64,000 nt of DNA from assembly GCA_034670305.1 (NCBI GenBank), contig JAXMNT010000023.1, positions 32,001 through 96,000 of the forward strand. Direction: 5' to 3'. This document shows positions 1-64,000 of the stretch, piece after piece (positions within the stretch are counted from its first letter, which is position 1; every line of letters starts with the position of its first letter). A program made the position numbers and the translations under genes. Source of the stretch: Deltaproteobacteria bacterium. GTDB taxonomy: Bacteria > Myxococcota_A > Polyangia > Polyangiales > Houyiibacteriaceae. The notes below the pieces were generated by a model. The model was not told where the DNA came from and ran no database searches. It was given only the letters and a program-made list of their open reading frames with translations.

Positions 1-244
1 TCGCCTGCGCGTCGGCCACGCTCACCGTGGAGGGCACCACCGTCTCCCACGTCAGGGTCGGTGCCCGGACCGAGGGCATCGATCGAAGGACGCACCCTGG
101 CGACGAACGCGGCATCGTCGGGATGGGCGCCTCCGCTTCGGCGTGGGCCACGGGCGTTGGCGCAGGCGTGGCTTGGCGGGCGCAGCCGATCACCAAGCTC
201 ACGAGCGCCAGCGAGATCCCCATCCGAACGTCGACCCGCTCCAT
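1..244 (-). CDS. Putative lipoprotein, runs off the left edge (N-terminal part only)
   Basis: My translation from ATG at 244 gives MERVDVRMGISLALVSLVIGCARQATPAPTP..., a hydrophobic stretch plus lipobox-like VIGC. The frame is open to the edge and lies directly downstream of pbpC. Confidence 0.5.
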   Translation of the reverse strand, partial: MERVDVRMGISLALVSLVIGCARQATPAPTPVAHAEAEAPIPTMPRSSPGCVLRSMPSVRAPTLTWETVVPSTVSVADAQA

Positions 245-257
245 CACCGACAGGGTC

Positions 258-2543
258 TCATCCACCCTGCAGCGTTTCCACTTCGACCTCGGCTTCGGCC
301 TGCGCGCCGCCGCGGCGCACCACCACGCGATGGCGTCCTTCGGTTGGGAACCAATCCTCGCCCACGCGCTCTCCGTCCACCCACCACTCGAGCCCATCCG
401 CGAAGGCTCCGCCAAAGGTCGCGAGCAACTCGATGCGGGTCGCACGCGACGGGTCGGTCAAGAGACGGTCGCCGTTGCGTGGTTGCACGATGCGCAGCGA
501 CGCGCGGCCTTCGACTTCCGTGGTGTGGTTCGCAGCGAGTTCTTGGGCGCGACCCATCGCCTGGCTCCAGCGCGCGTACCGCGGCGGCAGCACCACACCG
601 GCCGGTGTGTGCCAGGCGCAGACGTGGTCGGGTTCGTGGCCGGGCGCGAACAGCTCGAGGGTGGACTGCGGACAACTCGGACCGGGCGCGAGTCCGCTCA
701 ACGGGCAGACGGCGGCGCGGGTGAGCGCGACCCCGTCCTGCGGCGCAGGTGACCGTCCCACGTCGCTGGGCAGGGGCACGTCCGCGGGCCGGCGTGCGGT
801 GGCAAGGATCCGTGCGGCGGCAGGCGCGGCGATCTCGAATCCACTGACGCCGGCCATCGGCCGGCCTTCGGGATCCCCAAACCAGACCACCACGGTGTGT
901 CCGTCGGCAAACGTCGCCGCCCAAGCATCGCGGAAGCCGGAGCTCGTGCCGGTCTTGAGACCGAACGCGCCACCGGCTTGGGCTTCGAGGTCGTCCCCAA
1001 ACGCGGCGCGTCGGGTGTCGCCGTCGCGCAACACGTGCGCGGTGAGGGTCGCGGCGGTGTCCCGGGTGCTCGCATTGCCGCGGTTCGCGTCGCGGTTCCC
1101 ATCGACCCCATCGGTTGCTTCGCCGTTCGCGCGCAGCGCGAGCGATCGGTACGCGTGCGCGAGTTCGACGGCTGTGACGTCGATGCCACCCAGCACCACT
1201 GCCGCGCCGTGGGTCTCCGCATCCCGGACCCCGCGCAGTCCGAGGTCGGTCAACCGCGCCAAGATCGAAGAGACCCCGACCCGCCTCGCGGCGTCGAGCG
1301 CGGCGAGGTTGAGCGACGACGCCAAGGCTTCGCGCGCCCGGACCGGACCGCGTTCCACGCCATCGAAGTTCTCTGCCTCGAAGAGGGCGCCGCCCATGCT
1401 CGTCATCGGGAGGCGCACGTCGTCGAGGACCGTGGCGGGCCCTTCGCCGGACTCGAAGAGCAACTGGTAGACGAAGGGCTTGAGCGTCGACCCCGGTTGG
1501 CGCCGGGCGCGCAGCAAATCGAGCTGACCGCCGGGTGCGTCCGAACCGGAGCGCGCAGCGGCGACGTACGCGCGGACTTCGCCTTCCGGGCCGAGCACGA
1601 TCGCCGCGGCGTTGTGTACGCCCCGGTCTTCGAAGACTTCGATCGCGCGCCCGAGCACGGCTTCGGTGTGGGACTGCAACTGTGCGTCCAAGGTCGTGTG
1701 GATCACCCCGTGGTCGGCGGTGCGGCGCCCAGCCCGAAACGCATCGAGCTCATGATCTACGAAGCGCGCCGCCCGCCATGGACGTGCGGTGTCCCGGACG
1801 AGGATCGGCGACGCGAGCGCGTCCACCAATCGAGACGCGTCGAGCCGCCCCATGCGGGCCATGCGGTCGAGCACCGTGTTGCGCCGCGCCGTCGCCGCCT
1901 CGAGATCCCGCCTCGGGTCCAGCCTCGACGGCGCCTGCGGCAACCCCGCGAGCAGCGCGGCTTCCGCGAGCGTGAGCTCCGAGGCGGTCTTGCCGAAGTA
2001 CGACTCACTCGCCGCTTCGAGCCCTTCCACCTCGTTCGCGTACGGCACCCGGTTGACGTACTGCTCGAGGATGAACCGTTTGGACCGCCGCTCCTCGAGC
2101 GCCCACGCCCGCAGGATCTCCAAAGGCTTCGACCAGCGTCCGTGCGGCCGGCCATAGACGAGTTTGATCACCTGTTGGGTGATGGTGCTCGCACCACTCG
2201 GCGGGCTGTTCTCGGTCAGCGTGAAGGCGACCGCCCGCACCGTCGCCACCCGGTCGACCCCGTCGTGTTCGTAGAAGCGCCGGTCCTCGGCGGCGAGGAA
2301 CGCGTCGAGCACATGCGCGGGCAAACCGTCGATCGAGATCCAGCGGCGGTGTTTGCCGTCGACTCGGTGGAAACGGAGCGGCGCGCCGTCCCGGTCGACG
2401 ATGGTCGTCGACGCGCGCGGCGCGGTGAACTTCGCCATGTCCAAGAGCCCTGCCGAGAGCGTGCTCCACGACATCGCGAAGCTCAGCCAGCCGAGTCCGA
2501 CCCACAGCGCGAGCCGCTTCAGCCATCGCCCGAGTCGCTTCAT
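258..2543 (-). CDS. pbpC: Penicillin-binding protein 1C (transglycosylase/transpeptidase)
   Basis: N-terminal TM segment. GT51 motifs AAEDRRFYEHDGVD and GASTITQQ. Transpeptidase motifs PGSTLKP (SxxK), SLN and KTGTS. The start overlaps the alpha-2-macroglobulin stop (ATGA). Confidence 0.92.
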   Translation of the reverse strand: MKRLGRWLKRLALWVGLGWLSFAMSWSTLSAGLLDMAKFTAPRASTTIVDRDGAPLRFHRVDGKHRRWISIDGLPAHVLDAFLAAEDRRFYEHDGVDRVATVRAVAFTLTENSPPSGASTITQQVIKLVYGRPHGRWSKPLEILRAWALEERRSKRFILEQYVNRVPYANEVEGLEAASESYFGKTASELTLAEAALLAGLPQAPSRLDPRRDLEAATARRNTVLDRMARMGRLDASRLVDALASPILVRDTARPWRAARFVDHELDAFRAGRRTADHGVIHTTLDAQLQSHTEAVLGRAIEVFEDRGVHNAAAIVLGPEGEVRAYVAAARSGSDAPGGQLDLLRARRQPGSTLKPFVYQLLFESGEGPATVLDDVRLPMTSMGGALFEAENFDGVERGPVRAREALASSLNLAALDAARRVGVSSILARLTDLGLRGVRDAETHGAAVVLGGIDVTAVELAHAYRSLALRANGEATDGVDGNRDANRGNASTRDTAATLTAHVLRDGDTRRAAFGDDLEAQAGGAFGLKTGTSSGFRDAWAATFADGHTVVVWFGDPEGRPMAGVSGFEIAAPAAARILATARRPADVPLPSDVGRSPAPQDGVALTRAAVCPLSGLAPGPSCPQSTLELFAPGHEPDHVCAWHTPAGVVLPPRYARWSQAMGRAQELAANHTTEVEGRASLRIVQPRNGDRLLTDPSRATRIELLATFGGAFADGLEWWVDGERVGEDWFPTEGRHRVVVRRGGAQAEAEVEVETLQGG

Positions 2544-5500
2544 GGAACCTCGGCCCCTTCGGCGCCCGGACCCGCCTCCGCTTCGGCTCCTTCCGCAGCT
2601 TCGGCATGCGCCGCTTCCATGGCCCGCTCGTCTTCGGCCGACACCCCGGCCGGTCGGACCCGCAGTTCGAACGCGGTGGAGCGGCCGACGAAGGTCGTGT
2701 CGTGGGTCGCGTCGACCTGCGCTGGAGGCAGCGTGAACGTGCCGGGCGAGGTGGCGCGGACCGCGTAGGTGTACTCCTGCAATCCGGTGGGGAACGAGTC
2801 GAAGTAGAACGTCGCCTCGGTGCGTCCGAGCGCTCGGTGTGCGATCGATGCCGCCGACCGGTACGCGTGGTAGCCGCGCGGGTCGTCGACCTCGTCGTCC
2901 GGTCCGCGCCCGAGCATGGCGCCGAGCGCTGCGGTGGGGGTCGTCGCGAACTGCGCGTCGATCGGTTCCACCCCACTCGCGAGCCGGTCTCGAAGCCGCA
3001 CGGCGCCACTGATCGGCGTCTCGGAGAAGGTGAAGATCCGCACGCGCACCATCTCTCCGAGCCCGACCGAGTCGCCCGGCTCGAGCGTGTGTCCGTCCGC
3101 GGTCTCGAACCGCCGGTGCACCGCCACCGCCCGTCCGCGGGCCATCTGGTCCGCGGGCCCGAGCGGCACCGCCCACGCGCTCTCGACCGCGAAGAACACC
3201 GGGCCGTCTCCCTCGAAGCGGAGCACGTGGTCCGCGTCGGCGAGCTCGCGCGCGTCGATGTGGAAGGTGCGGCCTCCGCTGCCGCCGTCGACCACGCGGG
3301 CATCGGCCGACGAGAGCCGCTGACCGTCGAGCGAGACCTCGACGGGGCTCGAGGACTGCGCCGCGACGAATGCGTTCGCGAACGCGGCGAGCCCCGTCAG
3401 TGCATCGGCCGCGTCGGCCGCATCGCGCCAGCCGAAGGGGGCGTTCGGCGCGACTGCGCCGAGCAACGTGGCCGCCAACGGGCCGGCCTTGGCGAACACC
3501 GAAGGCTCCACCGAGGCGATCTCGAGCACCGGTCCGACGTTGCGCGCCCGAAGGTCCGGATGCCGCAACCGCATCGAGAGCGCGCTGTCCTCGCGGTGGT
3601 CGCCGGTCGCGTAGCGCACCGCATCCGTCGCCAGTCCGGCGCGTCTCACGTCGTCGTCGTGCATGGCGAGCGCGAGGTGCGCGAGACCCGCCAGGCCGAG
3701 CTGCTCGCGTCGTTCGTAGAGGGCGTCGACCCCTTCCGGGTACGAGTCGTCCGCTTCCCGCAGCGTATGGAGACCGAGTGCGGTGGCGTCGGCGCCGACC
3801 ATGTCGCCGCCGTCGTCGAACGACTCGCGCTCGAGCGCCTCGCGCAAGCGTCGGACCGCCCGCCGCACCGCGCTTCTGTCGACCGGGATCCCAGTGGCCT
3901 GCGCCCGGACGAGCGCGCGGGTGCCGAGCGTGCTCTCCCACTGCTGGGCCCAGCCGTCGTGTGCCCAGCGCCCGAAGCCGCCGTCGCTGCGCTGGTGTTG
4001 CAAGAGCGCGCGCACCGCGGCGGCTCCGTGTGCGTGCAGCTCTTCGATCGATGCCGCGCTCGGGTCCGTCTGTGCGAGTTCGATCTCCGCCGCGAGTGCG
4101 AGCAGCGTGGCGGCGCGGTGTTGTACGTGACCCCAGCCGTTCGCTTCGAGGTGTGCACGCACTCGGGCACTGCCCACGAAGGGGTGGGGCGCGACGGTCA
4201 CGGTGACCTGTCCGCGCTCCACCGGTCCGAGACGCAGCGTGACCTCGTGCGCGGGGACCGAGAGCGCGTGCGGTGTCTCGGTCTCCGCGTTGCGCAGCTG
4301 CGCGCCGCCGACCGCGAACTGACGTCGCCAGTGGGCGCGCGCCGAGATCGGAATGGTGCGGGTCAGGGTCACGTCGTCGATCGCGGCGACCACCCGCAGA
4401 GACTCACTCCGCGTGCGGGTGTCGAGCGGGACTTCCACCCGGCGGGTCTCGCCGCTGCGAAGCGTGAGCGTCTCCCGAACGATGTCGGCGCCGTTGACCT
4501 GGACCCGGAGCTCTCCGGTGACGTCGGCTTCGGTTCCATCCGGGCTCGGTGGCGCGTGCACGAAGATGGCGCCGTCGATCTCGTCCTGCGAGGTCACGAA
4601 CCGCGGCAGGGCGTCCGAGAGCACGAGGGGCTGGGACACGACGGTGCGCGAAGTGGCGTCGCCGTGCCCGATGGTGCCGTCGACCGCGAGCGCGAGGATG
4701 CGGTACTCGGTCGCGCGTTCGGGCAACGTCACCTGGGCGCTGACCCGTCCTTGGGCGTCGGTGGTGCGGGTCGTCCAGAGCGGCACCGGATCGAGCACCG
4801 CTTCGTCCGGGCGCAAGGTGCGGTTGCCGCCGCCGCCGCCGCCGCCACCGCCGCGCCACTCAGACGGAGTGATCCGCGACGCGAGTTTGCGGCGAAGGTC
4901 TTCCCAGCTGAACGCGGGCGAGAGTCGGGGGAAGAGCCCCGCGGTGGGGTCCGTGATGTCGTAGTCGGTCAGCCGAAGCAGGCCTTCGTCGACCATCCAC
5001 AGCGTGATCTCACCGCTCGCGGGTGTGCCGTCGGTCGTCCGCGCCGTGGCCGTCACCGTGATCTCGTCGCCTGGCTCCGCATGTTCGGGCGCCGTGATGA
5101 CGACCTCGTAGTTCGCGCCGCGCGGTTTCACCTCCAGCTCCGCGACACCGAACCGCAGGTCCGGACTGCCGACGTCGTGGGTCTCGGTGGGCTCGGACAC
5201 CCGCCCGCGGGTGAGCGCGACCGAGACGAAGGCGTTGGGCACCATCGCTTCGGTGATCGGGATCCGGAGGATCTGCGCCCCGGCCGCGACCGTCCGGGTC
5301 TCGTGGTGCAAGACGCCCTCGCGTTCGGTGGTGATGAGCGCCGTGCCGTCGTCCCAAGGCGACTCGAACGCGAGCTCCGCGGTCTCACCAACCGCCCAGT
5401 TGCGGCGGGTCGGGGTCACCTGGATCGGCGCGCCCGGCGGGTCGCGGTCCGGTGCTTCGTCCGGTCCCGCCACGTAGACGCGCCGAGAGGCGGTGGCGGT

Positions 5501-8497
5501 GCGACCGGCCGCATCCTGCACTTCGACTTCGATGCGGTAGGTGCCGGTGCGGGTGGGCGTGAAGGGACACGCCTCTTCGCTCGAGAACGTACACGTGTGC
5601 ATCGGCTCGGCCCGGCGATCGCGGCGCAGCTGGTAGTCGCCTTGGCCGCCGCCGCGGCGGGACCAGGCCCACCACGAGTGCCAGCCTTCGCGGACGAAGC
5701 GCGCGCGGATCGGGTGGCCTTCGATCGGTGCGTCGTCGGCGCCGATGGCGACCGCTTCGGCTTCGAGCTCGGTGCCGAGCGCAACCCAATCGTCGCCGGT
5801 GCGCAGACCGACCTCGACGTCTGCGGGTCGAACCACGAGCGCATGTCGTTTGGCGGTGGTTTGCCCCGTGGCGTCGGTGACCTCGACTTCAAAGGTGCCG
5901 CGCGTCCGGACGCTCGGGGACCACGGTTCGGCCTGCACCTGGAGTGCCCCTTCGGCGAGCGAGGCGCGGCCGGACGCGCGGGTGCCGCGCTCCGCATGCG
6001 CGTCGACGGGGGAGAACGTGTACTCGCGGTAGCGCGCGGGAAGCGGCGCGGCGCCGTCCGCGATGAACGACCAGTTCGCCTGGCCGTCGACGTCCGCGCC
6101 GAAGAGGTACGTCGCGGAGACGTCGAAGCCGAGGGCGTCGCCTGCCAGCGCCACTCGAGGGGCCGAGACATCCACCCGGAAGGAGGGCGTTCGGAACGAA
6201 GCCACGTGGATCTGCGCGCTGCCGATCACGGTCTCGACCACGACCGGCTCCGGGTCGTCGTCGTCGGTGTCGCTGGGCGCCCGTTCGACTTCGCGCGCCC
6301 GCACGACCTGAACCGACCACATGCCGAGGTCGGGCGAGGGAGGCAGCGCGAACTCCGCATCGATGCTGCCGAGCGGCGTGGGCGTGAGGGTGTGTTCGGC
6401 GAAGGGGAGCAACCCGCCTGGGTTGCGGAGGCGGACGAAGACGGGGTCTCGGTGCGCGGCGACTTCGAACGATCCGCCATCGTTGCGGGTCGCCTGCCGG
6501 AGGATCGCGTGCACCCGCACCGTCTCGCCGGCCCGGTAAGCGCCGCGGTCGGTGAACACCGACGCGCGTGGTTCGTCGCCCGGAGGCGGCGGTCCGCCCT
6601 GGTGCATGCCGAGCCGAGTCGGGTTCGACGACTGACCGGGTTCGACCAGGAGAACCGACGCATCGCGGCCCTTGGTGGCGAGCACAGCGACGGTCTCACT
6701 GGTCTGGTCCCGCTCGGTCGGGACCCAGACGACGCCGTCCGAACCGGTGCGGCCATCGCCGAGCAGATCCACTTCGTTCGCGTCGGCGACCCGGTTGCGT
6801 CGCCCGAGCTGGACCTGCACGCCCGGCACCGGCGTTCCGTCGTCGAGCTTGGTGACCCAGACGAGGACTCCGTCGGGCAACACGCGCGCGGTGGTCGCGA
6901 GGTTGGTGCGCTGCACGAACCGGCCGCTCAGGGAGCGGGAGGGGTGCGCTTCGCCAGGCCGAAGCGCGACGATCGCGAGCTCACTCGAAGCCACCTCGGC
7001 CCAGTCGAACGATCCTCGCCCCCAGACGTTCGCTCGGGCGGTGGGCGCCAGTTCGATGAGTGGCACGATCGGGGCCGCGCCACCGTGCGTGGCCACGAAG
7101 CGGTTGGACGCCAGCGCCGCCGACAATGCGTCCCGGGTCGCGACCGGCACGACGAGCGCGGCGCCCTTGTCGATGTGGATGCCCTGGAATCGGAAGTCCG
7201 TCGGCGCGCCGTGTTCCCACGCGAAGTTCGTGGCGGCGACTCGGACTTCGGGGCGGTGGCCCGCGCTGCGCACGGCGAGTGGGGAGAAGCGGCGGAGCGC
7301 GCGGCCGCGGGAGGTCTTCAGTCCATCGATGCGCACTTCGTAGACCTGGTCGGCGGCCCACACCCCGCTGACTTCGAGCGTCCGTCGGTCCGGATCGCTC
7401 GTACGCACCGCGAGCCCGGGGAGCGCCGGCACGACGCGAACGTTCGCGAGCGTCGGCGGCGCGATCGTCTCGCTCGCCCGCACCCGAAGGACCGGACCGA
7501 TCTCGACGATGCGGCCGGGCCGCGCGTCGTGATCGCATCGGCCGAACCGCACTTGCTCGGGACACGCGACGCCTTCGATGTGGGGCGGTGGCTGCACGCG
7601 GAACTGCACCGTGCTCGGTGTGGCGCCGCCCCACTGCATCCAGCGCGGTGCGATGGCGACGCCGATGCGGGCGCCTTCTTCGAGCCGGCGGCCGGGGCGC
7701 AGGTCGATTCGAAAGAGCTGTTCTTCGGTGCCGCGCGGCGCGAGCTGGAACGGGATGCTCCGGTAGGCGCCGCCCATCTCGTAGACCAGTACGTCGCGGC
7801 TGAGCTCGGCGGCCCGCACCGGATTGTCGAAGTAGAGCGGGAGGGATTCGCCTGGGGACACCGTGCGGGTGTCGGAGCGTGCGAGGTGCGGCGTTCCGTC
7901 GAACACCACCACCCGCTCTTCTTCGTCGAAGACCTGCGAGCCATCGAGCGAACGCAACCACTCGGCGACCTCCACCCGCGTCTCGAGGGAGCGGTCCCAC
8001 GCGCTCGCGTGGGCGGTGAAGACGAGGCGCGAGCGGCTGGCCCAGTACCCGGTGCCGCGCACGGCCGGAGCGAACTCGAGCGGCACCGCGACGAGCGGCG
8101 TGCCGACCTGCGCGCCGTCGACCATGGGACGGTTGAAGCGGAACGTGAGGGTGCCGCCGCGCGCGATGCGCTGCGCGCCGGCGGGTGGGGAGAGGATGCC
8201 GAGCATGCCGGGCCCGTCGGCCGCGAGCAGCGGATCGAGCGGCGCGGCGACCGGCAGCTCCGAATCCGCGTACGGGAAGGTCGCGAACTGCGCGAGTAAG
8301 ACTTCGGGCACATCCGCCACCGAGGGCGTCACCGTCGGTTCTTCCTCGAGCACGTTGAAGAGCACCCACAGCACCACGGCGATGCCGAGTGGGATGAACA
8401 CCCAGCGCGGCGTGCCTTTCGGCGGCTCGGTCAGCGATTGAGAGCGGTACGGGCCGTCACCGACAGGCGCGCGCTTGGAGCGGAGGAATCCCAACAT
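2540..8497 (-). CDS. Bacterial alpha-2-macroglobulin (MG2 domain) family protein, ~1985 aa
   Basis: [14 protein letters not shown] (MG2), [20 protein letters not shown] and C-terminal [21 protein letters not shown]-terminal TM anchor. Adjacent to pbpC. Confidence 0.9.
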
Positions 8498-8639
8498 CGG
8501 GAAGCCCAACCAGCAAGACCCGCGCCGCCCTTCCCAAGAGCGTGGGATGGAGGACGTTTCGATGGGCGGTAGGGAGAAGTGCCGGAATCGATCGCGTCTT
8601 CGTGGACGCGGTGTTGTGTCGCTCCGCCCTCGATCGCGG

Positions 8640-8862
8640 AGCCCTTGCCGTTGCCCTTGCCGTTGCCCTTGCCGTTGCCGTTGCCCTTGCGCTTGGTTGC
8701 GAATCCGAAGCCGAAGCCGAAGCCGAAGCCGAAGCCGATGCCGAGGCCGAAGCCGATGCCGATGCCGATGCCGATGCCGATGCCGATGCCGAAGCCGATG
8801 CCGATGCCGAAGCCGATGCCAAAGCCGATGCCGATGCCGATGCCGATGCCGATGCCGATGCC
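8640..8862. repeat. Low-complexity intergenic hexamer tract: (GCCCTT/GCCGTT)n followed by (GCCGAA/GCCGAT)n
   Basis: Directly visible tandem hexamers between divergent genes. Confidence 0.9.
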
Positions 8863-8893
8863 CGCTGGGGGGTGCGTGCGGTAGAGTGCGCCG

Positions 8894-9772
8894 ATGGACG
8901 CTGTACGGACGCCGGATGCGCGGTTTGAGGGTTTGTCGGGGTGGGGGTTCGAGCCTCGGTACCTGACGTTGAAGAACGGGCTTCGGCTGCACTACGTCGA
9001 CGAGGGGCCGGAGGACGGGGAGGTGTACCTCTGTCTCCACGGGGAGCCGAGTTGGTCGTATCTGTACCGGAAGATGACGCCGGTGTTCGTCGCGGCGGGC
9101 AAGCGCGTGGTCGCGTTCGACTGGCTGGGGTTCGGCCGTTCGGACAAGCCGACCGACGACGCGGTCTACACCTTCTCGTTTCACCACGAGACGATGCTCG
9201 AGGTGATCGACGCGCTCGGACTCGAGAAGGTTGTGCTGGTCTGTCAGGACTGGGGCGGCTTGCTCGGGCTGACGTTGCCCGTCGATCGACCGGCGCTGGT
9301 CACCAAGCTGCTCATCATGAACACCGCGCTCGCGACCGGCGTGCACCCGGGTCCCGGCTTCGAGCAGTGGAAGGCCTACAACGCCAGTCAGCCGGATCTC
9401 GACGTCGCGTCGCTCATGCAGCGCGGCACCCCGGGCATGACGGATGAAGAAGCCGCTGCGTACGCCGCGCCGTTCGTGGATGCGACCTACAAGGCAGGGG
9501 TTCGCACCTTCCCCAACATCGTGCCGGTGGCGCCCGAGATGGACGGCGCGGCGAAAGGCAAAGCGGCCGCCAAGTTCTGGGCGACCGAATGGAACGGGAA
9601 GACGTTCATGGCGGTGGGGGTGCAGGATCCGGTGCTCGGCAAACCGGTCATGAAGGTGATGCAGGGACTCATCCGCGGGTGCCCCGAACCGATGTACGTC
9701 GAAGACGGCGGCCACTTCGTGCAGGAGCGCGGAGAGGCCATCGCGCGCGCGGCGCTCGAAGCGTTCGGATGA
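8894..9772 (+). CDS. Haloalkane dehalogenase
   Basis: RTPDARF N-terminus, [14 protein letters not shown], nucleophile motif CQDWGG and catalytic GHFVQE. Confidence 0.9.
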
Positions 9773-10212
9773 GCGATCCCGAGGAGGTCGACCACAGCGC
9801 GATGCTCAACGGCATGCGCAAGGGCTTCGACGAAGCGATGAAGTTTCAGTACACGCGCGCCACGCTCCAGGAGGTGCGCGCTCAGTTCGTCATCGGACCC
9901 CAACACGTGCAGCAGTACGGGCTCGTGCATGGGGGCGTGCTCTGCGGACTCATCGAAGTGCTCTGTTCTGCCGGCGCCGCCATGAACGCGATGGCGCGGG
10001 GTCAGAAGGGATCGGTCGGCCTCGAGAACACGACGTCGTTCCTGCGCGCCCTCCGCGAAGGCACCCTGACCGGCACCGCGACCCCGGTCGTGCGCGGCCG
10101 TCAGACCCAGGTGTGGCGAGCCGACATCAAAGACGAACTCGGCCGCCTCGTCGCGACGGGCCGAGTCCGATTGATGAACCTCGAATCGTCCTCGGACATC
10201 ACGCCCCAGTAG
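9769..10212 (+). CDS. PaaI-family thioesterase (hotdog fold)
   Basis: QQYGLVHGGVLCGLIE, SVGLENTTSFLR and GRQTQVW. ATGA overlap with the upstream gene. Confidence 0.85.
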   Translation: MSDPEEVDHSAMLNGMRKGFDEAMKFQYTRATLQEVRAQFVIGPQHVQQYGLVHGGVLCGLIEVLCSAGAAMNAMARGQKGSVGLENTTSFLRALREGTLTGTATPVVRGRQTQVWRADIKDELGRLVATGRVRLMNLESSSDITPQ

Positions 10213-10575
10213 GCTGCGAAGCAGCCACTGGCCCTTGCCCCTGCCCTTGCCCCTGCCCTTGCCCTGGGGTTCTGAGTTCTGGGGTTCTGAGTTCCTGGGG
10301 TTCGGAGTTCTAGGGTTCCAGAAGTGTCGCCCATGTCCCCAGTTTGCGGCTGCTGAGGACGAGGGCGGTGGGATTCGGACACCGAGGGCAAGGGCAGGGG
10401 CAAGGGCACGGGCAAGGGGAGGGCTGCTGCGCATCCTCTCCTTCGGAATCGGAGTCGGGCGAGGGCACGGGTTCCTGGGTTCAGGGGTGCGTTCGGGGTG
10501 CTGTTGTTCTGCAAGCACTTGCCTTCCAACCGAGGGCAAGGGCAGGGGCAAGGGCACGGGCAAGGGGAGGGCGCT
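10213..10575. repeat. Composite intergenic repeat cluster: small hairpin, (GCCCTT)n, GGGGTTCTGAGTTCT-like tandem units and two copies of the ACCGAGGGCAAGGGCAGGGGCAAGGGCACGGGCAAGG element
   Basis: Direct sequence inspection; lies between convergent genes. Confidence 0.8.
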
Positions 10576-10583
10576 CCGCGCCC

Positions 10584-13247
10584 TCACGGACAGATGTTGC
10601 AGCCGAACTCGCAGCAGACGCCCCCGCCGCAGGTGTCGCCCATTTCGACGCAGGTGCCGGCGCCATCGCAGCTCGTGATGTGGCACGGGTACTCGTCGAT
10701 GATGGAGCAGTTGCTCCCGAACGATCGGAACCCATCGGGCGGGCAGTTGGGGCCGCTGCCGTTGCAGCTCTCGGTGAGGTCGCACATGCCGACGGCAGCG
10801 CGGCACGTGCCGCTCGATCGGTAGCCATCCGGCGGACACGCCGCGGCGCTCCCCGAACACGTCTCGGCGACGTCGCAGACGCCCATGCGTGCCCGGCAGG
10901 TGTTGCCGCTCAGAAACCCATCGGTCGGGCATGCGGCGGAACTTCCCGTACAGTTCTCCGCCACATCGCACACGCCGGCGCTCGCGCGGCAGGTGGTTCC
11001 GCCCGACACGAAGCCGTTGCTCGGACAGGACGCGCTCGAGCCCGTGCACGTCTCGGCGACGTCGCAGCTGCCCGCGCTCGCTCGACACACGGTGGCGCCG
11101 GACAGGAACGAGTCTCCTGGGCAAGACGCGCTCGAGCCGGAGCAGGTCTCCGCGACATCGCAGCTGCCCGCGCTCGCGCGGCACGTGGTCCCGCCGGAGA
11201 CAAACCCGTTGCCGGGACACGCATCGCTGACGCCCGTGCAAGTCTCGGCGACGTCGCAGCTTCCGGCGCTCGCGCGACACACGGTGCCCATGGTCGCCAG
11301 ACTGTTGCTCGGACAGTTCGCGCTCGAACCGGTGCAGGTCTCCTGCACGTCGCACACGCCGGTGGAACTCCGGCAGACGTTCGAGGTCGGCAAGAACGTG
11401 TTCGATGGGCACGTCTTCGCGGCGCCGTTGCAGGTCTCCGCGACGTCGCATACGCCACCCGACGCGCGGCATTCGAATCCGTTCGGACGGACCGAGTCGC
11501 TCGGACACGCCGGGCTGCTGCCGTTGCAGGTCTCGGCGATGTCGCAGGGGCCGGAGGCCGCGCGGCACGTGCCGCCGCTCGCGAAGCCATCGGCGGGGCA
11601 ACTCGGGGAGCTGCCGGTGCAGTCTTCGGCCATGTCGCACGGACCGGCCGAAGCGCGGCACTCGAAACCCGCGTCGCGGAACCGCTCACGCACACACACC
11701 GGCGATCCGCCGCTGCAATCGATGATGCCGATCTCGCAGACGTTGCCGGTGTTGCACGAGTCGCCACACCCCAAATCGAGGCAGGCCCCCGCGCCGTCGC
11801 AGACCTGCCCACCGGAGCAGCTGGTGCCGGCCATGGTGAATGCATCGTCCGGACAAGTCGTCGCGGATCCGTCGCACACCTCCGCTTCGTCGCACTCCCC
11901 GCTCGCGGCGCGACAAGTGGTGGACCCACCGAGCCGGGCGTCCATCGGACAGGACGCGCCGCTCCCGGTGCACGTCTCCTCGGCGTCGCAGGGACCGGTC
12001 GCCGCACGGCAGACCGCGCTCGAGGGTTCGAACGCGTCGGGCGGACAGGCAGGGCTCGATCCATCGCAGGTCTCCACCGCGTCGCACACCCCGGACGCAC
12101 CGCGGCAGGTCGTGCCGGCCGTCACCCGCACATCGGCCGGACACGCCGCGCTCGCGCCGTCGCAGGCTTCGGCGACATCGCACGCGCCCGATGCGGCGCG
12201 GCATTCGGTTCCGTCGTCCTTGAACCCGGTCGCTTCGCATCGCGGGACGTCTCCTTCGCACACCACGGTGCCGGTCTCGCAGGCGCCGCCTGGTTCGCAT
12301 GCGGTGCCCGGTTCGCACCCGCCGCAGCTGCCCGCGTTGCAGAACCCCGACGCGCACTCGGTCCCGGTCGGCACGAACGCGTCGGTCGGACAGTTGGGGG
12401 CTTCTCCGTCGCAGACTTCTTCGACGTCGCACTCGCCCGTCGCGGGGCGGCAGACTTCGCCCGCCTCGAGCACGCCCACGGTCACGCAGACCGGGCTGCC
12501 CGAGCTGCACTCGGTGCGGCCTTGTTCGCACCCGTTGCCGGTGTCGCAGGGCGCGCCGTCTTCGCATCCTGCGTCCGCGCCGGCGTCTCCGGTGCCGGCG
12601 TCGCCCGCAGTCGGCAAGAGTTCGCACCCGCGGTCCGGGATGCAGACTTCCCCTTCGGGGCACGCGTCCATCGCGGGCGCGAGAAAACACCCGCCCTCCA
12701 AACACACCGGCGTCGAACAAGCGGCACCACTCGGACAGTCCGCGTTGGTGTCGCAGTTGGCTTCGCCGCACGCTTCGGGGGTGTCGGGGGTGCACTCTGG
12801 CTCCACGCACACGCCGTTGTGGCAGGCGGTGGCGGAAGCTGCGCCCGCGCCCGGACAGGTGATCGAGAGGCAGCTCCGGGTGAAGACGACCGTGGTGACG
12901 GTGTCGCCGCTGATGGTCACGTTGACGAGGCGCTGCCCCACTTGGCGGCCGTCCAGCCCGAACAGCCGCGCGCGCAACGAGCGGGCTCCGTCGCGCAGGT
13001 CGGTGAACTCAGCGACCCGCAGGCCGGTGAGCAGGTCGGCGTTCAAGAGCACCTGCGAGGTCTCGGTCAGGTCGGGACCGTCGTCGGAGATGAGCTCGAT
13101 GGAAACCTCCCCGACTTCGACCCCGGGCACGAGATCGGTGCGGAGGTCGACGATCAGACTCGGCCCGTCGTTGCCGCACCCGAGCGTGGCGCCACAAAGC
13201 ACCGCGAGGCAGAGGAACCAACGGACATCAAAGGAAGGGAACGACAT
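10584..13247 (-). CDS. Cys-rich lipoprotein with about 15 disintegrin-like repeats
   Basis: Lipobox TLGC and repeated ~32-aa unit CRASAGxCDVAETCxGSSxxCPxDxF. Confidence 0.85.
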   Translation of the reverse strand: MSFPSFDVRWFLCLAVLCGATLGCGNDGPSLIVDLRTDLVPGVEVGEVSIELISDDGPDLTETSQVLLNADLLTGLRVAEFTDLRDGARSLRARLFGLDGRQVGQRLVNVTISGDTVTTVVFTRSCLSITCPGAGAASATACHNGVCVEPECTPDTPEACGEANCDTNADCPSGAACSTPVCLEGGCFLAPAMDACPEGEVCIPDRGCELLPTAGDAGTGDAGADAGCEDGAPCDTGNGCEQGRTECSSGSPVCVTVGVLEAGEVCRPATGECDVEEVCDGEAPNCPTDAFVPTGTECASGFCNAGSCGGCEPGTACEPGGACETGTVVCEGDVPRCEATGFKDDGTECRAASGACDVAEACDGASAACPADVRVTAGTTCRGASGVCDAVETCDGSSPACPPDAFEPSSAVCRAATGPCDAEETCTGSGASCPMDARLGGSTTCRAASGECDEAEVCDGSATTCPDDAFTMAGTSCSGGQVCDGAGACLDLGCGDSCNTGNVCEIGIIDCSGGSPVCVRERFRDAGFECRASAGPCDMAEDCTGSSPSCPADGFASGGTCRAASGPCDIAETCNGSSPACPSDSVRPNGFECRASGGVCDVAETCNGAAKTCPSNTFLPTSNVCRSSTGVCDVQETCTGSSANCPSNSLATMGTVCRASAGSCDVAETCTGVSDACPGNGFVSGGTTCRASAGSCDVAETCSGSSASCPGDSFLSGATVCRASAGSCDVAETCTGSSASCPSNGFVSGGTTCRASAGVCDVAENCTGSSAACPTDGFLSGNTCRARMGVCDVAETCSGSAAACPPDGYRSSGTCRAAVGMCDLTESCNGSGPNCPPDGFRSFGSNCSIIDEYPCHITSCDGAGTCVEMGDTCGGGVCCEFGCNICP

Positions 13248-13349
13248 GCAGAACGCCTCGGCTGGTGGACGAGAGCTCGTCCACGAATGGCCTAGCGTAG
13301 CAGGCTGGGAATACCGGGCCCGGGGACGAATCGGCCGTTGACCGGTGCG

Positions 13350-14285
13350 TCAGCGTCGGGAGAGCGCTCGGAGGATCGCGGCGGTGACCTCGATGGGGCG
13401 CTCGAGGTGCAGAAAGTGTCCAGCGCCTTCGATGCGTTCGAGGTGAAATCCGGCTGCGGCGACGAGTGCGTCTCCAGGCGTTGCGAGGGCCACGGCGAAC
13501 GCCGGGTCCTTCGTGCCCCAGACCACCGACACCGGTGCTTCGATGCGCGTCACGCTCTCTAGGATCGCATCCGGGTCGCGGGCGAGCAGCGCCGTGTAGT
13601 ACGTCATCATCGCCTTCATCGCGCCGGGGCGCAGCGCGGCGGTCGCGTAGGGATCGAGTGTGCGCCAGGCGGGCTTTCGTTTCGCGAACCACCAGAGCAT
13701 CAGCCGCTGGGGCCAAGCGCGAAACCGCCGGTAGACAAACGCGGCGAACCGGCGCATCCGGAAGAAGTAGAAGTAGAAGCTGCGCAGCTTCTGCCGGAAC
13801 GTCTTCCAGGAGCGCGCGAACACCGCAGGGTGCGGCATGTTCATGACGAGCAGGTGCGCGAGGCGGGCCGGGTGGCGCATCGCGAACATCCATGCGGCGA
13901 CCCCGCCCCAGTCGTGCCCGATCACGATCGCGGTGTCGGCGCCGAGCGCATCCAAGAGCGCGGCCACGTCGTCGCCGATCCGTTCGGGGGTGTAGTCGTC
14001 GACGGCTTCGGGTTTGGAGGAGCGGTCGTACCCGCGCATGTCGGGCGCCACCACGCGGTAGCCCGCTTCCACGAGGGCTGGGATCTGATGACGCCAGCCG
14101 TACCAGTGTTCGGGGAACCCGTGCAGCAGCACCACGAGGGGGAGCGCGGGATCGCCCTGCGCGACGTAGAAGAGCGCCACGTCGTCGGTGATCTGCGCGA
14201 CGCCGTGTTCCAGTTCGGGCCACCCACCCTCGAGTGGATCCTCCGGAGTCACCGGCGTCGCGTCGTGTCGAAGCGGCTCGGTCAC
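13350..14285 (-). CDS. Alpha/beta hydrolase (epoxide hydrolase-like)
   Basis: LLHGFPEHWYGWRHQ, PDMRGY, GHDWGG and GHFLHLE. GTG start overlaps the upstream stop (GTGA). Confidence 0.88.
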   Translation of the reverse strand: MTEPLRHDATPVTPEDPLEGGWPELEHGVAQITDDVALFYVAQGDPALPLVVLLHGFPEHWYGWRHQIPALVEAGYRVVAPDMRGYDRSSKPEAVDDYTPERIGDDVAALLDALGADTAIVIGHDWGGVAAWMFAMRHPARLAHLLVMNMPHPAVFARSWKTFRQKLRSFYFYFFRMRRFAAFVYRRFRAWPQRLMLWWFAKRKPAWRTLDPYATAALRPGAMKAMMTYYTALLARDPDAILESVTRIEAPVSVVWGTKDPAFAVALATPGDALVAAAGFHLERIEGAGHFLHLERPIEVTAAILRALSRR

Positions 14286-14914
14286 GCTGTCGCTGCCTTC
14301 GACCCGCCGGTGAGGTGAAAGACCGCGCCGGGGTGCACGCGTTCGGTGTCGACCTCGAAGAACTGGAGCGTCGCGGTCTCGTCGTCGAGGACAGCGAAGC
14401 CCGGGCGGTCTTTGCGGTACAGCGTGCCGACGTTCAGGACCGTGAGCGCGGGATGGGAAGGTCGCGCCAGGGTTCGGACCATCCGCACGTGGGTGTGGCC
14501 GCAGACCATCAGCGCATGGTCGCCCACGTCTGCGATCAGGGCCGTCGCCTCGGCGCGCGGTTGCCCAGGAAGCAGGAGGCTCATGTCGTCTTCGCCGACG
14601 CCATGGCAGAGCAACAACGAACCGAGCCGCGTGTCGAACGGGACGCTGGTCGGCCACGCGCGGATCGTGTCCATGGAACGCGAGGAGAGACGCGCGGGGG
14701 TCTGACCACCCTCGAGCAACCAGCGCTCGTGGTTGCCGCGCACCACTGTCGCGCCGACATCGGTCAGCCTCGAGACACAGGTCTCGTCCGAGCCGAGCCC
14801 GTCCACCACGTCGCCCACGCACGCGACCCTGTCGACCTCGGTTCGAAACCAGGCCAGCGCGACCTCCAGGCGCAGGTCTTCGGCGTGCACGTCCCCGAGC
14901 AATCCCATCCGCAC
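14282..14914 (-). CDS. Metallophosphoesterase (calcineurin-like, YfcE/MJ0936 type)
   Basis: GDVH, GDVVD, RGNHE, CHG, GHTH and NVG motifs. Confidence 0.88.
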   Translation of the reverse strand: MRMGLLGDVHAEDLRLEVALAWFRTEVDRVACVGDVVDGLGSDETCVSRLTDVGATVVRGNHERWLLEGGQTPARLSSRSMDTIRAWPTSVPFDTRLGSLLLCHGVGEDDMSLLLPGQPRAEATALIADVGDHALMVCGHTHVRMVRTLARPSHPALTVLNVGTLYRKDRPGFAVLDDETATLQFFEVDTERVHPGAVFHLTGGSKAATA

Positions 14915-15006
14915 CCCGCGACGGTAGCAGGAGTGGCCGCCGCGTGGTCGGTGCTCGCGCTTCGGTTGGGGCGCCGGGGCCGCGCGCATTTGGTATGTTG
15001 TGCGCG

Positions 15007-16227
15007 ATGCGCTCTTCCGCTTTGGTGCTCGCCTGCCTCGTGGGGTTGTCCGCGCCTCGTTCCACCCACGCACAGACGGTGGCCGACATCGCTGCCCGTG
15101 GCGCGTGCAGCACGGCGGGGGTCGAAGCGATCAGCCTGCAGCTGGCCGAAGCACAGATGTGTTTGCGCCCCGGTGCGTTCGTGGCGTTTGCACCCCACGC
15201 CGGCATCTCGCTCTCGTCGTCGCGGGTGCACCCGTTCCTTCAAGCGACCGCACGCGATGCGCTCCACCGGGCCGCGGCCCGCATCGACCTCACGGTGAAC
15301 TCCGCGTTCCGCACCGTGGCCGACCAATACGTGCTCTACCACTCCGGCGGCTGCGGACTCGCCGCCACACCGGGCAACAGCAACCACCAGTCCGGCCGAG
15401 CGCTCGACATCGGCAACTACACGGCGGCTCGGAGCATCCTCGAGTCCGAAGGCTGCGCGTGGCTCGGCTCCTCGGACCCGGTGCACTTCGATTGCCCCGG
15501 TTCGGACCAACGACCGGACTCGGTGTTGTCGTTTCAGACTCTGTGGAACGTGAACAACCCCGGCGACACGATCGCGGAAGACGGCCGCTACGGACCCATG
15601 ACCGAGGCGCGCCTCGGCCGCACGCCGGCCGGCGGCTTTGCGATGGGCGCGTGCGGATGCGAACCCGGCTGCGACGGCAACACGGTGGTGGGCGCGGACT
15701 GTTCGAGGGCCGACTGCGCGGCGGGGGACGTGTGCAGCGAGACCGGCGGCGCGCACTGCGAGACGCCGACGTGTCCCGCGACCGGAACCACCACCACGTG
15801 CGCGTCGCCCACCGAAGTGCGGACCTGCACCGACGGGGCGGAGAGCGTGACCGCGTGCGCCGACGACCGCATGTGCTTCGGCGGCGAATGCCTCGCCGGC
15901 CCGTGCGACGGAGTGAGCGGCACCGTCTGCGCAGACGCGAACACGTTGGTGACGTGCGCCGCGGGTGCGGTCGACATGACCATGACCTGCCCGGCCGGCT
16001 GCGTGGGCGGCGCCGGCGTCGCGCGCTGCGCCACCGAGATCCCCGACGCGGGCCCTGCGCCCGATGCCGGCATGCCCACCGACGCCTTCGTGCCCGAAGA
16101 CGCATTCGTCGCGCCGCCATCGGTGGGCCGCGTCATCGGTGGCTGTGGCTGCCGCACCGAAGGCAGCCCGACCACCGCCTTGTGGTGGCTCCTCGCTGCC
16201 GTGTGCCTCCGCCGCCGCGTTCGCTAG
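15007..16227 (+). CDS. Secreted M15-type (D-Ala-D-Ala) metallopeptidase with peptidoglycan-binding segment, Cys-rich stalk and MYXO-CTERM anchor
   Basis: Signal peptide; NSAFRT; SNHQSGRALD (HxxxxxxD); DPVHFD; EDGRYGPMT (PG-binding-like); C-terminal GGCGC..LWWLLAAVCLRRRVR. Confidence 0.8.
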   Translation: MRSSALVLACLVGLSAPRSTHAQTVADIAARGACSTAGVEAISLQLAEAQMCLRPGAFVAFAPHAGISLSSSRVHPFLQATARDALHRAAARIDLTVNSAFRTVADQYVLYHSGGCGLAATPGNSNHQSGRALDIGNYTAARSILESEGCAWLGSSDPVHFDCPGSDQRPDSVLSFQTLWNVNNPGDTIAEDGRYGPMTEARLGRTPAGGFAMGACGCEPGCDGNTVVGADCSRADCAAGDVCSETGGAHCETPTCPATGTTTTCASPTEVRTCTDGAESVTACADDRMCFGGECLAGPCDGVSGTVCADANTLVTCAAGAVDMTMTCPAGCVGGAGVARCATEIPDAGPAPDAGMPTDAFVPEDAFVAPPSVGRVIGGCGCRTEGSPTTALWWLLAAVCLRRRVR

Positions 16228-16311
16228 GAAGCTGCCAGAGCCGCAAGAAAGAAAGTCGCGCCAGTCGACGCGGTACTGCGTTCAGTAGGTGAACGGATGG
16301 TAGGAGGCACT

Positions 16312-17337
16312 ATGCGATGGACGACGATGTGCGGTGCGCTCTTGTGGGCGTGTGGTTCGGGGGGTGCTGCGATCCCGGAGGCAACCGGGGAGACGACCTC
16401 GGGCGGTGACGCCGACCGAGTTGCACACGCGGTGCCGCCCGAGGCGCAGGAGCCCACCATCGAGTGCGCCAGCGGACCCGCGCGCACAGCAGAAACGCGG
16501 TGGGTGCGTGGACTGCGGGACCGGGGCAGTGGCATCAGCACCAGCGTGACCCATGGAGATACATGGTTGCCGGAAGTCGAGGGGATCGAAGCGGCCTTCG
16601 CGGCGGTCACCCCGGAAGACACGGTGGTTCGCCATCGCGGGGAGATCCGGTTCCTGGACCTGCGCGACGAAGAGAACTGGGCCTTGCTCGCGCAGATTCG
16701 CAGTGCCGTGACAGTGCTTGTGCCGACCCAGCTTCTCGACGACCCCGCGCGCGCGGCCTCCTTGCACGCACTCAGCGCGTGTCAGGACGTGCTGGTGCAG
16801 GCGGAGTGGAACGATGCATCCGACGTCGAGGGGTTGCGCACGCTGACCCACATCGTCGGGCTGCAAATCGCTTCGACGGCCGACACGCGCGGTCCCACCA
16901 TTCGCTCGGAGCAGATGCGGCGTCTCGCCGGGCTTCGGGATCTGCGGCTCCTGGCGTTCACCAACGTGGGCAACTACATCGAAGACTGGATCGCCCAGTT
17001 CGTCCACCTGCGCACGTTCTTTCGCGGCACTTGTTCGGTATGCGACTACCTGAATGACGAGGGGCTCGGGCACATCGCTGCGCTGCCACGGATCGAATCC
17101 GTGTCGGCGCGCGGTTTCGCCCTCACCGACGCGGGCGTGGCGCACTTCGCGAATGCGCCCAACCTGCGAACCTTGCACCTCTTTGGTGACGGACTCACCC
17201 GCGCCGCGGTCGAGGCGGTGGGCAACCCGCCCAACCTCGAGGTCCTGTATTTGTACTCGAGCTCCGAGGAAGAACAGGAGCCGCTTCGGGCGAACCTGCA
17301 AGCGTGGATCGACGCGCACCCGCCCGCCGACCCCTGA
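16312..17337 (+). CDS. Putative lipoprotein with C-terminal leucine-rich repeats
   Basis: GGAGG RBS, lipobox LWAC, and LRR-like units LNDEGLGHIAALPRIESV / LTDAGVAHFANAPNLRTLHL. Confidence 0.7.
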   Translation: MRWTTMCGALLWACGSGGAAIPEATGETTSGGDADRVAHAVPPEAQEPTIECASGPARTAETRWVRGLRDRGSGISTSVTHGDTWLPEVEGIEAAFAAVTPEDTVVRHRGEIRFLDLRDEENWALLAQIRSAVTVLVPTQLLDDPARAASLHALSACQDVLVQAEWNDASDVEGLRTLTHIVGLQIASTADTRGPTIRSEQMRRLAGLRDLRLLAFTNVGNYIEDWIAQFVHLRTFFRGTCSVCDYLNDEGLGHIAALPRIESVSARGFALTDAGVAHFANAPNLRTLHLFGDGLTRAAVEAVGNPPNLEVLYLYSSSEEEQEPLRANLQAWIDAHPPADP

Positions 17338-17492
17338 CGCTTGCCAAGGCCGCGAGTCTCGCGACGCGAGCCAGGCCCGCGGTGGCACGAAGATCGTGCG
17401 TGGCGAATCGTCACGGGTGGGGCGAAGGGTCCGGGTCTCGGTGCGTTTGTCCCTGTTTTTACGGCGGAATGGGGTTTGCACCAATTCTCCCC

Positions 17493-18089
17493 ATGACAGA
17501 TTCCAACCACACTCACTTCGTTTGCGCCGTCGGCAGCGAAGACGACCTGCCGGTCATGCGCGAAGCGTACCGGCTGGCGCGCCACTACGACGACGCGACC
17601 GTACACCTCGTCCACGTCATCTCGACTGCGGACGGATTCGATGCCCGCGGCGCCAACCTGGCGGAGCTGGACGAACGACTTCGAATGTCGCGTGCGCACC
17701 TCTGGCAACTGCATGAACGTGCCGCGGGTTCCGCTGGCACACCCTTCGGGGTGCACGTCGACGTGCGGATTGGAGAGCGCGAGGACGCGTTGATCCAAGC
17801 CGCTGACAGTTTGGCCGCGCAGGTCTTGTTGGTCGGTTGCCCGCCCGATGATCCCGCTGGCTACATGGCCTGGCATCCGACCTTGACCGCCCGTCTCTCG
17901 TTCGCGGCACCGTGTTCGGTGTTGGTCGTCCGCCCCAACGAGACGCGCGATGTGCCGAAGCCGGTCGTCCAGCCGCCGCCCGCACCGGGCGTGCACGAAC
18001 GCGAGATCGAAACCATTCACACCTACCGCGGCGGACGCGTGGGTGAACAGCGCGCAAGCGTAGGAGGCACGTTTGGCAAACCTGCATGA
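17493..18089 (+). CDS. Universal stress protein (UspA-like)
   Basis: VHLVHV, VRIGEREDALIQAADSLAAQVLLVG and APCSVLVVRP. Confidence 0.75.
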   Translation: MTDSNHTHFVCAVGSEDDLPVMREAYRLARHYDDATVHLVHVISTADGFDARGANLAELDERLRMSRAHLWQLHERAAGSAGTPFGVHVDVRIGEREDALIQAADSLAAQVLLVGCPPDDPAGYMAWHPTLTARLSFAAPCSVLVVRPNETRDVPKPVVQPPPAPGVHEREIETIHTYRGGRVGEQRASVGGTFGKPA

Positions 18090-18265
18090 ACTCGTGAGCT
18101 TCGGAAGGCTCGGTTGGCTCTTCTTCGAACAGGACCTCCGCCGACGGATCGTACGGCGGCGGAGGCACCGAACCGTCGATCCCGACGCGCGCGATCCGCC
18201 TACGCCGACTCTGCGACTTCCCAGACGGCACCGTGGACCCCACGGGGTCGCTTTCGTTTTGGTGC

Positions 18266-18508
18266 TCAGGCCAGTTGTTTGCGCACCGGGCGGCGGGCCA
18301 ACCGGAACGCGAGCCAGAGGGCCACTGCCCCGGCGAGAGAAAGGACCACCGCCACGAGGGTCGGACCCGCCGTGTCGACCCTGGAGAGGTCGACGTCGCT
18401 GACGTCGGAGAAGGCCCGGAAGGTCAGGATGCCAAAGCCGTAGACCAACCCGACACCGAGGGAGGCGAGGCCGAGGCCGGCGACGGAGACTACGCCGAGC
18501 CACTTCAT
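18266..18508 (-). CDS. Small membrane protein (2 TM)
   Basis: MKWLGVVSVAGLG... with two hydrophobic helices; ATGA overlap with the upstream ORF. Confidence 0.55.
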   Translation of the reverse strand: MKWLGVVSVAGLGLASLGVGLVYGFGILTFRAFSDVSDVDLSRVDTAGPTLVAVVLSLAGAVALWLAFRLARRPVRKQLA

Positions 18509-18882
18509 GACGGCGCTCGCGTCCTGGCGGCGAATGTGAACGCCACCAGGCTCACCCCGAGCTGAAGGCCCCGGAACGGCAAGAGCACCGCCGCGACCAG
18601 CAGCGCAGCCCACAGCGCATCTCGAATCCACAGGACCGCGACGCCGCAGAGCAAGACCATCCAGGCGAGCTGGGCGGCGCGGAACCACAGCACCCTGCGT
18701 TGGCTCGCGCGGATGTCGAGCACCAGCAGCACCGTGAGCACCAAGGGTGAGGCGAGGTAGGCCCAGGTCAGTGCGGAGACGTTGGGATGGGTGAAGAGCA
18801 GGGCGCTGAGCCCCACCTCCATGAGGACGACGAGGCCGAGAAGCGCTCGCGCGGTCTTGGCGTGGTTGGCGGGATGGGTCAT
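18505..18882 (-). CDS. Small membrane protein (about 4 TM)
   Basis: MTHPANHAKTARALLGLVVLMEV...; strongly hydrophobic. Confidence 0.6.
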   Translation of the reverse strand: MTHPANHAKTARALLGLVVLMEVGLSALLFTHPNVSALTWAYLASPLVLTVLLVLDIRASQRRVLWFRAAQLAWMVLLCGVAVLWIRDALWAALLVAAVLLPFRGLQLGVSLVAFTFAARTRAPS

Positions 18883-18986
18883 GCGCCCTTGGATGAGCCT
18901 GGCGGGCACCCGCTGGAAGGGGGCAAAAACGCCCCCCCCTCGCGAAGAGGGATGGCCCCCGTCGGCCCGCCGTGCATGATCGGCCC

Positions 18987-19952
18987 ATGGCGGCGCTGGA
19001 CACGCGGGTGCTGATGGAGGTGATGCTCGAGCGCTTCGGAGAGACCCTCGGGGCACTCGCCACCGCGGGCGGGCGTCGGGAGTCGCTCGCCCGGGCCGAG
19101 GGGCTGCTCTTCCTCCACACCACCGAGGCGCTCCGACGCCAGGGGCTCAGCGCCAAAGTCCTCACCGACCTCTTCGGCTTCGCCTCGCTGACGAGCCTTC
19201 GTCGAAAGCTGCGCAAGATCCGCGAAGCACGCTTGGACGACACCCGCTCGCTGCGACAGTTCATCCTCGGCCGCGTCGCCGAGCGGGGTGCCACCCGCGC
19301 CTCACTCCTCGCCGAGCTCGAGACGCGCGACTCGGCCATCGTGCGGGGACTCATCCGCGACCTGATGGCGGAGGGTGTGCTGCAGGAGTCGGGTGCCGAG
19401 GGGCTCGAGCTCGCGCGCGCCACGCCCGAAGCCGACCTCTCGGCGGCTGCGCTCGAGCAGCTCGTCCACGTCCTCGTCGGCGAACGCTCGAGGACCGAGG
19501 CGGAACTCGAACAGTGTCTGGGCGTGTCGCGCGAACGGGTGACCGCCGCGGCCGAGCGGCTGGTCTCGCTCGGCGTGGCGGAGCGGCACGGTGAGAGCCT
19601 GCGGTCCGGCACGAGCTGGGACCTCTTCCCAGCCTACGAGACCGACGCCGCCACGACCGGGCTCATGCATCACTTCCACGGCGTGTGTCGCGCGATCGTC
19701 GGCACCGTCCGCAAGTGGGACGAATTCGAGAGCCCGGCCGGGCTCGTGCCGCCGGCGGTGATCACTGCGACCTTCGAGGTCACCGCGGACGACCCGCTGC
19801 GAGCCGAGCTCCTCGGCGCCCACGAGCGGTTCTGCGCTGAGATCCGCGCGCTCTACGAACGCCACCAGGCCGAGGGCGCGACCGGTGCCTGCACCACCCG
19901 CATCACCCTCTACGCCGGCACCGCCGTTGACCCGATCCCGCCGACCGAGTGA
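18987..19952 (+). CDS. Hypothetical protein with probable HTH/winged-helix DNA-binding modules
   Basis: High-GC3 coding pattern; HTH-like segments QGLSAKVLTDLFGF, RTEAELEQCLGVSRERVTAAAERLVSLG and VRGLIRDLMAEGVL. Confidence 0.6.
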   Translation: MAALDTRVLMEVMLERFGETLGALATAGGRRESLARAEGLLFLHTTEALRRQGLSAKVLTDLFGFASLTSLRRKLRKIREARLDDTRSLRQFILGRVAERGATRASLLAELETRDSAIVRGLIRDLMAEGVLQESGAEGLELARATPEADLSAAALEQLVHVLVGERSRTEAELEQCLGVSRERVTAAAERLVSLGVAERHGESLRSGTSWDLFPAYETDAATTGLMHHFHGVCRAIVGTVRKWDEFESPAGLVPPAVITATFEVTADDPLRAELLGAHERFCAEIRALYERHQAEGATGACTTRITLYAGTAVDPIPPTE

Positions 19953-19961
19953 ACGCGAGCG

Positions 19962-22292
19962 CTAGCGCGAGCCGGCGGCATCCACCAAGCGAGCGAGAAA
20001 ACCTTCTTCCAATACGTCGAGCTGCTCCCGGGCCGCCTCCTGGATCCGACGGGGCGCGCCGGTGCCGACGATGCGAAACCCGCCGGCCTCATCGATCCGT
20101 GAATACATCGCCGACGCGCGATTCCCCCGCATCTGGGCTCGGAGCGTGTGGAGTGCCTCGATCGTGGATGAACGACCCTCGCGCGCGCTCCACCAGAACG
20201 CTGGCGCGAGCGATTCGATGTGTGCGATCGCTTCGGCGACTCGATCGGGCCGAGCTCGCTCCTGCTGAAGAAGCGCAAAGTCGATCCACGCGCCAAGCCG
20301 GGCCGGCTGGGCCTGCACCGCGCGCGAGAGGTCGGCCTCGGCGGCGTCCAAGTCGCCTCGAGCGAGAAAGAGCTCGCCCCGATAGCAGTACGTGGCCTCG
20401 GCTTCGAGGTACGTGTAGTCCTCCAGCCCTTCTCTCCAATGGGCGAGCGCCAGTTCGTGCTCCCCGAGGAACAAGGCGGCGGCGCCGTAGCCGACGTATC
20501 CCCAGCGGGTCCGCGTCTCGCGCCAGAGCCGACCGAACAGCTCGTAGGCGCGCTCGTAGTCGCCGAGCCAAAGTAGGATCTCGGCGGCGTACGTTTGGTA
20601 GAAGGGCACGTTGGGGTGGGCGCTGGCGAGCTCCTGAAATTCGGCGAGCACGTCTTCTACGGGGCGACGCAGCAGCGTCTCTTGCAGCTGCTCGGCGCGC
20701 CGCCGGGAGGAGCTCAAGCCGTCCTCCCAGCGAAGCACGCCACCCCGCACCGTGGTGATCGTTTCGCTTCGATTGCCACCCAGCAACGAGAGCGCCTGGC
20801 GCAGCGCCTTCAGTGCTTCGGCGTGGGTGGGTTCACTCGGTGGAGCGGCGGCTTGGAGGAGCGCGCGCAGAAGCTCATCGACGATGAACCAGTTCCGATC
20901 GCGAACGCGCCGGCCGGGCGTGCGTTCTTCTTCAAGCAGCGCACGCACGAGCTGCCACGCCACTTGGTCGCCGAGGGACACCTCGCAGATCGCGAGGCAC
21001 GCTTCGTCCAGTCGACCGAGGGCTCCGAGGACTTCCGCTCGCCAGAGCCGGGCGTGTTGATCGTCGGGATCGAGGCGGAGCGCGTGCTCCAGGTGTTCCA
21101 GCGCCAGGTCCGGCTCGCCGCACACATGGTGGGCCGCGCCACGCAGACGATGCAGGTGGGACGAGGGCGCGCCTTCGACCCGGGGCGCGAGCAGGTCCCT
21201 CGCATCCTTCGGCGCGTTTCTCCACAGCAGCAGCGTCGCCAGCACCAGCGCGACGCGGTCGTGATTCGTCTCGTCGGAGGGCGCTCGCAACAAAGACTGC
21301 AGCGTCGTTTCCGCCCGGCGAAAATCGCCCGCGGCGATTCGAGCTTCCGCGCATGCCAGCAGCTCGTCGGCGCTCTGCGCCGTCTCCTCCATGACCTCCG
21401 CCGCACGCATGGCGGCGGATCGATTGCGCGATGTGGCCGCCATCCGCGCGACGTGGTGCGCGCGACGAAACGCAAGATCGCGCCGGCCCTCGGAGAGCGG
21501 GAGTGCGCGTACGAGGCAGTCGATCGCGTCGTTCCGGTGGCCGAGTCGGTCGAGCAGTTGTGCGGACTCGAACGCGCCGGGCGCGCCTCCATCGTCTGCG
21601 GCCGCCATCGCGAGCGATCGGGCCGCGCTCACATCGCCGCAGAGGGCAGCGCGCAGTGCGCCGACCACGCGTGCCGAGCGGTCGCCCCGTTCACTCGGCA
21701 CGCACCCGAGCGCCTCCGCGAACCGGCCGGCGGCCAGCAGCAGTCCCCAACGAAGCTCGTCCGCATCGGCCACCGCGGGGGGCGGGACCGTCGACTCGTC
21801 AGCACGATGTTTCTTGGGGGCACAGCCCCCAAACCCCGTCCCGGTGACACGGCTTGCTCGCTTTGCTCGGCTTCGCCGCGTCGAATGTTCGGCGGAGCGC
21901 GTGAGGAGCGCGTCGGCGGCGGCGAGCGCGGGCTCGCATGGTTCCATGCCGCCAAGCGATGGGAGCGAGCGGAGCGTGCGGTGAAACTGGACGGTCGCCT
22001 CCAGCCATCGGATCGCTTCGGGCGACTTCCGCAGCTGGCGTCGCACGGCGTGCGCCAGTCGTTTCAAATCGGTGGCGTCGGGCCCCCACCGCTCGCTGAC
22101 CTTGGCGGGCGGCGAGAGTCCGACCAAGAACCACCGCTCCTGCGGAGCCTGGTAGAGAAACTCGACCCGGCCTTCGCGCAGATAGACGGCCTCGGGTCGG
22201 AGCCCTCGTGGCCATCGCGCCAGCCAGGCGGGAAGCGCCAAACGAATCCTCCTCGAAGGGCGCCCTCGGTCCTCTCGCATCGGCCCGAACAT
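19962..22292 (-). CDS. Tetratricopeptide-repeat protein
   Basis: TPR-like units LRGAAHHVCGEPDLALEHLEHALRLDP and YRGELFLARGDLDAAEADLSRAVQAQP; start uncertain. Confidence 0.7.
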   Translation of the reverse strand: MFGPMREDRGRPSRRIRLALPAWLARWPRGLRPEAVYLREGRVEFLYQAPQERWFLVGLSPPAKVSERWGPDATDLKRLAHAVRRQLRKSPEAIRWLEATVQFHRTLRSLPSLGGMEPCEPALAAADALLTRSAEHSTRRSRAKRASRVTGTGFGGCAPKKHRADESTVPPPAVADADELRWGLLLAAGRFAEALGCVPSERGDRSARVVGALRAALCGDVSAARSLAMAAADDGGAPGAFESAQLLDRLGHRNDAIDCLVRALPLSEGRRDLAFRRAHHVARMAATSRNRSAAMRAAEVMEETAQSADELLACAEARIAAGDFRRAETTLQSLLRAPSDETNHDRVALVLATLLLWRNAPKDARDLLAPRVEGAPSSHLHRLRGAAHHVCGEPDLALEHLEHALRLDPDDQHARLWRAEVLGALGRLDEACLAICEVSLGDQVAWQLVRALLEEERTPGRRVRDRNWFIVDELLRALLQAAAPPSEPTHAEALKALRQALSLLGGNRSETITTVRGGVLRWEDGLSSSRRRAEQLQETLLRRPVEDVLAEFQELASAHPNVPFYQTYAAEILLWLGDYERAYELFGRLWRETRTRWGYVGYGAAALFLGEHELALAHWREGLEDYTYLEAEATYCYRGELFLARGDLDAAEADLSRAVQAQPARLGAWIDFALLQQERARPDRVAEAIAHIESLAPAFWWSAREGRSSTIEALHTLRAQMRGNRASAMYSRIDEAGGFRIVGTGAPRRIQEAAREQLDVLEEGFLARLVDAAGSR
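21811..21863. repeat. 53-bp palindromic repeat element, copy 1 (inside the TPR ORF)
   Basis: TTCTTGGGGGCACAGCCCCCAAACCCCGTCCCGGTGACACGGCTTGCTCGCTT; 51/53 identical to the reverse complement of 55866-55918. Confidence 0.9.
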
Positions 22293-22370
22293 ACATGAGC
22301 TTGCTGGAAGGTCCGGACGCGATTCGGCTCGGGTCGTCCAACGGGGGCTCTGTGAATCCGGTGACTGGGC

Positions 22371-23636
22371 CTACTGCCGCATCCAACACCGGGCCTCTTG
22401 AACGACGCTGAAGGGCGTGCAGAACATGGAGTTGGTCTCGCAACGCCGACCTGCCGGCGCGCTGACGTAGCACGGGCTCTCGGCCGAGCCTCCCACGTCG
22501 CTGTCGAAGTGCCCGCCTTTGCCATCGAGGAGAAGCAGAAGCGCGAACGCGAACCAAAGGGCCACGTGGAACCGGTTGTGCTTGGGGTCGAGTGGGTTCG
22601 ACCAGCCGGTTCGGCGGCCAAGCCAGGCGCCCATCCGCCCGCCCCATGCGTCGAAACGCAGGGCGAGGAGATTGACCACGGGCAGGAACGCGACCTTGGA
22701 CCAAAAGTCGCTGTGACCCGTGGCGAAGAGCGCGGCTTGCAGCGCCACCATACCCAGCGCCACAGCAACGCCGAAGAGGACCCGTCCAGGCTGGGTCTTC
22801 GGCATGGTCGACGGGTCCGTGATGAGAAGACACAGGACCACCGTGACCGGCGCAAACACCGGACCGATGCTCTCGGTCAGCGAAAAGACCCAGGGCACCA
22901 CCACCAAGGTCAGGCTGGCGGCCAGAGTCACGAGGACGATCGGCACCCGCAACTGAACGATCAGCGCGAGCACCAGGACGAGCTCGACGATGTTGGGCGG
23001 AGACGCGAACTCGTGGGCGAAGTCCGGGGTCGAGTGGACGAAGCCGAGATCCAGGATGGCCATCGCCATGAGTCCCACCGCCGAGGGGTTGAACACGGGC
23101 CGGCCATCTCGTTGAACGAAGTGCTTCGTCGCCAGTCCGAGAAAAACTCCAACCGAGCCCATCCACCAGTCCGAGCCAGAGTACTGCGCGAGCAGGTAGG
23201 TACTCAGCACGACCGGCAAAGGGCCTGCGCCCGCGCGCCACGTTCCGCGCGCCAACACGGACAGCGCCATGTCCGCGGGGAAGCTGAGCACCAAGAGTAT
23301 CGTCACCGTCGGGATGAACTGGCGTCCGGTCGGCCAGTGCGCGAACCAATAGGCGAAGATGACAACCTGCAGCATGGCGGGCAGCAGGTGGGTGATCTTG
23401 AATCGCCAGGTGACGTCGACTTGCTGTTGGCGCCAGATCACCACCACAAGGGTCACGACGACCACCGTCGTCACGAACTGCAGGCTGGTCAGAAGTTGCT
23501 GGAACGCGAAGTCGTCGAAGAGCGCACCGATGGCAGGCACCTCGGCCACGGCCAGCACCGACGTGAACAAGAGGAGGGCGCTTGCCAGAAGGATGGGTCG
23601 GCCCTCGACAACCCGCTTCTGGTCCGCGTCGTTCAC
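22371..23636 (-). CDS. Multi-pass membrane protein of the RnfD/NqrB-like (UnbU-like) family
   Basis: About 10 hydrophobic segments; motifs TKHFVQRDGRPVFNPSAVG and LITDPSTMP. Confidence 0.65.
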   Translation of the reverse strand: MNDADQKRVVEGRPILLASALLLFTSVLAVAEVPAIGALFDDFAFQQLLTSLQFVTTVVVVTLVVVIWRQQQVDVTWRFKITHLLPAMLQVVIFAYWFAHWPTGRQFIPTVTILLVLSFPADMALSVLARGTWRAGAGPLPVVLSTYLLAQYSGSDWWMGSVGVFLGLATKHFVQRDGRPVFNPSAVGLMAMAILDLGFVHSTPDFAHEFASPPNIVELVLVLALIVQLRVPIVLVTLAASLTLVVVPWVFSLTESIGPVFAPVTVVLCLLITDPSTMPKTQPGRVLFGVAVALGMVALQAALFATGHSDFWSKVAFLPVVNLLALRFDAWGGRMGAWLGRRTGWSNPLDPKHNRFHVALWFAFALLLLLDGKGGHFDSDVGGSAESPCYVSAPAGRRCETNSMFCTPFSVVQEARCWMRQ

Positions 23637-23735
23637 TTCGCTCAAGGCCCGAGTATCACACGGGGCGTTTCGATGGCGGAACGCCAAGCCAAGCACGCGT
23701 GCGCGCTCGGAATCGTGCCCGCGTGCGCGATCCGC

Positions 23736-24824
23736 CTACTCCTCGGAGGTGTCCGCGCCGTCCCCATCGTCGCCCGCGTCTTCGTGCAGCGGCACGCGCG
23801 CGGGGAGCTGGCGGTAGGCATACACGAAGTACGACGCCCCGAGCAGCACGCCGGGGATCCACCAGTAGAGCGCGACCGTGAGCGCGTGCGTGAGGTTCGC
23901 TGCATCGCTCAAGTGCAGCGAGCGCTCGGGGATCCGCGCCAAGAGCACGTATGGAAAGATCGCGTAGGCCGCGCTCCCGATCAAGAACGCGATCCACGCG
24001 GCGCTCGCCCGGAACGCCCGCGCCCACCGTTGGGTCCGAATCGCATGGCCGAGCACGGCGAGACTCACCGCGCCGAGGGCCGGGAACACGATCCCCACAG
24101 GGCGCGCCCCGAGGTTGTGCGTGAGGTTCGGTTGCACCCAGGCGGTCGCACCGGTGAGCGCGACGGTCAGCACCAGCGCGGCCACGTAGAGTCTCTTGGC
24201 GTCGTTGGCGGCCCGCCCAGCCACCACGCCTTCCAATCGACTCGCGAGCCACAGCGCACCATGGAGCGCGAGGACCGCGACGGTGGTCAGCCCGCAGAGC
24301 ACGGTGAACACATCGAGTACGCCGGTCTGGCCCTCGGCCCCGGGCGCCGGCCAGAACACGTCGCTCCAGAGTGGCGCGAAGAAGATGCCCTCTTCGTCGA
24401 GCGACACCCCACGCACCACGTTGCCGAGCGCGGCGCCGAGCCCGAACGCCAAGAGCGCACTCGCCACCGCGAACGAAGTGTCCCACAAGCGGTCGAAGAG
24501 CCGGTGCGGCATCAGGTGGCGCATCTCGATGCCGAGCGCTCGAAATACGAGCAGCCAGAGCACCATCATCAAGGGTAGGTAGAACCCGCTGAACGCCACG
24601 CCGAAGAGTCTCGGGAACGCGAGAAAGAGCGTGGCGCCGCCGACCACGATCCAGACCTCGTTGCCGTCCCACACCGGGCCGATGGAGCGGAGCACCTGGC
24701 GCCGCTCGTCGTCGGTCTTGGCCACCCGCAGATGCAGGATGCCGACGCCGAGATCGAATCCGTCGAGCACCGCGTAGGCGATGAGCGGAAGGGCGGCGAG
24801 CACGAACCAGGTCGTTTCGAGCAT
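23736..24824 (-). CDS. cydB: Cytochrome bd ubiquinol oxidase subunit II
   Basis: AYAVLDGFDLGVG and SIGPVWDGNEVW; TGATG coupling to cydA. Confidence 0.95.
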   Translation of the reverse strand: MLETTWFVLAALPLIAYAVLDGFDLGVGILHLRVAKTDDERRQVLRSIGPVWDGNEVWIVVGGATLFLAFPRLFGVAFSGFYLPLMMVLWLLVFRALGIEMRHLMPHRLFDRLWDTSFAVASALLAFGLGAALGNVVRGVSLDEEGIFFAPLWSDVFWPAPGAEGQTGVLDVFTVLCGLTTVAVLALHGALWLASRLEGVVAGRAANDAKRLYVAALVLTVALTGATAWVQPNLTHNLGARPVGIVFPALGAVSLAVLGHAIRTQRWARAFRASAAWIAFLIGSAAYAIFPYVLLARIPERSLHLSDAANLTHALTVALYWWIPGVLLGASYFVYAYRQLPARVPLHEDAGDDGDGADTSEE

Positions 24825-26158
24825 CAGTGCGACTCCGATGCCGAGCCAGTCGCGGGGCCCTTTTGGACGATCTTCACGAGCGCCAAGATGTAGACCAGCG
24901 AGAGCAACGCGTAGAGCCCCATGAAGCCGAGCAGTGTGAACAGCGTGTTGCCGCCCGACACCTGCAGCGAGGTGCCGTCGGCGGTGCGCATGACGCCATG
25001 AATCAGCCACGGCTGCCGCCCGAGCTCCGAGGTCATCCAGCCGGCCGTGTTGGCGATGAACGGGAAGGGCGTTGCGATCAAAAGCGCCCAGAGCAGAAGC
25101 CGCTTCTTGCGGAGCGTGCCGCGTTTGAGGAAGAACGCGGCCAGCACCATGAGCGCCATGAACATGGTCCCGAGCCCCACCATCACGTGGTAGGCGTAGT
25201 AGAGCAGCGGCACGTTGTCGGGCCACTCCGCGCGCGGGTACTCGTTCAGGCCTTCAATGCGCGACGCCCACCGCTGGTGCGTCATGATCGAGAGCATGCG
25301 CGGGGCGACGATCGGGTTGTCGATCGTCATCGTCTCCATGTTGGGTTGACCCACGATCACGAGGCCCGCGCCCTCTTCGGTCTCGAAGTGACCCTCCATC
25401 GCAGCGAAGGTGATCGGCTGATGTTCCGCGACCATCTTCGACTGCAGATCGCCGGTGGGCAGCGCGATCGCGATCGAGCTCAGCACGCCGGCCACGATGC
25501 CCACCTTCAAGAAGAGCGCCGCGTGTTCGCGGTGTTCGTCGAGCAGCGTGTAGTAGGCCCCGATGCCGGTCATCACGAACGACGCGGTCACCACCGAGCC
25601 CACCATCGTGTGCGCGTACTGCACGAAGGCCCACGGGTTGGTGAGGTACGCGGAGAGACTCACGAGCGCGATGGTTCCGTCGTCCAGGACTTCGTGGCCG
25701 ACGGGGTGTTGCATGAACGCGTTGGTCACGATGATGAACCAGCCGCTCATCCACGTGCCGACACACACCGCGACCGCGGCCGCGAAGTGGGCCCGCGCGC
25801 TCAGGCGCTTCTCTCCGTAGACCAAGAGCCCGAGGAACGCGGACTCCAGCACGAACGCGAACACGCCCTCCATCGCGAGCGTCTGCGAGATCACCCCGCC
25901 GGACGCTTCGCTGAAGCGCGCCCAGTTGGTCCCGAACTGGAACTCGAGCGGGATGCCGGTGACCACGCCCATCACGAACGCGAGCGCGAAGACCTTGATC
26001 CAGAACCGCGCCGCTTCGTTCGCGCGGACGTTGCCGCGCAGGCCCATGTACTTGAGCACCGCGATCAGGAGCGCGAGCCCCATCGTCAGCTGGGGAAAGA
26101 GGTAGTGGTACGTGATGGTGAACGCGAACTGAAACCGGTGGGCGGTCAGCGCATCCAT
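24824..26158 (-). CDS. cydA: Cytochrome bd ubiquinol oxidase subunit I
   Basis: FQFAFTITYHYLFP, EFQFGTNW, AAMEG and GWMTSELGRQPW. Confidence 0.95.
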   Translation of the reverse strand: MDALTAHRFQFAFTITYHYLFPQLTMGLALLIAVLKYMGLRGNVRANEAARFWIKVFALAFVMGVVTGIPLEFQFGTNWARFSEASGGVISQTLAMEGVFAFVLESAFLGLLVYGEKRLSARAHFAAAVAVCVGTWMSGWFIIVTNAFMQHPVGHEVLDDGTIALVSLSAYLTNPWAFVQYAHTMVGSVVTASFVMTGIGAYYTLLDEHREHAALFLKVGIVAGVLSSIAIALPTGDLQSKMVAEHQPITFAAMEGHFETEEGAGLVIVGQPNMETMTIDNPIVAPRMLSIMTHQRWASRIEGLNEYPRAEWPDNVPLLYYAYHVMVGLGTMFMALMVLAAFFLKRGTLRKKRLLLWALLIATPFPFIANTAGWMTSELGRQPWLIHGVMRTADGTSLQVSGGNTLFTLLGFMGLYALLSLVYILALVKIVQKGPATGSASESH

Positions 26159-26304
26159 GGATGGGACTCCATTGCGGAGGAGTCTGGGACCAGAGCGTGG
26201 CTTTCTCCAGTTCTACGTGGTCTCTACGTGGTCGGCACCGTTCCGATGGGCACGATCAGCGCCGGGCGAAGGTCCAACGGCGGGTTGACTGGTATCCTTC
26301 GCGT

Positions 26305-28542
26305 ATGCGCTTCGCTTCTTCCTGGTTGTTGTGGTCGTCGATTCTCTTGGCTGGCTGTGGATGCGGACCGGAGCCGGGGGATGGGGGCGAGGGCGATCCC
26401 TGCACCGTGGCGTCCGATTGCAACATCGGATTGGCTTGCATCGACGAGACGTGTCGGCGCCGGGACGTGGACGGCGGGCCGAACGATGGCGGCGGGGTCG
26501 ACGCGCTGCGGGCGGACACCGGACCGGTCTGTCCACCGGCGCTTCGGTGCGTGGACGCCTGTTGCACCGAAGCCGAGGAATGCGTGGAAGGCTCGTGTCT
26601 GGCCGCATGCGAGAGCGGGCTGCGCTGCGGACCGGAGTCCACGTGCTGCGCGACCGGTGACTTCTGCATCGACGATGCCTGCGTGGCGCCGGGCGACGAG
26701 TGCACCGATGTGATCGACTGCCCCGCCGACGCGATCTGCGATCCGGGACTTGGACGTTGTCTCCCCCGAAGCAGCGAACGGTGTGAGTACTTCCCGCCGG
26801 CGGGCGTGTTCGAGCCGGCGCAGGAATGGCACTGGTCGGGCAGCGACGTCGAACCAGGGTATGTGCACGTGATGATGACGCCGGTGGTCGGCGACGTGAC
26901 CGGCGACGGCGTGCCGGAGGTCGTGTTCATGACCTACGCCGCCGGCAGCAGCTACGGCGGGCGCGGCGTCCTGCGCATCGTACGCGGCAGCGACGGCACC
27001 GAGGTGAACTCGATCGTCGATCCGGTGCTCTGCGGCGACTCGGGTCTCGCGCTCGGCGACCTCGACGGCGACGGCACGCCGGAGATCGTGGTCGGTGGTC
27101 CTTGCGCCAATGGCCAGATCCACGCGTTCCACGCGGACGGGTCCTTGGTCTGGCGGAGCATGCGACCAGACGACACGCCGTTCCTCACAACGCTCGACTT
27201 CGGCGCGATCTCGATCGCCGACCTCGAGGGCGACGGGCAAGCAGAGGTCGTGCTCGGTGGCACCGTGCTCGAGTCGACCGGTGTGCTGCGATTCGAAGGG
27301 CGCGGCACCGGGTACAACTGCTGCGGCGCCACCCCGCGCGCGATGTTGTCGACGGCCTACGACGTGGCGGGCGACGAAGACTTGGAGGTCGTGGGCGCCA
27401 CCGCGGTGTGGAACGCGGACGGCACCCCTCTCTGGGATCTGCCGGCCCTCGAAGAGGGATTCATCGCGGTCGCAGACTTCTTCGAAGATGGGCTCGCGGA
27501 CATCGTGGTGGTGCACAACGGGTTCACCTCCATCCGGCGCGCGAACGACGGCATGGTGGTCTGGGGACCGCACGCGCAACCGGGCGGAGGACGCGGTGGT
27601 CCGCCCACGGTCGCCGACTTCGACGGAGACGGGCTGCCCGAGATCGGCGTCGCGGGCGCGGCGAGCTACTCGGTCTTCGATCCAGACGGCCACGTGGCCG
27701 GCGGTCCCATCGTGCTCTGGTCCCAGGTGACGCAGGACACGAGCTCCAACATCACCGGCTCGAGCGTGTTCGACTTCGACGGGGATGGGCGCGCCGAGGT
27801 GGTCTACAACGACGAGTGCTACATGCGCATCTACTCAGGCACCGACGGCACGGTGCTCCGCGAGGTCGCGCAGCACTCGCACACCCTGGTGGAGTACCCC
27901 GTGATCGCGGACATCGACGCGGACGGCAACGCGGAGATCGTGTTCGCCGCCAACGCGCTCGTCGCACGCTGCGCGGCGATCCCCGGCTACCCGGGCAACC
28001 TCGCCGGGGTCCGGGCGTTCGGTGACGAACTCGACAACTGGGTCGGCACCCGACCGGTTTGGAACCAGCACACCTACGCCATCACCGGCGTGCGGGCCGA
28101 CCTCTCGATTCCGCCCCGGCCGGTGGTCAACCACACCCGGTTCAACAACTTCCGCCAGAACTCGCAGTCGTTCGACGCACCGAACCTGGTGGTCGAACTC
28201 GGCGAAGCGGGGACCAGCTGCTCGCCGGAAGAGATCCTGCGCGCCACGGTGACCAACCGCGGTGCGGTGACGGTGGGCGCTGGGCTCGCGGTCTCCTTCT
28301 ACGCCGGCACCGTCGCGGCGCCGGGCCGCCTCTTCGGCACCGTGCGCACCACCCGCGCCATCCCGCCTGGCTCGAGTGAAGAAGTGGAGTTGCGCTTCGA
28401 TGTGGTCGAAGGCGAGTCCGGGGTCGACCAGCCGTACTTCGTGCGGGTGGACGACGTCGGGGACGGGCGCGGCGAACACAACGAGTGCCTCGAAGACGAC
28501 AACGAACACGAAGGCACCTTCCGCTGCAGCGGCCTCGACTGA
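26305..28542 (+). CDS. Cys-rich FG-GAP/VCBS repeat lipoprotein with C-terminal CARDB-like domain
   Basis: Lipobox LAGC; repeated DxDGDGxPEI units; WNQHTY; ECLEDDN. Confidence 0.85.
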   Translation: MRFASSWLLWSSILLAGCGCGPEPGDGGEGDPCTVASDCNIGLACIDETCRRRDVDGGPNDGGGVDALRADTGPVCPPALRCVDACCTEAEECVEGSCLAACESGLRCGPESTCCATGDFCIDDACVAPGDECTDVIDCPADAICDPGLGRCLPRSSERCEYFPPAGVFEPAQEWHWSGSDVEPGYVHVMMTPVVGDVTGDGVPEVVFMTYAAGSSYGGRGVLRIVRGSDGTEVNSIVDPVLCGDSGLALGDLDGDGTPEIVVGGPCANGQIHAFHADGSLVWRSMRPDDTPFLTTLDFGAISIADLEGDGQAEVVLGGTVLESTGVLRFEGRGTGYNCCGATPRAMLSTAYDVAGDEDLEVVGATAVWNADGTPLWDLPALEEGFIAVADFFEDGLADIVVVHNGFTSIRRANDGMVVWGPHAQPGGGRGGPPTVADFDGDGLPEIGVAGAASYSVFDPDGHVAGGPIVLWSQVTQDTSSNITGSSVFDFDGDGRAEVVYNDECYMRIYSGTDGTVLREVAQHSHTLVEYPVIADIDADGNAEIVFAANALVARCAAIPGYPGNLAGVRAFGDELDNWVGTRPVWNQHTYAITGVRADLSIPPRPVVNHTRFNNFRQNSQSFDAPNLVVELGEAGTSCSPEEILRATVTNRGAVTVGAGLAVSFYAGTVAAPGRLFGTVRTTRAIPPGSSEEVELRFDVVEGESGVDQPYFVRVDDVGDGRGEHNECLEDDNEHEGTFRCSGLD

Positions 28543-28632
28543 ACAGCCGCGAATGAACGGCTACGTAGGGCCGCCAGTCTCGCGAAGCGAGCCAGGCCCG
28601 TAGCGTAGAAAAACAGTCTACGATGCCGCGCC

Positions 28633-30648
28633 ATGACGTTGTTCCGTACTTCGATCGCTGCCCTTCCGTTTCTCCTCTCGGCGTGTGCTGAACCCGCGCC
28701 CGTTTGCCCCGAGCCGCCCGCGCCCACCGTGGGCGCCACGGAGGTGGTCGAGGTGGTGCCCGAAGCGCCGCCGGAGGAAGCGCCCGACAACCGGGTGGTG
28801 GTGCTCGACGGAACGCCGGAGGTGCCGGACAGTCTTCATCGGCGGCTGCAGCAGTACTCCAACACGCGCGCCGCTTCGCTCTCCTCGCTTGCCGCCGATG
28901 GGCGTTCGGCGCTCATCGCGACGCGTTTTGGCGAGACGCGGCAGCTCCACCTCGTGACCCAGCCGCTCGGCGCCCGCACCCAGGTGACCTTCAACGACGA
29001 ACCGGTGCGCGGGGCTTCGCTCGTGCCCGGTCACCCGACGGACGTGCTCTACATGAGCGACATCGGCGGGTCCGAAGACCATCAGATCTTCCGACTCGAC
29101 CGAAGCACCGGGCAGGCCACGATGTGGACCGACGGTCAGCACAAACATGGGCACATGATCGTGAGTCACGACGGGGCGCAGATCGCCTACTCCGGCAACG
29201 GTCGCAACGGCACCGACATGGACATCCACGTGCGCGCGTACGGACCGGACGCCGAAGCGGTCCGGTTCGATCGCGAGGGCTACTGGTATCCGCTCGACTT
29301 CTCCCGCGACGGCAAGAAGCTGCTCGTCGGGCACTACGTGTCGATCATGGATTCGCGGGTCTGGCTGCTCGACCTCGAGACCCGGGCGTTCACGCGGCTG
29401 ACGCCTGAGACGCCGAACGCGTACGAAGACGCGCGCTTCGGCGCGGACGGCCAGACCGTCTACGTCCTCACCGACCGCGATGGTGAGTTCCGCCAGTTGC
29501 ACTCGCTCGATTCGAGCGCGCCCACCGAACCGTGGCGGGCGCTGAGCGGGGACATTCCGTGGAACGTGTCGGAGATGTCGCTTTCCGCGGATGGACGCAC
29601 CCTCGCGTTCGTCACCAACGAAGATGGGTACGGGGTGCTGCGGCTGCTCGACACCCGAACCCGCCGCAACCGCATCGCGCGCAACATTCCGAAGGGTCTC
29701 GTCAGCGGTCTGCATTGGGCCGCGGATGCCCCGGTGCTCGGGTTCACGTTGGCCGGCGCCACCGAGACCGGCGACGTCTACACCTACGACGCGCGGCGCA
29801 GTCGGCTCACCCGCTGGACCGCGAGCGAAGTCGGCGGGCTCGACACCAGCCACCTCGTCGAACCGGAGCTCATCCGCTACCCGACCTTCGACGACCGTGA
29901 GATCCCAGCGTTCTACTACGCGCCGGAGCGCGCCAGCGCCGACGCACCCGTTCCGGTGCTGCTCTACATTCACGGCGGCCCCGAGTCGCAAGCGCGACCT
30001 TGGTTCAGCCCGCTCACCCAGTTCCTCGCGGTGGAACGCGGCGTCGCCGTGATCGCACCGAACGTGCGCGGCAGCGATGGGTACGGCCGCAGTTACCTCG
30101 GCCTCGACAACGGGGCGAAGCGGGAAGACTCCGTACGCGACATCGGCGCGTTGCTCGACTGGGTCGCGTCGCGCCCCGAACTCGATCAGAACCGCGTGGC
30201 GGTCTACGGCGGCTCGTACGGCGGCTACATGGTGCTCGCGTCGCTCGTGCACTACGGCGAACGGCTCCGCGCGGGCATCGACGTGGTCGGCATCAGCAAC
30301 TTCGTGACGTTCCTCGAGAACACCCGCGACTACCGCCGGGACCTGCGCCGGCAAGAGTATGGCGACGAACGCGATCCCGAGATGCGCGCGCACCTCGAAC
30401 AGATCTCCCCGCTGCACCACGTGTCGGAGATCCAAAGCGCGCTCTTCGTCGCGCAAGGTGCGAACGACCCCCGGGTGCCGGCGTCCGAAGCGGAGCAGAT
30501 CGTGGCCGCGGTGCGCGCGAGCGGGCGCGACGTCTGGTACATGCTCGCGCGCAACGAAGGCCATGGGTTTCGCCGCAAGGAGAACCGCGACGTCTTCTTC
30601 GAACTCAGCGTGCTCTTTCTCGACCGGCACCTGGCCGCCGCGCCGTGA
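28633..30648 (+). CDS. S9 family prolyl oligopeptidase/acylaminoacyl peptidase (lipoprotein)
   Basis: IHGGPE, GGSYGG (catalytic Ser), NDPRVP (Asp) and EGHGF (His). Confidence 0.92.
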   Translation: MTLFRTSIAALPFLLSACAEPAPVCPEPPAPTVGATEVVEVVPEAPPEEAPDNRVVVLDGTPEVPDSLHRRLQQYSNTRAASLSSLAADGRSALIATRFGETRQLHLVTQPLGARTQVTFNDEPVRGASLVPGHPTDVLYMSDIGGSEDHQIFRLDRSTGQATMWTDGQHKHGHMIVSHDGAQIAYSGNGRNGTDMDIHVRAYGPDAEAVRFDREGYWYPLDFSRDGKKLLVGHYVSIMDSRVWLLDLETRAFTRLTPETPNAYEDARFGADGQTVYVLTDRDGEFRQLHSLDSSAPTEPWRALSGDIPWNVSEMSLSADGRTLAFVTNEDGYGVLRLLDTRTRRNRIARNIPKGLVSGLHWAADAPVLGFTLAGATETGDVYTYDARRSRLTRWTASEVGGLDTSHLVEPELIRYPTFDDREIPAFYYAPERASADAPVPVLLYIHGGPESQARPWFSPLTQFLAVERGVAVIAPNVRGSDGYGRSYLGLDNGAKREDSVRDIGALLDWVASRPELDQNRVAVYGGSYGGYMVLASLVHYGERLRAGIDVVGISNFVTFLENTRDYRRDLRRQEYGDERDPEMRAHLEQISPLHHVSEIQSALFVAQGANDPRVPASEAEQIVAAVRASGRDVWYMLARNEGHGFRRKENRDVFFELSVLFLDRHLAAAP

Positions 30649-31883
30649 GGTCGATCGGTCGTCTCGTGCACGACGGGTTCGCGCGCAGAGGTTTCGTGCA
30701 CGACGGGGTCGCACGCAGCGCACGCGTGTCGCTCGGGTGGGCACTGCTCCTGTGCGCCGCATGTACGTGTGGGGGCGACCCGGAGGTCGACCCCACCGAA
30801 GACGACCGCGTCGAAGACCTGGAGGCGTGGACCGCGGCGGATCTGTTCCCCCTCGGCCTGGGCGATCGGTGGGGGTACCGACAGACCGGTGGGCCCGAAG
30901 AGACGTCCGTGCGCCGGAGCATCACCGGCATCGACGACGGGGTGGCGGTGCGGTTTGGATCCGACCACACCCAGGCGTCGCGGTTTCGCGCCGAGGTCGA
31001 TGGCAGCGTGCTCATGGTGTCGCCATCGGGAGAAGCGCTCGGCGTGTGGCTCGCCGCGCCGGTCGAGCTCGGCAGTCAGTGGACCTACGAACTCGGCGAC
31101 ACCTCGTGCCGGGTTCGCTACGCAGCGGTGGGAGAGACGTTCGAAGTGGCGGGGGTGCGGTTCGAGGGCTGCGTCGAAGTCGAGCGGGCGTGTCGTTTCC
31201 CCGAGGGCAAACCGATGCCGGTGGAGGCGATCGAAACCGTGCGTGAGTTGTATTGCGTCGGGGTCGGGCTCATGCGCGAGCGCAGCGAGTGGACACCGGC
31301 CGAGGAAGGGCACGCGGCTGCGCTGGAGGGTTTCGTGCCGACGGCCCTGACGCTCGACTACTACCGAGTCGCAGGTGCGCCGGCGCCGCCCTTGCCGGAG
31401 ACGCTCGCCTGCGAAGACATCCTGCTGCTCGAGAGCGACGTGCGGGCCGCCTGCGGCGCGTCGTTCCACGAGACGCAACGAGCCCGCGTCGATGGGGCTT
31501 GCCGATTCCGTTTCGAGGCCGGGCCCGATGCGGCGGTGTTGGCGGATCAGACCGCGGTCGACATCGAGGTCCGACAAGCGGACGTGCCGTACGGGGAAGC
31601 CGCGCTCGACGCACTCATCGGCGATGGCCGCCGGATCGAGACCCGGGGTCAAGTGCGCGTGGCGTCGGCCGAGGTCGCCACCGGTGCGTTCGTCGAACCT
31701 ACGCCGCCCGGTCCCGAAGCCGCGGCCGACCGGATCGAGTACCGCAATCAGGAGACGGCCCCGCTCGCATTCGCGTTCGCAGAAGGCAAGATCGCCGTCG
31801 TCGTTCGGGTCGAGAACCAAGGCTGCAGCTTCGACCACGTCCGCCGCCTCGAAGGCCTCTTCCGCTCGTTGTTCCGCCAATAG
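30645..31883 (+). CDS. Hypothetical exported/lipoprotein
   Basis: GTGA overlap with the S9 gene; hydrophobic segment ending AACTC; FPLGLGDRWGY motif; start uncertain. Confidence 0.6.
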   Translation: MRSIGRLVHDGFARRGFVHDGVARSARVSLGWALLLCAACTCGGDPEVDPTEDDRVEDLEAWTAADLFPLGLGDRWGYRQTGGPEETSVRRSITGIDDGVAVRFGSDHTQASRFRAEVDGSVLMVSPSGEALGVWLAAPVELGSQWTYELGDTSCRVRYAAVGETFEVAGVRFEGCVEVERACRFPEGKPMPVEAIETVRELYCVGVGLMRERSEWTPAEEGHAAALEGFVPTALTLDYYRVAGAPAPPLPETLACEDILLLESDVRAACGASFHETQRARVDGACRFRFEAGPDAAVLADQTAVDIEVRQADVPYGEAALDALIGDGRRIETRGQVRVASAEVATGAFVEPTPPGPEAAADRIEYRNQETAPLAFAFAEGKIAVVVRVENQGCSFDHVRRLEGLFRSLFRQ

Positions 31884-32155
31884 CGCGACGCGTTCGCTGC
31901 CCGCTTGGCGAAGAACTCGTCGGAACGCGCCTGAATCGCAGCGGGCCTCCGCGAGCGCCGGACTGGTTCGGCGATCGCCGAAGCCGAACCCCGAGGGGGC
32001 ACGGGCAAGGGCACGGGCACGGGCAGCTGAGATGGGCATCGCTGGGCGTGGTTCGAAATGAATAAGTCCGGCAGGTGGTGCGTCCGGCGATGTCTCGCCG
32101 TATCCTCGCGTTTCACCGACGGTCCGCCGTCCCTGCTCCTGCCAGAGAGAACATC

Positions 32156-33298
32156 ATGACGAAGTCCGTCGTCTTCACGGCCGTGCTGGCCGCCCTCGCC
32201 CTTCCCTCGTTTGCCTCCGCTCAGCTCCAGATCGGCGGGCAACAGTCGAACTACGGCGGGACCTACATGCAGCGCGGCACCCCCGATCCAATGGTCGTGG
32301 CGGTGGTCTCCGGGGGCGCGATCAACGCGTCCAACGCAGTGCGCGTCTCCGGCTGTCGCGGGTTCGTCAGCCGGGCGCCGGACCACATCGTGACGTTGCC
32401 GAACCCGCGGCGGTTCCTCCGCTTCTTCGCCGAGTCGGCGGGCGACACCACGCTCATCATCAACGACCCGAACGGCAACTGGTATTGCAACGACGACGCG
32501 GTCGGACGAAACCCGATGATCGACTTTCGCCGCGCGCCGGCCGGCCAGTACGACGTCTGGGTGGGCAGCTACAGCCCGCGCCAGAACCAGCACGCGAACC
32601 TGGTGGTGACCCAGCGGCGCAACGTGCAGCCCGGCCAACAGCAGGTCGCGGTCCAGCAGCGGCCCCCGCAGTACCAGCAACCCCCGCAGTACCCGCAGGG
32701 CAATGTGCAGGTCACGGTGCAAGGCCAGGGCGGCTACGTGCAGGGTGGGGTGGCAGTCCAGCCCCAGTACGGACAGCCCCAGTACGGGCAGCCCCAGTAC
32801 GGGCAGCCCCAGTACGGGCAGCCCCAGTACGGGCAGCCCCAACCCCAGTACGGCGGCTACGACTTCCACGGGCAGTTCGAACAGACCCCGGTCAACTTCA
32901 GCGGCGCCACCATCGACGCCGTCTACCAGCAGTGCATCCAGTTCACCGCCTCGGCGCGTCTGACGATGGTCGACGACGTGGTCGTCAACGGCGTCGCGGC
33001 CCGCAACGGCCCCGGCTACTGGGACAACGCCGCCCTCTGCGCGATCGTGGCGCTCAACGTCACGCCGCGTGGACAGACGCACGCCCACGTGAGTGGAAGC
33101 GTGGAGGGCCTGCCCTTCAACGTGGCGGGCGACATGCATACCGTGCAGCGCATCCTGACGACCTTCCTGCCCATCGCCGTCGCACACGACAACACGATCG
33201 ACGACATCGTCATCAACGGTCAGGCGTTCCACAATGGGCCGGGCTACTGGACCGGCGCAGACGTGGCCGCGATGGCCGCCGCCCAGATTCACCACTAG
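32156..33298 (+). CDS. Secreted protein with PQYGQ tandem repeats and a duplicated C-terminal module
   Basis: Signal peptide; DTTLIINDPNGNWYCNDD...GQYDVWVGSY; (PQYGQ)x5; two NGPGYW modules. Confidence 0.75.
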   Translation: MTKSVVFTAVLAALALPSFASAQLQIGGQQSNYGGTYMQRGTPDPMVVAVVSGGAINASNAVRVSGCRGFVSRAPDHIVTLPNPRRFLRFFAESAGDTTLIINDPNGNWYCNDDAVGRNPMIDFRRAPAGQYDVWVGSYSPRQNQHANLVVTQRRNVQPGQQQVAVQQRPPQYQQPPQYPQGNVQVTVQGQGGYVQGGVAVQPQYGQPQYGQPQYGQPQYGQPQYGQPQPQYGGYDFHGQFEQTPVNFSGATIDAVYQQCIQFTASARLTMVDDVVVNGVAARNGPGYWDNAALCAIVALNVTPRGQTHAHVSGSVEGLPFNVAGDMHTVQRILTTFLPIAVAHDNTIDDIVINGQAFHNGPGYWTGADVAAMAAAQIHH

Positions 33299-33405
33299 CC
33301 GAACCGCTGAGCCGGCCCACGGTGGTCGGCCCACGACACTTCTTTTTCGACCGACCTGTCGAGAACCGGCCCTGCCGTTCGACTCCTCTGTGAAATGGAG
33401 GCGTC

Positions 33406-33852
33406 ATGGACGTTCACAACCCGGTATTTCAGCTCTACATCGGCTCGGTTCTGCTGCTCGGACTCAACCTGCTCTGGCTCGCGGTCGGCACTGCCGCGTC
33501 CCGCGCCACGCGCGACGAAGCGGTGAACCCGGAGGATGTCCGGATGAACAGCAAAGCCAGCATCGTGTTCCTCGCAGGCAACGAAGTCACCCAGCGCTAC
33601 CGCCGGGCGCACTTCAACGCGCTCGAGAACAACCTGCTCTTCTTGGTCACCGCGTTCCTGCTGACCTTGACGCCCGTCGGCACGACCGCCGTCGCGGTGC
33701 TCTTCGGCATCTTCGTCGGGTTCCGCTGGCTGCACAGCATCGCGTACGTCCGGTCCGTTCAGCCCCTGCGGACCGTGAGCTTCGCCATCGCGTTCTTCTC
33801 ACAGGTCGGCGTGCTTGGCCTGCTCGGCTACAGCGTCTTCGCGGGGGCGTAG
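33406..33852 (+). CDS. MAPEG family membrane protein
   Basis: NPED, RYRRAHFNALEN and RWLHSIAY; GGAGG RBS. Confidence 0.88.
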   Translation: MDVHNPVFQLYIGSVLLLGLNLLWLAVGTAASRATRDEAVNPEDVRMNSKASIVFLAGNEVTQRYRRAHFNALENNLLFLVTAFLLTLTPVGTTAVAVLFGIFVGFRWLHSIAYVRSVQPLRTVSFAIAFFSQVGVLGLLGYSVFAGA

Positions 33853-33855
33853 CGG

Positions 33856-34758
33856 CTACGAGAGATAACGTTCGCCGCCGTCGCAGAGGATCGTGACCAC
33901 ACGGCCTCCGTCGAGCCGGCGGGCGACCTCGAGGGCGGCATGCACGTTGGCCCCACTCGACGGACCGACGAGCAGCCCTTCTTCGCGCGCGAGTCGCCGC
34001 ATCATCTTGTCGGCGGCCAGGTCGGTCACGGTGACGACGTCGTCGACGAGATCGAGGTCGAGCACGGGCGGCACGAAGCCGGCACCGAGACCCTGGATGC
34101 CATGCAGTCCCGGGTTGCCGCCGCTCAGCACGGCGCTCGCCCGCGGCTCGACCGCCACGATGCGCACCGCGGGAAGCCGCGCCTTGAGCACCTTGGCGAC
34201 GCCGCTGATCGTGCCGCCGGTACCCACCCCGGCGACAAACGCGCTGATCTCGCCCCCGGTCGCTTCCCAGATCTCTTCGGCGGTGCCTTCTTCGTGGGCA
34301 CGCGGGTTGGCGGCGTTCTCGAACTGCGCGGGCATGAAGGCGCCGCGCTTCTTCACGATCGCCTCGGCGGTCTCCACCGCGCCGGCCATGCCTTCTTTGG
34401 CATCGGTCAGGACGACTTCGGCGCCGTAGCTCTTGAGCATGTCGCGCCGTGCCTGGCTCATGTCCTCGGGCATGACGATGACGCAGGTGTACCCGCGCAC
34501 TGCGCAGATCATCGCGAGGCTGATGCCGGTGTTGCCGCTCGTGGCCTCCACCACCGTCGCGCCCTCTTTCAAATGCCCTGCGGCTTCCGCCGCGAGGATC
34601 ATGGCGAGCGCGGGGCGGTCTTTCACCGAACCGGCGGGGTTGCGGGCTTCGAACTTGGCGAGCACGTCGGCGCCGCCCTTGGGCGAGAGTTTGGGGAGCC
34701 GGAGAAGGGGTGTTCCACCGACCAGATCGAGCACGCCCTCATGAATTCGATGGGTCAC
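33856..34758 (-). CDS. cysK: Cysteine synthase A
   Basis: NPAGSVKDR (PLP lysine), TSGNTG, GVGTGGT and IQGLG. Confidence 0.93.
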   Translation of the reverse strand: MTHRIHEGVLDLVGGTPLLRLPKLSPKGGADVLAKFEARNPAGSVKDRPALAMILAAEAAGHLKEGATVVEATSGNTGISLAMICAVRGYTCVIVMPEDMSQARRDMLKSYGAEVVLTDAKEGMAGAVETAEAIVKKRGAFMPAQFENAANPRAHEEGTAEEIWEATGGEISAFVAGVGTGGTISGVAKVLKARLPAVRIVAVEPRASAVLSGGNPGLHGIQGLGAGFVPPVLDLDLVDDVVTVTDLAADKMMRRLAREEGLLVGPSSGANVHAALEVARRLDGGRVVTILCDGGERYLS

Positions 34759-34869
34759 GCCCGGAGCATAGGGCAAACCGGCACGGCGGCCTCATCGATT
34801 TCGTTTGGGGGCACGGCCCCAAACCTGGTGCACCCGAACGCGCCTCGGTCCGCTTCGTCGCTCTACTCG

Positions 34870-35721
34870 TCAGGGCTGGGCCGGCAAACCACACCACTCG
34901 AGGCTGCGTTGCCAGAGCTCGTCCGCCAACGCCGGGTCGAGTGCCTGCGGCGACGGTTCCATCGTCTTGCATTTGTCGTAGTAGAGCCCCGACTCGGCGC
35001 CCGCTTGGGCGTCGGTCGCGCAGTGCAGCGTGGTCTTGGCTCCGTCTTCGTTGCTGATCATGAACAGCTTCATGATCGAACGGAACGGCCACGGCACGTG
35101 CCGCCAGACATCGCTCGCGACGACCCCGGGGTGCAGCGCGTAGGTGGTCACGCCGCTGCCTTCGAGCAGCCGCGAGAGCTTCTTGGCGTGCAGCACGTTG
35201 CTCAGCTTGCTCACGGCGTACTCCGGCAGCCCGGTGGTGCTGGCGGTCTTCTGCTGGAGCTTGTCGAACTCGATGCCCTTGGCCTGGTAGTGCGCCTTGC
35301 TCGCGACGATCACGATGCGCGCGGGGGCCGACTCCACGAGTCGCGGTCGCAGCAGCTCGGTGAACAGGAAGTGCGCGAGGTGGTTCACGCCGAACGCGAT
35401 CTCGAACCCGTCGGAGGTGCGGTCGCGGGTGCCTGCCAGACCGGCGTTGTTCACCAGCACGTGGATCTTCGGTTCTTCCGCCAAGAGGGTCTCGGCGCTC
35501 TCGCGGACAGCGGCCAGCGAGCCCAGGTCGAGCTTGTGGAACGACACGTCTGCGTCCGGAACCGCGGCGCGGATCTCCTCCGCGGCCGCATCGGCCTTGT
35601 CCTGTGACCGGCACGCCAGCCGGACCCGAGCGCCTTGGCTGGCCAGCACCTGGGCGGTGACCTTGCCGATCCCTGTGTTCGCGCCGGTGACGACGCACGT
35701 CTTTCCCCTCATCGATTCCAT
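34870..35721 (-). CDS. Short-chain dehydrogenase/reductase (retinol dehydrogenase-like)
   Basis: TGANTGIG, NNAG, YAVSK and LHPG. Confidence 0.9.
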   Translation of the reverse strand: MESMRGKTCVVTGANTGIGKVTAQVLASQGARVRLACRSQDKADAAAEEIRAAVPDADVSFHKLDLGSLAAVRESAETLLAEEPKIHVLVNNAGLAGTRDRTSDGFEIAFGVNHLAHFLFTELLRPRLVESAPARIVIVASKAHYQAKGIEFDKLQQKTASTTGLPEYAVSKLSNVLHAKKLSRLLEGSGVTTYALHPGVVASDVWRHVPWPFRSIMKLFMISNEDGAKTTLHCATDAQAGAESGLYYDKCKTMEPSPQALDPALADELWQRSLEWCGLPAQP

Positions 35722-35923
35722 GGTGCCCTCTGTCGCGGAAGTCGGCGGAGCGTAACGGTCAACCGCCGATCGCGCGCGCTCTCAATGCATTCAGGTGTTG
35801 GCGCTGTCGAAAACCCAGCGTTTGCCCGCCCCATGCGCGCGCGTCGGTCAAAATGAGGGTCGGTCCTGTCGAAACGCAGGGGTCGGCTTGAATGAACCCC
35901 CCCTTTCGTGTCGTCCTAGCCCC

Positions 35924-37333
35924 ATGGACACCCCACGCCGCACCCATCGCCGGATTCATGGACTCACGCTCTGCGCCGCCAGCCTCGTGCTGGGGGCCTG
36001 TGGCGGCGACGAATCGGAGTCCCCCGCCGAGGGGCTGCTCACGGAGGTCTCCCGGGCCGCCAACGCGTTCGTGGCGGGTCGCATCGGTGGCACGGTCGCG
36101 GCTGCGAACGATGTGACCGTCGAGGTGCTGCCCCACCGCAACGGCGACATCGAAGCGGTCTTCGTCGACGCGAACGGCGGGCTCGTGTCCGATGCCCAGC
36201 AGGTCGAGGTCGAGGTGATGGGCGAGGACGGACAGCCTCAGACCGTCACCCTGACGTGGGACCGGGCCACCAGCCGCTACCTCGGCAAAGCGCCAGGCAA
36301 ACTCGCGGCCGACACCTCGGCGACCGTCCGGTTCTCCAAGCAGAACACGCCCCACACCGCGCAGATCGCGCGCGTGCACACCGCGCCCTCGGCCGCGTCC
36401 CACGGCGGCACGATCGTCGTTGCGGCGGACCACTCCGCCGAGGTCGCGCCCCAGCCGGACGGCTCGGTGCACGCCTGGATCGAAGGGCCGGAGGGCGACG
36501 TCGAGGGTCAGCTGGACGGCGACGTGCGGGTCTCGGTGCAAGGCGCGGACGGCGCGGCCCACACGGTGTCGTTGCGATGGGATGCGGAACTCGGCGCCCA
36601 CGTGGGCCGGCCCGACACCCAGGTGACCTGGGCGCCGGGTCCGCTCGCGATCGAAGTGGACGCCGGCGGTCAGGTGGCCCGCTCGCGCGTCGAACGCGTA
36701 ATCGTCGCCGGCGCGCCTGCCCACGGCGGAGACGTCGTCGTGGTCGGCGACTACCGGGTCGAGGTCGTGCCCCAAGAAGACGGACGCATTCTCGCGTACG
36801 CCGTCGACGTGGAGGGCAATCCGGTGGAGCGCCGCACCACCTTGCACGTGCAGCTCGGTGCCGATCGGGTCGAACATCGACTTCGCTGGGATGGCGATGT
36901 CGGCGCCTACGTCGTTCGGGTCGACCCCACCATCGACGTGTCGGTGGCGCCGATCGGCGTCGTGGTCAGTCACCAGGGACGGCGCCACCGCGGCGGCATC
37001 TCGGTCCGTCACGGCCACGTGCGCGGCTGGCACCACCGCCGAGTCGAGGCGCGCGTGCACCTGCCAGAGGCGCAGGTTCGTGTGGACGGGCATCCAGGCT
37101 TGATGCTCGGCCACGGCATGCGGGGCGGGCTCCGCATCGAAGGACCGGCTGTCCGAGTTCGTGGTCCCGGCCACAGCATCATGGTGAACACCGGTGGCCA
37201 CTCGGTGATGGTGCGCGCGGGGCGTCCTGGCGGTTCGGTGCGGGTGCGGGCGGGCTCCCGAGGTCATTCGGTCATGGCCCGGAGCCGCGGCGGCATGGGC
37301 ATGGGCATGGCCAGCGTCATGATCCGGTTCTGA
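35924..37333 (+). CDS. Hypothetical lipoprotein with three repeated beta-rich modules and an Arg/His/Gly/Met-rich tail
   Basis: Lipobox LGAC; repeated (H)GGxV...EV...DG...LxWD...Y/H units. Confidence 0.7.
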   Translation: MDTPRRTHRRIHGLTLCAASLVLGACGGDESESPAEGLLTEVSRAANAFVAGRIGGTVAAANDVTVEVLPHRNGDIEAVFVDANGGLVSDAQQVEVEVMGEDGQPQTVTLTWDRATSRYLGKAPGKLAADTSATVRFSKQNTPHTAQIARVHTAPSAASHGGTIVVAADHSAEVAPQPDGSVHAWIEGPEGDVEGQLDGDVRVSVQGADGAAHTVSLRWDAELGAHVGRPDTQVTWAPGPLAIEVDAGGQVARSRVERVIVAGAPAHGGDVVVVGDYRVEVVPQEDGRILAYAVDVEGNPVERRTTLHVQLGADRVEHRLRWDGDVGAYVVRVDPTIDVSVAPIGVVVSHQGRRHRGGISVRHGHVRGWHHRRVEARVHLPEAQVRVDGHPGLMLGHGMRGGLRIEGPAVRVRGPGHSIMVNTGGHSVMVRAGRPGGSVRVRAGSRGHSVMARSRGGMGMGMASVMIRF

Positions 37334-37500
37334 GAGGAAGGCGGAGGCTCGAATCGTGCGATTCCCCGGTGCGCGCTGAACCTCGGTTGAATGTGGCGGG
37401 GCTCCGTTCGTCCGACCTCTGTCTCACGCGGGTTCTGACCGTCGTCGTCTGCTGTGGCGGCCGTCGGGCGGTCTGGCGACGGGCGTGGTAAGAGGGCACC

Positions 37501-38505
37501 TTGCGCGTTTTCATCACCGGCATTGCAGGCTTCCTGGGAAGCCACGTCGCAGAAGATCTTCTGTCGCGCGGGCACGAGGTGTCGGGCAACGACCACTTCA
37601 AGGGCGGCTACGCGGACAACGTTCCGAGCGGCGCCACCTGCCACGAAGCCGACTGCTGCGACTTCGATCGAATGCGCGCGTTGCTCGAAGGCGTCGACGT
37701 CGTGGTGCACGCCGCCGCCGCCGCCTACGAAGGGTTCAGCGTCTTCAGCCCCGCGCTCGTCACTCGAGACAACAGCCAGGCGTCCGCCACCGTCTTCAGT
37801 GCCGCCGCCGCAACCGGCGTCCAGCGGGTCGTGTTCTGTTCTTCGATGTCTCGCTACGGCGACAGCGAGGTACCGTTCCACGAGAAGCAGCCAGTCCGGC
37901 CGTGCGATCCCTACGCGATCTCCAAGGTCGCCTCGGAGCAGTTGCTCACGCACCTCGCGGGCGTGCACGGGTTCGAACACGCAATCGCCATCCCCCACAA
38001 CATCATCGGCGCGCGCCAGAAGTACGACGACCCGTACCGCAACGTCGCCAGCATCATGGCCAACCTGATGCTCCAGGACCGGCAGCCGATCATCTACGGC
38101 GACGGCGAACAGATGCGCTGCTTCAGTCCCGTGCAGGACGTGGTCGGTTGCCTGACCCGCCTGGTGCTCGATCCCGACGTCGATGGACTGGTGGTCAACG
38201 TCGGGCCGGACGACGGGTTCATCACCATCAACGCGCTGGCGAAAGAAGTCGCGGCCGTGGTGGGCTTCGATGGACTCGACCCCCTCTACGTCGACCCGCG
38301 TCCGTGCGAAGTGAAACTTGCGACGTGCAGTTCCGACCTCGCCCGGACCCGTCTCGGCTTCGAACCGACCCGCACGCTCCGCGATGGGCTCGAAGACATC
38401 GTCGCGTACATCCGCCGGCGGGGGCCGCGTCCGTTCGAGTACCACCTGCCGCTCGAGATCGTGACCGACGCGACCCCGAAGACCTGGAAAGACCGCCTGT
38501 TCTGA
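37501..38505 (+). CDS. NAD-dependent epimerase/dehydratase
   Basis: TGIAGFLG, SSMSRYG and YAISK; TTG start. Confidence 0.9.
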   Translation: MRVFITGIAGFLGSHVAEDLLSRGHEVSGNDHFKGGYADNVPSGATCHEADCCDFDRMRALLEGVDVVVHAAAAAYEGFSVFSPALVTRDNSQASATVFSAAAATGVQRVVFCSSMSRYGDSEVPFHEKQPVRPCDPYAISKVASEQLLTHLAGVHGFEHAIAIPHNIIGARQKYDDPYRNVASIMANLMLQDRQPIIYGDGEQMRCFSPVQDVVGCLTRLVLDPDVDGLVVNVGPDDGFITINALAKEVAAVVGFDGLDPLYVDPRPCEVKLATCSSDLARTRLGFEPTRTLRDGLEDIVAYIRRRGPRPFEYHLPLEIVTDATPKTWKDRLF

Positions 38506-38538
38506 CGCGGTAGGACGGGTCCCGGTAGACTGGGCGCG

Positions 38539-39072
38539 GTGGAACGCTCCACGAAAGCTGCGCTCGAACGGCGCCTCGCTGGGTTCGTCGCAACCTGCGG
38601 CGTGCTGCTCGCCGCGAACTACCTGCTCCCGTACGCGGGGCTCCGCGACGACAGCTGCCAGACGATGTTCTCGGAGCTGCAGTGGTCGCGCGAGGGGAAC
38701 AACCACGCCTTCATGCCGCAGCACATGATCGGCGACTCGTGGGACTTCTTCTACGACGTCCACCTCGAGTGGGAGGACGACCCGGCGGTGTTCCGACAAG
38801 AAGCCCCCGAAGAAGAGGCGCGCCACGAAGCCCTGCGCGCGTGGATGCATCGACCCGAACGACGCCACAACCGCGACGCCCTGCGCCTGGTCGTGGATCG
38901 ACTCTGTCGCGACGGCCGCCGCTTCTCCCTTCGGTTTCGCTCGGCCCACGACGGACCTGTCGTCGCTCCGGACGAAGTGTGCGCCGACCCATCTCTTCGG
39001 CGCGTTCGGTGGTGGATCCCCGTGCGCCGCTTCGAGACCGACGAACCCCTGCCGCCGTGGATGCGGCCATGA
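38539..39072 (+). CDS. Hypothetical membrane-anchored protein (resembles the C-terminal part of HTTM-like proteins)
   Basis: One TM segment followed by PYAGLRDDSCQTMFSEL...NNH. Confidence 0.6.
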   Translation: MERSTKAALERRLAGFVATCGVLLAANYLLPYAGLRDDSCQTMFSELQWSREGNNHAFMPQHMIGDSWDFFYDVHLEWEDDPAVFRQEAPEEEARHEALRAWMHRPERRHNRDALRLVVDRLCRDGRRFSLRFRSAHDGPVVAPDEVCADPSLRRVRWWIPVRRFETDEPLPPWMRP

Positions 39073-40115
39073 GCAGCGCCCGCACGTTGCCGCTGCGCGA
39101 TCCGCGCCTCGTCGCGATCGCGGCCCTGCTGCCGGTCGGGTTTGTCGGCCACACCATCCAGCTTCTGTCCGAGGACCGTCCTTGGGATCCCGCGCAGTGG
39201 CCGCGGTACGACTGGACACCCGGCTGGCACCTCGCGCTGCCTCCATGGCTGGTGGTCGCGTTTGCGGTCGGGCTCGGGGTGGCGGTGCTGGGGCTCGCCG
39301 TGGCTGTCTTCCGACGCGGCGACCCGCATCCGGCGCGCCTCAGCGATCGAACCTGGTTGCTCGCGACCGCGACGTTCTACTTCCTGCACTACCTGACGTA
39401 CCCGTTTCGGATTCGAAACCACATGACGTTGATGTTCGCGATGCTCTTCGTGATCGCGGGCTGTCACGTCGTCGCGGGGCGGAGGTCGCGCACCGAGGAG
39501 CCCCGGACTCGGGTGCTCGATCGATGGATCGTGCGCGGCGTCGCGCTCGTGCTCGCGTTGACCTACACGTTCGCGGCGCTCCACAAGACGAACGTTCGGT
39601 TCCTCGATCTCACGCTGCCGACGGCGGCGCTGCGCGCGGTCGACGACTTCTGGATCTACGGCGACCTCGGTCACGCGGCGCCGCCCTGGGCCAAAGCGGT
39701 GGCGATCTACGGAACGCTGGTCGTCGAGTACTCCTTTGTCTGGTTGGCGTGGGCGTTCACCCGAACGCGCGTCTTCTTCGTCGTCGGATTGATGCTGTTT
39801 CATTTTCCGCACATCGCTGTGATGAACGTCGCGGACTACCCGATGATCGCGAGCGCGTTCTTTCCGGCGCTCTTCAGCGAAGCGCATTGGCGGGTCCTGC
39901 AACGCCAACTCCCACCGTCGTTGTGGACGACGACCGGCGCAGCGGTTGGGGTCGGGGCGCAGCTGTGGTGGATGCCGTACTGGGGCGCGATGATGGTGTA
40001 CGCCTTTGTGGTGGTCGCACTCTGGGGCGCGTGGATCGGCGCGATGGCGGCGAGCTTCTACATGCGCTTTCGACCCTCGGCGCCCGCCCCTGCGACAGGT
40101 GTCACACCCGTCTGA
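39069..40115 (+). CDS. HTTM-like multi-pass membrane protein
   Basis: IRNH, YTFAALHK, VVE and LMLFH motifs; ATGA overlap. Confidence 0.65.
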   Translation: MSSARTLPLRDPRLVAIAALLPVGFVGHTIQLLSEDRPWDPAQWPRYDWTPGWHLALPPWLVVAFAVGLGVAVLGLAVAVFRRGDPHPARLSDRTWLLATATFYFLHYLTYPFRIRNHMTLMFAMLFVIAGCHVVAGRRSRTEEPRTRVLDRWIVRGVALVLALTYTFAALHKTNVRFLDLTLPTAALRAVDDFWIYGDLGHAAPPWAKAVAIYGTLVVEYSFVWLAWAFTRTRVFFVVGLMLFHFPHIAVMNVADYPMIASAFFPALFSEAHWRVLQRQLPPSLWTTTGAAVGVGAQLWWMPYWGAMMVYAFVVVALWGAWIGAMAASFYMRFRPSAPAPATGVTPV

Positions 40116-40150
40116 TAGAGCTTCGCGCCAACCAACTCAGGAGGTTCACG

Positions 40151-40522
40151 ATGAGTGCGAAGGAAGTCGGAGAGAAGATGGTGGCGTTCTGTAAGAAGGG
40201 CGCCAACCTGGACTCGATCAACACGCTCTACCACGACGAGGTCGAGAGCATCGAAGCAGCCGAGGCACCGGGCATGGAGCGCCACACGAAGGGCATCGAC
40301 GGAGTGCGCAAGAAGAACCAGTGGTGGATGGACAACCACGAGGTGCACGAGTCCGAGATCGAAGGCCCGTTTCCGCATGGCGACGACCGCTTCTGCGTGA
40401 TCTTCCGGTACGACGTGACCCACAAACCGAGCAGCGAGCGCTGGAAGATGGAGGAGGTGGGTCTCTTCACGTTGAAAGACGACAAGGTGATCAAGGAAGA
40501 GTTCTTCTACGCGATGGGATGA
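40151..40522 (+). CDS. SnoaL/NTF2-like domain protein
   Basis: AGGAGG RBS; LYHDEVESIE and MEEVGLFTLKDDKVIKEEFFY. Confidence 0.85.
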   Translation: MSAKEVGEKMVAFCKKGANLDSINTLYHDEVESIEAAEAPGMERHTKGIDGVRKKNQWWMDNHEVHESEIEGPFPHGDDRFCVIFRYDVTHKPSSERWKMEEVGLFTLKDDKVIKEEFFYAMG

Positions 40523-40557
40523 ACGCTTCTTGTCTTGCACCTCGGGGGAAAGCGCCG

Positions 40558-42690
40558 TCACTCGACCGAACGTAGATCCGCTCGGTCTTCTCCCCGCGAG
40601 AAGACCGGCGGGCGGCCGATCGGTGCCTCGACCGTGAGGCGCATCGGCCCGTCGAGGCGGGTCCCGGTCCAGACATCGAACCACGCGCCCTCGGGCAGGT
40701 AGACGCTGCGCGTGGTGGCGCCCTCTTCGGTGACCGGGGCCACCAAGAGCGCGTCGCCCAGAAGGTACTGGTCGCTGATCGACCAGGTCTCGCGGTCGTT
40801 CGGGAACTCGAGCATCAGCGCGCGCACGATCGGCGCCGAGTCGACCTGCGCCTCGTCGGCGAGCGTGCGGAACAGAGGCGCGAGCAAGTCGTGGATCCGT
40901 GCGAAGCGGCGGAAGTGCGCGGTGGTCTCCGCGTCGCTCTCCCACGACCAGTTCTCTTCCTTGTTGTTGCCTTCGTGGGTTCGAAAGATCGGTGTGAAGG
41001 CGCCGAGTTCGGTCCACCGCAGGAAGAGCTCCTTGCTGCTTGGTCCACCACTGAAACCGGCGACGTCGTGGGTGACGTGGAACTGTCCCGCGAGCCCCAG
41101 GTTCAGCATCGCTGGAACCACCGTCGGCAGGCCATCGGCCGCGTCGAAGGTCGCCTCTTGGTCTCCGACCCAGTGAATCTGCGCCACCGATTGCACGCCG
41201 GTCCATCCGGCGCGCGCGATGAACGCGTAGTCGCCGTCGGGCCGCTCTTCGTCGAACACCTCGCGCGCCATGCGCTGCCAGTCGATCGGGAAGGTGTTGT
41301 GGTACGCGCGTGGATCGCGCCCGTCGGAGAGCACCGCGTCGAGCGGGGTCCACTCCGAGAAGTCCTGCATCCAGCCATCGAACCCATAGGTCTGGATCAT
41401 GTTGCGGAGCGCGGCCTTCACGTACGCCTCCGCGGCGGGGTTCGTGAGGTCCGGGTGCGCGCTGCGTCCGTTCGGTGCGCCGAACGCATAGCTGCCGCCT
41501 TCGGGCGATTGCATCAAGAGCCCCATCGCGTCCATCTCCGGAAAGTGGTCGTCGAGCTCCATCGCCACGAAGGGGTTCGCATAGGCCAGAAACCGATACC
41601 CGCGGTCGTGCAGCATCGAGACCATGCCCGGTAGGTCTGGGTAGAGTTCGTCGTCCGCCTCCCAGCGGTACTCGACTCCGAATCCGCCGCCGAAGTTCAT
41701 CCGGATCCCCGTCCAGTCCTGCACCCAGAACGCGGCGACCGGGATCTCGGCGGCTTCGAGGGCGTCGACCTCGGCGAGCACGTCGTCGCGCCCGCCTTGG
41801 CTCGCGACCCACAGGCCGAATGACCAGTCTGGGATCGGCGCGGGACGCCCGACCACATCGCCGAGCTGCCGCACGACGTCTTTGGGCGTCGGGCCATGGA
41901 ACACCGTCCAGGAGAGCGGGGCGTCCCCTTCGACGTCGAGCCACGCGACGCTGCCGTCGTCGAGGTTGTCTTCGGGCGCGCTCGCGGACTCGGTGCAGAC
42001 GGTGGCGATCGTGCGGCGTTCGGTGTGCACCAGCACGCCATGGCCGCGCGCGTCGAGCCAATACGGCATCGGGAAGTAGGTGGTGTGCGCGTCGCCCATC
42101 ACGTCGCGGATGCCACCGGTCCGGCCGATGCCTTGTTCGCTCACGAACAGATCGAGCACGTGGCCGCGTTGGTCGATCGCGTCGTACTGCTCTCCGAAGC
42201 CGTGAAACGATCCTTCGTCATCGCACCGGAAGGGCAGCGCGATCGAATCGACCTCGAGGTCGGCTGCGACCGTGAAGGTCAGGCGCGTGCGCTCCGCTCC
42301 ATCCGCGGCAATCGACAGCGTGCCGGCGGCCGTTCCATCGGCGCGCTGGTAGTCGATCTGCACCGCTTCGGCTTCGCTCACGAACGGGGAGCCCGCCGGA
42401 ATGAGCAACGCGTCTTCGACGTTGGATCGCCGAAAACTCCAGATGCCCAAGGGGCCTCGCGCGGTCTGGTCGAACGTCCGCAACACCGGACCGAGATCCG
42501 GCGGAATGGTCGCGAGCGAACGGTCGCCGACCTCCACCCGAAGTTCGCCGGTGGGGTGCACGACGATCCGAGCGCCGTTGCCGAGGAGGAAACTGCGTGG
42601 GGCGGGTGGGTCCGCGCTGCAGGCGAGGCACAAGACGACCCACAGGGCTTGGTTCACGATCGAGGCGCGCGGGCGCAGAGAGAGAATCAC
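40558..42690 (-). CDS. Glycoside hydrolase family 31 (YihQ-like), probable lipoprotein
   Basis: GFGEQ, WVQDWTG, nucleophile GWMQDFSE, acid/base WVGDQ, RTHEG and QYLLGDALLVAPV. Confidence 0.9.
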   Translation of the reverse strand: MILSLRPRASIVNQALWVVLCLACSADPPAPRSFLLGNGARIVVHPTGELRVEVGDRSLATIPPDLGPVLRTFDQTARGPLGIWSFRRSNVEDALLIPAGSPFVSEAEAVQIDYQRADGTAAGTLSIAADGAERTRLTFTVAADLEVDSIALPFRCDDEGSFHGFGEQYDAIDQRGHVLDLFVSEQGIGRTGGIRDVMGDAHTTYFPMPYWLDARGHGVLVHTERRTIATVCTESASAPEDNLDDGSVAWLDVEGDAPLSWTVFHGPTPKDVVRQLGDVVGRPAPIPDWSFGLWVASQGGRDDVLAEVDALEAAEIPVAAFWVQDWTGIRMNFGGGFGVEYRWEADDELYPDLPGMVSMLHDRGYRFLAYANPFVAMELDDHFPEMDAMGLLMQSPEGGSYAFGAPNGRSAHPDLTNPAAEAYVKAALRNMIQTYGFDGWMQDFSEWTPLDAVLSDGRDPRAYHNTFPIDWQRMAREVFDEERPDGDYAFIARAGWTGVQSVAQIHWVGDQEATFDAADGLPTVVPAMLNLGLAGQFHVTHDVAGFSGGPSSKELFLRWTELGAFTPIFRTHEGNNKEENWSWESDAETTAHFRRFARIHDLLAPLFRTLADEAQVDSAPIVRALMLEFPNDRETWSISDQYLLGDALLVAPVTEEGATTRSVYLPEGAWFDVWTGTRLDGPMRLTVEAPIGRPPVFSRGEDRADLRSVE

Positions 42691-42763
42691 CCGCGCAACG
42701 TAGCAGGTAGGTGCCGGTCGCCGCCCCACCTCGCGCGCGAATCTGGACCTCAGCCGCCGGTGC

Positions 42764-44002
42764 TCAGGGCCCGCCCCAGTAGTCGTCGAGTGCGACCGAG
42801 ACGTCGCTGATGCGTCCGCTCTCGAAGAGCTCCGAGCCCTCGACGATCGTGGTGCAGGTGTTGTCGGTGGACTCGAGGTGTACGAGTCGCGAGACCGCTC
42901 CGTCTCGGCAGATCGCGAACGAGCTCGTGTCGTCGAACGGGTCCGGCACCGCGGCCCAGAACGCGCAGCGAAGATCGTAGTCGAGCCGGGTGGTGGCCTC
43001 GAGATCGCATCGGCCGCCCGGGCCGAGCGTGTTCTCGGTGCGCGGCACGATCGAGCGGTAGCTGAACACCTCGGAGCGCTCCGATCGAATGCCGGTCCAG
43101 ACGACCCGGTAGTTTTCGTTCCAGAAGAAGCTCGAGATCGTGGTGAGGAAGAAGCCTTCCCGATCGAGCGTGTGGTACGGCATCGTGACGGTCCCGCCAA
43201 TCCACGGGTCCGCGTCGCCCGCCGCGAACGCACTCGGTTTGACGGCCCGAAGCTCCTCGCGGTCAAGCGGGTTCAACGTCGCCGAGCTGATGTTGCTGCC
43301 CCCGAAGTCGCGCGGCTCCACGGTGGTGCGCACCTCACCGGTGAGGGGTTCGTAGATCTGAATGGACTGGATCGCAGAGAACCCGCGGCGCCGGTTGGCC
43401 ACGGCGATCCGCGCAGATCCGTCCGGGCCCGGCTCGTGGATCGGAAAGATGTCGCTCGGTTGGTCGCCGTTGGGCACCGACCAGAGGAATCGGTCGGTCA
43501 GTCCGTTGAGGCCCACGACCTCGTCGTCTTCGGCCGCGACCACCACCGTGGTGGGCGGCGCGAACCCGATCGCGAACGGGAGCTCGGGCAAGTTGCCATC
43601 CGCATCGAGTCCGCCGCACCGGCAGATGCCCGACGCGCTGAGCGAGAACCGCAGCACTTGGCCGCCACACGACTGGCCCCCGGGCAGGTCTTCGACCGAC
43701 GCGATCAACCACGGGATCGGGCATGCATCGCTGGCGCAGGTCACAGGCAGTGCGCAGTCGCCGGGGATCCCACTGTCCTCGCCGGGTGCGTCTCGGCCGG
43801 GCGCGTCTTGGCCCGGTGCGTCGCGGCCCGGTGCGTCTTCGCCGGGCGCGTCGCGACCCACGAGGCCCCCATCGGTGCCCTCCACGACGTAGCCCGACGC
43901 ATCCGGCAAACAGCCGACCATGAGCAGCAACACCACCCAACATCCGGTCGAGCGAAGTCGAGCGAAGGCAGCGAGAGACGCCATCGGAACGGGGCGGGAC
44001 AT
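42764..44002 (-). CDS. Hypothetical lipoprotein with (G[RQE]DAP)n linker
   Basis: Lipobox MVGC; pentapeptide repeats; TGATG coupling to the upstream gene. Confidence 0.7.
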   Translation of the reverse strand: MSRPVPMASLAAFARLRSTGCWVVLLLMVGCLPDASGYVVEGTDGGLVGRDAPGEDAPGRDAPGQDAPGRDAPGEDSGIPGDCALPVTCASDACPIPWLIASVEDLPGGQSCGGQVLRFSLSASGICRCGGLDADGNLPELPFAIGFAPPTTVVVAAEDDEVVGLNGLTDRFLWSVPNGDQPSDIFPIHEPGPDGSARIAVANRRRGFSAIQSIQIYEPLTGEVRTTVEPRDFGGSNISSATLNPLDREELRAVKPSAFAAGDADPWIGGTVTMPYHTLDREGFFLTTISSFFWNENYRVVWTGIRSERSEVFSYRSIVPRTENTLGPGGRCDLEATTRLDYDLRCAFWAAVPDPFDDTSSFAICRDGAVSRLVHLESTDNTCTTIVEGSELFESGRISDVSVALDDYWGGP

Positions 44003-44631
44003 CAGTTCTCCTCTTCTACGTCTGGTTCGTCCGGAGGTCCCTTTCGGAACAGCGAAATCAGGAACGCGGCGGGAATCGCGATCATCGCCTCGAGATCGAT
44101 CTCGATGCCCGCGGTCACTTCCCAGCGACCTGGTTCGTCCAGATGCACCCGGCCACTGACAAACACTTGAAGACCGAGACCGTACGCGGAATGAAAGTTG
44201 TAGCTGCGGTAGCCCCACGCGAGGGTGGCGACCCCGATCGGACCGTTGGCGAAGGGCACCGACCGGGCCGCGTAGCCGGCGGCGAGGGTGAGGGTCAGCG
44301 GAAACCCGCGGGCGATCGGCATCAGCACCGCGATCCCGACCGCCGCCTCGGCGGTGTCGAAGCGCCAGGTTCTCAGATCGAGCGCCGGTCCGACCCGGAA
44401 GTGTTCGTCGCCAGGCGCGCCGAAGAGCGCTTCCATGCGCAGCAGGGTCTCGAAGACGAACTCCCGCTGCAGCTCACCGGTGGTCGCGCCGAATCCAAGT
44501 CCGTAGCGGGCGGAGACCTGCACATCGGCCCGCGCGACCGACGGTTCGAAACTCAGACTGGCGAGCGCCAGCGCAAGCACGCCCACGCCCACGCTGGGCG
44601 TGAACCCCGTCCTGGTCCCGACCCGGTTCAA
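44002..44631 (-). CDS. Putative outer-membrane beta-barrel protein
   Basis: Signal peptide ending ARA and alternating beta-strand pattern; start uncertain. Confidence 0.6.
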   Translation of the reverse strand: MNRVGTRTGFTPSVGVGVLALALASLSFEPSVARADVQVSARYGLGFGATTGELQREFVFETLLRMEALFGAPGDEHFRVGPALDLRTWRFDTAEAAVGIAVLMPIARGFPLTLTLAAGYAARSVPFANGPIGVATLAWGYRSYNFHSAYGLGLQVFVSGRVHLDEPGRWEVTAGIEIDLEAMIAIPAAFLISLFRKGPPDEPDVEEEN

Positions 44632-44632
44632 C

Positions 44633-45445
44633 TCAGCGGGTGGTCCACACGAAGCGGTTGTCGACTTCGACGTCTTCTTCGGTCCCGTCTGGCCGCAACA
44701 CCCGCACGGTGGAACGTTCGTGACCCACCCGCGAGATCTTGCTGACCGCGCGGGCGTCTCCGAGCTCGGTGATCGATTCGCCGTCGATGGCGACGATGGT
44801 GTCGCCCACCACGATGCCAGCGCGACCAATAGGCGATTGTTCCACGATCTCGATCAGCTTCAGCCCGTTGCGCCGCGACTCGTACAGCGTGATGCCCGAC
44901 CCTCGGTGCGCGCGTGGCGGCCCCACTCGAAACTCGAGGTTGGCGGTGCCCTCGAGCATGATGCGCGCGTTGGCGCCCGGGACCGCGGACCGCGGCAACC
45001 CGGTTCCGTTCCAGGTCCCGATCGGCTCTGGCCGGACGGTGTCGTGATCCCAGAGCTCGAGCCGCAGCGTCGACCGCGGGGTCAGCAAGAGGTTGTCGGT
45101 GATCGCTTCCGCGAACGTGGGCGCGAGAGAGTCGCGCACCGGCTCGGATTCGTAGACCAGCTCCCCCTCTCGGTAGAGCCGGACGAATACATCCGGCGGT
45201 GTTCCGTCGTCGTCCCACGCGAGCCCACTCCGCTGCCGCGGCGGAATGGTCGCGGAGGTGAAGGTCACCCGGACCAGGTTCGGCGGCGGGTTGCCGGCCG
45301 AGCTGTCGCTGACGGGCGCGAGCGAGGTCGAGCGCCTCGGATGGACGCATCCAACCAAAGCAGAGCAAACCAACGCCGCGGCGAGGACCGCGGGCGACAC
45401 CGCGCGGGTGACGGAAGAAACGGTGGGCACGAGCCGAAACGCCAT
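44633..45445 (-). CDS. Lipoprotein with C2-like and PDZ domains
   Basis: Lipobox LVGC; PDVFVRL...LRLELWDHD (C2-like); SPIGRAGIVVGDTIVAIDG (PDZ). Confidence 0.78.
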   Translation of the reverse strand: MAFRLVPTVSSVTRAVSPAVLAAALVCSALVGCVHPRRSTSLAPVSDSSAGNPPPNLVRVTFTSATIPPRQRSGLAWDDDGTPPDVFVRLYREGELVYESEPVRDSLAPTFAEAITDNLLLTPRSTLRLELWDHDTVRPEPIGTWNGTGLPRSAVPGANARIMLEGTANLEFRVGPPRAHRGSGITLYESRRNGLKLIEIVEQSPIGRAGIVVGDTIVAIDGESITELGDARAVSKISRVGHERSTVRVLRPDGTEEDVEVDNRFVWTTR

Positions 45446-45687
45446 GCGGCGCATCATGTCACCGCTTGCCGGGCGACGCATCGTTTCGATCGAATGCGCC
45501 CTGCGCTCGGGTCGAGGGTCGAGTGCGCGCCGAAGACCATCAAAGTGCGGAGCACTTTGCGCGAAGCGAAGTTGGGGAGGAGGCCGGAGGGGCTTTGCCC
45601 CGCAGGCCGGAGGGGGATGCGCTCATCCCCCTCGGACAACAAACGCGTCGACTCGATACTCCGCGCCGGTCGCGATAGACTCCCGGC

Positions 45688-46137
45688 ATGCGCAGATGGA
45701 CATCTTTGGCGGCGGTGTGTTTGGCGTCGCTCTGGGCGGGCTGCTCGGCGGGGCAACAGTCGGGCACGTTCTTCTGCACCCCCGGCGAGGTCATCGAAGC
45801 AGGCTGCGGGTGCAACGGTTACGGGTCCTGCTCTGGAGACCCGGTGCTCATCGCCTGCGACGGCACGTTCAGCCCCGCGCAATGTCTCGACCGCGAGAGT
45901 TCGGGTTCGCTCGCGCGCAACGACGACACCAGCGGGTGCGGGCTCTGTTCGTACCTCGCGGTCACGTGTCCCCCGAGCGGTTCGGTGACTTTGGTGAGCC
46001 GCGCGTTCGGAAGCGGCTCGTACCGGTGCTCCATCGAACGTTCGCGCAGCTCCCGACCGCCGCCCGGCGACCCCGAGCCGGACACCGAAGATCCCGCCGG
46101 CCCCGTCTTCCCCGACGCCAGCGTCGACGCGCTCTAG
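45688..46137 (+). CDS. Small Cys-rich lipoprotein
   Basis: Lipobox WAGC; multiple cysteines; NDD motif. Confidence 0.6.
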   Translation: MRRWTSLAAVCLASLWAGCSAGQQSGTFFCTPGEVIEAGCGCNGYGSCSGDPVLIACDGTFSPAQCLDRESSGSLARNDDTSGCGLCSYLAVTCPPSGSVTLVSRAFGSGSYRCSIERSRSSRPPPGDPEPDTEDPAGPVFPDASVDAL

Positions 46138-46145
46138 CAGCGCTG

Positions 46146-47465
46146 CTAGCGCCCAGCCGCGGTCCGGCACCACGCTTCGACTTCGAGGATCGACGCTGGC
46201 ACGTCGGCCGCCGGCTCGATCCCCGGCCCACTCGTGACGTGGATGCCGTTCCAGTCGTGGTTGCAGCCGTCGTGTCCGAGCGACAGCGGATCGAGCCGGG
46301 CCTGGCCATGCCCGACGGTCCCGATCGAACGGAAACCGAGGTCGCCGAACGCGCAAAAGAGATCGGGCGGCACGCCCCGGACGACGTCGTAGAGTTCGTC
46401 GGGCGTCCACGTCTTCGTGTCGGCGGGCGCCTCCGACGCGATGAGCGCGCGCAATGTCTCGAGCGCGGCCGGCGCGTCGTTCGGTTCGACGGTCCCGGTC
46501 GGTTCCCGCCCTTTCACGTTGAGCCACAGCCGCGCGTAGTAGCCGCCTTCGCCCCACGCGCGGGTCTTCGTCCAGTCCACACAGTCGCGCAGCGGGGTGG
46601 CGGTGGTCGGGGTCTCGCGCAGCACCAGCCACCCATGCTGGATCAGCAGCTCGTTGATCGCGAAGCCGCCCTGCATCGCACGCGCGCCGTGGTCGCTGAC
46701 CACGATCACCGTCGCGTGCCCAGCGTCGTTCAAGAGCCGTCCGAGTTCTTCGTCGACGGCCTTGTAGTAGCCGAGCGCGCGCTCGAACCACGGGTTGCCG
46801 GGCTCGTGACCAGGCGCGCCGGGGTCCAGGTGCCTCCACGCCGCGTGGTGCATCCGGTCGGGCCCCATCTCGACCATCATCTGGAAGTCGGGACGCCGCT
46901 CGGTCCACACGTGCCGCGCGATCGCGAAGTGCTGCGCGGTCATCGCGTGCAGCTCTTCGAAGATCCGGTTCAAGTCGCCGTCGCGAAACGACGCCACGTC
47001 CGACTGGTACGGGCCAAAGCGTGCATCGAGCTCTGCGCCGAACTTGGGCGGGAACGTCCAAGGCCCGTCCGCGTGAAGAAAACAGGACGCCATCACCCCG
47101 CGCACCGGCGCCGGTGGGGAGGTCAGCGGCACGAACAGCGCGGCGACCGAACGGCCGGCTTCGCCGAGGCGGTCCCACACCCGCTTGACCTTCACGTCGC
47201 GGCTCGTGGCCAGGCGCAGATCGTAGGTCGGCCGCGACCGCTCCACGACGCGGTTGCGAAACCCGTAGAGCCCGAGCGCGCCCGGATCCTGACCCGACAC
47301 CATCGACGTCCAGGCCGGCACCGTGATGGGCGGCATGGTGGATCGAAGCGGGCCCCAACGTCCTCGGCGACGGAGCGCGGTGAGGTTCGGCATCTCGGCG
47401 GCCCAGCGATCGAACGCGAGGGCCGGGGGCACACAGTCCAGACCGACGACGAGCACACGGGACAT
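46146..47465 (-). CDS. Alkaline-phosphatase-superfamily phosphodiesterase/nucleotide pyrophosphatase
   Basis: VGLDC, STMPPITVPAW, GPDRMHH, VSDHG and NHDWNG. Confidence 0.9.
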   Translation of the reverse strand: MSRVLVVGLDCVPPALAFDRWAAEMPNLTALRRRGRWGPLRSTMPPITVPAWTSMVSGQDPGALGLYGFRNRVVERSRPTYDLRLATSRDVKVKRVWDRLGEAGRSVAALFVPLTSPPAPVRGVMASCFLHADGPWTFPPKFGAELDARFGPYQSDVASFRDGDLNRIFEELHAMTAQHFAIARHVWTERRPDFQMMVEMGPDRMHHAAWRHLDPGAPGHEPGNPWFERALGYYKAVDEELGRLLNDAGHATVIVVSDHGARAMQGGFAINELLIQHGWLVLRETPTTATPLRDCVDWTKTRAWGEGGYYARLWLNVKGREPTGTVEPNDAPAALETLRALIASEAPADTKTWTPDELYDVVRGVPPDLFCAFGDLGFRSIGTVGHGQARLDPLSLGHDGCNHDWNGIHVTSGPGIEPAADVPASILEVEAWCRTAAGR

Positions 47466-47476
47466 CGGCGCACCCT

Positions 47477-47986
47477 AGCAGGTCGCTGAAAAGCGACCTG
47501 CTCCTTGCCGTTGCCCTTGCCCGTGCCCTTGCCCGCGTCGTGGACGCCGTGTGTTTCGCGACGGCGAGGCCGCGAATCGGAGCCCGATGCCCACGGACCG
47601 TCGGGCCGAGGCATCGAGGCCCGATATTGCTGGTCTCTCGCGGGGTTCCTGCGGGCCCAGACGCCTTCGGCTTTCTTGGGGCCCTGGGAAACGGCTCTGC
47701 AGCAGAGCCTCCCGCGCGAGAGACAATATATTGTCTCTCGCGCGCGAGGCTTCGGAGCAGGTCCGGAGCCGTTCCCGACGGGTTCCAGGACGGCCGAAGG
47801 CGTCCGCACCCGTCGGGACGCCGCGAGAGACCAGACAATATCGAACGGGCTCTCGCCCACCTTGAGCAGGTGCTCGTCGCGCTGATCAAGCGATCTGACC
47901 GCTGATCCGCGGGCAAGGGCAAAGGCAAGGGCAGGGGCAAGGGGCAGGCTGCGACAACGCCCTGCGGGCGTTCTTCAGCAGCCTGC
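47477..47986. mobile_element. Putative non-autonomous palindromic element (MITE/REPIN-like)
   Basis: Symmetric layout of terminal hairpins, complementary (CTTGCC)n/(GGGCAA)n tracts and a central ~220-bp imperfect inverted repeat with a perfect 32-bp palindromic core; no transposase. Confidence 0.5.
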
Positions 47987-48048
47987 AGGACCGCCCGCGA
48001 CCTCCATTGGGCGTTTTCCAACCCGCGCCCACTGCGCTACAGGGCCCC

Positions 48049-48903
48049 ATGACTGAAATCCAGCGAGTGGCGGTGTTGGGCGCAGGAACGATGGGGCACG
48101 GGATCGCGCAGGTCTGCGCCGCCTCTGGCCTCACGGTGTCGTTGCGCGACCTGAACGACGAAGCCTTGCAGAAGGGGCTCGCCGGGATCCGCAGCAGCGT
48201 GGATCGACTCGTCGGCAAAGACCGGATGACCCGCGAGGCGGGCGACGCGCTGCTCGCGAAGATCTCGACGACGACTTCGGTCGAAGAAGCGGTCGCGCAT
48301 GCGGACCTCGTGGTCGAAGCCGTGCCCGAAGTCATGAAGCTCAAGCTCGAGGTCTTTCAAGCCGTCGAGCAGCACGTGCCGAACCACACGCTCTTCGCGA
48401 CCAATACCTCTTCCCTGAGTGTCACCGAAATCGGCGCCGCCACCGGCCGCGCAGACAAGGTCGTGGGGCTTCACTTCTTCAACCCGGTCCCGGTGATGAA
48501 GCTGCTCGAGATCGTGCGGGGCCTCCGGACCAGCGACGCGACCATCGAGTCCGCGCGCACGCTCGCGGCGCGCATCGGCAAAGAAGCGATCGTCGTGAAC
48601 GACTGGCCCGGGTTCGCCACCAGCCGCCTCGGCATCATTCTCGGCTGCGAAGCGATCCGGATGGTGGAGCAGGGCGTCGCCAGCCCGGCCGACATCGACA
48701 AGGCCATGGAGCTCGGATACCGACACCCGATGGGTCCGCTGCGCCTGACCGACTTGGTCGGACTGGACGTTCGGCTGCACATCATGGAGCACCTGTTCGC
48801 GGAGCTCGGGGAACAGTTTCGACCGCCCGCGCTCCTGCGCCAGATGGTTCGCGCCGGCAAACTCGGTCGCAAGAGCGGCGAAGGCTTCTACGCCTACCCG
48901 TAG
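48049..48903 (+). CDS. 3-hydroxyacyl-CoA (3-hydroxybutyryl-CoA) dehydrogenase
   Basis: GAGTMGHGIAQ, TNTSSLS, GLHFFNPVP and HPMGPL. Confidence 0.93.
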   Translation: MTEIQRVAVLGAGTMGHGIAQVCAASGLTVSLRDLNDEALQKGLAGIRSSVDRLVGKDRMTREAGDALLAKISTTTSVEEAVAHADLVVEAVPEVMKLKLEVFQAVEQHVPNHTLFATNTSSLSVTEIGAATGRADKVVGLHFFNPVPVMKLLEIVRGLRTSDATIESARTLAARIGKEAIVVNDWPGFATSRLGIILGCEAIRMVEQGVASPADIDKAMELGYRHPMGPLRLTDLVGLDVRLHIMEHLFAELGEQFRPPALLRQMVRAGKLGRKSGEGFYAYP

Positions 48904-48946
48904 GCGGCGTCGGGCGGGCCTCACCCGTTTGTGGTAGGTGGTCGCC

Positions 48947-49777
48947 ATGAGAAGACTTCTCCTCCTTGGTCTGGTCGTGGGCTGCACCGTGACGCTCACC
49001 GTCGACGCCACGCTCTACCGCCGACCCACCACCTACGATACCGCGGACAGCCCGCCGCCGCCGCTGCGCGCCGAAGCCAGCCCTGGCGAAGCGCCGGAGC
49101 TCGGCAGCATCTGGGTGAGCGGCCATTGGGAGTGGCGAGGGACGAGCTGGCGCTGGACGCCCGGCCGCTGGACCAAACCCCGCGAAGGCTACGTGTGGGA
49201 ACCGCCGGTCTGCGTTGCGCTCGCCGGCACCTACCGATACCACCCGGGCTACTTCCGCCCGGCCGACGAGGAGCCGCCGGAGGAGTACCGAGCCCCGGGC
49301 CAGATCCAGCTGCACAACCCGTCGGGTGTGCGCCCAGACGTGCCGAGCCGCGTGCAGATCCGTCCGAACGAGCCGGCCCCCGAGACCACCTGGGTCGCCC
49401 AGCGCCCCGATCCGGTCGCGCCGGACACCGAACGTGAAGTCGGCGCCAACCCAGAGCTCGGCGGCGGCGAGCCGCTCAACCCGCGCGTCGGCGCGGGCCA
49501 AGACGGCGTCACCGGTCCGACCGCGGGCGAAGCCGGCACCCAGACGGTGGAGCTGACCTGCAGCCTTCCGATCGCCCGTGTGCCCCGCGCGCAGGGCCGC
49601 TTCGTCATCAACGGCACCGGCTTCGATCTGGCGACGGTCGTGAAGGTCGGCGGCACGGTGCAGAGCATCCGCAGCACCCGCCCGACCTCGCTCGACGTGA
49701 ACATCGACCGCGGTGGCGTGGTCACCGTCCAGCGCGGCCAGACCCGCGTCGAGTGCGGTTCGATCGAACTGTTCTAG
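48947..49777 (+). CDS. YXWGXW-repeat lipoprotein
   Basis: Lipobox VVGC; WVSGHWEW, WTPGRW and YVWEP repeats. Confidence 0.8.
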   Translation: MRRLLLLGLVVGCTVTLTVDATLYRRPTTYDTADSPPPPLRAEASPGEAPELGSIWVSGHWEWRGTSWRWTPGRWTKPREGYVWEPPVCVALAGTYRYHPGYFRPADEEPPEEYRAPGQIQLHNPSGVRPDVPSRVQIRPNEPAPETTWVAQRPDPVAPDTEREVGANPELGGGEPLNPRVGAGQDGVTGPTAGEAGTQTVELTCSLPIARVPRAQGRFVINGTGFDLATVVKVGGTVQSIRSTRPTSLDVNIDRGGVVTVQRGQTRVECGSIELF

Positions 49778-49840
49778 CAGGTCGCCCCGAAGGCGCCCTG
49801 GCCCTTGCCCTTGCCCTTGCCCCTGCCCTTGCCCTCGGTG
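49774..49840. repeat. CTAGCAGGTCGC-started (GCCCTT)n repeat copy
   Basis: Same first 12 nt as 47475-47486, followed by the hexamer tract and GCCCTCGGT. Confidence 0.75.
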
Positions 49841-49941
49841 ATTGTTCCGCGACCAAGAGCGCGGCCAACGCGCACCAACCCACAACAAGCCAGCGTCGCG
49901 ATGATCCCGTGACGCTGGTTTTGTGAGAGCCTCCCCGCGAG

Positions 49942-51663
49942 ATGAGCACCGGCTCCATCGTCGTGGTGCGCGAGTACTTCACGACCGGCGATCCCCGTTT
50001 CCTCGAGGAGCTGTTCGCCTGCCAGGACCACGCGGCATTGGCGGGCTTCGCGCCGATGTTCTTCGGAGACCTGCGCCCTTGGGCCCGCGCCCAACTCGAG
50101 CGCTACATCGACGATGGGTGCGACCGGCCGTTTCACCGCGCGCTGGTCAAACGGGTCTTCAAAGCCGCCGAGCGTGCCGACGACGCGGAGCTCGTCGCCC
50201 GGTTCGCGGTGGCGTTCGACCGGCTCGTGTCGATGGAGCTGCGCACGGTCAAGAAACGCTTCTGGGGGCAAGGCCGCCGCGAAGTTCAGATCCTTCGCCG
50301 CAAAGGCAGCTACCCCGGTCGGCGCATCTGGTACGAGCCGAAGTCGGTGCAGAAGTGGAAGCCGCCGAGCCATGGTTCGGTCGGCGCGCAGTTCTCCTTG
50401 GCCACCCGTCAACATCTGCGGCGTCGCGCGCTGCGGTTTCTGCGCAAGCTCGGGCCACGGGACCCCGAGCGGTTCCTCGACTGTGCTTCGCTCAGCTTGC
50501 GGCTCTACGAAGACGCGCACTTCGACACCGGCGCGGACATCCCGGAGCGGTTCGCCCTGGTGAACTTGCTCTTTCAGTGGACCCCGGTGCTTTACCGCAC
50601 GTCGCGCAAGATCTTCGTGACCCACGGCCGCAGCCTCGCGGATCTCCAAGCGTCGCTGCTGCACGAACACCTCTGGCTCGAGCAGCCCGAGCGCGTCGAG
50701 CAACTGCTGCCGCTGTGCCGCGCGCTTCTCGTCCGCCGCGCGCTGCTCGACTTCTACAACCGCGCGTTTCCCGACGCGCTGGACGAGGTGCCCTTCGAGC
50801 GACTGCGGCCACTGCTCGAGAGCGAACACCCGGACCTTCAGGCGTTCGGCATCGAGCGGCTGAAGAACGCAGAGGGACTCGAGCGGGTGTCGGTCGACGA
50901 CTGGTTGCGACTGCTGCAGCTCGAGCATCCGGAGCTCTTGCCGATCGTGGTCCAGCAGATCGAAGCCCACGTGAGCCCGAGCCGGCTGACCGAAGCACAA
51001 AAGATGGCGATGGCGGTCCGGCCCGAAGTGCACGTCGCGCAGCTCGGACTTCGATGGCTGATCGAAGCCAACACAGATCTCGACGTGATGCTCCAGCTGC
51101 GGCACGCCACCTGTCCGGGTGTGCGTGCCGAAGCCGCGCTCTGGTTGGCGGATGCGATCGAAGAGCGGGGCAGCGTCGAGCAACTCCGCGAGATGCTCGA
51201 TGCCCGCCACGACGACATGCGCTGCGCGGCGCAAGTGCTGCTCGAGCACGAACGGTTCCGCGACGAGACGAGGTTGTGGCTCGCGCTCGCGGAGTCGCCG
51301 TACCCGGAGATGCAGGCCCTGTTGACCCAGCACCTGGAAGAGCGCCGACGGGCGTTCGCAGGCGACGGGTCCGCAGTCCACCATCTGTGGGCCACGAGCC
51401 TGCTCTCCATCCATGGCGGCAGCCGAACCAAACGCCGGGTGCTCCGACAGATCGCGGACCGCATCGGCGAAGATCCGGGACAAGCCGAAGCACTCTTGCC
51501 CCTGCTTCGGATCTCGCTGCGTTCCGTGCGTCCCTCGGAACGCGGTGCGGGGTTGGCGGCGATTGCGCGGCTCGCGTTCACCGACGCTTCGTTCGCAGCG
51601 CTGGTCGCGACGGAACTGCCCGAGCTTGATCTCGGGTTGAACGCCGAACCGGTGCCCGCATGA
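49942..51663 (+). CDS. Retron-associated alpha-helical (ARM/HEAT-like) repeat protein
   Basis: 573 aa, Leu/Ala/Arg-rich helical repeats such as LRPLLESEHPDLQAFG and LREMLDARHDDMRCAA; first gene of the operon; ATGA-coupled to the SWIM gene. Confidence 0.75.
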   Translation: MSTGSIVVVREYFTTGDPRFLEELFACQDHAALAGFAPMFFGDLRPWARAQLERYIDDGCDRPFHRALVKRVFKAAERADDAELVARFAVAFDRLVSMELRTVKKRFWGQGRREVQILRRKGSYPGRRIWYEPKSVQKWKPPSHGSVGAQFSLATRQHLRRRALRFLRKLGPRDPERFLDCASLSLRLYEDAHFDTGADIPERFALVNLLFQWTPVLYRTSRKIFVTHGRSLADLQASLLHEHLWLEQPERVEQLLPLCRALLVRRALLDFYNRAFPDALDEVPFERLRPLLESEHPDLQAFGIERLKNAEGLERVSVDDWLRLLQLEHPELLPIVVQQIEAHVSPSRLTEAQKMAMAVRPEVHVAQLGLRWLIEANTDLDVMLQLRHATCPGVRAEAALWLADAIEERGSVEQLREMLDARHDDMRCAAQVLLEHERFRDETRLWLALAESPYPEMQALLTQHLEERRRAFAGDGSAVHHLWATSLLSIHGGSRTKRRVLRQIADRIGEDPGQAEALLPLLRISLRSVRPSERGAGLAAIARLAFTDASFAALVATELPELDLGLNAEPVPA

Positions 51664-53306
51664 AGCTCGGGTACGTCGGCACGAGCGCCGTGGACCTCGG
51701 TCCGTACCGGTCGACGATCGGGTTCAAACCGAACCTCTGCCGCGAGCCGGTCTGGTTCGAGGGCGCGCTCCGGGACCCGGTGCGTTTCCGCGAGGTCATG
51801 AGCGCGCTGCACGAGATCGTGGTCGGGGACCTGCGCCCGCCCAAGAAGGATCGCAGCCGTCACGACGCGTACCTCCAGCGCAAACAAGCCGACGAAGAGA
51901 AGCTGCGGGCGCAGCTCACCGAATCCGCGCAGTCCGAGATCCTCGCGGCGACGGTGGCCAAGCCGCTGCCCCCCGACTTTCAGAAGAAGTACCAGGAGGC
52001 CCATCAGATCTACTGGCACCTGCGCCGCAAGTGGGCGAGCGAACTGTGGCAGCACGACCGGGAACTCTTCCGGCACCTGGTTCCATGCGATCCCGTCGTC
52101 ACCGTGGCGCCCGACGTGGTGCTCTTCGAAGGCTTCAGCAAAGACGAGTCCAGCTACGGCTGCGTCAGCCTCGACCGCGGTGCGATCGATGGCCAAAGCG
52201 TCTCGCTCGGCACCACCAACGTGGACTACTCGGTCGCGCTCTTCGAACACTTCCAGTCGCTGCGCAGCTACAAGGAGACGCGCCTGCACGTGGACCCGCA
52301 GGGGTTCGAGGTGAACACCGAAGGCAACGCGGACTACCGCGAAGAGAAGATCGAGCTGCCGCCGAGTTGGCTCGCGGGGTTCGGTCAGATCAGCGCGGCC
52401 GCGGCGCTCGATGCCACCGTCGTGCCGCTCTCCGTCGAAGCGCTCTACTCGCTGCTTGCCACACTTCGCCGCCGGCGTGCCCGCACGAGCCCGCGCGCGA
52501 TCCGATTCGAACTCGAGCCGGGCAAGTCGCCGCGCCTCGTGCTCGAACCGTGGGGCACCGCGATCGAATCGCGCGGACCCGCCTGGGGCGGCCGCAACGA
52601 ACACATCCGGATCTGGGGCCGCCGGCGCCTGCTCGTCCTCGCGCGAGCGCTGCCCTTCGTCGACCGGTGCGAAGTGCATCTGCTCGGCACGGGGCTGCCG
52701 AGTTTCTGGGTGCTGCACCTCGGACCGATGCGGCTCACCCTGGCGCTCAGCGGGTGGACCACCAATGACTGGACGAGCGGCGCGGCGCTCGACGCATTGG
52801 CTGGCGAAGTCGATCCCGACGAGACCACCATGGAGCAGGTCTCGCAGGTGCTCTTTCGCGAACGCGCGACTTCGTTCGCGGGCATCGCCTCCGACGTACC
52901 CGCGGGCGATGCGAAGATCGCGGCGGCGCTGCACCGCTTGGCCAAACGCGGCCAGTGTGTGTTCGACGTGGGTGCGGGCGTGTACCGCTGGCGGCAGATC
53001 CTGCCCGAAGCGATCGGCGAAGCGCAGCTCGGTCCAGAGCCGGTCGAGAAGACCGAAGGCCGCAAACTCTTCGCCGGTCACAAGGTGCGCATCACCCGCG
53101 ACGAACGGGTGGGCGACAAGCGGCTCCTGCAAGGCACCGTGCAGGGCACCAAGTGCGAGACCTTGCTCGACCTCGACGGCCGCATGCGCCAAGCGGTCTG
53201 CATCTGTGCGCACCACAAGAAGTTCGGGATCAAACAGGGTCCCTGCCGGCATCTGCTGGCGCTCCGTCTCGAAGCGCCCGCCGATGCCATGAAGGGCGCA
53301 CCATGA
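51660..53306 (+). CDS. Retron-associated SWIM zinc-finger protein
   Basis: C-terminal CIC-x12-CRH (SWIM CxC..CxH); DPVVTV..D...FEGFSKDESSYG core; wHTH-like ALHRLAKRGQCVFD. Confidence 0.85.
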   Translation: MKLGYVGTSAVDLGPYRSTIGFKPNLCREPVWFEGALRDPVRFREVMSALHEIVVGDLRPPKKDRSRHDAYLQRKQADEEKLRAQLTESAQSEILAATVAKPLPPDFQKKYQEAHQIYWHLRRKWASELWQHDRELFRHLVPCDPVVTVAPDVVLFEGFSKDESSYGCVSLDRGAIDGQSVSLGTTNVDYSVALFEHFQSLRSYKETRLHVDPQGFEVNTEGNADYREEKIELPPSWLAGFGQISAAAALDATVVPLSVEALYSLLATLRRRRARTSPRAIRFELEPGKSPRLVLEPWGTAIESRGPAWGGRNEHIRIWGRRRLLVLARALPFVDRCEVHLLGTGLPSFWVLHLGPMRLTLALSGWTTNDWTSGAALDALAGEVDPDETTMEQVSQVLFRERATSFAGIASDVPAGDAKIAAALHRLAKRGQCVFDVGAGVYRWRQILPEAIGEAQLGPEPVEKTEGRKLFAGHKVRITRDERVGDKRLLQGTVQGTKCETLLDLDGRMRQAVCICAHHKKFGIKQGPCRHLLALRLEAPADAMKGAP

Positions 53307-53316
53307 CGATGCGCCG

Positions 53317-53590
53317 TAGTCTCAGTTTTCATCTCTTCGAGGAGAACCATCCGCACGAGCCCATCATGCCTCGGCGTTACGCCGCGGTGGAGTTTCGCTT
53401 CCCATCCATCCCCACGCCCGATGCTCTTGGTTGGCCCCGCACGCCCACTCATCGCTACCCCACGAAGGGACCCCCCATTGCATGGGGGGTGCCGGTAGCG
53501 AGAGTGGGCAGCGGGGCCTGGGGTGATCGGCCGTGGTCCGGAGCACGAAGTCGAGTGGGTGGTTCTCCTCGAGAAGATGAAGGGGGCTAG
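53317..53590 (+). ncRNA. Retron ncRNA (msr-msd)
   Basis: Terminal inverted repeat 53328-53352 / 53557-53581; msr hairpin CGGCGTTACGCCG; long msd hairpin 53433-53518; immediately upstream of the retron RT. Confidence 0.88.
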
Positions 53591-53595
53591 ACAGC

Positions 53596-55260
53596 ATGGC
53601 CTTCAAAGATTGGCTGCGCGGCACCTGGAAGAAGGTGAAGGCCTGGCTCGCCTACAACCCGAGCAAGGTGCCGAAGCTGCCACCCCCGAAGGTGGTGACG
53701 CTGCCCGAACCGAAGGCGCCACCCAAGTCGTGGGGCACGCCAGCGGGCACGCCGTTCGATCCGACGTCTCCGGCGGCGCCGCCCGCGGCCTCGGCGAAGA
53801 AGAAGAAGCCGCAGCCGAAACCGATCGATCCGTGGGCGACCGGAACGCTGCTGAAGTTGTCGCCCGAAGAGTTGCGGGCGCGGGCCATGAAGATCCAGCC
53901 TTGGAAGACCGAGTGGATCGGCCGGGTAGACGTCATCCCGCCGCAGGGCGACGAACGCACGGCGCTCATCGATCGCGGGCTCGTGCTGCGCGGGTTCTTC
54001 ACCGAAGAAGAACTCGCTGAGATCCACGAGCTCGGCGACCTGTGGCTCGAGCACCACGAAGCAGCGAAACTCGCGAAGGCCCGCGCAGCACAGAACGCGG
54101 ACGCGGCGATCGCGGCGCTTCGCCAAGAAGAAGCCGAGCGGAAGGCGGAGAAGAAGCGCCTCGCGAAGGAGCGGCGGGAGAAACGCCGCGCGGCGATCGA
54201 ACACCGGAAGAAGACCGACATCGTCTTTCTCGGCCGCGGTGTCTCCGGCCGGCTCGGGGACCGGCGTGCCCACGTCGAGAAGCTCGGCGCCGCGGGGCTG
54301 CCGGTGCTCGCGACGCCCGCCGATGTCGCCCAAGCACTCGGGCTCCAGATCCCGAAGTTGCGTTGGTTGGCCTTCGCCTCCGACGCACCGGAGCGCTCGC
54401 ACTACGTGCAGTTCGAAGTGCCGAAGCGGCGTGGTGGCACGCGGGTGCTGGCGTCCCCGAAGCGCGACATGCGCGCCGCACAGTCGTGGATCCTGGAGAA
54501 CATTCTCAGCAAGGTGCCGCTCCACGACGCGGCGCACGGTTTCGTGCCGGGGCGCTCCACCAAAACCTGCGCCGCTCCACACCGCGGTCGGCCGGTCGTG
54601 GTGAACTTGGACTTGAAGGACTTCTTCCCGTCGATCCTGCTTCGGCGCGTGTCCGGTTTCTTCGAGGCGCTCGGGTACTCGCCGGCGGCCGCCACCATCC
54701 TGGGGTTGCTCTGCACCGCGTCGCCGCGCCGGACTGTCCGCTACGATGGAGTCTCCTTCGAAGTCGCGGTCGGCGACCGTGCGTTGCCGCAAGGCGCCTG
54801 CACCAGTCCTGCGTTGAGCAACTTGATCGCCAAGCGGCTCGACGCACGGCTTGCGGGTTTGGCCAAGGCCCGCGGCTTCGTCTACACGCGCTACGCCGAC
54901 GACCTCACCTTCAGTGGACCGAAGGACGAAGTGCCCCGCTTGCTCGCGCGCATCCGCCACGTGGTCGACGAAGAAGGGTTCGTCGTGCACCCCGACAAGA
55001 CGCGGGTGCAGCGCAAAGGCGGCCGGCAGATGGTGACGGGCATCGTCGTCAACGACAAAGCCCGGCTCACCCTGCGCCGCGACGAAGTCCGGAAGCTTCG
55101 CGCGATCCTCCACAACGCGAAGAAGACTGGCCTCAAGGCGCAGAACCGCGACCAACACCCAGACTTCGTCGCCCACCTGCGCGGCAAGATCGCCTACCTC
55201 GGCATGGTGGACCGGGCCCGCGCCGACGAGTTCACCACCGCGCTCGAAGCGCTGCTCTAG
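53596..55260 (+). CDS. Retron-type reverse transcriptase (myxobacterial Mx162-like) with long N-terminal extension
   Basis: PKRRGGTR, AAHGF, DLKDFFPSI, LPQGACTSP, catalytic YADD and retron region-Y VTG (QMVTGIVVN); no group II intron maturase/HNH tail. Confidence 0.93.
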   Translation: MAFKDWLRGTWKKVKAWLAYNPSKVPKLPPPKVVTLPEPKAPPKSWGTPAGTPFDPTSPAAPPAASAKKKKPQPKPIDPWATGTLLKLSPEELRARAMKIQPWKTEWIGRVDVIPPQGDERTALIDRGLVLRGFFTEEELAEIHELGDLWLEHHEAAKLAKARAAQNADAAIAALRQEEAERKAEKKRLAKERREKRRAAIEHRKKTDIVFLGRGVSGRLGDRRAHVEKLGAAGLPVLATPADVAQALGLQIPKLRWLAFASDAPERSHYVQFEVPKRRGGTRVLASPKRDMRAAQSWILENILSKVPLHDAAHGFVPGRSTKTCAAPHRGRPVVVNLDLKDFFPSILLRRVSGFFEALGYSPAAATILGLLCTASPRRTVRYDGVSFEVAVGDRALPQGACTSPALSNLIAKRLDARLAGLAKARGFVYTRYADDLTFSGPKDEVPRLLARIRHVVDEEGFVVHPDKTRVQRKGGRQMVTGIVVNDKARLTLRRDEVRKLRAILHNAKKTGLKAQNRDQHPDFVAHLRGKIAYLGMVDRARADEFTTALEALL

Positions 55261-55339
55261 ATCCCGCCAGTTCAGTTCGCCTCGCCAGTGCGGCCCCCAA
55301 TGACAGCCCCGGGTTCCCGCACCCGCCGCCCGACGCGCT

Positions 55340-56305
55340 TCAGCCGAGCGCCACCGCCAGTGCTTCGAGCAGCGCGCCGCGCCGAGTGCTCCGCGGCATC
55401 TCTCCGGCGGGCGTCTGAACGAACGCATCCAGCCAAGGTTCGATTGGACCGCGGGCGAGTATGCCGTCCAGTGCATAGAGCGAGAGCTCCTCGACCCCGC
55501 TCCCGCGACAGATCGCCACGTCGTCCGCGAGCTCGGACACATCGCGGTACGGACGTTCGTCCCCGAGCGCGCCACCACCCACCACACCGAGCGACACCGA
55601 CGACGACCGCCGCGCCAGCCGCGCGAGCAGGTCCCGCGCGATGCGCCGGTCGACCAACCCGAGCGCGTACCCCTCGAAGAGACTCGTGTACGCCATCGGC
55701 TCGAACGCGCGCTCCGACAGCCCTTCGATCGAAGTGCCGAGCCATTGCTGCCAGCGGGCTCCGAACGAGAGCATCGGCGGCGCCACGACATCCACCCGCC
55801 AGCCGCGCTCCCGAAGCGATGTGGACAGTGCGCGGTGAGAAGCAACTCTCGGGCGCCGGACGGGGAAGCGAGCCAGCGGTGTCACCGGGACGGGGTTTGG
55901 GGGCTGTGCCCCCAAGAAGTACCCCACCAGTCGCGCGATGCGGGCGTCCAGCCGAAGCACCGACTGGCCATCGCGCAGCACCGAGCGGGTCCACGCGATC
56001 GGTGGCTCGACGTCGAGCAGCAGCGTGGTTGGCGCGAGGCCTTCGGTGAGCCGGTCCACGTGCGCCGCGAACGCGTGCACGTTGCCTGCGTTCGGCCACC
56101 GCCCATCGTGGTCGGAGAGCAGCGGCCAGAGCGTGAGTTTCGTGCCCGCGTCGGCGGCGCGCCCTTGCAACCGGCTGAACTCGGACCGCGTCTCCGGCGC
56201 GTCGAACAGGGCCACCGCCAGCTCGATGCCGCGTCGCGCCAACGCGTCGAGCAAGGGAGGGTCGAGTGCAGCGAGCGGCACATGCTCCGAGTACAGCCGA
56301 CGCAT
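55340..56305 (-). CDS. Hypothetical protein (possible TIM-barrel)
   Basis: GAGGTG RBS; LWPLL, LLDVEPP, PMAYTS and LSLYALDG; convergent with the RT gene. Confidence 0.65.
   Translation of the reverse strand: MRRLYSEHVPLAALDPPLLDALARRGIELAVALFDAPETRSEFSRLQGRAADAGTKLTLWPLLSDHDGRWPNAGNVHAFAAHVDRLTEGLAPTTLLLDVEPPIAWTRSVLRDGQSVLRLDARIARLVGYFLGAQPPNPVPVTPLARFPVRRPRVASHRALSTSLRERGWRVDVVAPPMLSFGARWQQWLGTSIEGLSERAFEPMAYTSLFEGYALGLVDRRIARDLLARLARRSSSVSLGVVGGGALGDERPYRDVSELADDVAICRGSGVEELSLYALDGILARGPIEPWLDAFVQTPAGEMPRSTRRGALLEALAVALG
55866..55918. repeat. 53-bp palindromic repeat element, copy 2 (inside CDS 55340-56305)
   Basis: Reverse complement of 21811-21863 with 2 mismatches. Confidence 0.9.
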
Positions 56306-56377
56306 CACCTCTTTCGTGTAGCAGTGGCCCGTCGCCGCGACGAGTCCAAGCGGCAACGAGCCCCCGAGGCACAGGTG

Positions 56378-57007
56378 TCAGCCGGCAGGGTGCTGCGACC
56401 CAGCCGTCAATGCCTTGCGGGCCGGGGCGCGGCGTGCGTCCGCGGCGCCGGTGCGTTCGAGCCGCGCGAGGATCCGCGCTCGCTTCTTCGCCGACAGGGT
56501 GCGCACCGAGTACACGGTGGTCGAACGCACCGGCCCGAAGCCGACGTACTTCAAGGTCGCGGTCTTGAAGCTGCCGTGGAGCGCGCGGTTGTGGGCGAGC
56601 GTGTACCAGAAGCTCGGGCTGTCCATGCCGGTCACGAGGCGCGCCGAACGACCGGCGAGAAGACCCACTGGAAGCGGTCGTCCCTTCACGTTCTGGAAGG
56701 CCCAGCCCGGTAGGAACGCTCGGTCGATGAGCCCTTTGAGGGCAGCCGGCACGCCCGCCCACCACGTCGGGAAGACCCAGGCCACATGGTCGGCGCGTTG
56801 GATCGCTTCTTGGGCTCGAACCAGGTCCGGCTCCAGCGTCTGCCCCTCGCGAAAGCCGAATCGGAGCGTCGGGTCGAACTCGAGGTCCGCGACCTGAAGG
56901 CGGGACACGGTGCCGAACTCCGCTGCGCCCTTGGCGTAGGCGTCGGCCATCGCGCTGTGAAACGAGTTCGGATCCGGATGCGCTTGCACGATCAGTGTGT
57001 GGGTCAT
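56378..57007 (-). CDS. NAD(P)H-dependent oxidoreductase (flavodoxin-2, KefF/MdaB-like)
   Basis: AHPDPNSF and FPTWWAGVPAALKGLIDR. Confidence 0.88.
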   Translation of the reverse strand: MTHTLIVQAHPDPNSFHSAMADAYAKGAAEFGTVSRLQVADLEFDPTLRFGFREGQTLEPDLVRAQEAIQRADHVAWVFPTWWAGVPAALKGLIDRAFLPGWAFQNVKGRPLPVGLLAGRSARLVTGMDSPSFWYTLAHNRALHGSFKTATLKYVGFGPVRSTTVYSVRTLSAKKRARILARLERTGAADARRAPARKALTAGSQHPAG

Positions 57008-57051
57008 GGCGAACAACCTAGTGATGCACAGGAACATGGGTAGACGAGTGT

Positions 57052-57078
57052 ATGCATCCCGTGCATGCATGAATGCAT
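57052..57078. promoter_or_regulatory. Putative LysR binding site(s)
   Basis: ATGCA-N5-TGCAT dyad at 57052-57066 (T-N11-A) and a second ATGCATGAATGCAT, between the divergent LysR and oxidoreductase genes. Confidence 0.55.
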
Positions 57079-57988
57079 GGCATCCACCAACGGTTCCGCA
57101 CCCCTTCACGCGTGGGACGATCTGCGCATCTTTCTCGCGGTCGTCCGCGCCGGTTCGTTCACCGACGCAGCCCGCAAGCTCGGGGTCGAGCAGTCCACCG
57201 TGAGTCGCCGCATCGCGGCGCTGGAGACGAACCTCGAAGCCCACCTCTTCGACCGGACCCCGCGGGGCCTGCGCAACACCCCACTCGCGCAACAGCTCCG
57301 AGCACGGGCCGAGCGGGTGGAGGCTGCGGTGCTCGCTTTCGACGACGACGCACGCGGCACGGAGCGCGCGGTCGCCGGCCAGGTTCGGCTCGCACTCACC
57401 GAAGGGCTCTCGCTCTCGGTGGTCGTGCCGACGCTGCTGCCCGAACTGCGCCGCACCTACCCAGAGATCACGGTCGATCTGCTGTGCGACTACCAGTCCG
57501 CCGACCTGCTCCAGCGGGAAGCCGACATCGCCATCCGGTTCTACCGACCGACCCGCGGCGACTTGGTGGCCAAGCGCGTCGCGCGGTTGCCGACCGCCAT
57601 CCTCGGCCAGCGCGATTACATCCGAACCCGCGCGCCGCGCAAACACCACCGCACGGCCGACCGCTTCGACTGGGTCGGGTTTCACATGCCTGGTTTCCGC
57701 GCACCCGAAGAGCAATGGCACCAGCAGTGCGTGGGGGTGGAGCCCGCGATCCGTTCCAACAGCTACGTCTCCCAGGTGGCCGCGGTCCGCGCGGGGCTGG
57801 GCCTTGCGTTGCTCACCCGCTCGCTCTGCCGCATCCACCCGGAGCTGCGGGAAATCGAACTCGGTCTGCCCGAGGGCCCGGTGCTCGAACTGTGGCTGGT
57901 CACCCATCGCGCGATCCGAGACTTGCCTCGGGTCGCCGCGGTCTACGACCACCTCGAAGGCGGCCTTCGCGCGCTCGACGGCATGTAG
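57065..57988 (+). CDS. LysR family transcriptional regulator
   Basis: WDDLRIFLAVVRAGSFTDAARKLGVEQSTVSRRI; start may instead be 57077. Confidence 0.93.
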   Translation: MHECMASTNGSAPLHAWDDLRIFLAVVRAGSFTDAARKLGVEQSTVSRRIAALETNLEAHLFDRTPRGLRNTPLAQQLRARAERVEAAVLAFDDDARGTERAVAGQVRLALTEGLSLSVVVPTLLPELRRTYPEITVDLLCDYQSADLLQREADIAIRFYRPTRGDLVAKRVARLPTAILGQRDYIRTRAPRKHHRTADRFDWVGFHMPGFRAPEEQWHQQCVGVEPAIRSNSYVSQVAAVRAGLGLALLTRSLCRIHPELREIELGLPEGPVLELWLVTHRAIRDLPRVAAVYDHLEGGLRALDGM

Positions 57989-57995
57989 CGGCCGT

Positions 57996-58181
57996 CGGCT
58001 TCGGCTCCGGCTTCGGATTCGGCTTCGGCTTCGGCTTCGGATTCGGCTTCGGCTTCGGCTTCGGCTTCGGCTTCGGCTTCGGCTTCGGCTTCGGCTTCGA
58101 AGGGCAAGGGGAAGGCATCCTCTCCTGCGGATTCGGATTCGGACACCGAGGGCAAGGGCAGGGGCAAGGGCACGGGCAAGG
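57996..58181. repeat. (TTCGGC)n tract followed by the GGATTCGGACACCGAGGGCAAGGG... element
   Basis: Tandem hexamers; 47 bp identical to 10371-10417. Confidence 0.9.
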
Positions 58182-58240
58182 CTGTCCGAGCGAAGCGGCG
58201 GCGGGACTTCCGACCAGTGCATGTCAAACTGCCCCCCTTC

Positions 58241-59134
58241 ATGGAGGACCGGCGCGCCAAGCTCGAGCGGAAGCTCTACAAGAAGCTCAAGACGACCTGC
58301 ACAGCCTGGCAGCTGCTGGCGCCGGGCGACCGGGTCATGGTCGCGATCAGCGGGGGCAAAGACAGCTACGTCATGCTCCACCTGCTGCACAAGCTGGTGC
58401 CGCGCCTCCCGTTCGAGGTCGAACTCATCGCCGTGCACCTCGACCAGGTGCAGCCCGGCTACGACGGCGCGCCGCTCGTGGAGTGGTTGCAAGCGTCGGG
58501 GCACCGGTTCGAGATCCTCCGCGAGAACACCTACGAGGTCGTGGTCGACCGCACGAAAGAGAACGGCACCTACTGTTCGCTCTGCTCACGTCTGCGGCGC
58601 GGCATCCTGTACACCGCGGCCGAGCGCCTCGGCTGCAACAAGATCGCGCTCGGCCACCACCGGGAAGACACGCTCGAGACCTTCCTGATGAACCTGTTCT
58701 ACGCCGGCAAGATGCAAGCGATGCCAGCGGTCTACACGACCGACGACGGCCGCTTCGACGTCATCCGGCCACTCATCGAATGCGACGAGGCGTCGATCGC
58801 CGAGCTCGCCGCGATCGAGGCGTTCCCGATCCTTCCGTGCAACCTCTGCGGCAGCCAAGACGGCCTCAAACGCGACGCGATGAGTGCGCTCCTCACGAGC
58901 CTCGAGAAGGACAACCCGCACCTGCGCTCGGTGATGCTCAACGCGATTCGCAACGTGCGGCCGACCCATCTTCTGGATCCAGAAGTCACCGAAGCCTGGG
59001 CCAAGCGCCCCGCCCACATCCCGCCGAAACAGCTGGCGGTCTCGACCACCCAGCACGCGGGCGCCGAACCCGTGATGTCCAGCGCAGCGCAGCCGGCGCC
59101 AAGCGGCAAACACCGACTCCCTTTGGCGGAGTAG
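58241..59134 (+). CDS. ttcA: tRNA 2-thiocytidine(32) synthetase
   Basis: PP-loop SGGKDS, CSLCSRLRRG, LGHHRED and CNLCGSQ. Confidence 0.93.
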   Translation: MEDRRAKLERKLYKKLKTTCTAWQLLAPGDRVMVAISGGKDSYVMLHLLHKLVPRLPFEVELIAVHLDQVQPGYDGAPLVEWLQASGHRFEILRENTYEVVVDRTKENGTYCSLCSRLRRGILYTAAERLGCNKIALGHHREDTLETFLMNLFYAGKMQAMPAVYTTDDGRFDVIRPLIECDEASIAELAAIEAFPILPCNLCGSQDGLKRDAMSALLTSLEKDNPHLRSVMLNAIRNVRPTHLLDPEVTEAWAKRPAHIPPKQLAVSTTQHAGAEPVMSSAAQPAPSGKHRLPLAE

Positions 59135-59173
59135 CGTCCCCGGATACCGGCGCGTCGCTGGTAGAGTGCCACC

Positions 59174-60274
59174 ATGCGGATTCTCTACGGCGTCACCGGT
59201 GAAGGCATGGGGCACGCGATCCGGTCGCGGGTCGTGCTCGAACACCTCATTCACCAGGAAGGCCACGAGGTCGAGATCCTCGCGAGCAACCGCGCCGCGA
59301 CCTACCTCGCCGGCGTGTTCGGCGAAGGGGTCTCCGCGGTCGGCTCCAAGGTGCGCAGCATTCACGGGCTGCACATCGTCACCGAGCAGAACCGGGTGCG
59401 GAAGGGCAAGACGCTCTGGTCGAACGTGCGCGAGGGTCTCAAGAACCTTCCGAAACAAGTCGGGACCTACTTCGATCTGCTGGAGGAGTTCGAGCCCGAA
59501 GCGGTGATCAGCGACTTCGAGAGTTTCTCGTACCTCTACGCGAAGGCGCACGACCTGCCCGTGTTCAGCATCGACAACCAGCAGGTCATGAACCGCTGCG
59601 AGGTGCCGGACGAAGTGGTCGGCGAAGACCGCGCCGAGTTCGACCTCGTGAAGGCGTTCGTCAAAACCAAACTTCCGTTCTGCGACCACTATTTGATCGC
59701 GACCTTCTTCGAGCCACCGATTCGAAAGCAGCGAACGACGCTCTTCGGACCGATTCTGCGCGCAAGCATTCTGGACGCCCCAACCAGCGACGGTGACCAC
59801 CTGCTCGTCTACTCCACAGTCCAGGAGAACACCGCGCTGCTCGATGCGCTCAAGCAGTCGGGCCTCGAGTGCCGGGTGTACGGCATGCGAAGAGACCTCG
59901 AAGCCGACGAGACCGACGACAACCTCGTGCACCGTCCGTTCTCCGAAGAGACCTTCATCGCGGATCTCGCCTCTTGCCGTGGGTGTGTGGCGTCGGCTGG
60001 GTTCACCCTGATGGGTGAGTGCGTCGTGATGCACAAGCCGCTCTTGGCGGTGCCACTCGAAGGTCAGTTCGAGCAGACCTTCAACGCCCGCTACCTGGCC
60101 CACCTGGGGTACGGGGCCATGGCGGAAGCGGTGACCGAGACTTCGTTGAACGCGTTCCTCGAGCGCACCGACGAGTTCTCGCGCGCGCTGGCCGGCACCA
60201 CCCACGACCGCAACCAGGGTCTGCTCTCGCACCTCGACGCGCTGCTCGATCAGGCCGCCGCAGGCTTGTTCTAG
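59174..60274 (+). CDS. GT-B glycosyltransferase (MJ1255/VC2487-like)
   Basis: MRILYGVTGEGMGHAIRS, ISDFE, SIDNQ and GQFEQTFNA. Confidence 0.85.
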   Translation: MRILYGVTGEGMGHAIRSRVVLEHLIHQEGHEVEILASNRAATYLAGVFGEGVSAVGSKVRSIHGLHIVTEQNRVRKGKTLWSNVREGLKNLPKQVGTYFDLLEEFEPEAVISDFESFSYLYAKAHDLPVFSIDNQQVMNRCEVPDEVVGEDRAEFDLVKAFVKTKLPFCDHYLIATFFEPPIRKQRTTLFGPILRASILDAPTSDGDHLLVYSTVQENTALLDALKQSGLECRVYGMRRDLEADETDDNLVHRPFSEETFIADLASCRGCVASAGFTLMGECVVMHKPLLAVPLEGQFEQTFNARYLAHLGYGAMAEAVTETSLNAFLERTDEFSRALAGTTHDRNQGLLSHLDALLDQAAAGLF

Positions 60275-60329
60275 AACACGTTCGACCAAGTTCGTCCTTC
60301 TCAAACCCACGGCGCGTCTGCACAATCCA

Positions 60330-60785
60330 GTGGTGGGGACGACACAGGAACCAGTCGTCGGTCGGACGATCGCGTATGGCGAAGTGCGTGCGACGATGGT
60401 GCTCGTGCACTCGGCGGTCACGCCGGACAGGCAGGAGTGGGCGGGCTATGTCGAGCGGCTGGCGTCGTACCAGCCCGAAGGTCCGCGCACGTTGCTGGTC
60501 GTCACCGCGGGCGGCGCGCCCAACGCTGCCCAGCGGCGTGCCCTCTTCAAGCTCGGCTACGAAGCGTTCGTGGTGGCGGTGATCACCGGCTCGATGTTCC
60601 ACCGCGGGATCATCACCGCCATCAGCTGGGGCGGCGCCAAGATCCGTGGGTACCGTCCCAGCGAGATGGATGTCGCGCGGACCTTCCTCGCCCTCGAACC
60701 CGCGCAGTGGAGCAGTGTTCGACGTCTCGCCGACGAACTCGGCGAGAAGCTCCGCATGGCGGCTCCGCAGCCGATGCCCCAGTAG
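60330..60785 (+). CDS. Small STAS/SEC14-like protein
   Basis: LLVVTAGGAPNAAQR and VAVITGSMFHRGIITAISW. Confidence 0.6.
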   Translation: MVGTTQEPVVGRTIAYGEVRATMVLVHSAVTPDRQEWAGYVERLASYQPEGPRTLLVVTAGGAPNAAQRRALFKLGYEAFVVAVITGSMFHRGIITAISWGGAKIRGYRPSEMDVARTFLALEPAQWSSVRRLADELGEKLRMAAPQPMPQ

Positions 60786-60787
60786 CC

Positions 60788-62872
60788 TTACGCGGGCTCG
60801 TCCGAGTGGCCCGCTTCGGTGTACGCGTCCGCCTGCAGTGAGAACATGCGCGCGTAGAGGCCGTCCGCTTTCGCCAGCAGCTCCTCGTGGGTGCCGATCT
60901 CCACGATGCGGCCGCCCTCGAGCACCACGATGCGGTCCGCCATCTTCACGCTGCCGAAGCGGTGCGTGATGAGGATGCTGGTCGAGTCGTCTTTGAGCGC
61001 TTCGAAGCGTTCGAAGATCGCGTGCTCCGCTTCCGCGTCGATGCTCGCGGTCGGTTCGTCGAGAATCAGCACCTTGCTCTTGCGCATGAACGCGCGCGCG
61101 AGCGCGACCCGTTGCCACTGACCGATCGAGAGCTGCTCGCCCCCGAACCAGCGGCCGAGCGGGGTGTCGTACTTCTTCGGCAGCTTCTGGATGACCTCGT
61201 CTGCGCCGGCACTCTCCGACGCGCGGAGCACCGCGTCGCGATCGTGCAAGCTCGGCAACCAGCCGAGCCCGACGTTCTCGGCCGCGCTGAAGTGGTAGTG
61301 CACGAAGTCCTGAAAGATGACGCCGATGCGCTGGCGCAGCTCGCCCCGGTCCATCGTCGCGACGTCCGAGTCACCGATCAGGATCGACCCTTCTTTGAGT
61401 GGATACAGTCCGGCGAGCAACTTCACGAGCGTCGTCTTGCCGGCGCCGTTGGGGCCGACGAGTGCGATGGTCTCCCCCGGCGCGATCGTCAGATCGATGT
61501 CTTCGAGCGCGGCGCGCTTGCTGCCGGGGTATCGGAACGAGACCTTCTCGAACCGGATCTCCGGCGGCACGTCCGAGACGTCCGCGTCGCCGACTTCGAG
61601 CTGCGCCACGTCGTCGTCCGGGATGGCGAGGTACTCGAAGAGGTTGTTCATGTAGAGGTTGTCCTCCCACGCGCGCGCGATCGAACTCATCGCGCTCTCG
61701 AACGACCCTTGCCCCTGCCGGAACACCGTCAGGTAGAGCGTCATGTCGCCGAGGGTGATCTGGGTGATCACCGTCGCGCTCACGACCACCACGTAGATGG
61801 CGTAGAACACCCCGGTCGAGAGCAGCCCGAGCAGGGTCACCGCGATGCCTCGGCGCCGCGCGAACGCGCGGTCCTCGGCGTAGAAGCTCTCGTGCAGCGC
61901 GCGGTGTCGGCGGAGCAACTCCGGACCGAGCGCGAAGAGTTTGACCTCTTTGACGTACCAGTCGCTCGTGAGCAGTTGCTGCAGGTAGTACGCCTGCCGC
62001 TCCCGCATCGTGCGGCGCGCATGGATGAGGTACTGCTCGGACGCGTAGCGGGTCTCGGCGAGAAACGGCAGACCGGCGAGCGCGAGCGCGAGCACCGCCC
62101 AGCCACTGAACTGCGCCAGCAGGATGCCGTACCCGATGAGGGTCACGGTGTCTTTGGCCAGACGCAGTCCATGCGTGATCATCTCGACCGGCCGCCACCC
62201 GCTCTCTTTGCGGGCGCGCTCGAGCTTGTCCATGAAGCGCGCGTCTTCGAAGTGCTGCACCCCGAGCCGAAGCGCTTTGGCAAAGATCAAATGGTCGACG
62301 TGCATGCCGAGCCGCGCCCGGAGCAGCAGCCCGAAGTACCCGCCGCCTTGGTTCGCGAGGTGTGCGGCCAGAATGAGCCCGAGCTCCACCCCCACCCACA
62401 CGATGCTCGGCCCCGCCGGATGGTCCGGGTGTTCGATCGCTGCGACCACCGCGTCCACGATGCGTTTGCCGACGTACGCGATCGCGACCGGCAAGAGCGC
62501 GCCGAGCAAGTTGCAGAGCACGTACCGAAACGTGAGGCTCCGCTCCACCTTCCACGCGATCCCCACCGCCCGCCGGAGGTTGGAGAGCAACATGCGCAGC
62601 TGCGCCCACTGACTCCGAGGCGGCTCCTCGAAATCGGCATCGGGATCAACTTCAGGATCGGATTCGGCTTCGGAGTCGGCGGCCTCGGCTTCGGAGTCGG
62701 CTTCGGCTTCGACTTCGGCTTCGGAGTCGGCTTCGGCTTCGGCGTCGGCTTCGGCTTCGGCTTCGGCTTCGGAGTCGGCTTCGGAGTCGGCTTCGGCTTC
62801 GGCGTCGGCGTCGCCGTCCCCGTCCCCGTCCCCTTCCGGGATGACCTCGTCGTCTTCGATCTCCTCGCTCAC
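60788..62872 (-). CDS. ABC transporter, fused permease/ATP-binding, with acidic N-terminal tract
   Basis: Walker A GPNGAGKT, signature LSIGQWQ, Walker B ILDEPT and 6-TM domain. Confidence 0.92.
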
Positions 62873-62915
62873 CGCGCGGGCTTACCACATGCCCGCTGGG
62901 AACACAGACCTCCGA

Positions 62916-64000
62916 TCACCCAGACGAAGGCTGGCCCTCGAGCCACGCGAGCCGCCGCGCCAGAAGCGCCCGGATGGCGTCGGTCGGGGCCAGCTCCACC
63001 GCGACCGCCCGGTGACGCGCCGCCTGCTCCAAGCCGCCCGCCCGGTGGTGCAGGTCGGCCAACACCGCGGACCATTGGTAGGAACCCGCGAGCCAGGTCG
63101 GCGGCTCGAACCCTTCGAGCGCAGCAAGCGCGGCGGCCGGTCCCTTCCACTGCGCCAGCGCGACTGCGTGGTTCAGCCGGTGCACGGGCGAGACCGCGAT
63201 CAGCGACGCATACCCCTCCACGACTTGGTCCCAGCGCGTCTCCTCAAAGCTCGCGGCCAGACAGTGCTCGGCGGCGATGCCCGCTTCCGCGTGGTAGCGG
63301 GAGAAGGTCTCCCCGCGCGCGGACCGTTCGAGCCAACTCAGTCCAGCGTGGATCTGCGCGGCGTCGAAGAGGCGGCGATCTTGTTCTTCCAACAGGAGCA
63401 GCCCGCCCGACGCGTCTTCACGGGCACCGGCCCGTGCGGCATGCAGATGCATCAGCGCCAGGAGCGCGCAGGTCTCGGGCGTGGGCGCCGCTTCGTTGTT
63501 GGATTCGTGCGCCGCAAGCACACCCGCCAACCGGATGGCCTCATCGCACAGCTCCCGCCGGAGTGCGGCGTCGGGGTGCGAAGAGAGATGACCCTCGGTG
63601 AACATCGTGTAGAGGACCGCGTGCACGGCCGGACGGCGCTGCTCGATCTCCGGGATCCCCTCGAGTTCGAGTGGGGCCTCGCGCAACCGGGCCCGCGCGC
63701 GGCTGAGCCGCTTGTAGATGTTCGCTTCGGTCCGGAAGAGGCGGAGCGCAATCTCGCGGACGTCGAAGCCGCAGAGCGTCTTGAGCGCCAGCACCAGTTG
63801 CGATTCGACCGGCAGCGCTGGGTCGCAGCAGACCAGCAACATCCGGAGCAGCCCGTCACCGACTTCGCCCCGAAGATGGGTCTCTGGCGGCGAGGCGTCT
63901 TCGACTTCGTCCATCGGGTGCCGTTCGAGGATCCCCTGGCGCCGAGATGCGGTTCGCAGCTCGGAGCGCAGCTGGTTCTGCGCCACCCGAAACAACCACG
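62916..64000 (-). CDS. ECF RNA polymerase sigma factor with C-terminal extension (N-terminus beyond the window)
   Basis: LRMLLVCCDP, LALKTLCGF..REIA, LYTMFTEG, LEEQDR and YHAEAGIAAEH. Confidence 0.85.
   Translation of the reverse strand, partial: WLFRVAQNQLRSELRTASRRQGILERHPMDEVEDASPPETHLRGEVGDGLLRMLLVCCDPALPVESQLVLALKTLCGFDVREIALRLFRTEANIYKRLSRARARLREAPLELEGIPEIEQRRPAVHAVLYTMFTEGHLSSHPDAALRRELCDEAIRLAGVLAAHESNNEAAPTPETCALLALMHLHAARAGAREDASGGLLLLEEQDRRLFDAAQIHAGLSWLERSARGETFSRYHAEAGIAAEHCLAASFEETRWDQVVEGYASLIAVSPVHRLNHAVALAQWKGPAAALAALEGFEPPTWLAGSYQWSAVLADLHHRAGGLEQAARHRAVAVELAPTDAIRALLARRLAWLEGQPSSG

Follow-up and report, generated by a model that had tools for sequence, protein, structure and literature searches.

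A type XIII retron in a Polyangiales genome and the putative msr-msd RNA upstream of its reverse transcriptase gene

Gene organization of the locus

The window, the whole 64,000-nt stretch of DNA analysed here, carries a HEAT/ARM gene, a SWIM gene, a non-coding RNA (ncRNA) element and a reverse transcriptase (RT) gene, in this order and all on the + strand. The three open reading frames are open and full length. The first of them (49942-51663, 573 aa) encodes a HEAT/ARM-repeat accessory protein that matches the PADLOC model HEAT-ARM_XIII over residues 2-565 (E 7.9e-131), and its 3' end overlaps the start of the SWIM gene by 4 nt. The latter (51660-53306, 548 aa) codes for a SWIM zinc-finger protein, a putative effector recognised by PADLOC SWIM_XIII (E 7.9e-166). 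Its translation reads CxCx12CxH, in the form CICAHHKKFGIKQGPCRH, near the C-terminus, and the protein matches no Pfam family at E<=0.01.

The third gene (53596-55260) encodes a 554-aa retron RT with a long N-terminal extension. Residues 165-553 match PADLOC RT_XIII (E 1.9e-153), residues 275-472 match Pfam RVT_1 (E 1.3e-21), and the translation contains YADD and VTG. The NCBIfam retron models stay below their cut-offs for this protein (retron_St85_RT, 215.7 bits vs 235). Mestre 2020 (PMC7736814) gives NAxxH as a retron RT motif; at the expected place the window RT reads HDAAHGF, so that N-A is absent, and in 14 orthologues the AHGF core does not vary. The N-terminus is proline-rich and is followed by a stretch (window 53824-54050, RT residues ~78-150, e.g. 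WIGRVDVIPP..DERTALIDRGL) that is conserved in 14 of the 14 aligned orthologues and lies outside all Pfam and PADLOC model matches as well as outside the region that the window RT has in common with Mx162-type RTs.

Further out, the locus is flanked by genes for a 3-hydroxyacyl-CoA dehydrogenase and a flavodoxin-fold protein, and no mobile-element or defence genes were found among the 10 flanking ORFs scanned. According to Mestre 2020 (PMC7736814), such a gene set defines type XIII retrons, equivalent to RT clade 10, which holds Mx162, Mx65, Sa163 and Ne144. In many, not all, of these systems a HEAT/ARM gene stands before the SWIM gene. In that naming, the locus is an intact and complete type XIII retron. 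Two more frames, 52955-53590 (+) and 53364-53624 (-), overlap the ncRNA and were taken for chance frames in G+C-rich DNA.

Structure and conservation of the ncRNA

An earlier note on this DNA had proposed an msr-msd ncRNA at 53317-53590 (+), an extent that encloses the covariance-model match at 53326-53583, and had named folding as a check. The RNA of 53317-53595 indeed folds far better than its shuffles: its minimum free energy is -163.5 kcal/mol, whereas 200 dinucleotide-preserving shuffles give -114.4 +/- 5.2 (z -9.5) and none of them folds as well. The fold is framed by the a1 arm (5' inverted repeat, 53328-53358, +) and its complement, the a2 arm (3' inverted repeat, 53551-53581, +), with which it covaries. 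When re-counted by script, the full stem of 31 positions comprises 26 Watson-Crick pairs, 3 G-U pairs and 2 mismatches. Within its outer 25 positions (53328-53352 with 53581-53557) the 22 Watson-Crick pairs claimed in the note are present, together with 2 G-U pairs and 1 mismatch (C53335/A53574). The pairing said to continue inward to 53358 consists, from 53353-53358 against 53556-53551, of G-U, C-G, an A/A mismatch, C-G, G-C and A-U. G53359, which the note had described in an A-G-C context, follows in that context, unpaired and facing G53550.

Inside this frame, the short hairpin CGGCG-TTA-CGCCG lies at 53372-53384 as described, and forms part of a 9-pair msr hairpin with a UUA loop (53368-53388, +; 53368-53376 with 53388-53380) that contains one U/C mismatch. 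A linker (53389-53411, +), where the RT stop and the RNA-DNA overlap would be expected, separates it from the 125-nt msd stem-loop (53412-53536, +), which has a conserved base, a hypervariable upper part and a cap at 53470-53490. The three msd blocks of 8 nt each that had been read by eye (53433-40/53511-18, 53443-50/53502-09 and 53452-59/53494-01) and the arms of the cap (53470-78/53482-90, with TGC as the loop) consist of Watson-Crick pairs throughout, and the stem extends outward to 53412/53536, a part absent from the earlier description. The remaining segment, 53537-53550 (+), would be the template for the 5' tail of the msDNA, with G53550 as the predicted first templated base. Rfam gave no match at E<=1 in 50000-58000 on either strand.

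Related RTs are frequent: 71 of 201 genomes of the same order have an RT match at E<=1e-40, often two to four per genome, and the assembly itself (7.9 Mb, 105 contigs) holds three RT paralogues, 100, 49 and 44% identical to the query. The 49% paralogue belongs to a type XIII-like retron (L002, contig C67, ~1078-1331, +) whose RNA has a 30-bp a1/a2 stem, GGGAGCC and 189 nt from the G to a2. The third belongs to another type XIII-like locus (L003, contig C10, 2971-3244, -), where the RNA lies upstream of the 44%-identical RT and is matched at 38.4 bits by the covariance model R1 introduced below.

A scan of species-representative genomes yielded 80 named loci. All loci with a blastn match (E<=1) to the window msr, 50 in number, were carried forward. 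After removal of four same-contig duplicates and of five loci belonging to other RT groups (L002, L061, L068, L092 and L093), 41 distinct loci remained, including the window. The RTs of the comparison loci are 52-72% identical to that of the window. By record title, these loci come from Myxococcota (Polyangium, Sorangium, Byssovorax, Sandaracinus, Myxococcus), from Planctomycetota and Verrucomicrobiota, and from two MAGs, one acidobacterial and one of Sumerlaeia. A SWIM homologue occurs in the examined flank at 39 of the 41 loci. Throughout the set, a long inverted repeat, whose arm sequences differ between loci, encloses 170-197 nt beginning with the conserved G. The one exception, L012, is without a2 beside the conserved GAAGTCGA; six loci have bulged stems, and gapped duplex folding recovered the arms everywhere except in L012. 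The msr and msd of the latter (727-1200, +) are normal and the best a1 complement lies ~250 nt farther on, which may reflect insertion into a2 or its decay.

In a MAFFT alignment all 41 loci share G-A-G (53357-59) and G-T-C (53550-52) without change; these and the other counts over 41 loci are conditional on the selection by blastn to the msr, a bias that the model test on the named loci lessens only partly. The earlier note had set covariation among homologous loci as a test. The RNAalifold consensus contains 41 pairs, and at 29 of these both sides change. Of 1664 cells, 90.2% are paired, versus 36.6-49.0% when the partners are slid by 1-3 columns; the covariation score is 0.524 versus 0.10-0.14 and is reached by none of 500 shuffles. 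Both-side changes affect 22 of 25 pairs of the homologous a1/a2 stem. The msr hairpin is paired in 97.3% of cells over the 41 loci, with both-side changes at 3 pairs, and the U/C mismatch at 53371/53385 occurs in the window alone. The base of the msd stem (53412-53422 with 53526-53536) also covaries, one pair being, for example, A-U in 19 loci, U-A in 15 and C-G in 6. The middle part of the msd varies too much between loci for alignment, but when folded singly it gives one hairpin of 103-125 nt in 40 of 41 loci, those of the window and L004 being the longest. Across genomes labelled as five phyla (Myxococcota, Planctomycetota, Verrucomicrobiota, Acidobacteriota and Sumerlaeota), the sequences of the msr and of the lower msd stem hardly change, free variation being confined to the upper msd stem and the a1/a2 arms.

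Several variants of this arrangement were observed. In two related genomes (L010, 3346-3609, -; L011, 739-1002, +) 21 nt are inserted immediately behind the conserved GCCCA of the msr; the insertion can fold as an additional small hairpin and brings the distance from the G to a2 to 197 nt. In two Planctomycetota loci (L047, 382-621; L073, 77-317) the ncRNA is situated ~1.9-2.2 kb upstream of the RT match, and in L047 the order is RNA, SWIM, RT, with the SWIM gene in between. In 26 of the 41 loci a purine-rich GGAG-type motif (53339-53344 in the window) has its start 17-19 nt ahead of the conserved G, although the remaining a1 sequence varies freely. Since the mature Mx162 RNA starts after 16 nt trimmed from the 5' end (Simon 2019, PMC6868368), a 5' trimming of the same length, if it occurs here, would fall near this motif.

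A covariance model, R1, was built from the 40 other loci with the window excluded. It matches the window at 53326-53583 (+) over its full length with 162.9 bits (E 7.3e-46), so that the covariance-model check suggested in the note comes out in favour of the RNA. At E<=0.1 over the 7.9-Mb assembly the window locus is the sole match, and no extra or retrotransposed msd copies were detected in the genome beyond it. In 23 of the 80 named loci the RT is at least 50% identical and its match starts in the first 28 residues of the query alignment; R1 gives a full-length match in all 23, at 110-200 bits. Four of these 23 (L040, L043, L050 and L073) were never used in training, and in them the context of the G is unchanged. 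A weak match within the window, at 39611-39697 (-; 13.1 bits, E 0.0058, 75% G+C), was taken for a chance hairpin.

These data bear on what the element could be other than a retron RNA, namely a palindromic repeat, a hairpin for translational control of RT, or an element that terminates or attenuates transcription of the SWIM gene. Translational control draws on the position of the element: a2 is followed by the RT start after 15 nt, and the ends of the outer stem and of a2 lie 10-15 nt ahead of that start, covering the likely ribosome-binding stretch, so that the element may in addition regulate translation of the RT. On the other hand, a scan of 49500-55600, uninformative in a genome like this one, finds no T-run terminator at the ncRNA, and the sequence of the latter is unique in the genome. 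Moreover, the element travels with the RT across several phyla, including the loci where the SWIM gene stands between RNA and RT (L047, L073), and it has every feature of a retron ncRNA. We therefore consider a function unrelated to reverse transcription scarcely credible.

Another reading accepts the retron as conserved by descent and holds that it is silent, or makes no msDNA, in this organism, being a relic or a tightly repressed locus. Four DNA sequencing runs of one study, possibly those from which it derives, contain the stretch as contigs; a joint 53693/53799 seen in short contigs was taken for other DNA, only 20-24 letters fitting on each side. There was no RNA run among the sequencing runs found to contain the stretch. 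No sigma-70-type promoter was found in 49500-55600, and the window msr hairpin bears the sole mismatch at the 53371/53385 pair among the 41 loci. However, the promoter scan is blind to non-sigma-70 and high-G+C promoters, the three ORFs, among them an RT with catalytic YADD, have remained open and full length, and the R1 score of the window falls inside the 110-200 bits of the other loci. A silent locus thus appears distinctly improbable.

Since the gene context, the covariation in 41 loci and an independent covariance model all point to an msr-msd ncRNA, as the earlier note had proposed, 53317-53590 is very probably that of an intact type XIII retron, primed at G53359.

Candidate priming guanosine and predicted msDNA

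The candidate branching guanosine, whose 2'-OH would prime DNA synthesis, is G53359 (+), in the context GA-G-C. It occupies alignment column 42 and is invariant in 41 of 41 loci, under the selection described above, and in four further loci outside model training; the base after it is C in 32 loci, A in 8 and T in 1. G53359 is the first unpaired base past the invariant G-C and A-U closing pairs and stands opposite the invariant G53550. The pair preceding these closing pairs is C-G in 36 loci and U-A in 5, while the closing pairs themselves, being invariant, are beyond proof by covariation. In L118, a Myxococcus locus with an Mx162-type RNA, the 34-nt a1 is followed at once by the G of CAGC, in a position equivalent to that of G53359, and CAGC is the priming site of Mx162 (Simon 2019, PMC6868368). 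The same source lists an xAGx context for all the studied retrons. The assignment of G53359 as priming residue, made in the earlier note, is thus favoured by comparison of sequences, through invariance, place at the stem end and equivalence to the Mx162-type G, and in all likelihood it is correct.

The branch could instead form at another guanosine of a genuine retron ncRNA, the likeliest being G53357, within the last stem pairs, and a less likely one G53353. G53357 is likewise invariant in 41 of 41 loci. Yet its context is C-G-A, not the xAGx listed for studied retrons in PMC6868368, and it is paired with the invariant C53552. In L118 it is the first base after the stem that carries the CAGC guanosine, matching G53359, and distant type XIII loci show the motif TTAGC at the same model position. 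Priming elsewhere than at G53359 is, in our estimation, improbable.

R1 aligns with the more distant type XIII loci L061, L068, L070, L092, L093, L103, L110 and L112 at 22-50 bits. Most of them have TTAGC (TAGC in L068) where the window lineage has CGAGC, indicating that an A-G at the stem end is common to the wider family.

With G53359 as the primer, and by analogy with studied retrons, the following course can be proposed. The transcript would fold by pairing of a1 (53328-53358) with a2 (53551-53581), and the RT encoded just downstream would bind the conserved msr hairpin region. The RT would then start DNA synthesis from the 2'-OH of G53359 and copy the RNA leftward, beginning at G53550, which the general retron mechanism suggests as the first template base, and proceeding through the 125-nt msd hairpin (53536 to 53412) to a stop in the linker at ~53395-53411. 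Removal of the copied RNA by host RNase H would leave a branched, RNA-linked single-stranded DNA of ~139-157 nt, folding as a long DNA hairpin. The priming site, the start, the stop and the RNase H processing are all modelled here on studied retrons. By analogy with other retron types, the SWIM and HEAT/ARM proteins may act as effectors guarded by the msDNA.

The size of the product depends on where the RT stops. For Mx162, Simon 2019 (PMC6868368) reports a 162-nt msd with an 8-base overlap. Carried over by way of L118, the Mx162 stop falls 162 nt before a2, at 11 nt past the msr hairpin with another 17 nt to the base of the msd stem; the corresponding stop in the window would be near 53395-53399 and would yield an msDNA of ~152-156 nt, whereas a stop at the base of the msd stem would yield 139 nt. 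Since termination depends on RNase H1 and tertiary structure and is unreadable from secondary structure (Palka 2022, PMC8989520), this length remains an estimate. With the stop placed from L118 or at the stem base, 139-157 nt appears more likely than the 130-150 nt proposed in the note. Folded as DNA, the predicted msDNA of 155 nt gives -51.9 kcal/mol (z -5.9).

Relation to Mx162 and other known retrons

The first retrons to be discovered belong to type XIII, and the earlier note had likened the layout of the RNA to that of Mx162. Mx162 and Sa163 indeed share with the window an a1/a2 stem of ~31-34 bp, with a priming G in xAGC context as the first base after it, an msr hairpin built on the core GCGGYG-loop-CGCCGC, a long msd hairpin in which a GTTCTTGG-like motif occurs internally, and an RT whose N-terminus is extended and whose gene follows a SWIM gene. 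The resemblance holds for the general architecture but not for the lineage; this RNA falls in a paralogous one, with an RNA class of its own. The three RTs encoded by a Myxococcus genome that was reached through L051 have identities of 61, 46 and 47% to that of the window; the 61% copy is of the window kind and the 46% copy (L118) is of the Mx162 type. According to papers of 1987-89, Mx162 reportedly has 34-nt arms, a 485-aa RT and a 77-nt RNA branched at G20. In L118, a 34-nt a1 ending in ...CATCA is followed by G-C-C, giving CAGC, with 212 nt to a2 and an RT ORF of 485 aa; two other genomes carry the same group, with CAGC and 206 nt. CAGC is the sequence given for both Mx162 and Sa163 by Simon 2019 (PMC6868368). 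We conclude that the L118 group is the Mx162 lineage.

The window differs from L118 in GAGC versus CAGC, in 191 versus 212 nt from the G to a2 and in an RT of 554 versus 485 aa, and so lacks the traits of the Mx162/Sa163 lineage (CAGC, ~206-212 nt from G to a2, 485-aa RT). R1 finds no full-length match in the Mx162-type loci, only weak ones to the core of the msr hairpin. Both lineages co-occur in single genomes, the Myxococcus genome among them, and we conclude from these sequences that the window lineage is paralogous to the Mx162 lineage. None of the 120 best protein matches is named as the Mx162 RT.

A 2026 survey (PMC13712802) distinguishes three RNA models for type XIII, A_firmi, B_Ne144 and C_Mx162/Mx65. 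One non-Mx162 class is thus named after Ne144, from Retron-Nex2 of Nannocystis exedens, and the comparison of the latter with the window is one of class name and length only. Typical members of the window lineage, with 174-180 nt from the G to a2, would give with an Mx162-like stop an msDNA of ~135-146 nt, near 144. The window class may therefore be the Ne144 class, and it may already be included in the type XIII RNA structures of Mestre 2020 (PMC7736814).

A bolder interpretation would see here an experimentally uncharacterised third branch of type XIII, possibly the Ne144 class and distinct from both Mx162 and Mx65, in which the fixed lower stem of the msDNA would be the specific ligand of the SWIM and HEAT/ARM proteins. 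In that case selection would act on the hypervariable tip, which might serve, for instance, to bait phage factors. We regard this proposal as tentative and rather unlikely. Our literature search found no paper testing the function of SWIM or HEAT/ARM proteins in type XIII retrons, the third most numerous retron group in the 2026 metagenome survey (PMC13712802). In practical terms, the delimited ncRNA, the supported priming G, the template start and the map of conserved versus variable parts lend themselves to the design of a construct for tests of msDNA production or for making DNA with a retron.

Among more distant systems, Retron-Eco1 (Ec86) shares with the window an a1/a2 stem, a priming G in AGC context at the stem end, msr hairpins and an msd hairpin, and its processing depends on host RNase H (PMC6868368, PMC8989520). 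Unlike the window, it has an RT of a different clade, a type II-A effector and a much shorter msd (86 nt), and there is no similarity between the two at the sequence or Rfam level.

Collectively, the RNA of the window is of the same broad type as those of the classic myxobacterial retrons, an ordinary element that involves no new principle. The comparison of the locus with type XIII retrons reveals no conflicting feature. Both have an RT of the RT_XIII family, a SWIM protein with CxCx12CxH and a HEAT/ARM gene preceding it; in both, the ncRNA combines a1/a2 arms with a short hairpin in the msr and a long one in the msd; and both are set in the chromosome between housekeeping genes.
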